Notes: generated by a model not told the origin, from the letters alone. A DNA stretch of 62,163 nucleotides from Deltaproteobacteria bacterium (GCA_019312665.1 JAFDCZ010000005.1:1-62163); one strand, 5' to 3'; shown: positions 1 to 62,163, counted from the first letter of the stretch. Program-made: numbers and translations.

Positions 1-1217
1 CCCTTGCATTTCTCCATCTCGAAATCGCCGGGTGTCGCAGAAACGTAGACGCGGGTATGCGCCCGCTCCTCCCACTCCTCGAAGCGCAGCGGCCGGTTGT
101 CCAAGGCCGAAGGCAGCCGCCAGCCGAACTCGACCAGGGTCTCCTTGCGCGCCCGATCGCCCCGGGACATCCCGCCGATCTGGGGCACCGAGACGTGGCT
201 CTCGTCCAGGAAGACCATCCCGTTGTCCGGAAAGTAGTCGTAGAGGGTGTACGGCGTCTCGCCTTCCTGGCGGCCGTCGAGCCAGCGCGAGTAGTTCTCG
301 ACCCCGTGGCAAAAGCCCATCTCCACCAGGCTTTCCAGGTCGTACAACGTGCGCTGTTCGAGCCGCTGGGCTTCGAGCAGCTTGCCTTCTTTGTGGAAGA
401 GGTCGAGCCGTTCCGCCAGTTCTTCCTTGATGCCTTCGCAAGCCTGCTTGATGCGCTGCTCGGTGGCCACGTAGTGGCTGGCGGGATAGATCATCGCCCG
501 CTTCGGCCGCGCGAGGACCTTTCCGCGCAGCGGATCGATCTCGGCGATGCTCTCCACTTCCTCGCCGAAGAACTCGATCCGCAAGGCCCGCTCGCTCTCG
601 TACTGGGGGATCACCTCGACCACATCGCCTCGCACGCGGAAGGTGCCCCGTTGAAAATCGTGATCGTTGCGGTCGTAGAGCATGTCGACCAGATGGCGCA
701 GGAAGGCGTCGCGATCGATGACGGTGCCGACCTCTACGAACGCGTGCATCGCTCCATACGCCTCCGGCGAGCCCAGCCCATAGATGCAGGAGACACTGGC
801 CACCACCAGCACATCCTTCCGGGTCAGCAGCGAGTGGGTCGCCGAGTGGCGCAGCTTGTCGATCTCATCGTTGATCGACGAATCCTTTTCGATGTAGGTA
901 TCCGTCGAGGGGATGTAGGCCTCTGGCTGATAGTAGTCGTAGTAGGAAACGAAATACTCGACGGCATTCGACGGGAAGAGCCCCTTGAACTCCGCGTAGA
1001 GCTGGGCAGCGAGCGTCTTGTTGGGTGCCATCACCAGCGTCGGCCGGTTCAACGCTTCGACCACGCAGGCCATCGTGAAGGATTTGCCGCTGCCGGTCAC
1101 GCCGAGCAACGTCTGGTGGGTCTCGCCCCGCTGAATGCCTTCGACCAGCTCGGCGATCGCCCGAGGCTGATCACCCGCCGGCTCGAACTCGCTCTCGAGC
1201 TTGAAGGGCTGGCTCAT
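1..1217 (-). CDS. uvrB: Excinuclease ABC subunit B, N-terminal part (runs off the window; C-terminus missing)
   Basis: My reverse-strand translation from the ATG at 1217 reads [50 protein letters not shown]..., a typical UvrB N-terminus with Walker A GSGK(S/T). The frame stays open to position 1. It is absent from the ORF track because it has no stop in the window. The start overlaps the cysS stop (ATGA). Confidence 0.9.
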
Positions 1218-2626
1218 GGCTCGCTGCGTCTCCAGATCGGCCCGTCCGGTGTATCCTCGATCGTCACACCTTCGGCCGCCAACTCGTCGCGGATGCGATC
1301 GGCTTCCGCCCACTCCTTCGCCTGGCGAGCCGCCTGGCGCGCGGCGACCAGCCGGTCGATGCGCGGGTCCTTCTCTTGAATCGCCTGGGGAAGCGCCGCG
1401 GTCAAGAGGTCGAGGCCCAGCCAAGCGTCGCATTCCGTCAGCAGAGCACGCCGGGTGGCGGGTGAGAGGCTTTCGTCACGAACGATCTGCGTGGCGGCGG
1501 CCAGGGCCCGCGGTGCGTTCAAATCGTCGTTCATCGCGGCTCGGAACTCGGCCCCGTGGCTGGCCACGGCCTGTTCGTCCACGCCACCGTCTTCCGACAA
1601 TGCCTGGGCCTGGGCGACGAGCCTTCGGTAGCCGCGATCCGCGGCCGCCATCGCGTCATCGGTGAAGGTCTGCTGCTTCCGGTAGTGCGCCTGGAGGAAA
1701 AAGTATCGGAACGAAAGCGGCAGCAAGCCCGAATCGACCAGATCCTGCAGGATGTACACATTGCCGAGAGACTTCGACATCTTCTCGCCCTGGAAATCGA
1801 TGAACTCCTCGTGCATCCACACGTTGACCCAGCGGTCGATACCGAGTGCGGTCTCACTCTGGGCGATCTCGTTCGAGTGGTGCACGGGCAGGTGGTCGAT
1901 GCCGCCCGTATGAATATCGAAGGTCTCCCCCAGGTACTTCGTGCTCATGGCCGAGCACTCGATATGCCAGCCGGGAAAGCCGACTCCCCAGGGAGAATCC
2001 CACTCCTGTTGCCTCTGCACACCTTTCTCCGCGAACTTCCAGAGCGCAAAATCCGCCGACTGACGCTTCTCCGTCACCTCCTCGATCCGGTTCGCGCCTT
2101 CTTGTTGGGCGAGGTCCAGCCGAGCAAGGTCCGCATAGCGAGGAAATTTCGCGATATCGAAGTAGATCCCGTCCGAGATCCGGTAGGTCGCACCCTTCGC
2201 CTCGAGCTGGCGAATCATCTCGATCTGCTCCGGAATATGATCCGTCGCCTTGCACAACACATCTGGATCGGGGATTCCCAGCCGGCGCCGATCCACGAGC
2301 CATTGCTCCGTGTACTCGGCAGCGATTTCCTCGGCGCGGCGCCCGCTCTGGGCGGCCGCCTTCTCCATCTTGTCCTCGCCCGCATCCGCGTCATCGGTGA
2401 GATGACCCACATCGGTCACGTTGATGACATGGGTGACCTTCAAGCCCTGCGCTTTCAACGCGCGAACGAGCAGGTCTGCGAACAGATACGGGCGCATGTT
2501 GCCGATGTGCTGGGCGGAATAGACCGTCGGCCCGCACGAATACACCCCGGCATGGCCGGGCTTGATCGGAACGAAGCGTTCTTTCTTGCGCGTGCGCGAG
2601 TTGAAGAGAAATAGCCCCTCGGTCAT
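1214..2626 (-). CDS. cysS: Cysteine--tRNA ligase
   Basis: 470 aa ORF with the class I aaRS signatures HIGN (HIGH) and KMSKSLGN (KMSKS). The overall CysRS-like N-terminus is [15 protein letters not shown]. Confidence 0.95.
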
Positions 2627-3108
2627 TCGTCGCTCGTCTCCAACAGCACGACCGCCTGCGCGGCGATTCCTTCCCCACGGCCGATCGCTCCGAGCTCATC
2701 GGTGCTGGTGATCTTGACGTTCACCTGCGCCTCGGGCACCCCCAGCACCTCGGCCAGGTTCTTGCGCATGGCGGCCTGGTACGGCGCCAGCCGGGGAGCC
2801 TGGGCGACGACCGTCGCATCACAGTTGCCGAGCCGGAAACCGGCTTCCCGCGCCAGGGCCATGACCCGCAACAGGAGTTCCTTCGAGGCGATCCCGCGCA
2901 GACTCTCGTCCGACGAAGGAAAGTGGCGGCCGAGATCGCCTTCGCCGAGAGCGCCGAGCACCGCATCGGTCACCGCGTGCAGCAAGGCATCTCCATCCGA
3001 GTGGCCGGCGAGCCCGCGATCCGACGGAATGTCCACACCACCGAGCACCAGCTTGCGACCCTCCGCCAGAGCGTGGACGTCGAAGCCCTGCCCCACGCGA
3101 ACACTCAT
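2623..3108 (-). CDS. ispF: 2-C-methyl-D-erythritol 2,4-cyclodiphosphate synthase
   Basis: 161 aa. GQGFDVHAL...GHSDGDALLHAVTDAVLGA is the IspF zinc/substrate signature. Has 4-nt overlaps with cysS and ispD. Confidence 0.95.
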   Translation of the reverse strand: MSVRVGQGFDVHALAEGRKLVLGGVDIPSDRGLAGHSDGDALLHAVTDAVLGALGEGDLGRHFPSSDESLRGIASKELLLRVMALAREAGFRLGNCDATVVAQAPRLAPYQAAMRKNLAEVLGVPEAQVNVKITSTDELGAIGRGEGIAAQAVVLLETSDE

Positions 3109-3827
3109 GAAGGCTCCCCCTGAAGCACGGCCTCGGCCCAGGCCAAATCCGCAGCCGTCGTGATCTTTCGATTGATCGGATCGCCCTCGACCACCCGAAC
3201 CTCCACGCCGAGCCGCGCGACCAGCGCAGCATCATCCGTACCGTGCACAGCGTCCGCTCGCGCTTTGGCCAACGCCTCCCGCAGCCAATCCACCCGGAAG
3301 ACCTGAGGCGTGAGCGCGGCCCGGAGCCCTGCCCGCGCCGGAGTCTCCCGGAGTCTGTCTCCGTCGATCTGGTGGATCGTATCGGTCACGGGGGTTGCGA
3401 GCAGCGCGGCACCGCACTCGAGGGCCACGCGCACCACCCGGCGGACATCCTCGGCGGGCACCAACGGGCGAGCGGCATCGTGGACGACCACATGGCTCAC
3501 CTCGCCTGAAAGCGCTTCGAGCCCTGCCGCCACGGAATCCTGGCGCTCGGCTCCGCCCGCGACAGCGGGCCGCAGGCCACGAACCGGGCCCAGTTCAGCC
3601 ACGGCCGCCTCGAAGCGAGCCAGCCAGGCCTCGGGAACGACGGGAACCAGTTGATCGATCTCCTCGGCTTCCGCCATCCTCAGCAGCGAGCGAACGAGGA
3701 GGGTACGCCCTGCCACCGGAAGGAACGCCTTCGGCGGCAGGTCGTTCTCCGCGCCGCCGGTAGATGCCAGGCTGCGGCGCAGGCGCTCGCCTCGACCGGC
3801 GGCCAGCACGAGAGCGGCCACGCTCAT
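3105..3827 (-). CDS. ispD: 2-C-methyl-D-erythritol 4-phosphate cytidylyltransferase
   Basis: 240 aa. N-terminal VLAAGRGERL nucleotide-binding motif. Lies directly upstream of ispF, as in many bacteria. Confidence 0.9.
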   Translation of the reverse strand: MSVAALVLAAGRGERLRRSLASTGGAENDLPPKAFLPVAGRTLLVRSLLRMAEAEEIDQLVPVVPEAWLARFEAAVAELGPVRGLRPAVAGGAERQDSVAAGLEALSGEVSHVVVHDAARPLVPAEDVRRVVRVALECGAALLATPVTDTIHQIDGDRLRETPARAGLRAALTPQVFRVDWLREALAKARADAVHGTDDAALVARLGVEVRVVEGDPINRKITTAADLAWAEAVLQGEPS

Positions 3828-3962
3828 GCCGGGCAGGATAGCGGACCCTACGTGCCTTCCCCCCCGGGGTTGCTAACGTTCGCCGGCGCGCTTTTCGACC
3901 GATGTGTCGAAGCCGTAGCCCGGGACCCGATCCGAGGCGCGGCGCTTGGAGGGGAACTCTCG

Positions 3963-5693
3963 ATGGCTCGCCACCTGCTTGCGGCCCTGCTCAGCTTTGG
4001 ACTCGCCCTGCCTGCCTTTGCGGAAGATCCGCCGGATACGGCCGCGCCAGAAACCACCCCGGTACCGGGTGGGCTTCAGCCCGATCTCCGTGGCGAGCTA
4101 GCCCTCTCGTTGCACGACGCGATCGCCATGGGCATCGAGAACAATCTCGACGTGGAAATCGTGCGGCACGATCCGCTGATCGCGCAGCAGGAGCACCGCA
4201 TCGCCCGCGGCGCTCACGACCCGAACCTCTACGGCACGTTCGACTACGAAAGCCGGGAGACACCAATCGCCAGTGCATTGCAAGCCGGTGGGCGGCTCGT
4301 CGAACGCGAGACCACCGGCAGCGCGGGGCTGGTCGGCCTGATCCCCAAGCTCGGCTGGACCTACGACCTGGCCTTCACGGGCCGACGGATCACGACGACG
4401 TCTTCGATCTCGGAGCTCTCGCCCGAATACAACTCGGGTATCACGGGATCGATCACCATGCCCATCCTGAAGGGCTTCCTCTGGGGTCAGGCCTGGACAC
4501 AGGTGAAGATCAGCGGGCTTGGCAGCGAGATCGCCCAGGAGCAATTCCGCCAGCAGCTGATGGACGTCGTGCGCGGCATCGCGGATGCCTACTGGGACCT
4601 GGCCGCCCAGAAGGAGAACCGGGCCGTCGCCAACAAGAGTCTGGAGACGTCCCGGGCATTGCTCGGACAGACAAACGCCCAATACGAAGTAGGTGTCGTC
4701 TCGCGGGTCGAGGTCACGGAATCCGAGGCCGGCGTCGCCGACCGGGAGTTCCGTCAGATCGGCGCCGACAACCGTTACCTCACCGCCCAGGACACCTTGA
4801 TCGATGCGGTGCTCGGCCCGTATCTGACCCCCAGTTCCAGCTTGAAGGTCATCCCCACGGACAAGCCGGAGGAGTACACGACCTTCGAACTCGACCGCGA
4901 GGAAAGCGCCCGCAAGGCCTTCGAGAAGCGGCCAGAACTCGAAATCGCTCGCAGGCAGGTGGAGCAGACCCAGATCAGCCTGAAGTTCGCCCGGAACCAG
5001 AGGCTTCCGCAGCTCGACCTGGTCGGAGCCTACGGGTATCGCGGACTGGCGGGCGCGACGAACCCTGCCGAGCCGATCTTCGGCGGGGTCAGCCAGATCC
5101 AGCCTGTCACCGAGCCCGCGGCGATCAATGGCGTCCCTGGCACCTTGACCACCTTCCAGCAGGTCCCCGTGCTCGACTCGCAGGGCAAGCGGATCCGCCA
5201 GCCGGTCAACGTCGGCCGCACGTTCTCTAGCACGGACGACGACTTCTTCTCTGCCGATGGCGCCAAGGCGTGGACCGGCGGAGCGCGGTTCAGCATTCCG
5301 CTCGGCAATCGCGCCGGCCGAGGTGGGGTAGACAGGGCCCACCTCGAACTGCGCAAGGCGCGCACCTTCCTACGGCGTCTCGAACAGCAGATCATCATCG
5401 ACGTGCGGAAATCCGTACGCGATCTACGCTCGGCCCAGTTGGGCATCGAGGCCGCCGAGCGGCGCCGTGTGGCGGCGCAAGAGCAGCACCGGGCCGAGCA
5501 GATCCGGCTCGAGCACGGGGAATCGACTCCCTTCGATGTCCTGCAACGAGAAGAAGATCTGGTCGAGGCGCAAAGCCAGAAGATCGGAGCACTGCAGATC
5601 TACCACAGTTCCGTCGCCAGCCTGGACCGCGCGCAGGGAACGATTCTCGAAGATCGCGGCGTGATCATCGAAGAGGCACGACCGCTGCGTTAA
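3963..5693 (+). CDS. TolC-family outer membrane efflux protein
   Basis: In-frame ATG at 3963 gives MARHLLAALLSFGLALPAFAEDPP, a signal peptide. The body has two repeated OEP-like halves with coiled-coil segments. The 680-aa track ORF upstream of this ATG overlaps ispD and is probably not translated. Confidence 0.8.
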   Translation: MARHLLAALLSFGLALPAFAEDPPDTAAPETTPVPGGLQPDLRGELALSLHDAIAMGIENNLDVEIVRHDPLIAQQEHRIARGAHDPNLYGTFDYESRETPIASALQAGGRLVERETTGSAGLVGLIPKLGWTYDLAFTGRRITTTSSISELSPEYNSGITGSITMPILKGFLWGQAWTQVKISGLGSEIAQEQFRQQLMDVVRGIADAYWDLAAQKENRAVANKSLETSRALLGQTNAQYEVGVVSRVEVTESEAGVADREFRQIGADNRYLTAQDTLIDAVLGPYLTPSSSLKVIPTDKPEEYTTFELDREESARKAFEKRPELEIARRQVEQTQISLKFARNQRLPQLDLVGAYGYRGLAGATNPAEPIFGGVSQIQPVTEPAAINGVPGTLTTFQQVPVLDSQGKRIRQPVNVGRTFSSTDDDFFSADGAKAWTGGARFSIPLGNRAGRGGVDRAHLELRKARTFLRRLEQQIIIDVRKSVRDLRSAQLGIEAAERRRVAAQEQHRAEQIRLEHGESTPFDVLQREEDLVEAQSQKIGALQIYHSSVASLDRAQGTILEDRGVIIEEARPLR

Positions 5694-5723
5694 GATCGGC
5701 CTTCGCCGTCACCGGAGGTACCC

Positions 5724-6266
5724 GTGAGCCTGTTCGGAAAGAGTCAACACGACTCCACGACCGAAACGGAAGCTCCCGCAACCACGTCCGGGGTCTTGGC
5801 GGAAACACCGGCCGAGAGGCCGGTGCCGAGCACATCCGGACGGGAACGAGAGCACATCCAAGGAGGGGCCAGCGTGGCCAACATCGGCAAGTCCATCACC
5901 ATCAAGGGAGATCTCACCGGAAACGAGGATCTCCAGATCGACGGCACGGTAGAAGGCCGCATCGATCTTCCGAACAACCAGCTCACGATCGGCGCCGACG
6001 GCGAGGTCAAGGCAGAGGTAACCGCCAAGGCCGTCACCGTGATCGGGCATGTGACGGGCAACTTGACCGCCACCGACAAGATCGAGGTCGAAGGCGCCGG
6101 GATCGTCGACGGTGACGTCCGTGCGCCCCGACTGATCATCCAGGAAGGCGCCGTGCTGAATGGTGCGGTGGAGATGGGCCACAAGGCCTCCGGTGCAGCG
6201 GCGGCCTCGGCTTCGCCTCCGAAGCCTGTCGCCAGCAGCTCCGCCGGGGCAAGCGCAGAAGGTTGA
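5724..6266 (+). CDS. Bactofilin-family cytoskeletal protein
   Basis: 180 aa. The core IKGDLTGNEDLQIDGTVEGRIDLPNNQLTIGADGEVKAEVTAKAVTVIGHVTGNLTATDKIEVEGAGIVDGDV is the repetitive beta-helical DUF583/bactofilin pattern, flanked by disordered tails. Confidence 0.85.
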   Translation: MSLFGKSQHDSTTETEAPATTSGVLAETPAERPVPSTSGREREHIQGGASVANIGKSITIKGDLTGNEDLQIDGTVEGRIDLPNNQLTIGADGEVKAEVTAKAVTVIGHVTGNLTATDKIEVEGAGIVDGDVRAPRLIIQEGAVLNGAVEMGHKASGAAAASASPPKPVASSSAGASAEG

Positions 6267-6269
6267 TCC

Positions 6270-6306
6270 CGGCAGTGAAGGTACGGGGAACCCCCTCCTT
6301 CACTGC
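6270..6306. terminator. Hairpin between the convergent bactofilin and PilZ genes (candidate bidirectional terminator)
   Basis: GGCAGTGAAGG (6270-6280) pairs perfectly with CCTTCACTGCC (6296-6306). The 15-nt loop contains its own GGGG..CCCC mini-stem. The right arm overlaps the PilZ stop codon. Flanking U-tracts are weak. Confidence 0.45.
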
Positions 6307-6887
6307 CTCTTCTGGCGGCCCTCGAGAACTTCGAGGACATCCCACTCGGCGCCTAGTGACGCTTGGGCCTCCTCGCGAGCTTCGTCTTCGTTCGCGGCGA
6401 CCAATGTCAACGTCTTCGTCCGAGAGCCGGCGCATTGGCGTACCCGGACCTTGAAGCTTCGGGGCTGTCGGTCGGCCCCCGATCGCTCGTGGGTCTCGGA
6501 TAGACCGGCGCGCGCTCGTGCGAAATCTACCGATGCTTCGGAATCTGCGGCCACGGAGCCGGAAGCGTTTGCCTCGCGGGGTTTCTCGTCGGGTATCAGA
6601 TCCAGGAAATCCGCTGCGGGATTCTCGACGATGCAGCCGTAGGCAAAGCTCTCGCCCCGGCGGTACCGCACCCTGCGTTGATTCCAGATGAGCGCCTTCA
6701 CGACGATCGGCTGGCCCATCCCGGGGAACTCGATCTCCGCGGCGCTACCGATCTCCAGATCGGCTGGGCAGACCATCGCGAGCCCGCCTTCGGAAACATC
6801 CACGATCATGCCCTGATGCTCGCCGGCCTCCTGCCGGATCGAACATTGGGCCCTGCGCTGGATGCGCCGGCTGATCCTCCGCTCCAT
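6300..6887 (-). CDS. PilZ domain protein with an uncharacterised C-terminal domain
   Basis: 195 aa. RRISRR followed by DVSEGG matches the PilZ c-di-GMP binding motifs RxxxR and D/NxSxxG. I did not recognise the C-terminal ~90 aa. Confidence 0.7.
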   Translation of the reverse strand: MERRISRRIQRRAQCSIRQEAGEHQGMIVDVSEGGLAMVCPADLEIGSAAEIEFPGMGQPIVVKALIWNQRRVRYRRGESFAYGCIVENPAADFLDLIPDEKPREANASGSVAADSEASVDFARARAGLSETHERSGADRQPRSFKVRVRQCAGSRTKTLTLVAANEDEAREEAQASLGAEWDVLEVLEGRQKRQ

Positions 6888-7074
6888 CTGCTCCCTATCG
6901 GCGATCCGGATGGAGAGAGTGAAGGGGGCTGCTTATCCGATCGGCCTAGATTTCACCCACGGAAGCGACGCAGGAAGGCCTCAGCAGCCGCAGCACCGAC
7001 CTCGAGCCCGGCCCTTGCCCGGGCGAGGTGCGATGTCCGATCGATGCGGTCCATCCGCGGACCCCGAATGGCGT

Positions 7075-8154
7075 TCAATCCCGGAGCAGTTCGGACAGCA
7101 GCACCGGTCGGCCCTCGTCGATCGAGCGATGGGCCGCGGCACCGACCGCCACGGACAGCAGACCATCCTCGAGGGTGACTTCGGGCGCGCCGCTGTGCAC
7201 GATCGCGTCTCGGAAGTGCATGTGCTCCAGGTAGGACGAGCCGTCGTGGAAGCCCTGGTAGGCAATGCGGTCGTCCTGCACCTCGAACGACTCCACACCA
7301 CCGAAAAAATGTTCGCCGCGTCGCCCCACCCGCACGATGTTGCCCGGTACGAACGCCTCGATCTTGCCTTTGGAGCCGAGCACGCTGAGTTCCTCGGAGT
7401 ACTGCGTCGCCTCCGCGAACATGCACAGATCCAGCATGCCCCGGGATCCGTCGGCGAAATCAACGATCACGAAGGCGTTGTCCAGGATATCAGCGGCCTG
7501 CCCGTCGTAGACCTCGTCGAGATGGTTCACGTCCTGGCCGCCCGACGCCATCACCCGCACCGGCGGGCTCCGCATGATCCGGTTCATGAGGTCGAAGAAG
7601 TGGCAGCATTTCTCGATGAGGGTGCCGCCCGTGTTGCGCGAGAAGCGGTTCCAGTCGCCCACCTTCTGGAGGAACGGGAATCGGTGTTCACGGATGGCGA
7701 TCATGCGCGGTGCACCGACCGCATCACCGTCGACCTCCTCGATCAGCCTGGCGATGGGCGGCATGTAGCGATACTCGAGTCCGACCCAGGTGATCGCCTC
7801 GCGGCCAGCGGCGAGGGTCAGCACCCTGTAGCAATCGTCGACGGTGGTGCACAGCGGCTTCTCGACGAGGACATGGACGTCAGTGCGCAACACGTCGTCG
7901 AGCACGTCGACATGAGTCATGTTCGGCGACGCGACGACCACGGCATCGCATTCGTCTGCGGCGAGCAGGTCCCGATGGTTGGCGTAGACCGATGCCCCGG
8001 GCACGAGATCGGAGGCGGAACCGCGGCTGCCTTCGTCGGGATCAGACAATGCAGTGATGATCACGCCTTCTACATGGAGAAGGTTGTGAATGTGTTCGAC
8101 ACCCATCATGCCGGTGCCGATGATCCCGTAGCGCAGTTCGGACATGACGGTCAC
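7075..8154 (-). CDS. Gfo/Idh/MocA family NAD(P)-dependent oxidoreductase
   Basis: 359 aa. N-terminal Rossmann motif RYGIIGTGMMGVEH, with the typical family length. Confidence 0.85.
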   Translation of the reverse strand: MTVMSELRYGIIGTGMMGVEHIHNLLHVEGVIITALSDPDEGSRGSASDLVPGASVYANHRDLLAADECDAVVVASPNMTHVDVLDDVLRTDVHVLVEKPLCTTVDDCYRVLTLAAGREAITWVGLEYRYMPPIARLIEEVDGDAVGAPRMIAIREHRFPFLQKVGDWNRFSRNTGGTLIEKCCHFFDLMNRIMRSPPVRVMASGGQDVNHLDEVYDGQAADILDNAFVIVDFADGSRGMLDLCMFAEATQYSEELSVLGSKGKIEAFVPGNIVRVGRRGEHFFGGVESFEVQDDRIAYQGFHDGSSYLEHMHFRDAIVHSGAPEVTLEDGLLSVAVGAAAHRSIDEGRPVLLSELLRD

Positions 8155-8262
8155 CTGGCGTCGAAGACTCCGAGGGGAGTTGTCACATGGATGGCTGTCG
8201 GACGGGGGGCGGCCCCGTGCTTTGCCGCGTCCGGAATGCGGCTCCGTCTCGTCGGGCCCCGA

Positions 8263-9300
8263 CTAGAGGGCTGCCTTCGCAGATTTTCCTCGGCCCTTCT
8301 TCTTGCCCTTCGGCTTCTGCTTCTTCGCCTCCTGGGCAGGGGCCCTACCGCCGGCTCCGCCGGCCAGGCGGGTTTCGAGCCACAGGAGGGTCGGGCTGGC
8401 AATATAGATCGAGGAGTAGGTGCCGATCAAGACGCCGATGGCCATGGCCAGAGCGAAGGGCCGCACCACATCGCCCCCGAGGACGAGCAAGCAGAGCACC
8501 GCCGCCAGGGTGGTGATCGAAGTCAACAAGGTCCTCGAGAGGGTCTGGTTCACGCTCAGGTTCAGCAGTTCCTTCAGGTCGTGCTTCGTGCGGAGCTCCA
8601 TGTTCTCGCGCACCCGGTCGTAGACGATGATCGTATCGTTCAGGCTGTAGCCCATGATCGCCAGCAGGGCCGCGAGCACCCGCAAGTCGAACTCGAGCCC
8701 GAACAACACCCAGATGGAGCACGTGATCAGCACGTCGTGAAGGAGAGCCACCACTGCGCCGGGTGCGAAGCGAGCCGAGAAACGGAACGCGATGTAGATG
8801 AGAATCAGGACGCAGGCGATCCCCATCGCGCGCAGCCCGTCTTCCCGCAGCTCCGCCCCGACCTTGGGGCCCACAAACTCGACACGCTGGCGATCATGCG
8901 GGCCGATTTCACCGGTGAGTGCCTCGTCGAGGGCAATGATCCGGTCGTTGGTCGCGGCCAGGGTGCCTTCCTGCGATTCCTCTTCGTGGTCGATGCGCCG
9001 TTCGCCCGGGAACTTGATCAGGAACTCGTTCTCTTCGGGCTTGCCGTAGCGAATGACACTTGCACCCTCGATCTCGAGCCCCGAGACCACCCGGCGAATC
9101 AAACCCTCGTCAGCGGTCACTCCCTCGTGAAAGCGGATCTGCACTTCGGTGCCGCCGGCGAAATCAATTCCCAACTGGACGCCGCGCGTCGCCACGCCGA
9201 TCAATCCGGCGGCGAGGAGCGCAAGCGAAAGCGCCACACAGATGCGCCACTTCGAGAGGAAATCAATACGGGTGCCGGGCTTGATGATCTCGACGGGCAC
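8263..9300 (-). CDS. secF: Protein translocase subunit SecF
   Basis: 345 aa. IDFLSKWRI...GIDFAGGTEVQIRF N-terminus and a multi-TM C-terminal half typical of SecF. Follows secD. Confidence 0.9.
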   Translation of the reverse strand: MPVEIIKPGTRIDFLSKWRICVALSLALLAAGLIGVATRGVQLGIDFAGGTEVQIRFHEGVTADEGLIRRVVSGLEIEGASVIRYGKPEENEFLIKFPGERRIDHEEESQEGTLAATNDRIIALDEALTGEIGPHDRQRVEFVGPKVGAELREDGLRAMGIACVLILIYIAFRFSARFAPGAVVALLHDVLITCSIWVLFGLEFDLRVLAALLAIMGYSLNDTIIVYDRVRENMELRTKHDLKELLNLSVNQTLSRTLLTSITTLAAVLCLLVLGGDVVRPFALAMAIGVLIGTYSSIYIASPTLLWLETRLAGGAGGRAPAQEAKKQKPKGKKKGRGKSAKAAL

Positions 9301-9309
9301 AGCGGACTC

Positions 9310-10828
9310 CTAGATCGAAAGCTCGGACACGCTCTTCTGGCCGGGATGGACCTCGTAGAGCAGCCGAGTGAGTACGAGCGCTGCGAACACGCTGGTGAGA
9401 ATCCCTACGGAGAGGGTCACGGCGAAGCCCTTGATCGGGCCGGTGCCATAGCTGTAGAGGATGATCGCCGTACCGAGGGTGGTGATGTTCGCATCCAGGA
9501 TCGTCCAGCGCGCTTTCTGGAAGCCCGCGCCAATCGCGGCACGGGGCGTGCGGCCAGCCCTCACTTCTTCGCGAATCCGCTCGAAGATGATCACGTTGGC
9601 ATCGACGGCCATCCCGACCGTGAGCACCAGGCCCGCGATACCCGGCACGGTGAGCGTGCCTTGGAAGATCGACATCAAACCACCGATCATCACCAGATTC
9701 GCGAACAGTGCGATGCTCGCGTAGCCGCCGGAGAGCCGGTAGTAGCCGAGCATGAACACCAGGATCACCCGGCCCGATCGTGCGCTCCTCCTCGATGCGC
9801 AGCGGAATCGGCAGCGCGCCCGCCCGCAGGATGATCGCCAGATCCGTTGCCTCCTGAGAGGTGAAGCGACCCGTGATCTGGCCGTTGCGCGAGATCCGCG
9901 ACTGGATGGTCGGAGCGCTGAAGACACCGCCGTCCAGAATGATGGCCAGGGGCTTCTGCAGGTTGGCTTCCGTCAATTCGCCGAAGATCCGTCCGCCCTC
10001 GGCATCCCAGGTGAAGCTGACCAGCCACTCATTGCGGCGGTTGTCGAACCCGACCCGCGCGTCGGTCAGCCGCTCGCCGGTGATATCCGCATTCCCGGGG
10101 ATCAGATAGGCATTCAGGATCCGGTCCGATTCGCGATCCCTCTCGAAGGCGATGACCATCCCGTCGGGCAGCCCGGACTCATATTTCGCCCGCAGCAGAT
10201 CCTCCGTAGGCGCCGCGTCCTGCACGATCTTGAATTCGAGGAAACCGGTGGTGCCGAGAATATCCGGAACCCGGTCCATGCCCGGGATCTGGATGAGGAT
10301 CCGATCCTTGCCTTGCTTGGTGATCACGGATTCGGGGATGCCCGTCTGCGGATCGTCGATGCGTCGCCGCAACACCTCGAGAGCCTGCCCCATCGCCTCG
10401 TTGCGCACGCGGTCCGTGGTTTCGCTGGTGAGCGTGAGCACGAATTCGGTCTCGTCCGGACGCGCGATCTCGACCACGTTCCACTCGGCCAGGAGTTCTT
10501 GGATCTTCGCCGCATCCGCCGGTCCCGAGGGCTGGATGTGCATTTCCCGGTCGGTGACGAATAGCTTGACGCCCGTGATCGAGGCATCTTCGATGTCTCG
10601 TTCCAGGCCGTCCTTGAGGGAGCTGAGCTCCCGGTCGAGCGCCACCTCGAGATCCGGGGAGAGCACCATGTGGATGCCACCGCGCAGATCGAGCCCGAGA
10701 CGAACACCCTCATCGGGCAGCCACCAAGCGGCCTCGCGCAGGTCTTTGTCGAAGAATCCACCGATTCCCTGCCAGCCGAGCAGCAACACCAGTGCCACGA
10801 CGGCCCCGAGACGCCAGCGCAGGCTCAT
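9310..10828 (-). pseudogene. secD: SecD, disrupted by a frameshift with an apparent short internal deletion near 9766-9775
   Basis: The N-terminal and periplasmic part is in the frame of ORF 9263..10828 up to ...[12 protein letters not shown]. The membrane domain ([12 protein letters not shown]...[26 protein letters not shown]...) is in the frame of ORF 9310..9927. The roughly 20 aa normally found between RTIGP and the LFM..YY segment are missing. Confidence 0.8.
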
Positions 10829-11151
10829 TCCGAGGCCCCCTTCTTCTCGATCTTCCGCTCGATGCGGTTGCGATCGATCTTCACCTTCACCTGGCCCTTC
10901 TGGGTGCCTACATCGAGCGTCAAGACGTCCTCGGAGCTGCCCACGACTTCGCCGTGAAGGCCGCCTGTCGTGACCACCCGGTCGCCCTTCTGAACGGCGT
11001 TGAGCATCTCGTCATGGTCTTTCTGCTTCTTCTGCTGCGGGCGGATCAACAGGAAGTAGAAGATCAGGAAGATCATGGCCATCGGGAAGAGGAACTCGAG
11101 TGCGCTCCCCCCGCTCGGGGCCTGAAGGAGGATCCAGCTTCCGTCGGCCAT
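10825..11151 (-). CDS. yajC: Preprotein translocase subunit YajC
   Basis: 108 aa. Single TM segment followed by LIRPQQKKQKDHDEMLNAVQKGDRVVTTGGLHGEV, the YajC signature. Sits upstream of secDF. Confidence 0.85.
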   Translation of the reverse strand: MADGSWILLQAPSGGSALEFLFPMAMIFLIFYFLLIRPQQKKQKDHDEMLNAVQKGDRVVTTGGLHGEVVGSSEDVLTLDVGTQKGQVKVKIDRNRIERKIEKKGASE

Positions 11152-11154
11152 GGC

Positions 11155-12312
11155 CTAGGAGTCTCCCCGGATCGCGTCGGCCTTGTTCGTGGCCTCCCAC
11201 GGGAAGCCCTCCCGGCCGAAGTGGCCGTGATACGACGTCTGCCGGTAGATGGGCGCCCTGAGACCCAGGGCATCGATGATGCCGGCCGGGGTCAGATCGA
11301 AATGCTTGCGGACCAGCCGCTCTAGCTCGACCCGATCGGCCGTGCTCGTGCCGAACGTATCGACCCGCACCGAGACGGGCTCCGCCACGCCGATGGCGTA
11401 AGCCAGCTGCACCTCGCAACGGGTCGCCACACCGGCCGCCACCAGGTTCTTCGCTACCCAGCGAGCCGCGTAGGCACCGCTGCGATCGACCTTGCTCGGA
11501 TCCTTGCCGGAGAAGGCGCCACCGCCGTGGCGGCCCATGCCCCCGTAGGTATCGACGATGATCTTGCGGCCCGTCAGCCCGGCGTCGCCCATCGGGCCCC
11601 CGACCACGAAGCGGCCGGTCGGATTGACGTGGAACACGGTGTCGTCATCGAGAAGCTCGGCCGGCAGGGCCGGCCGGATCACCTGCTCGGCGATGTCCTT
11701 CTTGATCTGCTCGTGGCTCACATCCGGCGAATGCTGAGTGGAGAGCACGACCGCCGAGATACGCACGGGAACGTGCTCTTCGTATTCAATGGACACCTGG
11801 CTCTTCGCATCGGGCCGCAGGTAGTCGAGCTCTCCAGTCTCCAGCTTCTCGCGCTGTGCCTCGATCAGCTGGTGGGAAAAGCGGATCGGCGCGGGCATCA
11901 GCTCCGGCGTCTCGGTGCAGGCGAAGCCGAACATCATGCCCTGGTCGCCGGCGCCCTGCTCCTTGTGAAGGCCCTCGCCCTCGCTCACACCCTGGGAGAT
12001 ATCCGGCGATTGCCTGCCCAGCGCGATCTGGACGGCACAGGTCGCCGCGTCGAAGCCCATATCGGAGCTCGTGTAGCCAATGTCGTGGACGACGCTGCGG
12101 ATCAGCGGCGCCAACTCCACCTGGGCGTTGGTCGTGACCTCACCGGCAATCATCACCAGGCCAGTGGTCGTGAGCGTCTCGCAGGCGACCCGGGAGTTCG
12201 GGTCCTGGGCGAGCATCGCATCGAGGATCGCGTCTGAAACCTGATCACAAAGCTTGTCCGGGTGACCCATCGAAACGGATTCGGACGTAAAAACGGAACG
12301 GGCAGCCATCAA
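11155..12312 (-). CDS. metK: S-adenosylmethionine synthase
   Basis: 385 aa. [25 protein letters not shown] and [19 protein letters not shown] are canonical MetK motifs. Confidence 0.97.
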
Positions 12313-12465
12313 TGGACTCCTTGAAGAGCGGCGCCAGGAGGGGGCAGGCGGGCCGCAGCGGCAGGGTGGCGGGCGCGGATCGTAGGAGAAGGCGCTCGGG
12401 AGGGCAATGAAAACGCGGGGATAGGAGAACGGGAGGCTCTGGCTGCCAAGCTGGCAGAGCGGGGC

Positions 12466-12741
12466 TCAGGCGGGGAGCTCCGGGCGTTCGATGAGGGTGC
12501 CAAGGGCCTCGATGGCGGCCGCGGCGTCCGGCCCCTCGGCTCGGAGCTGCAGCGACGTGCCCTGGGAGGCGGCCAGGGAAAGGAGCGAGAGGACGCTGCG
12601 GCTGCTCACCCACTCGCCGCCCCGGGAGACCTCGACCTCGGCATCGAAGCGTCCGGCCAAGTTGGCGAATTCTCCGGCGGGACGAGCATGCAGGCCGAGT
12701 TCACTGGCCACGACGAACGCCTTCTCGACCGTCTCGCTCAT
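12466..12741 (-). CDS. ptsH: HPr-family phosphocarrier protein
   Basis: 91 aa. GLHARPA active-site His motif, plus a downstream SRSVLSLLSL segment equivalent to the Ser46 region. Confidence 0.85.
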   Translation of the reverse strand: MSETVEKAFVVASELGLHARPAGEFANLAGRFDAEVEVSRGGEWVSSRSVLSLLSLAASQGTSLQLRAEGPDAAAAIEALGTLIERPELPA

Positions 12742-13205
12742 CCTCCGGCCGGCTCCTTGGAGCCTGTCCGATCGGGCAGGAGCTCACTCGCCACCTTGAT
12801 GTCGCGCTGTCCGTAGTCCCGGATCTTGCGAGCCAGCTCCTCGAGGGCCGGCGGATCGTTCCAGGTGGCAAGCTTGATCAGCATCGGGAGATTGACACCG
12901 GTCACCACTTCGACGCGGTGCTCGTCGAGAAAGGAGAGACTGATGTTCGATGGCGTTCCCCCGAACATATCCGTCAGGATGAGCACGCCCTCGCCCCGAT
13001 CGACCATTTCCAGACGCTCCGCGATGGCAGCGCGCATCTCGTCCACCGTCTGCTTGGGTTCGATTCCCACCGCTTGGAACGGCGGCGCCTCGGGCACGAT
13101 CAGCCGCAGCGCCTGCAGCATCTCCTCGCCCAGGCGGTAGTGGGACACGATCATCACGCCGGTCTTCAATTCTTTGTCTCCGTCATGAGAAGCGGCCAGC
13201 TTCAT
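12738..13205 (-). CDS. PTS EIIA component, mannose/fructose family
   Basis: 155 aa. VMIVSHYRLGEEM...VLILTDMFGGTPSN resembles EIIA(Man). Has 4-nt overlaps with both neighbours. Confidence 0.8.
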   Translation of the reverse strand: MKLAASHDGDKELKTGVMIVSHYRLGEEMLQALRLIVPEAPPFQAVGIEPKQTVDEMRAAIAERLEMVDRGEGVLILTDMFGGTPSNISLSFLDEHRVEVVTGVNLPMLIKLATWNDPPALEELARKIRDYGQRDIKVASELLPDRTGSKEPAGG

Positions 13206-14071
13206 GTGCTCTTGCTGACATCCCGATGGGTCACGTTCACTTCGCGGCCCAGCTCATCGAGCCAACCACGCAGGGTCTCGACGATCGCCACCGAACGGTG
13301 GCGGCCGCCCGTGCAGCCAATGCCCACCGTAAGATAGGCCTTTCCCTCATCGTCGTAGCAGGGGAGCAGGAACTCGAGCAGCTGGTGCAGGTGGCTCAAG
13401 AGTGCGCTGGTTCGCGCATCCTTCAGGACGAACGCGGCGACCGGCTCGTCGAGGCCCGTACCGGGCCGCAAGTCGGCCTCGAAATGGGGATTCGGAAGGA
13501 ATCGCACATCGAAAAGCAGTTCCGCGGCCGTGGGGACCCCATAACGAAAACCGAAGGAAGTCAGGTTCACGATGGTCTGGCGGGTGTGCCCTGCAACGGC
13601 ACCTACGATCGTCTCCCGCAGCTCGTGAACATTCAGCTGACTGGTATCGACGGTGACGTCCGCAAGCCTGGAAACATCGGCCAGCAACTCCCGCTCGGTC
13701 TCGATGCCGACCGTGACGGAGCCGTCCTGGGCCATCGGATGCACGCGCCGCGTCTCCCGATAACGATTCACCAGCACGTCGTTGGCGCATTCGAGAAAGA
13801 TGACTGTGACTGCCGCCCCAGACCGTCGCAGGTCTTCCACCACCGCCGGAATGGCGCTCAAGAATGCGCTCTCCCGGGCATCGATGGCCAGCGCAACCTT
13901 CGTGATCGGAGGTGTCGAGCCAGCACACAGATCGAGGAACTGGGGCGTGAGGGGAGCCGGCAGGTTGTCCACGCAATAGAACGAGAGGTCCTCGAGCGCA
14001 GCCATCGCCGTGCTCTTGCCGCTTCCCGAGAGCCCGCTGACGAAGATGATTCGCTGGTCGGCGGCGTTCAC
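13202..14071 (-). CDS. rapZ: RNase adapter protein RapZ (YhbJ family)
   Basis: GTG at 14071 overlaps the hprK stop (GTGA) and gives VNAADQRIIFVSGLSGSGKSTAMAALEDLSFYCVDNLP. Carries the C-terminal IGCTGGRHRSV motif. The longer track ORF (to 14281) lies inside hprK. Confidence 0.9.
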   Translation of the reverse strand: MNAADQRIIFVSGLSGSGKSTAMAALEDLSFYCVDNLPAPLTPQFLDLCAGSTPPITKVALAIDARESAFLSAIPAVVEDLRRSGAAVTVIFLECANDVLVNRYRETRRVHPMAQDGSVTVGIETERELLADVSRLADVTVDTSQLNVHELRETIVGAVAGHTRQTIVNLTSFGFRYGVPTAAELLFDVRFLPNPHFEADLRPGTGLDEPVAAFVLKDARTSALLSHLHQLLEFLLPCYDDEGKAYLTVGIGCTGGRHRSVAIVETLRGWLDELGREVNVTHRDVSKST

Positions 14072-14586
14072 GAGGTTCCCGCCCGAAAGCGCTCGTCGAA
14101 GCGCTCGGCGGCGCTCCCACGCAGGCCCCGTTGCAGATGATCGCGCACCGCAACCTCCACCAGCGTGGCCATGTTGCCAGAAGGTCGCACGGGCAGGATC
14201 ACCGCAGGGAGTTCCCGACCCGCAATGCTCTCGCGAGGACGATCGTGGCCAATGCGCTCGTAGGCCTCGCCTTCCTGCCACTGTTCCATGCGACAGATCA
14301 ACTCGATTCGCGCGTGATCCATGACGGCCGTCTCGCCAAACAACTCAGGCACGTAGAGCAGACCGATTCCGCGAATCTCCATATGATGCCGGATCAGCTC
14401 CGGAGACCGACCCGTCAAGAAGCCGTCGCGACACGTTTCGATCTCCACGACGTCATCCGCGACCAGCCGGTGGCCCCGCTGGACCAACTCGAGCGCCGTC
14501 TCGCTCTTGCCGACCCCACTGGGGCCCCGGATCAGGACACCCACGCCGAGTACCTGAACCAGCGCAGCATGGATCCGCGCCGGCAC
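14068..14586 (-). CDS. hprK: HPr kinase/phosphorylase, short form (catalytic domain only)
   Basis: 172 aa. GVLIRGPSGVGKSETALELVQRGHRLVADD P-loop and HprK signature. There is no room for the N-terminal domain because ptsN ends at 14613. Confidence 0.85.
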   Translation of the reverse strand: MPARIHAALVQVLGVGVLIRGPSGVGKSETALELVQRGHRLVADDVVEIETCRDGFLTGRSPELIRHHMEIRGIGLLYVPELFGETAVMDHARIELICRMEQWQEGEAYERIGHDRPRESIAGRELPAVILPVRPSGNMATLVEVAVRDHLQRGLRGSAAERFDERFRAGTS

Positions 14587-14612
14587 CTTCGCCGAGCCAG
14601 CGCTTTCGCCGC

Positions 14613-15074
14613 TCAGAACTTCCCGTCCTCTTCCTCGATCGCCCGGAGGACATCCTCCGTGCTCGAGGCCTCCTCGAGCGCCTTGCGAAACGAGGCGTCC
14701 CGGAAGAATCGTGAGATGCGGGCCAGGGCCTTCAGATGCTGGCCCCCCGAGTGCTCAGGCACGACCAGAAGGAAGAACAAATGGGTCTTCTGGCCGTCGA
14801 TCGATTGGAAGTCCACCCCGGCCTTGCTGCGGGCGAAGGAGGCCACCAGCCGGGAAAGGCCAGGAAGCTTGCCGTGAGGAATGGCCACCCCATCACCGAT
14901 GCCGGTGCTCTGGAGAGCCTCCCTCTCGATCAGAACCTTGTGCAGGCGTTCCTCATCGAGCACGGGCTCCGCCGCGGCGAGCCGTTTGGCAAGCTCGAGG
15001 AGGACCGCGTCCTTCTCTTGCGATTCGATGTCCAGGATCACGGCGTCCTTGACGAGGATGTCCATGATCTTCAT
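14613..15074 (-). CDS. ptsN: PTS EIIA(Ntr)
   Basis: 153 aa. STGIGDGVAIPHGK active-site His motif. Lies immediately downstream of rpoN. Confidence 0.85.
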   Translation of the reverse strand: MKIMDILVKDAVILDIESQEKDAVLLELAKRLAAAEPVLDEERLHKVLIEREALQSTGIGDGVAIPHGKLPGLSRLVASFARSKAGVDFQSIDGQKTHLFFLLVVPEHSGGQHLKALARISRFFRDASFRKALEEASSTEDVLRAIEEEDGKF

Positions 15075-15102
15075 GGGAGTCTCCCGGGCGGCGGCGCCGA
15101 GG

Positions 15103-16563
15103 CTAGCCGACTTCGCGTCTACGCGTCGAGGATAGGATGTTCATGGATTCCCGGTATTTCGTCACCGTTCGCCGGGCAATATCGATATTGGCAGTCTTGA
15201 GCATCTCCGCGATCCGCTGATCCGAGAGCGGCCTCCGACCATCCTCGTTGGTGATGATCTTCTTGATCTTCGCCTTGACGCTCTCGCTGGCAATCGCCTC
15301 GCCCTGGACCCGGTTGATGCTCGAATTGAAGAAATACTTCAACTCGAAGATGCCCTGGGGCGTATGGGTGTACTTGTTCGTAGTCACCCTGCTGACCGTG
15401 GATTCGTGCATGCCGATGTCATCGGCGACGTCCCGCAGATTCAGCGGCTTCAAGTAGGCGACGCCACGCTCGAAGAACTCCCGCTGGTGCCGGATGATGC
15501 TCTCCATGACCCGGTAGATCGTGCGTTGGCGCTGATGGATCGATTTGATCAACCACATCGCGGCGCGGACCTTTTCCTGAACGTAGGTGCGCGTCTCTTT
15601 CTCGACCGAGCGATCCTTGGCAAGCACATCGCGGTAGAGGCTGTTGATCTTGAGCTTGGGCAACCCGTCCTCGTTCAACACGATGTGGAACTCGTCGGCC
15701 ACCTTGTAAACGTAGATGTCCGGCGTGATGTAGATCGGTTCATCGCCACCGTAGGCGCGGCCGGGCCGGGGCTCGAGCTTGGCGACCACCTTGGCCGCGA
15801 CGGCCGCCTCCTCGATGCTGATCAGCATCTCTCGGGCGATGCGGCGGAAATCGCGTTTCTGCAATGAGTCGAGGTGCTGATCGATCAGCGTACGAACGAT
15901 CGGATCCTTGATGCAGAGTGGGCCGAGTTGGTTCAGCAGGCACTCGCGTAGATCCCGCGCAGCGACCCCCGGCGGGTCGAGACGCTGGACTCGTTCAAGG
16001 GTCTGCTCGACCTCTTTCTCGTCGATCCCGGACTGACGCGCGATCTCCTCGATGCTCGAACGCAGATAACCCCGGTCATCCAGATTCCCGAGAATCCAGC
16101 CCGCAGCAGCCTTCTCCGCGTCGCTGAAGGTCGAGAGACCAATCTGCCACTCCAGGTGGTCCTGCAGGGTTTCGCGCTTGGTCAGTGTGGCTTCGAAGCC
16201 CGGACGTTCGTCGTCGTCGCGGATGACACCCGTGCCCATGCCCGTCTGTGGATAGGCATCGATGTAGTTCTGCCAGTCGATGTCCGCGATCTTGTCCGCA
16301 TCGGACGCTTCGCGGGGATCACTCGCTTCGCCGGAAGCCTGGGCCAGCGCGTTGTCCGGCCCCTCTTCTTCGCGGCCAACTTCCTTCGGCAGTTCCTCGT
16401 CGACCTCGAGCACTTCGAGAACCGGATTTTCCTGCAGTTCCTGTTGGACCGTCTGCTCGAGCTCGAGCCGAGAGAGCTGAAGCAGCTTGATGGCCTGCTG
16501 CAGCTGGGGGGTCATCACCAGCTGCTGGGACATCTTCAGCTGGAGCTTGAGCTCGATTCCCAT
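15103..16563 (-). CDS. rpoN: RNA polymerase sigma-54 factor
   Basis: 486 aa. Glutamine-rich N-terminus LKLQLKMSQQLVMTPQLQQAIKLLQLS and a C-terminal RpoN box ARRTVTKYRE. Confidence 0.97.
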   Translation of the reverse strand: MGIELKLQLKMSQQLVMTPQLQQAIKLLQLSRLELEQTVQQELQENPVLEVLEVDEELPKEVGREEEGPDNALAQASGEASDPREASDADKIADIDWQNYIDAYPQTGMGTGVIRDDDERPGFEATLTKRETLQDHLEWQIGLSTFSDAEKAAAGWILGNLDDRGYLRSSIEEIARQSGIDEKEVEQTLERVQRLDPPGVAARDLRECLLNQLGPLCIKDPIVRTLIDQHLDSLQKRDFRRIAREMLISIEEAAVAAKVVAKLEPRPGRAYGGDEPIYITPDIYVYKVADEFHIVLNEDGLPKLKINSLYRDVLAKDRSVEKETRTYVQEKVRAAMWLIKSIHQRQRTIYRVMESIIRHQREFFERGVAYLKPLNLRDVADDIGMHESTVSRVTTNKYTHTPQGIFELKYFFNSSINRVQGEAIASESVKAKIKKIITNEDGRRPLSDQRIAEMLKTANIDIARRTVTKYRESMNILSSTRRREVG

Positions 16564-16586
16564 GGTTTCAGCGGTTCCTCTGGCGC

Positions 16587-17309
16587 CTAACGGAGCTGGA
16601 AGTTTTCGCCCAGGTAGATCTCGCGAATCTCCGGGTCGTTTGCGATCTCATCGGGCGTTCCGTCTCGGATGATCCGACCGTCCTTGATGATGTAGGCGCG
16701 ATCACAGATCTCGAGCGTCTCCCGGACCTTGTGTTCGGTAATCACGATGCCAATGCCTCGCATCTTGAGCTGCTCGATGATCTTCTGGATGTCGATCACG
16801 GCGATCGGGTCGATCCCCGTGAACGGCTCGTCCAGCAACAGGAATTTTGGATCCAGAACCAGGGCTCGAGCAATCTCCACCCGCCGCCGCTCACCACCAG
16901 AAAGCGAGTCCGCCCGCTGTCCAGCCTTATCGGCAATCCCGAGCTCGGACAGCAGTTGTTCCAGGCGTTCCCGGCGTCGGGCCGAATCTGATTCGACGGT
17001 TTCCAGGATCGCGTTGACGTTGTCGGCGACCGAAAGCTTCCGGAAGATCGAGGGCTCTTGGGGTAGATATACCACGCCCAGACGTGCCCTCTGGAACATG
17101 GGCAGGTCTGTGACGTCCTGCTCACCAAGCGTCACGCGACCCGCTGTCGGCCGGATGCCGCCCACGATCATGTTGAAGGTCGTCGTCTTGCCTGCGCCGT
17201 TGGGGCCGAGAAGCCCGACGATCTCGCCCGGACCGACATCCAGATCGAGCCCGTCCACCACATTCCGATCGCCGTAGCGCTTGGTGATCCCATGGGTCTT
17301 GATCCGCAT
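16587..17309 (-). CDS. lptB: LPS export ABC transporter ATP-binding protein LptB
   Basis: ATG at 17309 gives MRIKTHGITKRYGDRNVV...GLLGPNGAGKTT (Walker A). Also carries LSGGERRRVEIARAL (signature) and FLLLDEPF (Walker B). Sits upstream of rpoN. Confidence 0.93.
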   Translation of the reverse strand: MRIKTHGITKRYGDRNVVDGLDLDVGPGEIVGLLGPNGAGKTTTFNMIVGGIRPTAGRVTLGEQDVTDLPMFQRARLGVVYLPQEPSIFRKLSVADNVNAILETVESDSARRRERLEQLLSELGIADKAGQRADSLSGGERRRVEIARALVLDPKFLLLDEPFTGIDPIAVIDIQKIIEQLKMRGIGIVITEHKVRETLEICDRAYIIKDGRIIRDGTPDEIANDPEIREIYLGENFQLR

Positions 17310-17314
17310 CTCGG

Positions 17315-18289
17315 TCACTGGCCGCCCCCGGCGACCTGCCCACCGCTGCAGCCAGGTTCGTCGGGTCGAATCTGCACGTCTGCAGCGCCCTCGACGTGCA
17401 TCACTTCGGTGTCGAGATGGAAGGTGATCTTCTCGCCCCGCACCCGGTCGCAACCCTGCTCCAACTCGGCGAGGTTGCCGGTGCATTCCACCCGCTGGTC
17501 GGAGCGGAAGAAGATGGCCTTCTTGCAATGCGCGATGCGATCCGTCTGCTCGAGGCGTACGTGACCTGTCGCAACCATGCGATCCGGCGAACTGCTTCCG
17601 GGCGGGTAGAACGCCACCATCTTGTTGGAGATGACGACCAGATCGTCCTGTACCGCACGAACATTCCCGCGGAAGACGAACTTGCGGCGATCACCGTCGC
17701 TCAGCGATTCGAGTTGATCGGCCTTGATCGAGATCGGGCTCTTGTCCGAGTAGCGTCCACCACTACCAGTGCTCGCAGACGCCGCCGGTGCGACCGCGCC
17801 CGGCGGGCGGCTCGCGACCTGGGGCGGCGCGGAAGCGCCCTCCCCGACCCGCTCCACGACCTGGTCGGCAAGAGCCTCGATGGCGCGACCGAGATCCTCG
17901 ACGCGGGTGACTTCTTCGACGAGCGGGCCTCCGAGCGGGTTGCCCTCGGCATCGTAGAGCCGCGCATCCACCGAGAGAGAACGACCAAGGCGCGTCGTCT
18001 TCCCGATCACGACGGCCCCAACGCCGGCACCTTTCGCCCAACTCGCGACATCCTGGGGTGTCGCTTCGGAAACCGGCGCCACGCCCATCTCGGACGGCCC
18101 GACGACCTTGTCGACACCACGGGTTCCGAGCCGCTGCGCCAATCGTGTCGCCACGTCAGGCACGACCTGGCCCCGCGCTGCGACCCGCTCGAACGCTGCG
18201 ACGCCAATCGCAACCTCGGCCGTCGCCGGCGTCGCCAATCCGAGCGCCAACAGCACGCCTAACCATCGCATCGTCCTGTATCGCTGCAT
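17315..18289 (-). CDS. lptA: LptA/OstA-like periplasmic protein with an extra ~150-aa N-terminal domain
   Basis: The ATG at 18289 (MQRYRTMRWLGVLLALGLATPATA) gives a signal peptide. The C-terminal ~140 aa (ISIKADQLES...FRGNVRAVQDDLVVISNKMVAFY...VATGHVRLEQ...) follow the OstA_N/LptA beta-jellyroll pattern. The N-terminal domain is not part of canonical LptA. Confidence 0.7.
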   Translation of the reverse strand: MQRYRTMRWLGVLLALGLATPATAEVAIGVAAFERVAARGQVVPDVATRLAQRLGTRGVDKVVGPSEMGVAPVSEATPQDVASWAKGAGVGAVVIGKTTRLGRSLSVDARLYDAEGNPLGGPLVEEVTRVEDLGRAIEALADQVVERVGEGASAPPQVASRPPGAVAPAASASTGSGGRYSDKSPISIKADQLESLSDGDRRKFVFRGNVRAVQDDLVVISNKMVAFYPPGSSSPDRMVATGHVRLEQTDRIAHCKKAIFFRSDQRVECTGNLAELEQGCDRVRGEKITFHLDTEVMHVEGAADVQIRPDEPGCSGGQVAGGGQ

Positions 18290-18303
18290 CGTACCCCCGT
18301 CCT

Positions 18304-18870
18304 TCATTGCGCTACCACCGATGCTCCGCCCGTAAGCTTGAAGCGGTTCTCTCGGACCCAATACTGGAACCCACCTCCCCGGTAGGTTCCTGCCCTGTCT
18401 CGGATCGAAACCGGTACGTCCGTGACGACCAATCCCTTCTCATGGTTGTAGCGAAGCCGGGTCGTACGAAAGCGCCGGCCGTCGCCGGTCGTGCCTCGCA
18501 CATCACCCTCAGCGACGAAGTCTCCGCTACCCAGATACACGGTTCCCGTATCGCAGGTCATGTCGAGGCCCCCGCGCCCCCGGGGCCCGGCCACGAAGGA
18601 TGCCAGGATGACGTGGACGCCCTCGAGAAGCGCCAGGTCTTCCGCCGGCTTGATGTTCGCCCGCTCTGCATCGAGCACCAGCTCGTTGAACGCGCCGTGG
18701 CTCGAGACGTAGGTCATGCCCTCGAGATCGAGGGCGCGCTTGTTCTCATCGCCGGCCGCGATCCCAGCCAGCAGCAGAAGCAGGCCCGTGGCGGCGGTAA
18801 CCCGAAGCGATGCCGAAACCAGCCCGCGAAGCCGTTGCCCGCGCCTCATCCCCCACATCTTGGCACTCAT
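18304..18870 (-). CDS. lptC: LptC-like protein (start uncertain: 18870, 18858 or 18849)
   Basis: N-terminal TM anchor followed by a beta-rich periplasmic domain (MTCDTGTVYLGSGDFVAEGDVRGTTGDGRRFRTTRLRYNHEKGLVVTDVPV). Lies directly upstream of lptA-lptB. Confidence 0.6.
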   Translation of the reverse strand: MSAKMWGMRRGQRLRGLVSASLRVTAATGLLLLLAGIAAGDENKRALDLEGMTYVSSHGAFNELVLDAERANIKPAEDLALLEGVHVILASFVAGPRGRGGLDMTCDTGTVYLGSGDFVAEGDVRGTTGDGRRFRTTRLRYNHEKGLVVTDVPVSIRDRAGTYRGGGFQYWVRENRFKLTGGASVVAQ

Positions 18871-18960
18871 ATTGCAGATACTACCCGCGCTACGGCTGGC
18901 AGCAAGCAGCACAGATGAGGGCGGCGTGAAGGAATCAGGCGGCCGGTGAGCCAGCCTGGC

Positions 18961-19209
18961 TCAGTCCTCTTCGTGGCCCACCAAGGTGGCGATCGGCTCG
19001 AAAGAGCCGAGCCAATGAGCGGGCTTCAGGATCAGGGTATCCAGGATCACACCGACCGGGTGCAACACATAGGCAATGATTCGAAGCGGATGGCCCGAGC
19101 GGGTCGAATCGTGATCGTGGGCCAATGCCGGAGCGCCAGCCGCAACCAGCGCTAGCGCCACGACGACCGAGCAAAGAAGCGAGCGGAAGGTACGGCGCTG
19201 ACGCGGCAT
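18961..19209 (-). CDS. Small hypothetical exported/membrane protein
   Basis: 82 aa with a signal-like N-terminus (LLCSVVVALALVAAGAPALA). I recognised no family. Confidence 0.35.
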   Translation of the reverse strand: MPRQRRTFRSLLCSVVVALALVAAGAPALAHDHDSTRSGHPLRIIAYVLHPVGVILDTLILKPAHWLGSFEPIATLVGHEED

Positions 19210-19372
19210 GGGTTTCGTTCTCCTGCGGTCGATTCCGGATCAAACGGAGTGGAACCGTGTAGGACACCCTACCATGATTCCAACCGAGTGCCGGACGGCC
19301 CCCCCAGGCCTCCGACCGGCATTCTTTCGGCATGCCGAACGGCCCTGCCATCCCCAAGGGGACGGAGGACTC

Positions 19373-19750
19373 ATGAAGATCACCCGCATCAACCACGCCG
19401 CCATCAACTGCCAGGGAAAGTGGGAGGAGACCCGTGTCTTCTACACGCAGCTTCTCGGTATCGGGACCAGCCCGCGGCCCGAGTTCATCGAGAAGGCCAT
19501 CGGCGGCTGTTGGCTGCAACTCCCGAACGGCCAGGTCCACGTCATCGACGCGTCCTACGACGGAAGCCCGGGCGCACCGGTCGGCCCACACGTTTCGTAC
19601 TACGTCGACAATCTGGCCGGCGCCGAAAGCGAGTTGACCTCAAACGGTGTCACCTTCACCGCAGCCATGGGCGAGGGTGCCGACCGCATCCTGTGGTTCA
19701 CCGATCCGGCTGGAAACACGGTCGAGCTTCAGCAAGACCCCGAGGCCTAG
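19373..19750 (+). CDS. VOC/glyoxalase family protein
   Basis: ATG at 19373 is preceded by GGAGGA. MKITRINHAAINC...VHVID...PHVSYYVDNL...FTDPAGNTVELQ is the paired beta-alpha-beta-beta-beta glyoxalase pattern. Confidence 0.75.
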   Translation: MKITRINHAAINCQGKWEETRVFYTQLLGIGTSPRPEFIEKAIGGCWLQLPNGQVHVIDASYDGSPGAPVGPHVSYYVDNLAGAESELTSNGVTFTAAMGEGADRILWFTDPAGNTVELQQDPEA

Positions 19751-19753
19751 CCC

Positions 19754-20716
19754 TCAGAGCCGGAAATGCAGCTCCGCGAAGACCGGCCGATGGTCCGACC
19801 CGACGCCCACGCCCACATTCCGCCGGGTTGCGATCCAGTCCGGGCTGATCAGGATGTGGTCGAGGGGCAGCCCTAGCGGGCCGAGCAGAGCGGGCCAGGT
19901 CGCCTGCTGGCCGTAGCCCGCACGAGAATCCCGCAAGCCGGAAGAACGCAGCAAGCGAACGAAGGCCTGAGACCACGGTGTGGCGTTCAGATCGCCGAGC
20001 AGCACGAAGGGCCCTGGGGCTTCGTTGCGGATGCGGGACAACTCCGCCAACTGCCGGTCGCGAAGACTCGAAACGCCGCCCGTCAGCGGCGGATGGGGAT
20101 GAGCCACCAGCAGCCGAACGGGGTTCCCGTCAACCCGTACTGTTGCGAGGAGTGCGGGATGATGCGGGTCGCCGCCTAGCAAACGCACTTCGCTGCTCTC
20201 GAAGGGGAGGCGACTGTAGAGCGCGATCCCGAAATGGTGCTCCCGGGAAGCCACCAGGCGGTGCGGGTGGCCCTGGAGCGCCGCGTCGAGATCGGCGGCC
20301 CAGCGGGCGTTCACCTCCGCGAAGCCCAACACGTCGGGATCCCGCCCGGCGACCAACGCATCGGGCAGAAAGCCGTTTCGATTGGTGAGCGACAAGTTGG
20401 CCATCGCCACACGCAGGCTGGATGCACCGGCGACGGCCTCCGCACCTGCTGGAATTCGCAGCGTCATGGCGTTTGCCCAGACCACGACCGTGGCCAGGAG
20501 CATCGACAGCACGGCACCGCGGGCTGCCGCGATGCAAGCCAGCCCGAGCGCGGCCAGGCCAAGCTGGAGAGGGAAATGACTCAGTAGATCGAGGGGCCAG
20601 GACGTCCCGCCTACCCGTCCGAGCACGGTGGCTCCGGCAAGGCCCAAGGCGGCGGCTCCCAGCGCCCACGTGAAACGCCGTACTCGTCGAATGGGCTGCC
20701 CCGGAATCGCACTCAC
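19754..20716 (-). CDS. Endonuclease/exonuclease/phosphatase (EEP) family protein with N-terminal TM segments
   Basis: 320 aa. Contains LLGDLNATPWS and the C-terminal GSDHRPVFAEL EEP catalytic motifs. The GTG start overlaps the symporter stop (GTGA). Confidence 0.75.
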   Translation of the reverse strand: MSAIPGQPIRRVRRFTWALGAAALGLAGATVLGRVGGTSWPLDLLSHFPLQLGLAALGLACIAAARGAVLSMLLATVVVWANAMTLRIPAGAEAVAGASSLRVAMANLSLTNRNGFLPDALVAGRDPDVLGFAEVNARWAADLDAALQGHPHRLVASREHHFGIALYSRLPFESSEVRLLGGDPHHPALLATVRVDGNPVRLLVAHPHPPLTGGVSSLRDRQLAELSRIRNEAPGPFVLLGDLNATPWSQAFVRLLRSSGLRDSRAGYGQQATWPALLGPLGLPLDHILISPDWIATRRNVGVGVGSDHRPVFAELHFRL

Positions 20717-22407
20717 CTTGCGCGGCGTGGCAAGCGGATCTCTTCCACCAGGGCGCGGACACTCTCCGGGGGCGGTTCCGTAAAGCGGCTCACGGTCAAT
20801 GCCACGGCAAAGTTCAGCAACATTCCCACGCTCCCGATGCCTTCAGGGCTGATGCCCCACCACCAGGCCTCGGGCCCCGCCGTCGGATCGATGTACTTGA
20901 ACCAGATGATGTAGGTGCCCGTGAAACCGATCCCCGAAAGCATCCCGGCGATCGCACCCCATTTCGTCGTGCTTGTCGTGAAGATTCCCAACACCAGCGC
21001 CGGGAAGAAGCTCGAGGCTGCCAGGCCGAACGCGAAGGCCACGACCTGGGCGACGAAGCCCGGTGGGTAGATCCCAAAAAGGCCGGCGATGATGACTGCC
21101 ACGCCCGCCGTACTGCGGGCGAGCCGGAGTTCCTTCGCCTCACTCATCGTAGGCCAGAGCCAGCTCTTGCCGATGTCATGTGAGATCGCCGAGGAGATCA
21201 CGAGGAGCAGCCCGGCGGCCGTCGAGAGTGCAGCGGCCAGGCCACCCGCCGCGACCAACGCCACGATCCAAGCCGGCAGGCGTGCGATCTCCGGGTTGGC
21301 AAGCACCATGATGTCGCGATCGACACGCAGCTCGTTCGTCTCCGGGTCTCCGCTGTAACGGATGCGCCCGTCGCCATCCTTGTCCTCGAATCCGATCAGG
21401 CCGGTGGTTTCCCAGCTGGTGAACCACTCGGGGACGTCTTCGTAGGCCACACCGTTCAGATCTTCGATCAGGTTGACGCGGGCAAAGGCCGAGATGGCCG
21501 GTGCCGTGGTGTAGAGGAGCGAGATGAAGATCAACGCCCAGAGCGCACTCCAACGGGCGGCGCGGGCGCTCGGCACGGTATAGAAGCGGACCAGGACGTG
21601 GGGCAGGCCAGCGGTGCCGACCATCAAGGCGCCGGTGATGGCGAAGACATCGACCATGCTCTTCTTGCCTGGCACCCATGCGCCGGTGTATTCCGGCAAG
21701 CCGAGATCCCGATGCAAGGCGTCGAGCGTTTCGAGCAGGAAGCGTCCCGCGTTGGCGCCCTCGGACACGGTGCCGCCGAAGCCGAGCTGCGGAATCGGGT
21801 TGCCCGTGATCTTCCACGAAATCGCAGCCGCCGGGATCAGGTACGCGACGATCAACACGCAGTACTGGGCCACCTGGGTGTAGGTGATCCCGCGCATGCC
21901 GCCGAGCGTGGCGTAGACGAGCACGATGCCCATGCCCCAGAGCACGCCGGTGTTCACGTCCACCTCGAGGAAACGCGAGAACACGACACCGACGCCGCGC
22001 ATCTGGCCAGCGATGTAGGTGAAGGAGATGAAGATCGTGCACAACGCACCGACGAACCGGGCCAGCTGCGAGTGGTAGCGATCCCCCAGGAACTCGGACG
22101 TGGTGAACTTGCCGTACTTGCGCAGGTAAGGTGCCAGCAGCAACGCCAGAAGCACATAACCACCGGTCCAGCCCATCAGGTAGATGGTGCCCGTGTAGCC
22201 CATGAACGAGACCAGGCCGGCCATCGAGATGAACGAGGCCGCGCTCATCCAATCGGCGCCGGTCGCCATCCCGTTGGCCAGGGCAGGCACCCCGCGCCCG
22301 GCCACATAGAAGCCCTCGGTGGAGCGCACACGGCTCCAGACAGCGATGCCGACGTAGAGCGAGAAAGTCAGCCCGACGAACAGATAGGTCCAGCCCTGGA
22401 CGTCCAT
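20713..22407 (-). CDS. Sodium:solute symporter family transporter (ActP-like)
   Basis: 564 aa polytopic protein. The N-terminal FYVAGRGVPALANGMATGADWMSAASFISMAG is typical of the cation/acetate symporter subgroup. Confidence 0.9.
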   Translation of the reverse strand: MDVQGWTYLFVGLTFSLYVGIAVWSRVRSTEGFYVAGRGVPALANGMATGADWMSAASFISMAGLVSFMGYTGTIYLMGWTGGYVLLALLLAPYLRKYGKFTTSEFLGDRYHSQLARFVGALCTIFISFTYIAGQMRGVGVVFSRFLEVDVNTGVLWGMGIVLVYATLGGMRGITYTQVAQYCVLIVAYLIPAAAISWKITGNPIPQLGFGGTVSEGANAGRFLLETLDALHRDLGLPEYTGAWVPGKKSMVDVFAITGALMVGTAGLPHVLVRFYTVPSARAARWSALWALIFISLLYTTAPAISAFARVNLIEDLNGVAYEDVPEWFTSWETTGLIGFEDKDGDGRIRYSGDPETNELRVDRDIMVLANPEIARLPAWIVALVAAGGLAAALSTAAGLLLVISSAISHDIGKSWLWPTMSEAKELRLARSTAGVAVIIAGLFGIYPPGFVAQVVAFAFGLAASSFFPALVLGIFTTSTTKWGAIAGMLSGIGFTGTYIIWFKYIDPTAGPEAWWWGISPEGIGSVGMLLNFAVALTVSRFTEPPPESVRALVEEIRLPRRAR

Positions 22408-22433
22408 GCCTTTTCTTCTTTTTCTTCGCTCGC

Positions 22434-22724
22434 CTACGGCTCGCTGCGCGGCGAGCCAGGCCCGTCTTGCGGGTTTTCGGCGACACCGTATCGCCGATCG
22501 AGCCGATCCATGGCAAATGCGTAGATCGCAATCAGCACGACGAAGGCGTAGATCGAACCCTGCTGCGCGAACCAGAAGCCCAACGGAAAGCCGCCGAGCA
22601 TGAACTGGTTGAGGGGTTCGACCAGGAGGATGCCGAGGCCGTAGGAGACGAAGAACCAGACGACCAACAGGACCGCCATCAGGCGCAGGTTGGCGCGCCA
22701 GTAGCCCTTCGGATCGGCGGCCAT
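22434..22724 (-). CDS. DUF4212-type small membrane subunit associated with solute symporters
   Basis: ATG at 22724 (ATGA overlap with the VWA gene stop) gives a 96-aa, two-TM protein: YWRANLRLMAVLLVVWFFVSYGLGILLVEPLN...GFPLGFWFAQQGSIYAFVVLI. Confidence 0.75.
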   Translation of the reverse strand: MAADPKGYWRANLRLMAVLLVVWFFVSYGLGILLVEPLNQFMLGGFPLGFWFAQQGSIYAFVVLIAIYAFAMDRLDRRYGVAENPQDGPGSPRSEP

Positions 22725-23926
22725 CAGTGGACTGTCTCTCCCAGGGTCTTGGCGCCGATCAACGCGCGCACGGCGTCCGCAATGCCGTCGACCGAGAGAT
22801 GGAACATCGGGAAGAGCTTCGAGATGATGTTCGTCGTATGGGTCTGATCCCAGACGTCCTGAGGGTCGGGGTTCAGCCACACCGCCCGCTCGAAATGATC
22901 GTTGATGCGATGCAGCCAATCCATCCCGCTGGTCTCAGCCGTTCGCCGCGGGTCGATGTTGCCGAACTCTTCCATCAGCTCCGCAGGATGCATGGCCGCG
23001 TCGCCGACGATCATCACCTTCCAGCGCGGGTCCAGCTTGCGCAGCACATCACCCGTAGGCACGGCGTCCCGGCGCAGCAGGGCGGCGGTCGTGCCGAGCA
23101 GCTCGTAGGGGCAATTGTGGAAGTAGTAGGCCTTGAACTCGCGGAGCCCGCGCTCTTCGTGAAGGGCGGTCAACAGGCGGCTCACCGGCTCGTAGTAGGG
23201 GTCCATCGTCCCGCCCACATCCATGAGCAGGAGCAGGCGTACGTTGTTGCGCTTCTCCGGCTCGAACACGAATTCGATCTCGCCCGCGTTCTTGCAGGTC
23301 TCATCGATCGTGCTCTCCAGGTCGAGCTCAGTCGCTGGGCCGACCCGGGTGAGTTGCCGGAGCCTGCGCAGGGCCATCTGGATCTGACGGATGTCCAGAG
23401 AGGCATCGGTGCGGTAGTCCCTGAAACGACGTTCCTGGGCCACTTTCATCGCAGAGCGGTTGCGGCTCTCGCCGCCGACGCGGATGCCCGTCGGGTGCTC
23501 GCCGCCGTGGCCGAAGGGAGAGCGGCCGCCCGTCCCGACCCACTTGCCACCGCCATCGTGGCGCTCGGTCTGCTCGGCCAGACGCTCGAGGAATTGCTGC
23601 ATCAGCTCGTCGCCGGTCAGCATTTCGAGCATCTGCTTCTGCTCTTCCGTCAGCTCCTGGAAGTTCTTGGGATCCTTCAGCCAATCCAGCACTTCGTCCT
23701 CGATCTGGAGCTCCCCTTCCACGCCCTCGAAGACATGCAGGAAGACCCGGTCGAAGGCATCGAAGTAGGTTTCGCTCTTGACGAGAAGAGAGCGGGAGAG
23801 GTTGTAGAAGCGGCGCAAGTTCGAGCCGTGAAGGCCCTTCTTCATGGCCTCCATCAGCATCATCCACTCTTGCATCCCGACCGGGACGCCCTCTTCGCGA
23901 AGCTCATAGAAGAAATCGAGGAACAC
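22724..23926 (-). CDS. VWA domain protein, partner of the MoxR-type ATPase
   Basis: GTG at 23926 follows a GGAG and gives VFLDFFYELREEGVPVG.... The VWA core is LLLLMDVGGTMDPYY...VMIVGDAAM. The MIDAS-like motif reads DVGGT rather than DxSGS. Confidence 0.75.
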   Translation of the reverse strand: MFLDFFYELREEGVPVGMQEWMMLMEAMKKGLHGSNLRRFYNLSRSLLVKSETYFDAFDRVFLHVFEGVEGELQIEDEVLDWLKDPKNFQELTEEQKQMLEMLTGDELMQQFLERLAEQTERHDGGGKWVGTGGRSPFGHGGEHPTGIRVGGESRNRSAMKVAQERRFRDYRTDASLDIRQIQMALRRLRQLTRVGPATELDLESTIDETCKNAGEIEFVFEPEKRNNVRLLLLMDVGGTMDPYYEPVSRLLTALHEERGLREFKAYYFHNCPYELLGTTAALLRRDAVPTGDVLRKLDPRWKVMIVGDAAMHPAELMEEFGNIDPRRTAETSGMDWLHRINDHFERAVWLNPDPQDVWDQTHTTNIISKLFPMFHLSVDGIADAVRALIGAKTLGETVH

Positions 23927-23934
23927 GCCGGCTC

Positions 23935-24855
23935 CTAGTTGTTGTAGCGCGGCCCGAGGTCGCTCCAGCTCTCCGGATAGCTTCCACCGCGATCGCTGTA
24001 GAGCTGCAGGGCCTCGGTATCCTGTTCGTTCTTGAGCAAGGAACCCAGGAACGGAATCTGCGTCTCGATCTGATCCCGGGAAATGCCCGAACGCAGGAGC
24101 ACGGAGATCCAGTCGATCAGCTCGGAGGTCGACGGCTTCTTGCGCAGCTCGCTCTGCTCGCGCAGCCAGTAGAAGCGCAGCAGGACCTGATCGAGTAGCT
24201 GTGTATCCAGGTGCGGGTGGTGCACGTCCACGATTTGTCGCATCAGCATGGGATCCGGGAACTCGATGAAATGGAACACGCAACGACGCAGGAACGCGTC
24301 GGGCAGTTCCTTCTCGTTATTCGAGGTGATGAGCACGATCGGCCGCTGCTTCGCGACCACCTCGTCGCCGGTCTCCATCACGGTGAAGCGCATCTCGTCC
24401 AGCTCGCGGAGGATGTCGTTCGGAAACTCGAGATCCGCCTTGTCGACTTCGTCGATCAGCAAGACGTGGCGATCTTCGGTGGCAAACACCCGCCCGAGGG
24501 GCCCGTGCTTGATGTAGGTGCGGATGTCGGCCACGTCGCCCTCGCCGAAGCGGGCGTCGTTGAGGCGTTGAACCGTGTCGTAGACGTAGAGACCCGCCTG
24601 GGCCTTGGTCGTGGACTTGATGTGCCATTGCTCCATGGGGAGGCCCAGGCCCTCGGCCACATGGCGCGCCAGCAGGGTCTTGCCGGTGCCCGGCTCGCCC
24701 TTGATCAGCAGGGGCCGCTCGAGCGCAATGGAAGCATTCACCGCCTCCATCAGCGCCGGCGAGGCGATATAGCCCTCGGTTCCGGTGAAGCGGAGGAAAT
24801 CGTCGTTCACGTCATTCATGGCGCGGGAGGGTACCGTGCTTCGGGCCGGCGTCAC
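23935..24855 (-). CDS. MoxR-family AAA+ ATPase (start at GTG 24855 or ATG 24819)
   Basis: Walker A LLIKGEPGTGKT, Walker B VLLIDEVDKA, and FPNDILRELDEMRF, typical of MoxR/CbbQ-type ATPases. GTG 24855 overlaps the nitroreductase stop. Confidence 0.9.
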   Translation of the reverse strand: MTPARSTVPSRAMNDVNDDFLRFTGTEGYIASPALMEAVNASIALERPLLIKGEPGTGKTLLARHVAEGLGLPMEQWHIKSTTKAQAGLYVYDTVQRLNDARFGEGDVADIRTYIKHGPLGRVFATEDRHVLLIDEVDKADLEFPNDILRELDEMRFTVMETGDEVVAKQRPIVLITSNNEKELPDAFLRRCVFHFIEFPDPMLMRQIVDVHHPHLDTQLLDQVLLRFYWLREQSELRKKPSTSELIDWISVLLRSGISRDQIETQIPFLGSLLKNEQDTEALQLYSDRGGSYPESWSDLGPRYNN

Positions 24856-25538
24856 GTGGAAGCTGAATGGGCGGATTCAGCCTTTTCGGGCCACAGGGGC
24901 TCGGGAATCTCGAAGCCGATGGGCGTATCCCAGTGATTTCGCGCCGCGACCTCGTGCACCGGATTGCGCGGGGCCACGCCCCAGCGGCCGGTCGGATAGC
25001 CCATCGTGACGCAGCTGTTGAATCGCCAGCCCGCATCCTTGGGCACACCCAGGATCTCGAGCACCGGCTTGATCTGGAACATGAAGGCACTCGTCAGGGC
25101 GGAGCCCACGCCTTCGGCCCGGGCCGCCAGCATGGCGCTCCAGACACCAGGGAAGATCGAGCCACCGCTCCTGTCGAATTGGGAGAAGGCGAAGAGCAGG
25201 AGCGGATAGCCCTCGAAGTGGTCCGCCAACCATTGGGCGGAACGTTGGACCTTCAAGAAATCCTTGCTCTCGTCGGCCTCCGGGTCGGCTGCGGCCGCCT
25301 CGGCGCGGGGCTTGTAGATCGTTTCCCAGAGGCTGCCCAGACACTCGCGATAGATCGGGCCGAGTTGCGCCTTCACGGCCGGATCATCCACGAGCAGGAA
25401 GCGCCACATCTGCGCGTTGCCGCCGCTGGGTGCGCGAATCGCCGCGTCGAGGATCCGCTCCTGAACGTCCAGGGGGATCGGATCTGATTTCACCCGGCGC
25501 ATGGCGCGGGTGGTGTAGAGAGCTTCGTGGAGGTCCAT
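24852..25538 (-). CDS. Nitroreductase family protein
   Basis: 228 aa. TTRAMRRVKSDPIPLDVQERILDAAIRAPSGGNAQMWRFLLV is the classic nitroreductase N-terminal motif. Confidence 0.8.
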   Translation of the reverse strand: MDLHEALYTTRAMRRVKSDPIPLDVQERILDAAIRAPSGGNAQMWRFLLVDDPAVKAQLGPIYRECLGSLWETIYKPRAEAAAADPEADESKDFLKVQRSAQWLADHFEGYPLLLFAFSQFDRSGGSIFPGVWSAMLAARAEGVGSALTSAFMFQIKPVLEILGVPKDAGWRFNSCVTMGYPTGRWGVAPRNPVHEVAARNHWDTPIGFEIPEPLWPEKAESAHSAST

Positions 25539-25564
25539 GTCGATTCCTTCGCCTCGAGCGTTGC

Positions 25565-26599
25565 CTAGTCGTCGTAGCGCACTTCACAGCCTGAGCCGAC
25601 CGGGCGACCCTGGCAGGTGAGGATCCACCCCTCCCTCACCTCGGCCTCATTGAAGACATCGTTGACGTCCATGCGCACTTCACCGGCCACGCGCTTCGCC
25701 GCGCAGGAGCCGCAGTAGCCCTCTTCACAGGCGGACGGAGCGTCGAGGCCCGCATCCTTGACGGCCCGCAGGATCGACTGGCCCGGCGCCCAGGGCACCC
25801 GATGGGTCTTCCCGTTGAGGTGGACGACGATCACCTGCCGCGTCGCGCTCCCGGTGCCCGTCTGCGCGACGAGCTGGCCCTCGTTCGATGCCTCACCCTG
25901 CTCCGACGATTCAAAACGCTCGACGAAGATCCGATCCGAATCGACCCCCTCCTGGCGAAGCGCGCGTTCGACGATCTCCATGAAAGGACCCGGCCCGCAG
26001 AGGTAGCAATGAGCCCCTGGCAGCCCGCGAACATGGTCGGTGACCTGCGCTGCACCGAGAAACCCTTGTTCATCGTCCAGGTGATGCAGCAACTCGAAGC
26101 GATCGGCATGCGTTCGGGCCAGCCCTGCGAGTTCCTCTTCGAAGATGATCCCCGCGCGGCTGCGATTGGCGTACACCAGACGGATCCGACGGCGACTCGT
26201 TGCGAGTGCGCTCTTCACCAGGGAAATCACGGGAGTGATGCCGCTACCGCCCCCGAACAACAACAGGGGCTCGGCCGCCTCGCGAAGCACGAACCGACCG
26301 GTCGGCGGAAGGACCTCCAGGCTGTCCCCCACTCGAAGACGATCGTGAAACCAGTTGGAGATGCGGCCCTCCTCCACCCGTTTGACGGTCACCTTCCAGA
26401 TCTTCTCAGTGTCCGGGCAACTCGTCAGCGAGTAACAGCGAATCAGGTTTCCGCCTTCCCACGCGACGCGGAACGTCAGGAACTGGCCCGCTCGATAGGC
26501 GAAGCCTTCGGCCAGATCCTGCGGCACATCGAGAACGAAGGAGCGGGCGTCAGGCGTTTCGTCGATGACCCGCGCGAGCGTCAGCTTGTGGTACGACAC
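25565..26599 (-). CDS. Ferredoxin-NAD(P)+ reductase-type oxidoreductase with a C-terminal plant-type 2Fe-2S domain (PaaE/phthalate dioxygenase reductase-like)
   Basis: 344 aa. Contains RCYSLTS (FAD-binding RxYS), GGGSGITP (NAD-binding) and the C-terminal CEEGYCGSCAAK...C cluster motif. Confidence 0.85.
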   Translation of the reverse strand: MSYHKLTLARVIDETPDARSFVLDVPQDLAEGFAYRAGQFLTFRVAWEGGNLIRCYSLTSCPDTEKIWKVTVKRVEEGRISNWFHDRLRVGDSLEVLPPTGRFVLREAAEPLLLFGGGSGITPVISLVKSALATSRRRIRLVYANRSRAGIIFEEELAGLARTHADRFELLHHLDDEQGFLGAAQVTDHVRGLPGAHCYLCGPGPFMEIVERALRQEGVDSDRIFVERFESSEQGEASNEGQLVAQTGTGSATRQVIVVHLNGKTHRVPWAPGQSILRAVKDAGLDAPSACEEGYCGSCAAKRVAGEVRMDVNDVFNEAEVREGWILTCQGRPVGSGCEVRYDD

Positions 26600-26644
26600 G
26601 GGCGAGGGATGTAGGTGACGAAGGCGGCCCTTTCAACGGCACCC

Positions 26645-26660
26645 TGTGAAGCAGTTCACA
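26645..26660. promoter_or_regulatory. Perfect CRP/FNR-type palindrome TGTGA-N6-TCACA in a divergent intergenic region
   Basis: TGTGAagcagtTCACA read directly at 26645-26660, about 46-61 nt upstream of the reductase ATG (26599, minus strand). Confidence 0.45.
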
Positions 26661-26951
26661 GCAGATTCGGTCCCCGCGGGCGATGTTGTGGTTGGCTGGG
26701 GGTGTTCCTTAGCCGCGCCGGCCGGAAGGCCTGTGGTGAGCCAGCGGCCCCTGGACCCGCGAGCCCGCCGGCCGGTAGTTCGGTCATCTGGGCCCCGTGC
26801 GCATGGGGCTCGTTCGGCCGATCTGCGCGAAGCGCAGTGCCGAGCGACACCTCCCACTTGCACCCGGGAAGTGCCGCTCGGCAGCTTCCGGATACGTCGG
26901 CTCACTGAGGTCGACCGGCCTGGCCGCGATCCGCCCGCTACCGTGCAGGCC

Positions 26952-27419
26952 GTGGATACAAGAGTCGCGTTCTGGACCGGAGCCCTGATCAACATGGCCC
27001 TCGTCGTCGGATTCGCGGTGTACGGAGTGCGCCAGATCCGGCGCGGCCAGGTGGATTCTCACCGACGCTCCATGCGGGCCGCGAGCAGCCTGATCGTCGT
27101 GTTCCTCGTTTCCTACGTGCTCAAACGCCTGTGGATCGGCCCGGAAGATCTCGATCTGTGGGGCCGGGCAGCCCTGATCAACCTATGGGTTCACGAGACC
27201 ATGGTGGCGGGCATGCTGATTGCCGGGGGCATGGCGCTCGTTCGGGGCCGGCGCCTGGCCCGCACACGCCGGGTGACGGGCAGCCCCGACGATCCCAAGG
27301 CGGAACCCTCGGCGCTTCAGGGCCACAGACGCGTCGGCCGGATCGCCGTCATCTGCTCGATACTCGGCTGGCTGACCGCCTGCGGAATCCTGGCCCAAAT
27401 CTTCGGTGTGTTTTCCTAG
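26952..27419 (+). CDS. Hypothetical integral membrane protein (start uncertain)
   Basis: An in-frame GTG at 26952 gives about 155 aa with 4 predicted hydrophobic helices (FWTGALINMALVVGFAVYGV, LIVVFLVSYVL, VHETMVAGMLIAGGMALV, IAVICSILGWLTACGIL). Possibly DUF420-like, but I cannot confirm that. Confidence 0.4.
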   Translation: MDTRVAFWTGALINMALVVGFAVYGVRQIRRGQVDSHRRSMRAASSLIVVFLVSYVLKRLWIGPEDLDLWGRAALINLWVHETMVAGMLIAGGMALVRGRRLARTRRVTGSPDDPKAEPSALQGHRRVGRIAVICSILGWLTACGILAQIFGVFS

Positions 27420-27601
27420 CGCTTGAGCCGCTTGGGTTTCCTGTTCCACTTCGAGGTCTGGTTTCCGGCGGTTTGAAAACTCATGGATTGCTCCGACTCC
27501 TCGGCCTGCATGGCGAACTCCGTGGGCGTTTTCTCTTGCAGGGCCTGGTGAGGACGACTCTCATTGGAATCGACTCGCCAGGGTTTCTCGACTGAACACA
27601 T
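27416..27601 (-). mobile_element. Remnant of a transposase C-terminus (DDE/rve-type integrase tail); no intact IS
   Basis: The 61-aa ORF contains WRVDSNESRPHQALQEKTPTEFA, which matches the conserved W..DYN..RPH.ALG.KTPAEF tail of IS3/IS481-type transposases. An in-frame stop lies upstream, and no catalytic core or inverted repeats were seen. Confidence 0.55.
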
Positions 27602-27646
27602 CGACGATTGGCTGGAGGACTATCGGCGACACTTCCACGGGCGCCT

Positions 27647-29392
27647 CTACCGCGGCACGACGGATGCTGTCATCCGTTGGGCCGTCGACCGATTCGCCTG
27701 CAACTGACCCTGCGAGCCCGAGCGGTAAACGACCTCCCCTTCGAGGATCGTCATCTGCACGCGCGTTTCGCTGATGTCCTCAGGCAGGGTCTCGAACAGG
27801 TCACGATCGAGCACCACCAGGTCCGCCGCCTTTCCCACTTCGATCGAACCCGTCTCTGCCTCGCGATGATTCTGGTAGGCGGCTCCACGCGTATAGGCGA
27901 CGAGCAGCATTTTCAGCGTCAACGCCTCGCCGGGCACGAGGGACTCGCTGCTCCCGTTTTCAGGGCTCTTCCGAGTCATCCCGACTTCGATGGCCAGGAA
28001 GGGATTCATCGGCGTGAAGGGATAGTCGCTTCCTGCGCTCAGCCTGACGCCGAGATCCGCCAGCGAGCGGAACGGATACATCCATGCTTTGCGCTCATTG
28101 CCGATGGACGGGAAGAACGAAGCGGTCCACTCGTTCGGAAAGGCCCAATACGGGGAGATGTTCGCGATCACGTCGAGCTCTGCGAATCGCTCCAGATCGG
28201 CTGGGCGAGGATAGACGAGATGAGTGATGGCATGACGTCGGGCTTCACCGGGGTTTGCACGGCGCGCCGCCTCGATGGCATCGAGGGCTAGAGTCGTCGC
28301 CCTGTCACCTAGCGTGTGGAGCTGGATCGAGAAGCCTCGCCGATCGATCTCGACGACCGATCGATTCAGATCCTGAGCAGGGATATACACCGGCGAACTC
28401 GGCGAACCGTCGGCGTAGGCAGACGATGCCGCCGATCGGACCGACGTCCCCCCATCGACGAAGATCTTCACGACCTCCGCGTCCAGCCGATCCGTGGAGA
28501 AATCGGAGCGCAGGGCTTCGATCTCATCGAGCTGGGAGAGATCGCGCCGAGGATCGAAGAGCACGGCCATCGACACGCGGGCATCGAGAAGGCCCAGCAA
28601 TTCCAGGATCCGGTAGCCGGTGGCGACGCTCGGATCATCGAGACGCGCGTCCATCAGCGAGGTGTAGCCGTAGCTATTCATTCGCCGGATCGTGTCGCGG
28701 AGGCCCTTCAACGCGGCGAGCATCCCTGGCCTGGGCATGACCTTGATGACCATCTCGGTCGCCGTGTCCCGCAGGATACCGAGGGGTTCCTGGCTCTGCG
28801 GGTCACGCAGGATTTCTCCGCCGGCCGGGGTCGGCGTATCCCTCGTGATGCCGACAGACCGCATGGCGGGCGAGTTCAACCAGAACGTATGCATGTCCTT
28901 GGCAATCAGGACGGCCGGCCGATCCGGCACGATGCGATCCAGATCCGCCAGGCTCGGCGCGATCTCGGGCAGGTAGATCGACGATCGCCAGCCGAATCCC
29001 AGCACCCAATCGTCCTCGCGGCTCCCCGCACATTCCTGGACTGCTTCGAGGACCTCATCGTTGGAGCGTGCGTCATCGAGGCGACAGAGCGGTTCGAGCG
29101 CAACGCCCAACGGCGGATGGGTGTGGCTGTCCTGGAGACCGGGGAGGAGCATCTTGCCGGCCAGGTCGACGATCTCCGTGCCCTTTCGGATCAGAGCCCG
29201 GGCTTCCGCAGCGGCACCCACGAAGACGATCTGGCCGTCCGCGATGGCAACGGCTTCGGGCTGGCTTCCCGCGAGATCTGCCGTGAAGATCCGTCCTCCC
29301 AGAAAGACCATGTCCGCGCCGCCGGAGCCGGAAACACATCCGCCGAGAAGGAAGCCGCACAACAGGAGCGGAAGCAAGCGATGAGTTTCCAT
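27647..29392 (-). CDS. Amidohydrolase-family metal-dependent hydrolase, lipoprotein
   Basis: ATG at 29392 gives METHRLLPLLLCGFLLGGCVSG, a lipobox. LPGLQDSHTHP is the amidohydrolase HxH metal motif. The C-terminal ...VQMTILEGEVVY is the usual family end, followed here by about 22 extra aa. Confidence 0.8.
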   Translation of the reverse strand: METHRLLPLLLCGFLLGGCVSGSGGADMVFLGGRIFTADLAGSQPEAVAIADGQIVFVGAAAEARALIRKGTEIVDLAGKMLLPGLQDSHTHPPLGVALEPLCRLDDARSNDEVLEAVQECAGSREDDWVLGFGWRSSIYLPEIAPSLADLDRIVPDRPAVLIAKDMHTFWLNSPAMRSVGITRDTPTPAGGEILRDPQSQEPLGILRDTATEMVIKVMPRPGMLAALKGLRDTIRRMNSYGYTSLMDARLDDPSVATGYRILELLGLLDARVSMAVLFDPRRDLSQLDEIEALRSDFSTDRLDAEVVKIFVDGGTSVRSAASSAYADGSPSSPVYIPAQDLNRSVVEIDRRGFSIQLHTLGDRATTLALDAIEAARRANPGEARRHAITHLVYPRPADLERFAELDVIANISPYWAFPNEWTASFFPSIGNERKAWMYPFRSLADLGVRLSAGSDYPFTPMNPFLAIEVGMTRKSPENGSSESLVPGEALTLKMLLVAYTRGAAYQNHREAETGSIEVGKAADLVVLDRDLFETLPEDISETRVQMTILEGEVVYRSGSQGQLQANRSTAQRMTASVVPR

Positions 29393-29417
29393 GAAAGACT
29401 CCTTGCGGTCCAGAACG

Positions 29418-30029
29418 CTAACCGACCCGCTCGGTGATGGGCACATACCCGGGTTGGCTACGAACACGCTCCAGCCAAGCTCGCACCGCCGGATAGCTCG
29501 CCAGCTCGAAGCCACCCTCTTCTGCCACGTGGGTATACGCGTAGAGCGCGATGTCGGCGATCGAATAGCATTCTCCAACGAAGAACGGCCTCTGGCCAAG
29601 ATGGCGTTCCATCACGCCCAGGCCGGCTTCGCCACCGGAACGTTTCGCCGCGATCTCCTCTTCCGAGTGTGCTGCAAGCGTTCCGGCGTGATGCCAGAAG
29701 CGCAGGACCGCGACGAACGGCTCATGGCTGTACTGCTCGAACGCCATCCACTGAAGGACCTGGGCTCGCCCCAGACGATCCTCGGGAAGAAACCGGGTCC
29801 CCTCGGCCAGGTACCACTGGATGGCATTCGATTCGGCCAGGGTCGTGCCGTCCGGCAACTCGAGCAACGGAATGCGGCCGTTCGGGTTCTTCGCGAGGAA
29901 TTCCCGAGTGCGCGTCTCTCCCTTCAAGATGTCCAACTCAACGCGCTCGAACGGGATACCGAGCTGGGTGAGCAGCAAGCGAACCTTGTAGCCGTTTCCC
30001 GACTCCAGATAGTCGTAGAGCTGAAGCAT
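29418..30029 (-). CDS. Glutathione S-transferase
   Basis: 203 aa. N-terminal thioredoxin-like fold MLQLYDYLESGNGYKVRLLL...NPNGRIPLLELPDGTTLAESNAIQWYL. Confidence 0.9.
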   Translation of the reverse strand: MLQLYDYLESGNGYKVRLLLTQLGIPFERVELDILKGETRTREFLAKNPNGRIPLLELPDGTTLAESNAIQWYLAEGTRFLPEDRLGRAQVLQWMAFEQYSHEPFVAVLRFWHHAGTLAAHSEEEIAAKRSGGEAGLGVMERHLGQRPFFVGECYSIADIALYAYTHVAEEGGFELASYPAVRAWLERVRSQPGYVPITERVG

Positions 30030-30031
30030 CC

Positions 30032-30460
30032 CTACTCAGCAGGAGCCGCCGAAGGGGGCAGGAGCCGCAGCACCGTGGGACGCGTGGTTCGGAACCTGCT
30101 CATCAGCCGTTGCATCCAGCCGTACTTCTCCTTGAAGGCCTCCTCCACCCGGTCGTAGACCTCGGCGTCTTCCTCCTCCTCCGCCTGGACATCGAGTTCG
30201 ACCTCACCGGCGCGGATCTTCACCTCGGAACCCCGACGGATGTTGGCCAGCCAGGTCGAATCATTCGTGCGGATGTAGCCCGCCGCATCGACGACGACGA
30301 TCCAGATCGGCGTTTCTCGCGTTTCGCCGTCGTCATCCTGGGTCGTGATTTCGATCGTGTCGGTCGCATCGAACGCGGACCAGACGTCGTCCGCCCGGGC
30401 CGGGTCGGCGCCAAGCGCGACCGCCAGAACGATCAGCAGCATCGAGAAGCCTAGTTTCAC
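30032..30460 (-). CDS. Hypothetical secreted protein
   Basis: GTG at 30460 is preceded by AGGAGGA. It gives VKLGFSMLLIVLAVALGADPARA (signal peptide) followed by about 120 aa. The long track ORF upstream is Arg/Pro-rich, non-coding-looking sequence. Confidence 0.45.
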   Translation of the reverse strand: MKLGFSMLLIVLAVALGADPARADDVWSAFDATDTIEITTQDDDGETRETPIWIVVVDAAGYIRTNDSTWLANIRRGSEVKIRAGEVELDVQAEEEEDAEVYDRVEEAFKEKYGWMQRLMSRFRTTRPTVLRLLPPSAAPAE

Positions 30461-30526
30461 GAAGCATCCTCCTTGGGGCGCTGACGCTAACGCGGGGCAG
30501 GCGCGAAAGCACACCCGATTGAATCC

Positions 30527-31333
30527 ATGGCCCCGCCCAAACTGCGGGCTGAACGCCGGGTAAAGCCCCGAGGGCGAGAAGCCGATCTGCCACCCATGCG
30601 TTGGATTGCCGCAATCGGCGGAGGGGCGTTCGTCTTGGCGAGCTTGGCGGTCGGAATCCGCCTGCTGCTGCTTGCCGCTCGCACGCGAGGGCTGCCGGAG
30701 ACGACCCTCGGGTTCGGCCTGGCCCTGATGGGCGGGCTCGCCTACCCGCTGACCAACGTGGCACGCCAGGCCCAGGCCCTCTCGGACGAGACGCGAACCG
30801 GAATGATGGTCGCCGCCCATGTTCTGATGGTCATCGGGGTCGGATGCATCGCGATCTTTACGTGGCAGGTGTTTCGCCCGGGGAGCCGCTTCGCGCGCGG
30901 CGGAGTAGTTGGGATCCTCGTTGCGCTGGTCGCCTGCTTCATCTGGCAGGGGATTTCGCCGGGCTACCGTGCGGGAGCTCTCGCCAAGGAGGGTCTTGCC
31001 ATCGTCGGGATCAACGGGCTTGCGGCCGTGGCCATGGGCTGGACCGCCGTCGAGTCTCTTCGCTACGCCGCACTTCTTCGCCGCCGGATCCCGCTTGGGC
31101 TCGCCGAGCCCCGGATCGCGCGTCAGGTGACGTTGTGGGGAATGGCTTCGGGCGCGGCAACCTTGATCGCTCTCGTCGCACTCGGCCTGCATGCGGTCGG
31201 ACTCGACCCGGCGACCTCCACCGCCGGCGCATTGGTCATCGGCCCCTTCGGCCTCGTTGCCGCGATTTGCCTCTCCAAGGCTTTCGGCGGGAGCAGCTCA
31301 CCACGGACCGCACGAGCAGAAGACGCCAGCTGA
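30527..31333 (+). CDS. Hypothetical polytopic membrane protein (alternative start ATG 30596)
   Basis: 268 aa with about 6-7 hydrophobic helices. I recognised no family. Confidence 0.5.
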   Translation: MAPPKLRAERRVKPRGREADLPPMRWIAAIGGGAFVLASLAVGIRLLLLAARTRGLPETTLGFGLALMGGLAYPLTNVARQAQALSDETRTGMMVAAHVLMVIGVGCIAIFTWQVFRPGSRFARGGVVGILVALVACFIWQGISPGYRAGALAKEGLAIVGINGLAAVAMGWTAVESLRYAALLRRRIPLGLAEPRIARQVTLWGMASGAATLIALVALGLHAVGLDPATSTAGALVIGPFGLVAAICLSKAFGGSSSPRTARAEDAS

Positions 31334-31400
31334 CTGCGGGTCCAGCCCTTTGGCGCGCCGGGGTTGACCTCCCACCGGCAGCCCCGCTACCGACACAGCC

Positions 31401-32774
31401 ATGAGCGACGCCCCCCTCCACCCTTCCAAGGGCGAGGAGCCGAAGCGTCGCGGCACGGGAACCACCCAACGCGTCTGGCAACTCGCGTGGCCGGCCATCG
31501 CCACCAACCTGCTGCACTCCATCGTCGGCATGGTCGACATCAAGGTCGTCGGCTCCCTCGGCGCATCGGCCGTCGCCGCGGTGACCACGGGCCACCGCGT
31601 CTTCTTCATCCTGCAGGGGGTGATGATGGCCGTCACGGCGGGCACCACAGCCCTGGTGGCACGATCCTGGGGTGCCGGCGATCGAGGCGAAGCCGAGCGC
31701 GTCACCCGGACCTCGCTTTGGATGTGCATGGCCTTCGCCGGAGTCCTGACGCTGCCGGGCTTTTTCTTCGCCGACGAGATGGCCGGGCTCTTCAAGGGCC
31801 TGGACCCGGAGACGATGGCCCTCGCGGCCAGCTTCATCCGGACGATCTCGCTCTTCAACGTGGCCTTCGCGATCAACATCGTGCTCGGCACGGCGTTACG
31901 TGCGGCGGGCGATACGCGCACGCCCCTGCTCATCGCGATGGCGACGAACCTGGTCAACGTATTCCTGCTCTACGGTCTGGTCTTCGGGCAATTCGGTCTG
32001 CCGGAGCTCGGCGTGCGCGGCGCGGCGATGGCCAATGGCATGGCCTTCGCTTTCGGCGCCGTTCTCACGCTAGGCCTATGGCTCGCACGGGTTCTGGTGA
32101 TCCGCTGGGGCCCGATCGGCGGCGATTTCGACCGCAGCCGCATTCGGCAGATCCTGCACATCGGCTACCCCTCCGGCCTCGAGCAATTCGTCTTCCAGAC
32201 CGGCCTGATGACTTTCCTGATGATCGTCGCCCGCTACGGAGAAGCGCCCTACGCCGCCTACAGCATCGGCGTGAACATCCTCTCCTTCTCGTTCCTCGTG
32301 GGCTTCGGTTTCTCCATCGCGTCCTCGACCCTCGTCGGCCAGAACCTGGGAGCGAACGACCCGGACGCCGCCGAGCGAAGCGGCTGGCGGGCCATGTTCT
32401 TGTCGATCGGCGTGATGGTGGTCTTCGGCGCGGTGATCATCGCCGTGGCCGAACCCTTCGCTCGCTTCCTGATCGATGACGACGAGGTGGTCCGCCTCGC
32501 CGTCATCTTCATCTGGCTGCTCGGCTCGGTACAAGCGCTGATGGGCATCGAGTTCGCACTCAGCGGTGCCCTGCGCGGCGCCGGCGATACACGCTTCCCC
32601 TTGTGGATCGTCTTCGCCGGCTTCTTCCTGGGCCGGATTCCCCTGGCCCTCGTGCTCGCATGGCTGGGCTGGAGCGTCGAGTGGGTCTTCGCAGCTCTCC
32701 TCGCGGATTACGTCATCAAGGCCATCGGCCTCGTCCTCCGCTTCCGCAACGGACGCTGGAAGCATGCCTTCTGA
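31401..32774 (+). CDS. MATE family efflux transporter
   Basis: 457 aa with 12 TM-like segments. N-terminal VWQLAWPAIATNLLHSIVGMVDIKVVGSLG is typical of MATE/NorM proteins. Confidence 0.9.
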   Translation: MSDAPLHPSKGEEPKRRGTGTTQRVWQLAWPAIATNLLHSIVGMVDIKVVGSLGASAVAAVTTGHRVFFILQGVMMAVTAGTTALVARSWGAGDRGEAERVTRTSLWMCMAFAGVLTLPGFFFADEMAGLFKGLDPETMALAASFIRTISLFNVAFAINIVLGTALRAAGDTRTPLLIAMATNLVNVFLLYGLVFGQFGLPELGVRGAAMANGMAFAFGAVLTLGLWLARVLVIRWGPIGGDFDRSRIRQILHIGYPSGLEQFVFQTGLMTFLMIVARYGEAPYAAYSIGVNILSFSFLVGFGFSIASSTLVGQNLGANDPDAAERSGWRAMFLSIGVMVVFGAVIIAVAEPFARFLIDDDEVVRLAVIFIWLLGSVQALMGIEFALSGALRGAGDTRFPLWIVFAGFFLGRIPLALVLAWLGWSVEWVFAALLADYVIKAIGLVLRFRNGRWKHAF

Positions 32775-32810
32775 CTGCTTGCCAATGCCGGGTTCTCCTG
32801 TCGGGAGTTC

Positions 32811-34331
32811 CTATCGCTTCCCTGGCACGTAGGGATCGGGCGTTCCCAGCGGTATTGGCGGTTCCAAGGCCAGACTCTTTCGATGTTCCATGACGAGTTT
32901 CATGACTGCCGGCATTACCCAGAAGTTGTCCTCTCCATCACGCCCACCGTACTCGATGATGTCGTACAGCTCTTTCGGATCAGTAAGAAGGTTGTACAAG
33001 CGCGGCATCCCCGGGTTTTCGATGACCGAACGCATTGTCGCCTGCGTCTTGAAGTGCAATTTCCAGTTCCGCCATTTGTAGCCTTGAAATGTATCGCCGT
33101 TGTAGACGGGAAAACCGTCCCGGACTGATTGGCTGGACTCTCCGGTGAGAAAATCGACCTGATCCAGTCCATCGATCGTTCGATCACTGGGCAACGCTGC
33201 GCCCGCCAGACGAGCGAACGTGGGGTACAGGTCGGTGATGTGCATGATCTCGTTGTGTTTGGTGCCCGCTTTGATTTTCCCCGGCCAGCGAATCAGGAAG
33301 GGCGTACGAAGAGACCCCTCGAGAGCTGTGAAGTAGGTACCACGCCATGGTCCGGACGTTCCATGATGTGGATAGATCTCTTCCGGACCGTTCTCGCTCA
33401 TCCAAATGAAAACCGTATTGTCGCGAACCCCGAGTTCATCGACCGCGTCGAGCAGTTGACCGGCACGATGATCCACTTCAGTCAATACGTCGGCCCAGCG
33501 TCCGTTGCCGGTGGCACCTGCAAAATCGGGGTGAGGTATCGTCGGCAAGTGAACCTGCGTGTAGGGGACATAGGCAAAGAACGGTTTTTCCTCTTTGACA
33601 CTGCGCTTCATGAATTGGATCGCGCGGTCCGTGAGTTCTGAGTCAATCTCACTGCGAGCACGGCGGTCGTAGACTTTCACCTCCGTTGGCGGCTTGTCTC
33701 TCGTGCTCTTCTGGATATGCGGCACTTCGACGACATCAGGGTCAAATTGAAACCCCTCCGAATAGGTCGACTCATCGGTGGTATTCGCGATGCCGTACCA
33801 CTCATCGAATCCCTGATCTGTCGGGAAACGACCGTTGACTTCACCGAGATGCCATTTTCCGAACATGCCGGTCGCGTAGCCGTTTTCTGACAACAACTCA
33901 GCGATTGTCACCTCCCACTGCGTCATGCCGTAGAGCTGACCCCAGACCACCTTGGTCGTACCCGAACGAATCGCGTGTCGACCCGTCATCAATGCCGAGC
34001 GGCTCGGTGTGCATTGCGTTTCGACATTGAAATTGAGGAACTGCATTCCCTCTGCGGCGAGTTGGTCGAGACGCGGTGTTTCGGCACCGCGCAAGATTCC
34101 TCCGCCGTAAGCGCCGATCTCGCCCCAGCCAAGGTTGTCCATGACCACCAGCACCACGTTGGGCTTGTCTTGCGCAGACGCAATCGACGACAGCAACACG
34201 ACGATCAAAAGAGTGAAGGATGCCCTGAATCTGCCCACGAATTGGTTCCCTATTCTGTGTATGAAGACAAATATTCTCGTTGGACTGCTGAAAAACAGTA
34301 TGCCAAGAATGTGCCGAGGATGGCGATGCAT
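32811..34331 (-). CDS. Arylsulfatase (formylglycine-dependent sulfatase family)
   Basis: KPNVVLVVMDNLGWGE...QCTPSRSALMTGRH carries the C-x-P-x-R FGly motif, and GKWHLG follows downstream. The likely real start is GTG 34238 (VGRFRASFTLLIVVLLSSIASA signal peptide). G+C is visibly lower than in the neighbours. Confidence 0.9.
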   Translation of the reverse strand: MHRHPRHILGILFFSSPTRIFVFIHRIGNQFVGRFRASFTLLIVVLLSSIASAQDKPNVVLVVMDNLGWGEIGAYGGGILRGAETPRLDQLAAEGMQFLNFNVETQCTPSRSALMTGRHAIRSGTTKVVWGQLYGMTQWEVTIAELLSENGYATGMFGKWHLGEVNGRFPTDQGFDEWYGIANTTDESTYSEGFQFDPDVVEVPHIQKSTRDKPPTEVKVYDRRARSEIDSELTDRAIQFMKRSVKEEKPFFAYVPYTQVHLPTIPHPDFAGATGNGRWADVLTEVDHRAGQLLDAVDELGVRDNTVFIWMSENGPEEIYPHHGTSGPWRGTYFTALEGSLRTPFLIRWPGKIKAGTKHNEIMHITDLYPTFARLAGAALPSDRTIDGLDQVDFLTGESSQSVRDGFPVYNGDTFQGYKWRNWKLHFKTQATMRSVIENPGMPRLYNLLTDPKELYDIIEYGGRDGEDNFWVMPAVMKLVMEHRKSLALEPPIPLGTPDPYVPGKR

Positions 34332-34369
34332 CCCAGACGGGCGACACGAGAGGGGCCCCTCTCCAGCCT

Positions 34370-35524
34370 CTAGAACCGCACCTGCATCTGCTCAATGCCC
34401 ACGACGAAATTCGATTCGCGAACCGGAAGGGCGTCCTCGCTGGCGAGTTCGATCTCCGGAAGGCGTGGCAACAGCTCTTCGAACATCACGCGCAGTTCGA
34501 GGCGAGCCAGCGCATTCCCCAGACAGAAATGACTGCCGTAGCCGCCAAACGCAACGTGAGGATTCGGATCGCGTTTCACATCGAAGCGGAAGGGATCCTG
34601 AAATACGGCCTCGTCGCGATTCGCCGATGTGTAGAGGAGCAGGAGGCGATCGCCCTCTTCGACCTCGAAGTCGTCGATACGAGCGGACCGCGTTGCCGTT
34701 CGCATCATGTTCGCGATCGGGGTGACCCAGCGGAGCATCTCTTCCACGGCAAGCGGAATCCCAGTCGGATCGGCGATGAGTGCAGCGCGCTGGCCTGGAT
34801 GAAGCAGGAGCTGGTGCATTCCACCCGTGATCACATGACGGGTGGTCTCATCCCCTCCGTTCAGGATCAGGAGCGATTCGAAGATCAAGCTCGGATCGTC
34901 CAGCTTCTCGCCGTCGATCTCGGCGTGAACGAGCATCCCCATCAGATCATCGGTCTTGCCGGTTCGGCGCCGCTCCGCGACGACGGCCATGCAGTAGTCC
35001 TGATACTCGGTGAAGGCCGCCGCCGCTCGCGCCCCGGCTCGGGGATCCGGGTTGCCGCCCGCGCTCATGGTGGCATCCGACCACTCCAGCAACTGGTCGT
35101 GGTCCTCCTCCCGTACGCCCAACAGATCGGCGATCACGATCAACGGCAAGCGGGCCGCCACCTCCCGCACGAACTCGCACTCGCCCCGGGGCTGAACGCT
35201 GTCGACCAACCCCCGGCAGATCTCGCGAATGCGCGGTTCCATCTCGGCCACCCGCCGCGGCGTGAACCCCGCGTTGACCAGACCGCGCCGAACCATGTGC
35301 TCGGGCCGATCCATGTTGATCATCATCGGCATGATCGGCGCGTCGGGGCGGAAGCCCCGGCCGGAGCAGAAGGTCGTCGCATCCTTGGAGACGGCCATGA
35401 TGTCGGCGTGTCGGGTCACGCCGAGCAGACCATTCGAGTCTCGGAAGACGGGCTCATTCGCCCGCATCCAGGTGCAGGCTTCGTGCATGTTGTGGGCGAA
35501 GAAGCGCCTATCTAGGTAGCTCAT
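34370..35524 (-). CDS. Cytochrome P450
   Basis: ATG at 35524. Carries the heme-binding loop FGGYGSHFCLGNALA, an EXXR region, and an I-helix-like NGGDETT. Confidence 0.9.
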   Translation of the reverse strand: MSYLDRRFFAHNMHEACTWMRANEPVFRDSNGLLGVTRHADIMAVSKDATTFCSGRGFRPDAPIMPMMINMDRPEHMVRRGLVNAGFTPRRVAEMEPRIREICRGLVDSVQPRGECEFVREVAARLPLIVIADLLGVREEDHDQLLEWSDATMSAGGNPDPRAGARAAAAFTEYQDYCMAVVAERRRTGKTDDLMGMLVHAEIDGEKLDDPSLIFESLLILNGGDETTRHVITGGMHQLLLHPGQRAALIADPTGIPLAVEEMLRWVTPIANMMRTATRSARIDDFEVEEGDRLLLLYTSANRDEAVFQDPFRFDVKRDPNPHVAFGGYGSHFCLGNALARLELRVMFEELLPRLPEIELASEDALPVRESNFVVGIEQMQVRF

Positions 35525-35540
35525 CTCGGGTCGGGTATCC

Positions 35541-35843
35541 TCAGCCAAGAGACCATTTCGAGCTGACCTCGTACTTGTGGACGACCATCTCCTTGATCCC
35601 GAGCCCGCCCATGGCCGCCTGGAACACGGCCATATGCGGTGCCTTGAAGTGGAGATCGAGCGCCTCCTGGCTCTCCCATTCCTCGAAGATCCGGATTCGA
35701 CCTTCCTCCACGAGATCCACCGCAAAGCAGTAGGCGTTGCAGCCCTCTTCCTTCAGCGTCTCCCGCACCATTTCCTCTGTGGCCGCGCGAGCGTCCTCGA
35801 TCTTGGTGGGGTCGAGACTCACATGACCAGCGACGACGAGCAT
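35541..35843 (-). CDS. ABM (antibiotic biosynthesis monooxygenase-like) domain protein
   Basis: 100 aa ferredoxin-like fold protein. EEGCNAYCFAVD...IFEEWESQEALDLHFKAPHM is the typical ABM pattern. Confidence 0.7.
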   Translation of the reverse strand: MLVVAGHVSLDPTKIEDARAATEEMVRETLKEEGCNAYCFAVDLVEEGRIRIFEEWESQEALDLHFKAPHMAVFQAAMGGLGIKEMVVHKYEVSSKWSLG

Positions 35844-35868
35844 GACGGCCCTCCTTGGGGCGCCGATC

Positions 35869-36735
35869 CTAACCCGTGCCCGCAGCCGGTGGCCAGCCCT
35901 CGAGGAGTCCTAGCTTCTTGCACAATTCCTGGGCGTGGACCGTCTTCCCCTGCCACGCCTCGGCCTCCGGATCGTCGGCAAGCCATGCGATCACGGCCGC
36001 GGGCACTTCCGGCGGCGCTCCACCCCATTGCTTCGCGAACTGCTCGGTCAGTCCGCGCTCTTCCATCGTCTCGGTGAGCACGAAACCCGGCTCGACGTTG
36101 ACGAAACGCACGCCCTGCCCCGCATGCTCCACCGCCAGCACCCCGGCCAGACGCAGGAACGCAGCCTTCGAACTGGCATAGCCGTAGCCCCAGCCGCCCT
36201 GCCCGGTCGGCCGTGGCGGGTCCATCATGGCCGCCTGCGAAACCATGTTCACGATGCATCCCCTGCCACGCTCCAGCATCGAGGGCAACACCGCCTGCAC
36301 CAGTGCCAGCTGGTTCACCACATTGCCGAGAAACAAGCGTTCGAGATCCTCGACGCGAAGATCCAGCACGGTATCCATCGTCCCCGGGCCCTGGTAGATC
36401 GCGTTGTTCACCAGCACATCGATTCCGCCCCAGACGGATTCGGCATCCCTCACCGCCGCATGGATCGAATCCCGATCGAGCAGATCCATCCGAATCGAAT
36501 ACGCCTCACCGCCAGCGGAGCGAATCGCCCGCTCGGTTACTTCGAGACTGCCGGGCATCGTCTTGAAGTCGGACACCCTTGCGACATTCGAATACTCGAA
36601 CCGCTCTCCCGTCTTCAACGTCCGTGCCGTCAACACCACCGAGTAGCCGCGGGCGGCCAGCGTAAGCGCCGTGACCTTGCCGATCCCGCGGCTCGCCCCG
36701 GTGACGAATGCGACGCGGCGTGACGTTTCAGACAT
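35869..36735 (-). CDS. Short-chain dehydrogenase/reductase (SDR)
   Basis: 288 aa. TGASRGIG cofactor motif, NNAI, and the YASSKAA catalytic YxxxK. Confidence 0.9.
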   Translation of the reverse strand: MSETSRRVAFVTGASRGIGKVTALTLAARGYSVVLTARTLKTGERFEYSNVARVSDFKTMPGSLEVTERAIRSAGGEAYSIRMDLLDRDSIHAAVRDAESVWGGIDVLVNNAIYQGPGTMDTVLDLRVEDLERLFLGNVVNQLALVQAVLPSMLERGRGCIVNMVSQAAMMDPPRPTGQGGWGYGYASSKAAFLRLAGVLAVEHAGQGVRFVNVEPGFVLTETMEERGLTEQFAKQWGGAPPEVPAAVIAWLADDPEAEAWQGKTVHAQELCKKLGLLEGWPPAAGTG

Positions 36736-36780
36736 GGCGTACCTCCGGAGGGGATCCCGGTCGCGGAAACGGGCCCGCGC

Positions 36781-37260
36781 TCAGATCCGAATTCGGACCG
36801 CGAAACCCGAGCGACTCGCCCCACGCACGAGATCCTGGAGCCGTGCAAGGGAGCGCTGGTATTCACGGTTGTTGATGCGCAGGCGCAGCTGCCGCAGAGG
36901 GGGGCCGGGATCCTCGGCAAACGGAAACTCCCAGATGTCGCCGTAGGTCTTTCGATCGGCCTCGTACAGAATGGCGGAAGCTTCATCGATCGCAGCCTGG
37001 GGGATCAGCGCGTCGCGGCCGCTTCCGACCGGGCCCAACTCCAGATCGAGCCGATTCAGCTCGTCCACCACTCCGTGCCCGAGCAGCGCGTGAGTGGTGT
37101 TGGGCGAGAGCAGAACGCGGGTATTCGTCGTGAGCTCCGAGGCCTCATCTTCCCAGACCCAGCCCGCCTCACCAACGCGCAACTCCGGATGCGCCTCCGG
37201 CGGGGGCGCCTCCAGCACGATCGGTTCGGGCGAGGCGAAGCCCCCTCGCGCATCCCACAT
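36781..37260 (-). CDS. Hypothetical protein
   Basis: 159-aa ORF with coding-like composition. I recognised no motif. Confidence 0.4.
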   Translation of the reverse strand: MWDARGGFASPEPIVLEAPPPEAHPELRVGEAGWVWEDEASELTTNTRVLLSPNTTHALLGHGVVDELNRLDLELGPVGSGRDALIPQAAIDEASAILYEADRKTYGDIWEFPFAEDPGPPLRQLRLRINNREYQRSLARLQDLVRGASRSGFAVRIRI

Positions 37261-37315
37261 GGCCAGAAGGTTAGCTCGCGGCTAGGGTTCTTCCTTCCCC
37301 CTGGAGGACGGTTCG

Positions 37316-38266
37316 ATGCCGATCAGCCTCAAGGGCCGGAGCCTGCTCACACTCCGCGATTTCACGCCGGACGAGATCGGGCTGATGGTCGATACGGCCG
37401 CCGACCTGAAGGCGGCGAAGCGGAGCGGTGTGTTCCCGCGCCGGCTCGCAGACCGCAATATCGCGATGATCTTCGAGAAGCCCTCCTGCCGCACGCGGGC
37501 ATCGTTCGCCGTGGCTGCGGCGGATGAGGGCGCGAACCTCGAAGTCCTGCCTCCCGAGGAGATCCGCTTCGGCCGCAAGGAATCGATCAAGGACGTTTCC
37601 CGGGTGCTCGGGCGGCTCTTCGACGGCATCGTCTGGCGAGGTTTCGAACACGACATCGTGAGGGAGCTGGCAGAACATGCCGGAGTTCCGGTCTGGAATG
37701 CACTTTCGGATGCCTACCATCCGACCCAGGTGTTGGCGGATCTCCTGACCGTGCGCGAGGTCTTCGGACGGCTTCGCGGGGTCCGGATCGGCTACGTAGG
37801 CGACGGACGGAACAACCAGGCCACATCGCTGATGATCGGCGCCGCGAAGATGGGCGTCGACCTGCGCATCCTGGCCCCCGAGCCGCTGGCGCCTTCCGAG
37901 GCCTTGGTGAAGGAGCTTCTGACCGAGGCCTCTGTCGGTGCCAACATCACTGTCACATCCGATCCCGAACGTGCCCTGGTGGGCTGCGAAGCCATCTACG
38001 GGGACGTCTGGGTCTCGATGGGGGAAGAGGATCTCATCGAGGAGCGGATCGCCTTGCTCCGCGATTTCAAGGTCACCCCGGAGATGATGGCGCTCACCGG
38101 ACGGCCCGACACGATCTACATGCACTGCCTGCCGGCGCTTCACGATCTCTCGACCGAGTTTGCGGCGGCCCACCCGGATGTCCGCGAAGTGGCGGACGAA
38201 GTCTTCGAGCAGGCGGAGAACCGCATGCATACCGCCAAGGCCGTCATGGTGCTCTCGGTCGGCTAG
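37316..38266 (+). CDS. argF: Ornithine carbamoyltransferase-family enzyme
   Basis: 316 aa. FEKPSCRTRASF (a variant of STRTR), HPTQVLAD, VWVSMG and HCLPA motifs. Confidence 0.88.
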   Translation: MPISLKGRSLLTLRDFTPDEIGLMVDTAADLKAAKRSGVFPRRLADRNIAMIFEKPSCRTRASFAVAAADEGANLEVLPPEEIRFGRKESIKDVSRVLGRLFDGIVWRGFEHDIVRELAEHAGVPVWNALSDAYHPTQVLADLLTVREVFGRLRGVRIGYVGDGRNNQATSLMIGAAKMGVDLRILAPEPLAPSEALVKELLTEASVGANITVTSDPERALVGCEAIYGDVWVSMGEEDLIEERIALLRDFKVTPEMMALTGRPDTIYMHCLPALHDLSTEFAAAHPDVREVADEVFEQAENRMHTAKAVMVLSVG

Positions 38267-38301
38267 CTCTTCGCCCTTCCTTCCAAGCTGAGAGGCCCCG
38301 C

Positions 38302-39342
38302 GTGCCCCGGAACCTGATGCCACCGCTCCCGGCGCAACCCGCCGAGGTGCTGTGGCCGACTGCAGCGTGGCCCGCCGGCGATCCTGAGAGCGATGTCGAC
38401 CGCGACGCGTTGGATCGTGTCTATCGCAAACTGATCGATGAGGCGGACGAAGAGCAGACCGGCGAAACCCACGCACTCCTCTTCGTGCACCGCGGTCGGC
38501 TGGTCGCCGAGGGCTACGACGCCGAACACGATCGCGACTCCCAGCTCATCTCCTGGTCCATGGCGAAGAGCATCACCCACGCGCTCGCCGGCATCCTGAT
38601 CCGCAAGGGCCAGCTCGATCCGAAGGCACCTCTTCCGATTCCAGCCTGGCGCAAGCCGGGCGACCCGCGCGGAGCCATTACCCTGGAGCACCTCTTCCGG
38701 ATGGTGGACGGCCTGGACTTCGTCGAGGAGTACGTGCCAGGCGGCGAATCTCACGTCATCGAGATGCTCTTCGAGAAAGGCAAGGAAGACGTCGCTGGTT
38801 ATGCGGCGGCCCGTTCCGCGAAACATTCGCCTGACACCTTCTGGAACTACTCGAGCGGTACCTCGAACATCCTTTCTCGAATCCTTTGCGAGGCCGTTGG
38901 CGGCGGCGAAGCAGGGATGCGGGCCTTCATGGAGCGCGAACTCTTCGGGCCCCTCGGCATGCGGGGAGCCGAGTCACGCTTCGATGCGGCTGGCACGTTC
39001 ATCGGCTCTTCCTACGTCTTCACCACCGCCCGGAACTTTGCCCGCTTCGGCCTGCTCTACCTGCGCGATGGCATCTGGGACGGCGAGCGCATTTTGCTGA
39101 AGGGCTGGGTCGACCACGCACGTCGATTGACACCCGCATCCTTCGATCAATACGGAGCCCAGTGGTGGCTCGCGCAGGATGGCTCCGGCCGCTTCTACGC
39201 CAGCGGCTTCCAAGGCCAGTACATCGTCGTCGATCCCGCGCGGGACCTCATCATGGTGCGACTCGGCCGGACGGACGCGTCCCTGCGTCCCAATGTCATC
39301 CACGCCCTTGCGGATGCAGTGCACGCGTTCCCAGCGCGCTGA
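38302..39342 (+). CDS. Serine hydrolase, beta-lactamase/transpeptidase-like family
   Basis: 346 aa. SWSMAKS contains the SxxK nucleophile motif. Paralogue of 46084..47265. Confidence 0.8.
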   Translation: MPRNLMPPLPAQPAEVLWPTAAWPAGDPESDVDRDALDRVYRKLIDEADEEQTGETHALLFVHRGRLVAEGYDAEHDRDSQLISWSMAKSITHALAGILIRKGQLDPKAPLPIPAWRKPGDPRGAITLEHLFRMVDGLDFVEEYVPGGESHVIEMLFEKGKEDVAGYAAARSAKHSPDTFWNYSSGTSNILSRILCEAVGGGEAGMRAFMERELFGPLGMRGAESRFDAAGTFIGSSYVFTTARNFARFGLLYLRDGIWDGERILLKGWVDHARRLTPASFDQYGAQWWLAQDGSGRFYASGFQGQYIVVDPARDLIMVRLGRTDASLRPNVIHALADAVHAFPAR

Positions 39343-39353
39343 CTGGACCCGGC

Positions 39354-40433
39354 CTAACCAGCCTCTGCCAACGCCCGTGCACAATCCGCCGGGAAGCCCG
39401 GGCCGTGGTAGATCATTCCCGTGTAGACCTCGACCAGATCCGCACCGGCCCGATGCAGCGCCACCGCATCTTCCGGGCGATCGACGCCTCCGACACCGAT
39501 CAGCAGCTGATCCTCGCGTCGAAGCTCTGCGAGCATCTTCACCCCCGCTACCGCCAGCGGGCGCAAAGGAGCCCCCGAGAGGCCACCGGGAAGCTGCGGA
39601 TCCGGGCTGAGCGAACGATCCCGGGCGAGGCCGATCGACGTATTGACCGCCACGAAGCCATCACAGGCCCCCGGCGCAGAAAGCGGCTCGGCACACGCGG
39701 CGATGCTGTCCGGCGTCCAAGGCTTGCCGTCCGCATCCTCGGGCGGAAGCTTCACGAGAAGAGGCGTTCGACCTGCCCGGCCTGCTGCGGCATCCAGTGC
39801 TCCGATCTCTTCACCGAGCGGCTCGATCAGCTCGTCGCGAAAGCCTGGGCCGTAGAGGAGATCCCGTAGGCCCCGGGTGTTGGGCGAACTCAGATTGACC
39901 ACGATGAGATCCGCCTCGGCGTGGAGCCCGCGTGCCAGGCAGGCCAGCTCTTCGCGAGCACGGTCCAGGAAGTTCGGGTCCTCACCCGCCGTCTTCACCG
40001 TGCGCGGATGGGGTGCGATGTTGCACGCGATCACCAGCCCGCTCCGATCCCGCTCTCGAAACCCGCGCAAACGTTCGGCCACAGGTTCCAAGCCGTCGCT
40101 CGTGAACCCCAGACGGTTCCAGACCGCGCGTTCTCCCGGAAGCCGACTCATGCGTGGCTTCGGGTTTCCGCCCCAGGGCTCGGTCAGGATGGTGCCAACC
40201 TCGACGAACCCCACCCCCATACGGGCGATGCCCGGAAGAACTGCCGCGTTCTTGTCGAAGCCCGCTGCAATTCCCACGCGATTGCGGAACCGGACCCCCT
40301 TCCACGTGAACGGATCCTGGGGTGGGCTCCCGCCCCAGGAGACGGGCAGCCGCAGGGTCCAATGCCCAAGCTGATGGGCCAGCTCCGTAGGCAGCGGACG
40401 GATGAACGGAAAGAGCCATTCGTAGATCGGCAT
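39354..40433 (-). CDS. pyrD: Dihydroorotate dehydrogenase (quinone), class 2
   Basis: 359 aa. GFVEVGTI, NRLGFTSDG, NLSSPNTRGLRDL and GVGG motifs. Confidence 0.9.
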   Translation of the reverse strand: MPIYEWLFPFIRPLPTELAHQLGHWTLRLPVSWGGSPPQDPFTWKGVRFRNRVGIAAGFDKNAAVLPGIARMGVGFVEVGTILTEPWGGNPKPRMSRLPGERAVWNRLGFTSDGLEPVAERLRGFRERDRSGLVIACNIAPHPRTVKTAGEDPNFLDRAREELACLARGLHAEADLIVVNLSSPNTRGLRDLLYGPGFRDELIEPLGEEIGALDAAAGRAGRTPLLVKLPPEDADGKPWTPDSIAACAEPLSAPGACDGFVAVNTSIGLARDRSLSPDPQLPGGLSGAPLRPLAVAGVKMLAELRREDQLLIGVGGVDRPEDAVALHRAGADLVEVYTGMIYHGPGFPADCARALAEAG

Positions 40434-40465
40434 CGACCGCGGAGGATAGCGAGGTCGGAGAGGCC

Positions 40466-41698
40466 TCAGGCGTCGAACACGACGGGCAGCGCGAGAGGAG
40501 AACGAAACATCCGGCCAGTGATGTGCGGGGCCTCAGCGTCAGGATCCAGGCGCAGACCGGGCAGCTGCTCGAACAGCGTTTCGAGGAGAATCCGGGTCTC
40601 CATCCGCGCCAGATGCATCCCCAGACACGTATGCGGCCCGAACGCGAAGGACGAATGATGCAAACGGGGCCGATGGATGTCGAACCGATCAGGGTTCTCC
40701 CAGCGGGTCTCGTCCCGGTTGGCCGCACCGAGGCAGACGTGGACCGGTGTGCCGGCCGGGATCTTCACGCCACAGATCTCGGCATCTCGAGCCGCCGTCC
40801 GCTGAATGCCCGTCAGGGGGCACTCCCATCGAAGGCCCTCCTCGATCGCGGCGGGAATCAGGCCTGGATCGCTCCGGACAGCCTCCCATTGTTCCGGGTC
40901 CGAGAGCAGCCCCAGGAGCAGATTGCTCGACGAACGATAGGTGGTCTCTGCACCCGCCGGCGCAAGCAGCCGCAGGAAGGCGTAGATCTGCTCATCGTCG
41001 AGCCGGGTCCCGTCGAGTTCCGCCATGGCGAGCTCGCTCATCAGATCGTCGCGTGGGGCCCGCCGGCGCTCGGCGAGGACTCCGGAGAAGAGTTCACGCA
41101 AGCCTGCCGAAGCCGCCATTCCGAGCGCCGGATCGAAGGCAATCATGATCAATTCGAGGGCGAGGCGATGGAACGTCGCATGCGTCTCCTCGGGCAGGCC
41201 GATCATTCCGCAGATGACGCGGACCGGGAACGGGAAGGTCAGATCACGCACCAGATCGCCTCGGCCCTTGGAGCGGATCTCCGCAACACAGCCCTCGATG
41301 AGTGGACGCACGAGCTCGTTTTCCCAGCGATCGAGCTGACGGCGATTGAACGCGGATTGGATCAACCCCCGGTACTTGAAGTGCTCGGGCTCATCCATCT
41401 CCAGGATCGAGTGGCCCATCACGAGGCCCATCGTGTTGGCGTACGCCGAAGACGAAAAAGTCTCCCCGTCGCGCAGCACTTCGACGACCGCATCGAACGA
41501 CAGAGGGACCGCGATCTGGTCAGGACTCCCCGGCATCAGCATGCCCGACTCGAAGAACTCGGTAGGTGGGACCAGCCAGACCGGTGTCTCACGGCGTTTC
41601 TTCGCCCATTCGGGATACGGATCGGGCGCCGCGTTGGCACCTTGCAGACGATTGAATCGATCGAAGGCATCGTTCGGCGTGAGATCGGGAGCGGCCAT
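40466..41698 (-). CDS. Cytochrome P450
   Basis: 410 aa. Heme loop FAFGPHTCLGMHLA, and AGAETT in the I-helix. Confidence 0.9.
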   Translation of the reverse strand: MAAPDLTPNDAFDRFNRLQGANAAPDPYPEWAKKRRETPVWLVPPTEFFESGMLMPGSPDQIAVPLSFDAVVEVLRDGETFSSSAYANTMGLVMGHSILEMDEPEHFKYRGLIQSAFNRRQLDRWENELVRPLIEGCVAEIRSKGRGDLVRDLTFPFPVRVICGMIGLPEETHATFHRLALELIMIAFDPALGMAASAGLRELFSGVLAERRRAPRDDLMSELAMAELDGTRLDDEQIYAFLRLLAPAGAETTYRSSSNLLLGLLSDPEQWEAVRSDPGLIPAAIEEGLRWECPLTGIQRTAARDAEICGVKIPAGTPVHVCLGAANRDETRWENPDRFDIHRPRLHHSSFAFGPHTCLGMHLARMETRILLETLFEQLPGLRLDPDAEAPHITGRMFRSPLALPVVFDA

Positions 41699-41714
41699 CG
41701 GGGACCTCGTGGGT

Positions 41715-42350
41715 TCAGCTGGCGTCCTCGCCTAGAAGCCGACGCGTGATGCGAAGCAGCTCCTGACGATGGGCTTCCAGGTGTTCCGGTGAAGAAGGAT
41801 TGAACTCGAGATCGGGAACCAGGGCCGGCATCGCGCCCAGGAAGAAGAGCGTGGCGCCAGCGATCGCGCTTGCGAGATGCGCGGCGTCGATCCCGGAGGC
41901 GCTAGAGCTGGCCGCTCCCGCTTGATCGACCATCGACTCGGCAAGGGCGCGAAACGGCTTCGTATGCGCGACCACCCCCGGCGCCGAACCCGGTTCCGCC
42001 TCGACGGCGTCGCGCAGCAGCAGGCGCGCGAGGTTCGGGCGCCCGCCGAGGTACGCGACCCAGACGGACACGGCGGCCTCGATCCGCTCTCCAAGCGATC
42101 CCTCGGCAACCAGCGCCTCACGCAGCTGATCCAACAGGCCACCCAGGGCATCTCCGAGCACCGCGTCGTAGAGCTCGGCCTTTCCGCGGAAGTAGTAGAC
42201 GATCGATGCCCGCCGGATTCCGACCGCAGCCGCCACATCCTCGAGACGAGTGCCGCGAAACCCACGCTCGGCGAACAAGCGCTCGGCAGAAGCCAGAATG
42301 GCGGCGCGGGTGCGCTCGGCCTTGGGGGTCAGCTCGATGGCGGCAGACAT
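41715..42350 (-). CDS. TetR family transcriptional regulator
   Basis: 211 aa. N-terminal HTH region RAAILASAERLFAERGFRGTRLEDVAAAVGIRRASIVYYF. Confidence 0.9.
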   Translation of the reverse strand: MSAAIELTPKAERTRAAILASAERLFAERGFRGTRLEDVAAAVGIRRASIVYYFRGKAELYDAVLGDALGGLLDQLREALVAEGSLGERIEAAVSVWVAYLGGRPNLARLLLRDAVEAEPGSAPGVVAHTKPFRALAESMVDQAGAASSSASGIDAAHLASAIAGATLFFLGAMPALVPDLEFNPSSPEHLEAHRQELLRITRRLLGEDAS

Positions 42351-42362
42351 GAGATATTTCTA

Positions 42363-42374
42363 CCTGCGCGCAGG
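42363..42374. promoter_or_regulatory. 12-bp perfect palindrome CCTGCGCGCAGG just upstream of the TetR start (candidate operator)
   Basis: Read directly from the sequence. Extends imperfectly to TACCTGCGCGCAGGCA. Confidence 0.3.
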
Positions 42375-42476
42375 CAGAATATCAAGAGACGTTTCCAGGA
42401 GATCGAAGCCGTCGGAAGAACCGCCTCGATACGTCTGAGCCCGCTCAGAGCTCCTCCAGGGCGCCCAAATGCAGCG

Positions 42477-43691
42477 TCAAAGCAGCTCGAGCCCTGGGAA
42501 CGCCGTCCGCTCCGGCTCGAGGCAGTGGCTGAGAAACACCGCCAGCCCCCCATCGCCGCTCCACAACGTGAATCGGCCCTGGCCGTAGCGGGCGCGGGCG
42601 CGCCGCCGCTGCCGAACCCCATGCATCGCGAAGACGCGCGCCCGATCGAGCCAGCGAGCCTCCCCCGTGCGCTGGGCCAGGCCGAGGAAGGCGTACCCGT
42701 TGCCTGCAGTGCCATGGCAAAGGCCCGGGCCTTTGCGAAGCGGGCCAGCCTTCCACACGAACTCGCCCGCACGGAGGAGCAAGCAGTCCAACTCTTGCAT
42801 CGGCGGAGCCTTGGCGAGGGCCGTCACGACGCCCGGTGCACCATGACACCATTGGACGAGGCGCCGCGTTCCCAAGGCGTCCTCGCTCACCGGCCAGTTC
42901 AGGCCTTCTCCCTCCTCGAGCGCACCGCCGAGCAGTGTTCGCGCAACCCGCCGAACGATCGTCTCCGCATCGAGCTCGGGCAAGAACTCCAACGCGCGCA
43001 GCAACGCGCCGCCGTTGCCCGCCACGCCATGGCAGGCTCCGTAGTACGAACGTTGGAATCCGAACACGTGGCTGGTCCAATGCCAGTGGCCGTTCGCTCG
43101 CTCTTCCCAGCTTTGAACCAACGAGCGGGCGAGTCGCTCGGACTGGCGCTGCCATCGTGGGTCGGCCGTGGCGCGGAACAAGGTCAGCGCAGCGTGGAGC
43201 GCACCGGTTTCGCCGGAGGTGATCTCTCGCGCCGGGTGCCCCAGGATTCCCTCCATCGCGCGTTCCAACCGATCGCCGAGTGGCCGGTCCGACGGATCGG
43301 CGAGCACCGCAGGCGCGAGGATTCCGATCTCCCCCATCTGAAGGCCGGTCTCGAGTTCGCGATCCGGCTCCTTCCGATAGGCGTCTGCAATCTCCACCAA
43401 CGAAGACGAGAGATCCGGTGCGTCGTAGCCAGCCGCCCGCAGGATACGAAGACTGCTGACCGCGCCCGCCGCTCCAAAGTACGAGGTCCAATGCCGCTCG
43501 TTGCCCGGCAGCTCACCGCCGTCGAGGAGATGGGTCGGCCAGCTGCCGTCCGCACGTCGGGAGGTCACGAAATCTGCCACGATCTCGTCGATCGCGGTCC
43601 TCGCAAGCGCCGCATCCCAGGGCCCACCCGCAAGGGGTTGGTGCCGCTCCGGGTCGAATACACCTTCCGGGTCGGGGACGTCTTCGCTCAC
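42477..43691 (-). CDS. LanC-like (lanthionine synthetase C-like) protein, stand-alone
   Basis: GTG at 43691 overlaps the thiolase stop (GTGA). The three zinc-ligand/GxxG motifs of LanC are present: YYGACHGVAGNG, QWCHGAPGVV and GLCHGTAGNGYAFL. Confidence 0.8.
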   Translation of the reverse strand: MSEDVPDPEGVFDPERHQPLAGGPWDAALARTAIDEIVADFVTSRRADGSWPTHLLDGGELPGNERHWTSYFGAAGAVSSLRILRAAGYDAPDLSSSLVEIADAYRKEPDRELETGLQMGEIGILAPAVLADPSDRPLGDRLERAMEGILGHPAREITSGETGALHAALTLFRATADPRWQRQSERLARSLVQSWEERANGHWHWTSHVFGFQRSYYGACHGVAGNGGALLRALEFLPELDAETIVRRVARTLLGGALEEGEGLNWPVSEDALGTRRLVQWCHGAPGVVTALAKAPPMQELDCLLLRAGEFVWKAGPLRKGPGLCHGTAGNGYAFLGLAQRTGEARWLDRARVFAMHGVRQRRRARARYGQGRFTLWSGDGGLAVFLSHCLEPERTAFPGLELL

Positions 43692-44881
43692 GTGGCCGTG
43701 AGCAGCAGACAACCTGCCAACGGCCCGCCACCGGCGGCGGCGACGGCCACCTGCGGGTCGCCCGGCACCTGTCGCTCGCCGGCTTCGTTCCATAGCTGCA
43801 CGCAGGCTTCATGCAGGAAGCCGTAGCCGTGCAGGCGGCCAGCGGAGAGCTGCCCACCGTGGGTGTTCAGCGGTAGCTCTCCGGCAAGTCCGATGCGTTC
43901 TCCCCCTTCGATGAAAGAGCCGCCCTCCCCCCTCCCGCAGAAGCCCAACGCCTCGAGCCAGGCCAGCGTGATGAAGCTGAAACCATCGTAGAGCTCCGCC
44001 ACATCGACATCGGCCGGCGTGAGCTGCGTGTCTTCCCAGAGTGCGCGACCCGCATCCCGCAACGCCATCGTCGTGAGATCGTCGAATTGATCCCAGGAGG
44101 GACGGCCCTTTAGGGCGGTTCCGACCGACTCGACGAAGAGCGGTGTGCGACGAAGATCTCCGCCGAGCTCCGCCCGCGAAACGATGAAGGCGGTCGCACC
44201 ATCGACGGGCACATCACAATCGTACAGGCAGAGTGGCGTCGAGATCATGCGCACCGCGAGGTAGTCCTCCAGCGTCATCGGCTCCCGATAGATCGCCTTT
44301 GGATTCAGCGCCGCGTTGCGTCTGGCATTCAAGGCGATCCAGGCCAGCTGTTCCCGGGTCGTACCGAACTCATGGAAATGGCGTTGGGCATAGAGGGCAA
44401 TCCAGTTGGCGGCCGAGTACGCGCGGAACGGAATCGTGTACTCCATCATCCCGGTCATGCGCGCGCCGCCACCCCCTGCTCCGCCGCCCACGCCGAGCCC
44501 CTGGCGCCGGCCCTTGCCTTGCGCCGTGGCCTCCCACACCGACCGGAAGCAGAGCACGTGGTTCGCCATGCCGCAGGCCACCGCCATGCAAGCCTCGACC
44601 ACCGAACCCAGCTGACCCGGGTGCTCCGGCCCGCCGTTGAACCAGCGTAGGGGCAGGCGCAACGCGTCGTGGACATCGCTGATGCCGGCGCCGGAGAAAC
44701 CGGCCGGACCCATCGCGCCTGGATAGGTCGAGAGCCCGTCGATCTGCTCGCGGGTCAGCCCGGCATCCTCGATGGCTGCCAGACATGCATCCAGGGTGAG
44801 ATCCAGCGGATCGCGCATCAGGCGCCGTCCCACCTCGGACTGGCCGATGCCGGTGATCGCAGCCTTGCGACGAAGACTCAT
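43688..44881 (-). CDS. Thiolase-like protein, SCP-x / lipid-transfer (Ltp) type
   Basis: ATG at 44881 (ATGA overlap with the DUF35 gene) gives MSLRRKAAITGIGQSEVGRR.... The C-terminal NTHGGQLSAGRLHGYGFLHEA is typical of DUF35-partnered thiolases. Confidence 0.85.
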   Translation of the reverse strand: MSLRRKAAITGIGQSEVGRRLMRDPLDLTLDACLAAIEDAGLTREQIDGLSTYPGAMGPAGFSGAGISDVHDALRLPLRWFNGGPEHPGQLGSVVEACMAVACGMANHVLCFRSVWEATAQGKGRRQGLGVGGGAGGGGARMTGMMEYTIPFRAYSAANWIALYAQRHFHEFGTTREQLAWIALNARRNAALNPKAIYREPMTLEDYLAVRMISTPLCLYDCDVPVDGATAFIVSRAELGGDLRRTPLFVESVGTALKGRPSWDQFDDLTTMALRDAGRALWEDTQLTPADVDVAELYDGFSFITLAWLEALGFCGRGEGGSFIEGGERIGLAGELPLNTHGGQLSAGRLHGYGFLHEACVQLWNEAGERQVPGDPQVAVAAAGGGPLAGCLLLTAT

Positions 44882-45312
44882 CTGCCGACGCCCCTGCGCA
44901 GCTTCGGATCGGCGGGTTCGAACAAGGGAAACCACACATCCTCGTGTTGCTCGAACACGACCTGGACGGCCATTCCGATCGCGACGTCTTCGCCGGCCAC
45001 GTGCACCAGGTTCGTCATCAGCCGCAAACCCTCTTGCTCTTCGATCTCGACGATCGCGATCGGATAGGGGTGGTCCGGGCTCGGAACCCAGGGCTGGTGG
45101 TTGAAGGTGTAGGTCAACACGCTGGCGCGCCCCGAGACGGCCTCGACCGAGAGCTCTTTCGAAAGGCAGGCCGGGCAGCGCGGGGAGGTCGGATGAATCC
45201 AGGTACCGCACGGCGTACAGCGCAGGAACTGGAGCCGGCCATGCTCGCCACCACGCCAGAAGTGCGAGTTGGCATCGGTGACCCTGGGCAACACACGAAA
45301 CGGTTGCTCCAC
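44878..45312 (-). CDS. DUF35 Zn-ribbon/OB-fold protein (thiolase partner)
   Basis: 144 aa. FWRGGEHGRLQFLRCTPCGTWIHPTSPRCPACLS is the rubredoxin-like CxxC...CxxC, followed by an OB fold (VLTYTF...IAIVEIEE). Confidence 0.85.
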   Translation of the reverse strand: MEQPFRVLPRVTDANSHFWRGGEHGRLQFLRCTPCGTWIHPTSPRCPACLSKELSVEAVSGRASVLTYTFNHQPWVPSPDHPYPIAIVEIEEQEGLRLMTNLVHVAGEDVAIGMAVQVVFEQHEDVWFPLFEPADPKLRRGVGR

Positions 45313-45315
45313 CGG

Positions 45316-46011
45316 CTAGTGGCCCAGGCTCTTGACGATCACCTCGGAGAGTGGCGTCGAGTGCATCGCTTCCATGTCCCCGTAGAGAGGCAGTTCCTCC
45401 ACCGTGCGCTTCAAGGCTTCCGGCGATCCGTAGAGGCGAGCAGGATCCGTGTAGTCGAGAACGTCACGGAAGCGCTCGGCCACGATGGCCCGGATCGGCG
45501 GCGAACCGGGCGTCAGTACCCGCGCAACCGCGTTGCGAACGTATTCCCAGCGCAGTGGATGCAGCGCCGCCGAGGCCGGCGTATGGATGACGTGCCAGCC
45601 GTGGTAGAACGCTTCGTCCGAGAGCCGCTCCGGCTTCGGAAACCAGGTGAAATGGGTCACCCCGGGGCTCAGCGTGCCATCCGCCCAATCGCGATCGAGA
45701 CACGGCTGCGGCACGGATTCGGTGACGAGATACCCATCCAGGCGGATCGCCTGCTCGCGAAGGGCTTCCTCGACCGGGCCGCGATCGTCCAGGGAGCGCA
45801 TCCACACCGCCACGGCAGCGGAAAGCGTGGCGCCCTCTCCCATCAGCAGGGTCGGCTTGGGAATCGCCTGCTGGGTATCGGCCACGCTGACGTTCAGTGC
45901 GCACGCACCCGCCGCGAGGATCCGCGGAGAGACTTCCTCGAGTAGATGCTTGCGGTAGGCGTCGATCGTCAGCCCATCGCGCTTCCAGCTGAGGTAGATC
46001 AGCTTCTCCAA
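45316..46011 (-). CDS. Hypothetical protein, possibly a tandem EthD-like domain protein
   Basis: 231-aa ORF at the head of the DUF35/thiolase/LanC-like gene string. The EthD-like assignment is a guess based on its beta-alpha-beta-like repeats. Confidence 0.4.
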   Translation of the reverse strand: MEKLIYLSWKRDGLTIDAYRKHLLEEVSPRILAAGACALNVSVADTQQAIPKPTLLMGEGATLSAAVAVWMRSLDDRGPVEEALREQAIRLDGYLVTESVPQPCLDRDWADGTLSPGVTHFTWFPKPERLSDEAFYHGWHVIHTPASAALHPLRWEYVRNAVARVLTPGSPPIRAIVAERFRDVLDYTDPARLYGSPEALKRTVEELPLYGDMEAMHSTPLSEVIVKSLGH

Positions 46012-46083
46012 CGGTTGGTCCCCTTCGATCGCCCCGGATGCGATGCGAGGCCATTCTATGGGAGACGTCCAATCGTTGCCGCG

Positions 46084-47265
46084 GTGAATTCACGCCTTGT
46101 CGATCCGGCCCCGGGGGCCCACCTTCCGGTCGTGCCCATCCTGCTCCTCGCCAGCCTGCTCCTGCTCGTGCCCGCGGGAGGAGGCGCCGAGGCCCTGGTG
46201 CCCCTCCCCCCCCAACCCGCGAAGATCGCCTGGCCAAGCGTTGCATGGCCGGAAACGGAACTCGCGCCGAACGTCGATTCGGACGCCCTGGCTGCGGCGG
46301 TCGAGACGATTTTCGAGACCCAGCCGGTCGGGGGCCTTCCGGACACCCGTGCCGTGTTGATCGTCCAGGGCGGCGAGATCGTGTTCGAGCGTTACGCGAA
46401 AGGTTTCGGCCCGGAGTCCCGCTTCCATTCCTGGTCGATGGCCAAGAGCTTCGTGCAATGCCTCGTCGCGCTGCTGGTCCGCGAAGGCCGACTCGAGGTC
46501 GACGCTCCGGCTCCCGTGCCGACCTGGAGCGAAGCAGATGATCCACGCCACCGCCTCAGCCTCCGCCACCTGCTCAACATGACCACAGGGCTCGACAATG
46601 CAGACGGCGGATCCGACCCGCAGGCCTTCGTCGGCCAACTCTTGTTCGGCCCGAACGCGCAAGACATGGCCGGCCATGCCGCCAACGTCCGCTTCCTGCA
46701 TGACCCCGGGACCCATTGGACCTACTCGACGGGTACCAGTGCGATCCTCGGCGGAATCGTCTCGCGCATTACCGGCCCCAGCCGGGAAGCCACCCGAGCT
46801 TGGATGGAAAAAGAACTGCTCGACCCTCTCGGCATCAAGAGCCTCGTTGCTGAATCCGACAGCCGCGACCAACTGGTCGGTGGCAGCCACGTCTGGGCAA
46901 CGGCGCGAGATTGGGCGCGTCTCGGGCTGCTCTACCTGCGCGGCGGCGAGTGGGACGGCCAGCGCATCTTGCCTGCAGGTTGGGTCGACTTCACGCGCAC
47001 CCGTGCGCCGGCCGACAACAACGGAACCTACGGCGCCCACTTCTGGCTGAATCTTCCAGCCCGCGAGAAGCAGTTCGATCCTCTACCGGGCGGGCCCGCC
47101 AGCGCGTTTCAGATGAGCGGCAACGGTGGCCAGTACGTCGCCATGGTTCCGGAACGTGACCTGATGGTCCTGCGCCTCGGCGAGATGATGGCGACCGATT
47201 GGCCCAGCATGGGCCGCCAGATGGCCGCGTTGATCGCCGCCTTCCCCACTCCGGCCGCGCCGTGA
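46084..47265 (+). CDS. Serine hydrolase, beta-lactamase/transpeptidase-like family, secreted
   Basis: GTG at 46084 gives a signal-like N-terminus ([22 protein letters not shown]). Carries the SWSMAKS SxxK motif. Collinear similarity to 38302..39342 is visible in the translations. Confidence 0.8.
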
Positions 47266-55919: not shown

Positions 55920-56438
55920 ATGACTCCGTCGGAAGGGAAACGCTTGTGGCTATGGCGCCACGCGAAAGCCGGTGCGGGAGACCCTCGGGAGACCGATGCC
56001 GAGCGTCACCTCACGCAGGCCGGAACAGCTGCAGCGGCCGCCATGGCGGAAGCCTTTCTGACTGAGCGGCCTGACCTGGTGCTCTGCTCGCCCGCCTCGC
56101 GCACGCGTGAGACCCTGCAGCAGGCCGAAGCCAACTGGACCGACGCGCCCGTCCTCCGCATCGAGCAGGGCCTCTACCTGGCCGAAGCGCTGGACCTTCT
56201 CGAGCGCATCAGCCGGGTCGAGGAGGAGATCCGAAGCGTCCTCGTGATCGGGCACCAACCGGGGCTGGGGGAGCTCGTGCGCCTGCTGGTTCAAAGCGGC
56301 GAACCAGCCGCCCTCACCGCCTTTGCCCGTGGATTCCCCACCGCCGGCCTGGCCGAGCTGCGCCTCGACATCCCGTTCTGGCGAGAAGTGTGCGCTGAAT
56401 GCGCATTCCTCACGGCCTTCTCGACGAAGGACACCTAA
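55920..56438 (+). CDS. Histidine phosphatase family protein (SixA-like)
   Basis: 172 aa. LWLWRHAKA (RHG-type catalytic motif), CSPASRTRET and VIGHQP. Confidence 0.75.
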   Translation: MTPSEGKRLWLWRHAKAGAGDPRETDAERHLTQAGTAAAAAMAEAFLTERPDLVLCSPASRTRETLQQAEANWTDAPVLRIEQGLYLAEALDLLERISRVEEEIRSVLVIGHQPGLGELVRLLVQSGEPAALTAFARGFPTAGLAELRLDIPFWREVCAECAFLTAFSTKDT

Positions 56439-56556
56439 CGACGAACCCGCGGAGCATCCTCGCGCCTTCGACGCCTCGTACTGGGCCCAATGCCCGCGCC
56501 TGTTCTACCATCCTCACCCCGATCACCGACACCCATGAGGTTCTTCCAGCCGCATC

Positions 56557-56943
56557 ATGCAGGATCGACCGACCTCCGCCGAACTCCTCGAGACCCTTGC
56601 CGATCTCCTGGAAGAGCAGCTGTTGCCTGCGACCCAGGGGCCCCTGCGTCACCAGGTGCGGGTGGCCGGAAACCTGTGTCGGATCCTCGAACGGGAGGCC
56701 CGCCTCGGCGGCCCTCAAGATGATCGGGAGGCAGAACTCTTGCGCGACGTTCTGGGCCCTGTCGCGGAAGGCTCGGATACGTTGGAGCTCAACCGCAGAC
56801 TCGCAGAGGCGTTGAAACGAGGACAGGACCCCGCGCTCGAGCGAAAAGCCTGGCAAGCCCTCATCGAAATCGTGCGCGGCAAACTCTCGATCGCGAAGCC
56901 TGGCCACGACGCGTACGATTTCCAGGGCGAGCTGCCCGAGTGA
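56557..56943 (+). CDS. Small helical protein, partner of the phosphotransferase (DUF6285-like)
   Basis: 128 aa. PTSAELLETLADLLEEQLLP...LRHQVRVAGNLCRILERE. Its stop overlaps the next gene's GTG start. Confidence 0.5.
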   Translation: MQDRPTSAELLETLADLLEEQLLPATQGPLRHQVRVAGNLCRILEREARLGGPQDDREAELLRDVLGPVAEGSDTLELNRRLAEALKRGQDPALERKAWQALIEIVRGKLSIAKPGHDAYDFQGELPE

Positions 56944-57953
56944 GCCCCGCGCCCGATTTGAAGAACGGCCTGGAGCGGGCGCTCGGCGAGCTCTGGCAGA
57001 CACCCGTCGAGGTCTCAGAACTCGGCGTGGCGACGACCGGAGCCCGTCGCCGCAATATCCTGTTCGACGCGACTCGCAAGAACGAGACGCTCCCGCTGGT
57101 TGCAACGATCATCCCGAACCCGGCAATGCAGGTGATGGCAATGACGGTCGAAGCGGCGAGCCTGCGCCTGGCCTTCGACCAGGGCATGCCCGTGCCCGAA
57201 CTCCACGGGGTATGGGAAGATCCGGCGTACGTTGGCGGCCCGTTCTTCATTACCTCCCGCATCGAGGGCGAGACGATCCCGCGCCAGATCCTTCGCCTGG
57301 TGGAAGCCGAGCCCTCGCTCGGCCCGCGCATCGCCCGGCAATGCGGCGAAGCCTTGGCGAAGCTGCATGCGGCCGACCCGGCTCGGGCCCATCCGGACGT
57401 GATCCGTCCCGGCCCCGGCGTGAGTCCGATCGACCAGGGCATCACGACCCTCGAGGCGTTGGCCCGGGATCTCCTCCAACCGTCGCCTAGCTTTGCCCTC
57501 GGTTTGCAGTGGCTGGCACGCCATGCGCCAGCCCCACCCGACGGGCTCACCCTCGTCCACGGCGACTTTCGCAACGGCAACCTGATCGTCGGCTCGGACG
57601 GCCTGCGTGCAACGCTGGATTGGGAGCTCACCCACCTCGGAGATCCGATGCGTGACCCGGCCTGGCTTTGCCAGCGCATGTGGCGCTTCCGGAACGACCA
57701 CCTGGAGGTTGGCGGCTTCGGTTCACGGAAGGAGCTGCGGGCAGGCTACGAGGCGGCCGGCGGCACCTGGCGGGAAGATGCCTTTCATTGGTGGAAGGTC
57801 CACGGAACCCTGAGCTGGGGCCTCGGCCTGGCCGGCCAGGCCCGGGCACATATCGATGGCGTGGTCCCGTCGATCGTGATGGCCGCCAGCGGGCGACGCG
57901 TGGCCGAGCTCGAGTACGACCTGCTGCGCATGATTCAACGGGACTACGCCTGA
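56940..57953 (+). CDS. Aminoglycoside/choline kinase-like phosphotransferase (APH family)
   Basis: 337 aa. Catalytic loop LVHGDFRNGNLIV and DWELTHLGDPMRD. Confidence 0.8.
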   Translation: MSPAPDLKNGLERALGELWQTPVEVSELGVATTGARRRNILFDATRKNETLPLVATIIPNPAMQVMAMTVEAASLRLAFDQGMPVPELHGVWEDPAYVGGPFFITSRIEGETIPRQILRLVEAEPSLGPRIARQCGEALAKLHAADPARAHPDVIRPGPGVSPIDQGITTLEALARDLLQPSPSFALGLQWLARHAPAPPDGLTLVHGDFRNGNLIVGSDGLRATLDWELTHLGDPMRDPAWLCQRMWRFRNDHLEVGGFGSRKELRAGYEAAGGTWREDAFHWWKVHGTLSWGLGLAGQARAHIDGVVPSIVMAASGRRVAELEYDLLRMIQRDYA

Positions 57954-58789
57954 CGCGCCGCTGACAAGACGCTGCGACCCGCCGTCGCACAACGTCGCGC
58001 TGCCTCCTCCGGTGAGAGTTTCTGAAGCTCCGCCGAGAACACCTCCACACCGATCGGCGCGTTGGCACCCGTCGCATCGAGCGCGCGAACGAACTCCACC
58101 AGAGGAATGTCTCCGTCCCCCGGCAGGCGTCGCGCCTGCATCGTCTCGGTGATCAGATCTGGTGGCGCAGCGTTCGGGGCGTCACTGATCTGGACGCTCC
58201 CGATCTTGTCTCCGGGCACCGCTCTCAGCTGGGCCAGGTCGGACGGCCCGCGAAACCAATGCCAGGCATCGACGAGAATCTGGCCATTCGCTCGCCCGGC
58301 ACGCTCGACCAACTCCAAGGCCGTCGCCACATCCGGGATGCCCGACCAGGGCAGGAACTCGATCGTTACGTTCAGCCCGTGCTCCCTTGCACGATCGCAG
58401 ACCCCCGCAAAGGCTTCCGCTGCACCGTCCAGATCGATCGTATCTCCGAACCCCTGGGCCAAGTTGAGCGACCGCGCACCCAGGGCTTCTGCCATCTCGT
58501 AGAAATCGGCCTCGACCGCGTCTGCGTAAGGGCCGGGATCAACACCTCCGCCGACTTCGGGCGGAAGCCAGGTGAGCAAGGGGTCGAGATCCGCCACCAC
58601 GATGCCGTGATCCGCCAGCCGCTGGCACAGATCCGCAGGGGTGTGGCCCTCGGCCAGGGCGCCACGGTAGTCGTTGGGCCACACCGTAATGGCCGGAAAG
58701 CCACTCGCGCTGGCAGCCTCGATCATGTCGACGAGCCCCACTAGCAGCAGACTCCCCGAGCAGAGCACAAGATCGTCCCGACCGAGCAT
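57944..58789 (-). CDS. Sugar phosphate isomerase/epimerase (xylose isomerase-like TIM barrel)
   Basis: 281 aa. Typical ...TIEFLPWS...DAWHW... metal-ligand pattern. Confidence 0.8.
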   Translation of the reverse strand: MLGRDDLVLCSGSLLLVGLVDMIEAASASGFPAITVWPNDYRGALAEGHTPADLCQRLADHGIVVADLDPLLTWLPPEVGGGVDPGPYADAVEADFYEMAEALGARSLNLAQGFGDTIDLDGAAEAFAGVCDRAREHGLNVTIEFLPWSGIPDVATALELVERAGRANGQILVDAWHWFRGPSDLAQLRAVPGDKIGSVQISDAPNAAPPDLITETMQARRLPGDGDIPLVEFVRALDATGANAPIGVEVFSAELQKLSPEEAARRCATAGRSVLSAARQA

Positions 58790-58867
58790 CGCCCAAGAAT
58801 ACTCTCCGCTTCTTCTCGTGCGTCACCTCTTTGGCGCTGCGGTGCACCTACGCTCGGGGAGATTCCC

Positions 58868-59269
58868 ATGAAGCATCGAACGATATTGGTGGTGGACCGC
58901 TCCGTGGCCGTACGCAAGGCCCTGCGCCTGTTGCTGCGTTCTCGTGGCTTCGAGGCCCAGGCGGCCGAAACACCCACAGAAGCCCTACGCGTCGCTCGGC
59001 GTGAATCTCCGGCGGCCGTGGTGGTGGGCCGCAGCCCCCTCGGAGGCGATGCTCTCGCCCCCAGTGCCCAGTTGCGGGACGAGCCGACACTGGCCGGCAT
59101 CCCGCTGATCGAGGTGTCCCGGGTGGACGAAATCGTGCGGGAAATCGGCGACGGTTGGGAACATTGCGGGTCCGCAGCCCGAGACCTGCTCGCCCGTGTG
59201 CAGCATCATGCAGGCCATCAGCCCTTGGGCCCGAGCCCCTTCGAAGTGGAAGGCCAACCAGAGGCGTAA
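58868..59269 (+). CDS. Receiver-like single-domain protein lacking the phospho-acceptor Asp
   Basis: 133 aa. ILVVDRSVAVRKALRLLL aligns with the CheY beta1/alpha1 region. At the expected acceptor position the sequence reads AVVVGRSPLGGD, with Gly instead of Asp. Confidence 0.6.
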   Translation: MKHRTILVVDRSVAVRKALRLLLRSRGFEAQAAETPTEALRVARRESPAAVVVGRSPLGGDALAPSAQLRDEPTLAGIPLIEVSRVDEIVREIGDGWEHCGSAARDLLARVQHHAGHQPLGPSPFEVEGQPEA

Positions 59270-59311
59270 CCTCTCGTACGCCACGGCATCGGATTGGGCG
59301 AGGAGGACCCC

Positions 59312-59779
59312 ATGTCGATGCGTCTCTTGTCCGCTGGATTGCTGGTTTCAGCCCTGGCCGCCGCCTTGCTCGTTCCGGCGCAGGCCCTTGCCCTCGACCC
59401 GGTCTACACCGGGCGCTTCAGCTCCCTGGCCCTCGGCGGATACGACCCTGTCGCCTACTTCGTGGACGGCCGGCCGGTCGAAGGCTCTGACGAGCATGAG
59501 CTCAGCTGGAACGGAGCCACATGGCGGTTCTCCAGCGCCGAGAACCAGGCACGCTTCCAGGCCGACCCGGAAGCCCACGCACCGCAGTACGGCGGCTACT
59601 GCGCCTGGGCCGTGAGCCAAGGCAAAACGGCATCGGCCGATCCGGAACGCTGGAAGATCGTCGGCGGCAAGTTGTATCTCAACTACAACGGCGCCATTCA
59701 GCAGCGCTGGGAGAAAGACGTCCCCGGCTTCATCGCAGCCGCCGACGAGTACTGGCCTGGCATCCTCGCGGGCAAGTAG
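59312..59779 (+). CDS. YHS domain-containing secreted protein
   Basis: ATG at 59312 follows AGGAGGA and gives a signal peptide. GGYDPVAYF...WRFSSAENQARFQADPEAHAPQYGGYCAWAV is the YHS-type pattern. Confidence 0.75.
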   Translation: MSMRLLSAGLLVSALAAALLVPAQALALDPVYTGRFSSLALGGYDPVAYFVDGRPVEGSDEHELSWNGATWRFSSAENQARFQADPEAHAPQYGGYCAWAVSQGKTASADPERWKIVGGKLYLNYNGAIQQRWEKDVPGFIAAADEYWPGILAGK

Positions 59780-59942
59780 CACTGAACCGGAAGTCCAGCG
59801 CCTGCTCTGGGGCAGGCGCTCTGGGCGGAGCCGAGGATGTGCTTCTCCCAGCTCGCCATCACCCTGCGGGGAGCATCCTCTCCGAAAGGATGCAGCGCGA
59901 AACGCCGACGCCTAGCAAGACACGAGGCGGGCGCGGAAAAGA

Positions 59943-60019
59943 TGGTGACCCAGGCAGGATTCGAACCTGCGACCCCCAGCTTCGGAGGCTGGTGCTCTAT
60001 CCAGCTGAGCTACTGGGCC
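59943..60019 (-). tRNA. tRNA-Arg (anticodon CCG)
   Basis: I folded it by hand. Acceptor GGCCCAG/CTGGGTC (one G-U pair), D arm GCTC-AGCTGGAT-AGAGC, anticodon stem CCAGC/GCTGG with loop CTCCGAA, T arm GCAGG-TTCGAAT-CCTGC, discriminator A, and an encoded CCA. Confidence 0.95.
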
Positions 60020-60095
60020 ACGCAGCGGAGGGCGGAGCCTACCGGAACGGATCCGACCCCGCGAACGAACGCGAGAAAACGGGCTTCCGGGGCCT

Positions 60096-60494
60096 CTATA
60101 GCACCCCGATGTCTTCCGTACTGCGCCGAAGTCCCCAGCTCACGACCACACCTTCCTTGTCGAAAAGCACCAGCAGGAGATCGGCTCGCTGCTCGTTTCG
60201 TGTGTACGAGAAGACCGTGAGGTTCGTGAAGACCGGCTCCTCCAACTCCAGCGAGTCGACGTTCCGACGCACGTACCGGTAGAGGAAAGCATCGCCGTCG
60301 TGCTGGCGAACGATGCGATCGGGTGGCCCGAGGATCTGGAGCACCTGGGCTTTGTTGGTCACACCGGCTTGGAGCACCTCGTCGGGCACCGCCCGGATTG
60401 GCGAACCCCGGTAGACTCGCGTGATGCTGCAGGCCGTGCTCAAGCCCGAGGCAAGCCCGAGACAGAGAAGCAGACCCAGTGACGCGACGCGCAT
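60096..60494 (-). CDS. Lipoprotein, BamE/SmpA-OmlA-like
   Basis: 132 aa. Lipobox LSTAC. GVTNKAQVLQILGPPD resembles the BamE-like motif. Paralogue of the upstream gene, with an ATGA overlap. Confidence 0.55.
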   Translation of the reverse strand: MRVASLGLLLCLGLASGLSTACSITRVYRGSPIRAVPDEVLQAGVTNKAQVLQILGPPDRIVRQHDGDAFLYRYVRRNVDSLELEEPVFTNLTVFSYTRNEQRADLLLVLFDKEGVVVSWGLRRSTEDIGVL

Positions 60495-60910
60495 CAGTCG
60501 CGCTCCTGGCTTTGGCGAAACCCGAAATACTTGACCACATCGTCATCATCGAAGAAGACGACCAGCAGATCCGAATCGGCTCGGATTTTCAGGCTGTTGA
60601 AGATGATCATGACCAGACCGTTGATCCGCCCCTCGTAGGCCTGCCAGGCCAGGATGTCCGAGAAGCGTCGCGGGGCACCGCCTCCGGGGCCACCCGTCGT
60701 CTCCTCGGAGAGAATCAGATCTTCGAGGAGGGACGCATCGGAGAAGTTGCTGGGCGGGCCGAACCAGGCCAGCAGATCGGCTTTCGTAGTCGTCCCCGGC
60801 CGGATCTCGGCAACCCTCGCTGGGTCGACCGGCATACCTTCGGAGTAGGTTCCCACCACACAGCCCAAAAGCAGACTCAGCCCGAGGACAAGGAAGCAGA
60901 ACCGTCGCAT
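60494..60910 (-). CDS. Lipoprotein, BamE/SmpA-OmlA-like
   Basis: ATG at 60910 gives MRRFCFLVLGLSLLLGC (lipobox). PGTTTKADLLAWFGPPS matches the same motif as its neighbour. Confidence 0.55.
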   Translation of the reverse strand: MRRFCFLVLGLSLLLGCVVGTYSEGMPVDPARVAEIRPGTTTKADLLAWFGPPSNFSDASLLEDLILSEETTGGPGGGAPRRFSDILAWQAYEGRINGLVMIIFNSLKIRADSDLLVVFFDDDDVVKYFGFRQSQERD

Positions 60911-60987
60911 GCTGTTTTCCCCCCGCGCGCAGACTAGCCGATCTCGGCCGCTATGATCGGCGCCCACCGCAGCGCGGGATCTTTCCG

Positions 60988-62163
60988 ATGGAACACGCCA
61001 GCTCCGATCTGGATGCTCTCGGTGTCGCCTGGCGCCTGGGCGCCACCCTCTTCTTCGTCGCCCTGAACGGCTTCTTCGTGGCGACCGAGTTCTCCCTGGT
61101 GAAGGTCCGAGCGTCGCGGATCGATCTGTTGACCCAGCAGGGCGGGGGCAGCGCCGCGGCCGTCCAGCACATCCTGGCCCACCTGGACCGCTACCTCACG
61201 GCTTGCCAGCTGGGCATCACCCTGGCCAGCCTGATCCTCGGTGCTCTCGGCGAGCCGGCTGTTTCCGTGCTGATCGTCGCGGGTGCCCGAAGCCTCGGCG
61301 TGGATGTGGCGGCCGAGGCGAGTTGGCTGCCGATCGTCTCGATCGGGCTGGCATTCTTCGTCATCACCGCGCTCCACATGACCGTGGGCGAGCAAGCGCC
61401 GAAGATGTGGGCCCTTCGCCGGGCCGAAGCCACCGCCCTCCGCACGGGCCGGATCCTGCGGGCCTTCACCTTTGCCCTCGGGCCCTTCATCACGGCGATC
61501 AACGCACTCTCGAACTGGATGCTCCGATTGGCCGGACTGACTTCCGAACTCGGCCACGAAAGCTCACACACAGCCGAAGAGATCCGCAGCATCCTCACGC
61601 TCTCGGCCAGCACGGGACAGATTTCGGAGCGCGAGTTCGAGCTGACCGCCAACGTCTTCCGCATGATCGGGCTCGAAGTACGCCACATCATCGTGCCGCG
61701 CATTGACGTCCAATACCTCTCTCTCGAGAAGTCGGCGGAGGAGAACCTTCACCTCATCAGGGAAATGCGCCACAGCCGCCTTCCCCTGTGCGAGGTCGGT
61801 CTCGACACCGTGCAAGGCTTCGTACACGCCAAGGATGTGCTCGATCGCTACCTCGCGGGCGAAGCCCCCGACCTGGCCGCCCTCGCCCGCCCAGCCGTCT
61901 TCGTTCCCGACACGATGTCGGTCTCCGATTTCCTTCTCGAGCTCCAGCAGGAACGCGCGCATTGCGCGGTCGTCCTCGATGAGCGCGGAACAGCCCTTGG
62001 TCTGGCTTTTCGAGAAGACGCCCTGGAAGAGATCGTCGGCCCGTTGGGCGACGAGTTCGACGACCCCGAGTTCGCCTTCGTGGATCTCGGTGAAGGACGC
62101 TTCGAGCTGTCCGGACGCATCGCCCTCCCCGAAGTCTGCGATCGCCTAGGGGTCCAGTTGACC
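60988..62163 (+). CDS. CNNM/HlyC-CorC family protein (DUF21 membrane domain plus CBS pair), truncated by the window end
   Basis: My translation from ATG 60988 gives ...LFFVALNGFFVATEFSLVKVRASRID...TACQLGITLASL (DUF21), then EEIRSILTLSASTGQISEREFELTANVFRMIGLEVRHIIVPR (CBS region). The frame stays open to 62163, and it is absent from the track because there is no stop. Confidence 0.85.
   Translation, partial: MEHASSDLDALGVAWRLGATLFFVALNGFFVATEFSLVKVRASRIDLLTQQGGGSAAAVQHILAHLDRYLTACQLGITLASLILGALGEPAVSVLIVAGARSLGVDVAAEASWLPIVSIGLAFFVITALHMTVGEQAPKMWALRRAEATALRTGRILRAFTFALGPFITAINALSNWMLRLAGLTSELGHESSHTAEEIRSILTLSASTGQISEREFELTANVFRMIGLEVRHIIVPRIDVQYLSLEKSAEENLHLIREMRHSRLPLCEVGLDTVQGFVHAKDVLDRYLAGEAPDLAALARPAVFVPDTMSVSDFLLELQQERAHCAVVLDERGTALGLAFREDALEEIVGPLGDEFDDPEFAFVDLGEGRFELSGRIALPEVCDRLGVQLT

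What the first reader, a model, noticed from the sequence alone, without database searches (positions are those of the whole stretch)
42477..46011. Stand-alone LanC-like cyclase translationally coupled to a DUF35/SCP-x-thiolase pair
Four minus-strand genes are tightly stacked: an EthD-like hypothetical (stop 45316), DUF35 (start 45312), the thiolase (ATGA overlap at 44878-44881) and the LanC-like gene (GTGA overlap at 43688-43691). The LanC-like protein keeps all three zinc/active-site motifs (CHG, WCHG, CHG). No LanB/LanM/LanKC dehydratase, precursor peptide, protease or transporter is nearby, so a lanthipeptide role is unlikely. DUF35-thiolase pairs act on acyl-CoA or ketoacyl substrates (steroid side chains, benzylsuccinate-type pathways). 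Eukaryotic LanCL proteins add glutathione to electrophilic enes. A zinc-dependent thiol-ene addition enzyme wired into a C-C thiolytic or aldol-type CoA pathway is, to my knowledge, not described. A TetR-P450 pair lies immediately downstream.
Basis: partly seen in the sequence, partly recalled or inferred. Interest (0 to 1): 0.62.

Follow-up and report, generated by a model that had tools for sequence, protein, structure and literature searches.

The report
Orphan LanC-like gene beside aldolase-like pair
The four stacked genes are real, but the LanC-like gene is a widespread stand-alone bacterial relative of animal LanCL enzymes that sits behind a DUF35/thiolase-like pair only in one small group of marine myxobacteria, so a shared pathway is possible but not supported.

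Summary
Observation confirmed. On the minus strand lie a 231-aa tandem EthD/ABM-fold protein, a DUF35 protein, an SCP2-thiolase-like protein and a 404-aa LanC-like protein. The last two junctions are 4-nt overlaps. No lanthipeptide machinery occurs anywhere in the 62-kb window.

The proposed functional wiring is poorly supported.
- Of 80 genomic loci carrying relatives of the LanC-like protein, only one has the thiolase next door. It is a 72%-identical Myxococcota relative.
- Of 80 loci carrying relatives of the thiolase-like protein, all 80 keep DUF35 directly upstream and none has a LanC-like gene.
- Four genomes hold both genes on different contigs.
- Two sister lineages have the same operon without LanCL.
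- A 59% orthologue overlaps by 4 nt with a sulfatase gene instead.
- A tree places the linked genes in one small clade nested among unlinked Myxococcota orthologues.

The LanC-like protein is closest to eukaryotic LanCL1/2. It keeps the zinc ligands, the acid His and the LanCL-type His after the first zinc Cys. The "thiolase" lacks the nucleophilic Cys. Its active site is YDGF plus Arg, related to the Ltp2/Sal retro-aldolases but matching neither.

Most likely this is a lineage-specific juxtaposition in a rearrangement-prone slot upstream of pyrD. Interest is low to moderate.

The parts
45316..46011 (-). 231-aa protein of unknown function with a tandem ferredoxin-like (EthD/ABM/DABB) fold; first gene of the operon, TTG start
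   Evidence: a conserved family of 637 hits; some homologues carry a precomputed PF07110 EthD hit. AlphaFold pLDDT 87. Foldseek matches putative monooxygenase 3f44, anthrone-oxidase-like 5f9p, PenE and chalcone isomerase (TM 0.5-0.63). No Pfam or NCBIfam hit for the window protein itself.
44878..45312 (-). DUF35 protein: rubredoxin-like C4 zinc ribbon plus OB fold; partner subunit of the thiolase-like protein
   Evidence: PF12172 30.9 bits and PF01796 64.8 bits. The sequence shows C-x2-C-x10-C-x2-C. A DUF35 gene lies directly upstream of the thiolase-like gene in 80 of 80 related loci.
43688..44881 (-). SCP2-thiolase-like protein without the thiolase nucleophile (YDGF / Arg349 active-site type); Ltp2/Sal-like candidate C-C lyase acting on a CoA thioester
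   Evidence: Thiolase_C_1; the best solved relative is 6OK1, the Ltp2-ChsH2(DUF35) aldolase (E 5e-55). Pro85 aligns with the nucleophilic Cys of a true thiolase (7yvy); across 81 family members there is no Cys at that column, and Y298, D299, G300, F301, R349 and H351 are invariant. The ATGA overlap with DUF35 is read directly from the sequence.
42477..43691 (-). Stand-alone bacterial LanCL-type protein (zinc thiol-ene transferase fold); last gene of the operon, GTG start overlapping the thiolase stop
   Evidence: LanCL2, GCR2 and LanCL1 at E 1e-30 to 1e-36, against 2e-5 for the best lanthipeptide synthetase; model pLDDT 87, TM 0.65-0.69 to LanCL1/2/GCR2. H221, C282, H283, K320, C325 and H326 are invariant.
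42358..42379 (.). Palindrome TTCTACCTGCG/CGCAGGCAGAA just upstream of the TetR start; likely TetR operator marking the start of a separate TetR-P450 unit
   Evidence: It is conserved upstream of the TetR gene in L121, L129, L208, L088 and L139, whatever gene lies upstream.
41715..42350 (-). TetR-family regulator
   Evidence: PF00440. Paired with the P450 in relatives.
40466..41698 (-). Cytochrome P450
39354..40433 (-). Quinone-dependent dihydroorotate dehydrogenase (pyrD); conserved downstream anchor of the variable slot
   Evidence: It is the anchor in L001, L082, L087, L088, L124, L129 and L208.
46084..47265 (+). Divergently transcribed beta-lactamase-family serine hydrolase; conserved upstream anchor
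Evidence: PF00144, on the longer ORF 45946-47265. Divergent neighbour of unk231 in L081, L082, L083, L123 and L124.

Best explanation
The stack joins three modules that are distributed independently in other genomes. It lies in a rearrangement-prone slot between a serine-hydrolase gene and pyrD in a small clade of uncultured marine Myxococcota.

Module 1 is a tandem EthD/ABM-fold protein. In other Myxococcota it sits directly in front of the TetR-P450 unit.

Module 2 is an obligate pair: a DUF35 protein and an SCP2-thiolase-like protein that has lost the thiolase nucleophile. By analogy with Ltp2 and Sal, it most likely performs a retro-aldol-type C-C cleavage on a 3-hydroxyacyl-CoA-like substrate. 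This is inferred. Its acid residue differs from both characterised enzymes.

Module 3 is a bacterial orthologue group of eukaryotic LanCL enzymes. Elsewhere it is an orphan gene with no conserved neighbours. It most likely works on its own as a zinc-dependent enzyme that adds a small thiol to electrophilic C=C bonds such as dehydroamino acids. The thiol is probably glutathione, since the window also encodes a GST. This too is inferred from homology.

In this clade the LanCL gene landed behind the thiolase-like gene and was compacted into the operon with a 4-nt overlap. It is probably co-transcribed there. Comparative evidence does not indicate that it takes part in the DUF35/thiolase-like reaction.
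For: - Gene models and domains.
- LanCL loci: of 80, only L002 (72% identity) has the thiolase neighbour. No neighbour family is conserved across them, and none is shared even among the Myxococcota loci.
- Thiolase loci: of 80, DUF35 is adjacent in 80, LanCL in 0 and unk231 in 1.
- Four assemblies hold both genes on different contigs: NYZB01, JAJDAR01, CAXMOC01 and JBFIYM01.
- Sister lineages lack LanCL in the same slot. ARS66 and Tara contigs carry unk231-DUF35-thiolase-[FGGY/2-Hacid_dh/SCP2 fusion]-PyrD. OFTM245 carries DUF35-thiolase-TetR-P450...PyrD.
- More distant Myxococcota carry unk231-TetR-P450-fusion-PyrD.
- The TetR operator palindrome is conserved whatever gene lies upstream.
- The tree puts the linked LanCLs in one 100/100 clade of four rows, nested among unlinked Myxococcota orthologues.
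- Linked LanCLs differ from 12 unlinked orthologues at only 6 of 135 conserved columns, none of them catalytic.
- An orthologue overlaps by 4 nt with a sulfatase gene. Others lie next to GFA and to MAPEG plus MOSC genes.
- In the 88% relative an IS630-family transposase tail abuts an intact LanCL gene.
- LanCL-type features: and PMC9934072.
- Thiolase-like active site: and PMC12329534.
Against: - The 4-nt overlap between the thiolase-like and LanCL genes is kept in the 72% relative, where the start position is computed from the length of the matching database protein. The arrangement has therefore persisted for some time and the genes are probably co-expressed.
- Successive accretion of co-directional genes at one site can reflect selection for co-regulation.
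- No transcript, protein or activity data exist for any of these proteins.
- The window's whole genome could not be searched because the genome tools were shut. A second LanCL copy or distant partner genes are therefore not excluded.
- Two of the glutathione-binding residues of LanCL1 (Asp367, Glu374) are not conserved, so the thiol substrate is uncertain.
Confidence: 0.65

Rival explanations
1. Functional recruitment. In this clade the LanCL enzyme was recruited into the operon and acts in the same pathway as the DUF35/thiolase-like enzyme. It might add glutathione or another thiol to an alpha,beta-unsaturated CoA ester, enal or enone formed or used by the Ltp2-like enzyme. The EthD-fold protein and possibly the P450 would act on the same hydrophobic substrate.
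For: - Four-nt overlaps join DUF35 to thiolase and thiolase to LanCL in the window. Both overlaps are kept in the 72% relative; the LanCL start there is computed from protein length.
- The genes are co-directional, and no terminator-like site was found inside the stack.
- The operon has no MaoC hydratase, unlike the Acidimicrobiia relatives. This leaves room for a different ene-activating step.
- The LanCL catalytic residues are intact.
Against: - The adjacency occurs in one clade only.
- The genes are unlinked in four genomes that have both.
- Sister lineages keep the operon without LanCL.
- The linked LanCLs show no change in sequence signature.
- In the 88% relative an IS element separates LanCL from the thiolase, yet LanCL stays intact.
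- LanCL orthologues overlap unrelated genes elsewhere.
- The taxonomic ranges of the two families overlap only partly. LanCL is frequent in Gamma- and Betaproteobacteria. The thiolase-like family is frequent in Acidimicrobiia.
Confidence: 0.15
2. Cryptic RiPP or lanthipeptide cyclase. The LanC-like protein cyclises a dehydrated peptide made by genes outside the window, or by an unrecognised dehydratase.
For: The LanC fold and zinc site are shared with lanthipeptide cyclases. Walker et al. 2020 report about 1,400 unclassified LanC-like proteins, some of them in possible new RiPP clusters. The window has an APH-family phosphotransferase at 56724-57950; such kinases occur in class V lanthipeptide pathways (from my own knowledge).
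Against: - No LanB, LanM or Pkinase-type dehydratase occurs in 62 kb.
- The only intergenic gaps of the operon are 126 and 72 nt, so there is no room for a precursor gene.
- The family has no conserved neighbours in 80 loci.
- The profile matches eukaryotic LanCLs at 1e-30 or better but lanthipeptide synthetases only at 2e-5, and NisC not at all.
- The residue after the first zinc Cys is His as in LanCL, not Tyr as in class I cyclases.
- The APH gene is 13 kb away on the other strand, next to unrelated genes.
Confidence: 0.03
3. The LanCL-like protein is not an enzyme here. It would be a binding or regulatory protein, as was once proposed for LanCL2 and GCR2, and the operon position would be irrelevant.
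For: No activity has been shown for any bacterial member. Two glutathione-contacting acidic residues of LanCL1 are replaced.
Against: The zinc ligands, acid His, enolate-stabilising His, the Lys317 equivalent and an Arg near the Arg364 position are invariant across Myxococcota, Gamma- and Alphaproteobacteria at 45-60% overall identity. This is the pattern expected of a conserved catalytic site.
Confidence: 0.07

Closest known systems
Eukaryotic LanCL1/LanCL2 (glutathione S-transferase LANCL1; PDB 3E6U, 8CZK, 6WQ1) and Arabidopsis GCR2 (3T33)
   Same: It has the same alpha/alpha-toroid fold (Foldseek TM 0.65-0.69) and these are its best sequence matches (E 1e-30 to 1e-36 with the family profile). 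It keeps the zinc ligands Cys/Cys-His, the acid His (LanCL1 His219 = H221) and the enolate-stabilising His after the first zinc Cys (His277 = H283). That last residue is diagnostic of LanCLs against class I LanCs, which have Tyr (PMC9934072). The Lys317 equivalent (K320) and an Arg near Arg364 are also conserved. Like LanCLs it is a stand-alone protein with no lanthipeptide genes.
   Different: It is bacterial and only 23-24% identical to these proteins. Asp367 and Glu374, which hold the glutamyl amine of glutathione, are replaced by Gln and Ser/Thr. The N-terminal region, which holds Arg4 in LanCL1, is not alignable. No activity is known. In this clade it is embedded in an operon.
Class I lanthipeptide cyclases (NisC 2G0D/2G02, MadC 8BYK) and the cyclase domains of LanM/LanL/LanKC
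   Same: LANC_like Pfam family, the zinc site and the acid His. The NCBIfam LanL model is the best partial hit.
   Different: There is no dehydratase, precursor, protease or transporter nearby. The match is much weaker (Foldseek E 5e-6 for NisC against 5e-14 for GCR2; the sequence profile gives no NisC hit). It has His rather than Tyr after the zinc Cys.
Steroid side-chain retro-aldolases Ltp2-ChsH2(DUF35) (Thermomonospora curvata, 6OK1) and Sal-Shy(DUF35) (Comamonas testosteroni, 9MYR)
   Same: An SCP2-thiolase fold lacking the nucleophilic Cys, an obligatory DUF35 partner and the conserved Tyr base of the YDxF motif (Y298). These are among the best solved relatives (6OK1 first at E 5e-55, 9MYR third at 5e-35). 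Acidimicrobiia members of the family have a MaoC hydratase upstream, as in ChsH1-ChsH2-Ltp2.
   Different: The motif is YDGF, not YDHF (Ltp2) or YDCY (Sal). The general-acid position (Ltp2 Tyr344, Sal Gln352) is an invariant Arg. DUF35 is a separate small protein rather than the C-terminal domain of a hydratase. The window operon has no hydratase. The substrate is unknown and there are no steroid-catabolic genes nearby.
[quoted passage not shown]
   Same: A two-gene DUF35 plus SCP2-type thiolase-fold architecture with a C4 zinc ribbon.
   Different: Those thiolase subunits keep the catalytic Cys. The window protein and all 80 relatives examined do not.

Membership tests
LanC-like superfamily, LanCL (eukaryote-type) branch | LANC_like domain and alpha/alpha-toroid fold | tested here: met
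   PF05147 at 110 bits against a cut-off of 23.2. The AlphaFold model (pLDDT 87) matches LanCL1, LanCL2 and GCR2 with TM 0.65-0.69.
LanC-like superfamily, LanCL (eukaryote-type) branch | Zinc ligands Cys, Cys, His and the catalytic acid His at the equivalent motif positions | tested here: met
   C282 (WCHG), C325-H326 (LCHG) and H221 (GACHG) align column for column with the LanCL1/LanCL2 motifs. They are invariant in 15 members.
LanC-like superfamily, LanCL (eukaryote-type) branch | His after the first zinc Cys (LanCL1 His277) rather than Tyr (class I LanC) or Lys/Asn (LanM) | tested here: met
   H283 is invariant. The criterion comes from PMC9934072.
LanC-like superfamily, LanCL (eukaryote-type) branch | Glutathione-binding residues (LanCL1 Arg4, Lys317, Arg364, Asp367, Glu374) | tested here: inconclusive
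   K320 corresponds to Lys317 and is invariant. R366 or R368 lies at or near Arg364. Asp367 and Glu374 align with Gln371 and Ser/Thr378. Arg4 lies in an unaligned region.
LanC-like superfamily, LanCL (eukaryote-type) branch | Zinc-dependent addition of glutathione to dehydroamino acids | not testable with these tools
   Needs purified protein.
Lanthipeptide biosynthetic cyclase (LanC of a class I-V cluster) | Neighbouring dehydratase (LanB, LanM, or kinase/lyase) and precursor peptide | tested here: not met
   Pfam scans of the window's genes found none. The operon's intergenic gaps are only 126 and 72 nt. No conserved neighbour appears in 80 family loci. No dedicated small-ORF search was run.
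SCP2-type thiolase (true thiolase) | Nucleophilic Cys in the N-terminal half and an HDCF motif | tested here: not met
   Pro85 aligns with the Cys of 7yvy. That column is I/L/P/M/V in 81 members. The motif is YDGF.
Ltp2/Sal-type DUF35-dependent retro-aldolase | DUF35 partner and the catalytic Tyr of the YDxF motif | tested here: met
   DUF35 is adjacent in 80 of 80 loci. Y298 is invariant and aligns with TcLtp2 Tyr294.
Ltp2/Sal-type DUF35-dependent retro-aldolase | General acid: Tyr344 (Ltp2) or the Cys of YDCY (Sal) | tested here: not met
   The aligned residues are an invariant Arg349 and Gly300. The criteria come from PMC12329534. The protein is therefore not filed as Ltp2 or Sal. It is only 'works perhaps like'.
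DUF35 (ChsH2 C-terminal type) | Rubredoxin-like zinc ribbon plus OB fold | tested here: met
   PF12172 and PF01796 are both above their cut-offs. The C-x2-C-x10-C-x2-C pattern is in the sequence.
EthD / ABM dimeric alpha+beta barrel superfamily | Ferredoxin-like beta-alpha-beta halves forming a barrel; family HMM match | tested here: inconclusive
   The model shows two ferredoxin-like halves and matches ABM-type and anthrone-oxidase-like proteins at E 1e-6 and TM 0.53-0.63. The window protein has no Pfam hit. A few homologues carry a precomputed PF07110 hit.

The most novel reading that the evidence does not exclude
In one clade of marine Myxococcota, a LanCL-type zinc thiol-ene transferase has been recruited into a CoA-ester catabolic operon. 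There it performs a thia-Michael addition on an enoyl-CoA or enone intermediate, taking the place of the missing MaoC hydratase. This would be the first small-molecule, pathway-embedded role for a LanC-fold enzyme.
Probability: 0.1. Interest if true: 0.65.

Novelty: new member of a known kind. Interest (0 to 1): 0.3.

Why it matters
If the pathway link were real, it would extend LanC-fold chemistry from peptides to CoA-ester metabolism. The comparative evidence argues against that reading.

Two modest leads remain.
1. Bacteria hold a large, strongly conserved and uncharacterised orthologue group of the animal LanCL glutathione transferases. It has the LanCL-type active site and no lanthipeptide genes. 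It could serve as a simple model for LanCL function. Some members lie next to glutathione-related genes (GFA, MAPEG).
2. The DUF35-partnered 'thiolase' here represents a very conserved third active-site type (YDGF plus Arg) beside the characterised Ltp2 and Sal retro-aldolases. Its substrate is unknown.

Tried and rejected
I could not look in the window's own genome for a second LanCL copy, glutathione synthesis genes, a MaoC hydratase or distant lanthipeptide genes.
- All-against-all clustering of six-frame ORFs around 80 LanCL loci returned mostly out-of-frame shadows of LanCL itself and large multi-domain signalling proteins (GGDEF/EAL, MCP). I take those to be chance matches between abundant families, not conserved neighbours.
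- A targeted search for shared neighbours among nine LanCL loci, six of them Myxococcota, found nothing.
- The 40-aa ORF tail upstream of LanCL in the 88% relative had no NCBIfam hit. tblastn against plasmids then identified it as an IS630-family transposase C-terminus.
- Literature searches for bacterial LanCL function and for LanC-like together with DUF35 found nothing relevant. One apparent hit was only the author name 'Lanclos'.
- PADLOC gave no defence-system hit for any of the four proteins.
- The promoter/terminator scan found nothing in 41600-46300. It is uninformative in a 66% G+C genome.
- Earlier-findings look-up by sequence returned nothing.

Full report
**1. What is there**

On the minus strand, seven genes follow one another:
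- 45316-46011: a 231-aa protein with no Pfam or NCBIfam hit, TTG start.
- 44878-45312: a DUF35 protein (PF12172 zinc ribbon and PF01796 OB fold).
- 43688-44881: a protein with a Thiolase_C_1 domain.
- 42477-43691: a 404-aa LANC_like protein (110 bits).
- 41715-42350: a TetR regulator.
- 40466-41698: a cytochrome P450.
- 39354-40433: pyrD.

The DUF35/thiolase junction is an ATGA overlap. The thiolase/LanC-like junction is a GTGA overlap. The first two genes are 3 nt apart. The LanC-like start is supported by an identical 404-aa database protein and by the N-termini of homologues.

Pfam scans of essentially all likely genes in the window found housekeeping and catabolic genes. Examples are uvrB, cysS, secDF, metK, rpoN, lptAC, a MoxR/VWA set, a GST, a sulfatase, MATE, a sigma-54 activator, a ThDP enzyme and a CoA-transferase. 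There was no LanB, LanM or protein-kinase-type lanthipeptide dehydratase.

**2. The LanC-like protein is a bacterial LanCL, normally an orphan gene**

It belongs to a large family of proteins about 401 aa long. Members are 45-60% identical across Myxococcota, Gamma-, Beta- and Alphaproteobacteria; 2,987 proteins matched at E<=1e-10 among the 8,000 candidates scored.

Fifteen diverse members share 90 invariant columns. These include H221 (GACHG), C282-H283 (WCHG), K320 and C325-H326 (LCHG).

A profile of the family hits LanCL2, Arabidopsis GCR2 and LanCL1 at E 5e-36 to 2e-30. The best lanthipeptide synthetase reaches only 2e-5, and NisC is not hit at all. The AlphaFold model (pLDDT 87) gives the same order. 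GCR2, LanCL2 and LanCL1 score E 5e-14 to 7e-12 with TM 0.65-0.69. MadC scores 9e-9 and NisC 5e-6.

Ongpipattanakul et al. (PMC9934072) show that the residue after the first zinc Cys stabilises the enolate. It is His in eukaryotic LanCLs, Tyr in stand-alone bacterial LanCs, and Lys, Asn or His in LanMs. This family has His.

The glutathione contacts of LanCL1 are only partly kept. The Lys317 equivalent is conserved and an Arg lies near the Arg364 position. Asp367 and Glu374 align with Gln and Ser/Thr. The thiol substrate is therefore plausible but not established as glutathione. The window does encode a GST.

Walker et al. (PMC7268733) already counted about 3,000 LanC-like proteins in RefSeq that fall outside recognisable lanthipeptide clusters. 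Orphan bacterial LanC-like genes are thus known to exist, though they are uncharacterised.

**3. The synteny test**

(a) Eighty genomic loci with LanCL relatives (39-81% identity, up to 10 kb of flank) were searched by tblastn with all neighbours from the window. Only L002 has unk231, DUF35 and the thiolase upstream. L002 is a closed Myxococcota chromosome with 72% LanCL identity. Clustering all flanking ORFs gave no conserved neighbour family. Nine LanCL loci, six of them Myxococcota, share nothing either.

(b) Eighty loci with relatives of the thiolase-like protein (66-85% identity) were searched the same way. All 80 have a DUF35 gene directly upstream, none has LanCL, and one has unk231.

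(c) Four assemblies appear in both lists with the two genes on different contigs: NYZB01, JAJDAR01, CAXMOC01 and JBFIYM01.

(d) Sister lineages keep the operon without LanCL.
- ARS66 and several Tara Oceans contigs carry unk231-DUF35-thiolase, then a 1,048-aa FGGY-kinase/2-hydroxyacid-dehydrogenase/SCP2 fusion, then pyrD.
- OFTM245 carries DUF35-thiolase-TetR-P450...pyrD.
- More distant Myxococcota carry unk231-TetR-P450-fusion-pyrD.
- A palindrome 8 nt upstream of the TetR start (42358-42379) is conserved in five relatives, whichever gene lies upstream. TetR-P450 is therefore a self-contained unit.
- The DUF35-thiolase pair, and later LanCL, were inserted between unk231 and that operator.

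(e) In the 88% relative, the LanCL gene is intact. The tail of an IS630-family transposase gene ends about 50 nt upstream of its start, and only about 35 nt of the thiolase 3' end remain.

(f) A maximum-likelihood tree puts the window, the 88% relative, the 81% relative (upstream unknown because the contig ends) and the 72% relative in one clade with 100/100 support. That clade is nested among unlinked Myxococcota orthologues. This indicates a single, recent origin of the linkage.

(g) The linked LanCLs differ from 12 unlinked orthologues at only 6 of 135 strongly conserved columns, and none is in a catalytic motif.

(h) As a control for the overlap argument, a 59% orthologue overlaps by 4 nt with an upstream sulfatase gene. 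Other close orthologues lie beside GFA, MAPEG and MOSC genes. That is an anecdotal hint of a glutathione or detoxification theme.

In the 72% relative, the thiolase-LanCL junction is again a 4-nt overlap. There the LanCL start is computed from the length of the matching database protein. A convergent GGDEF-EAL gene follows LanCL.

**4. The 'thiolase' is not a thiolase**

Its best solved relative is the steroid side-chain aldolase Ltp2 in complex with ChsH2-DUF35 (6OK1, E 5e-55). A structural-genomics thiolase-fold protein (4U4E) comes next, then the bile-acid aldolase Sal (9MYR).

Aligned with a true thiolase (7yvy), the nucleophilic Cys corresponds to Pro85. Across 81 family members that column is I, L, P, M or V and never Cys.

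The SCP2-thiolase HDCF motif reads YDGF here and is invariant. Ltp2 has YDHF and Sal has YDCY. The Ltp2 general acid Tyr344, which is Gln352 in Sal, is an invariant Arg349 here (criteria from PMC12329534).

The family therefore shares the Tyr base and the DUF35 partnership of the retro-aldolases. Its acid or oxyanion arrangement is a third, uncharacterised type.

In Acidimicrobiia relatives, a MaoC hydratase and a second DUF35 lie upstream (32 of 80 loci). SDR, acyl-CoA synthetase and enoyl-CoA hydratase genes are also nearby. This fits a CoA-ester catabolic role. The window operon has no hydratase.

**5. The first gene**

The family is conserved (637 hits; 58-94% identity among the members aligned) and mostly unannotated. 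A few members carry an EthD Pfam hit. The model (pLDDT 87) has two ferredoxin-like halves. It matches cofactor-independent monooxygenase-like, anthrone-oxidase-like, PenE and chalcone-isomerase structures at TM 0.5-0.63. 'EthD-like' is fair at the fold level. It is adjacent to DUF35-thiolase only in the same narrow clade: 3 of 40 loci, or 1 of the 80 thiolase loci.

**6. Conclusion**

The stack is real and is probably one transcription unit in this clade. It is assembled from modules that are distributed independently elsewhere. The LanCL module is the most recent arrival and the most dispensable.

The most likely reading (about 0.65) is a stand-alone LanCL-type thiol-ene transferase that happens to be co-transcribed with a DUF35/Ltp2-like C-C lyase.

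A true pathway recruitment within this clade cannot be excluded (about 0.10-0.15). A lanthipeptide role is very unlikely. All enzymatic functions named here are inferred from homology and none was tested.

The association of LanC-like with DUF35 is not mentioned in the searched literature. Given its narrow distribution, that absence reflects rarity rather than an overlooked system.

Noticed in passing
window 43688-44881; loci L128-L207: The DUF35-partnered thiolase-like protein belongs to a very conserved family (66-85% identity across Myxococcota, Acidimicrobiia and others). The family has no nucleophilic Cys, an invariant YDGF motif, and an invariant Arg where Ltp2 has its acid Tyr344. This active-site type is distinct from both characterised aldolases, Ltp2 and Sal.
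   Followed up: partly
window 42358-42379: The palindrome TTCTACCTGCG/CGCAGGCAGAA lies 8 nt upstream of the TetR start codon. It is conserved upstream of the TetR gene in five relatives (L121, L129, L208, L088, L139) whatever gene lies upstream. It is a likely TetR operator.
   Followed up: partly
L124 12546-15692; L208 8609-11287; L082 10546-13692: Relatives carry a 900-1,050-aa fusion protein with FGGY carbohydrate-kinase, D-2-hydroxyacid dehydrogenase and sometimes SCP2 domains. It sits between the thiolase or P450 gene and pyrD. It is absent from the window.
   Followed up: no
L121 1-175; L122 1-176: In the genome whose LanCL is 88% identical, the C-terminal 40 codons of an IS630-family transposase end about 50 nt upstream of the LanCL start. 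Only about 35 nt of the thiolase 3' end remain, and both contigs end there.
   Followed up: yes
L210 4519-4929; L213 1756-3079; L214 2-1693: LanCL orthologues of 58-59% identity lie beside a GFA gene (glutathione-dependent formaldehyde-activating enzyme family) and beside MAPEG (membrane glutathione transferase family) plus MOSC genes. In one lineage the orthologue overlaps by 4 nt with a sulfatase gene.
   Followed up: partly
window 29421-30035 (-): A canonical glutathione S-transferase gene (GST_N plus GST_C). It suggests that the organism uses glutathione.
   Followed up: no
L042 9129-10070: The LanCL homologue of MAG ARS66 matches in two overlapping pieces, apparently in different frames. 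This points to a frameshift: either a pseudogene or an assembly error.
   Followed up: no
window 45316-46011; L208, L088: The tandem EthD/ABM-fold protein sits directly upstream of the TetR-P450 unit in more distant Myxococcota. This hints at a link with the P450 rather than with the thiolase-like pair.
   Followed up: partly
L081 11692-14175 (-): In the 72% relative, a convergent 7TM-GGDEF-EAL signalling gene lies between LanCL and TetR.
   Followed up: yes
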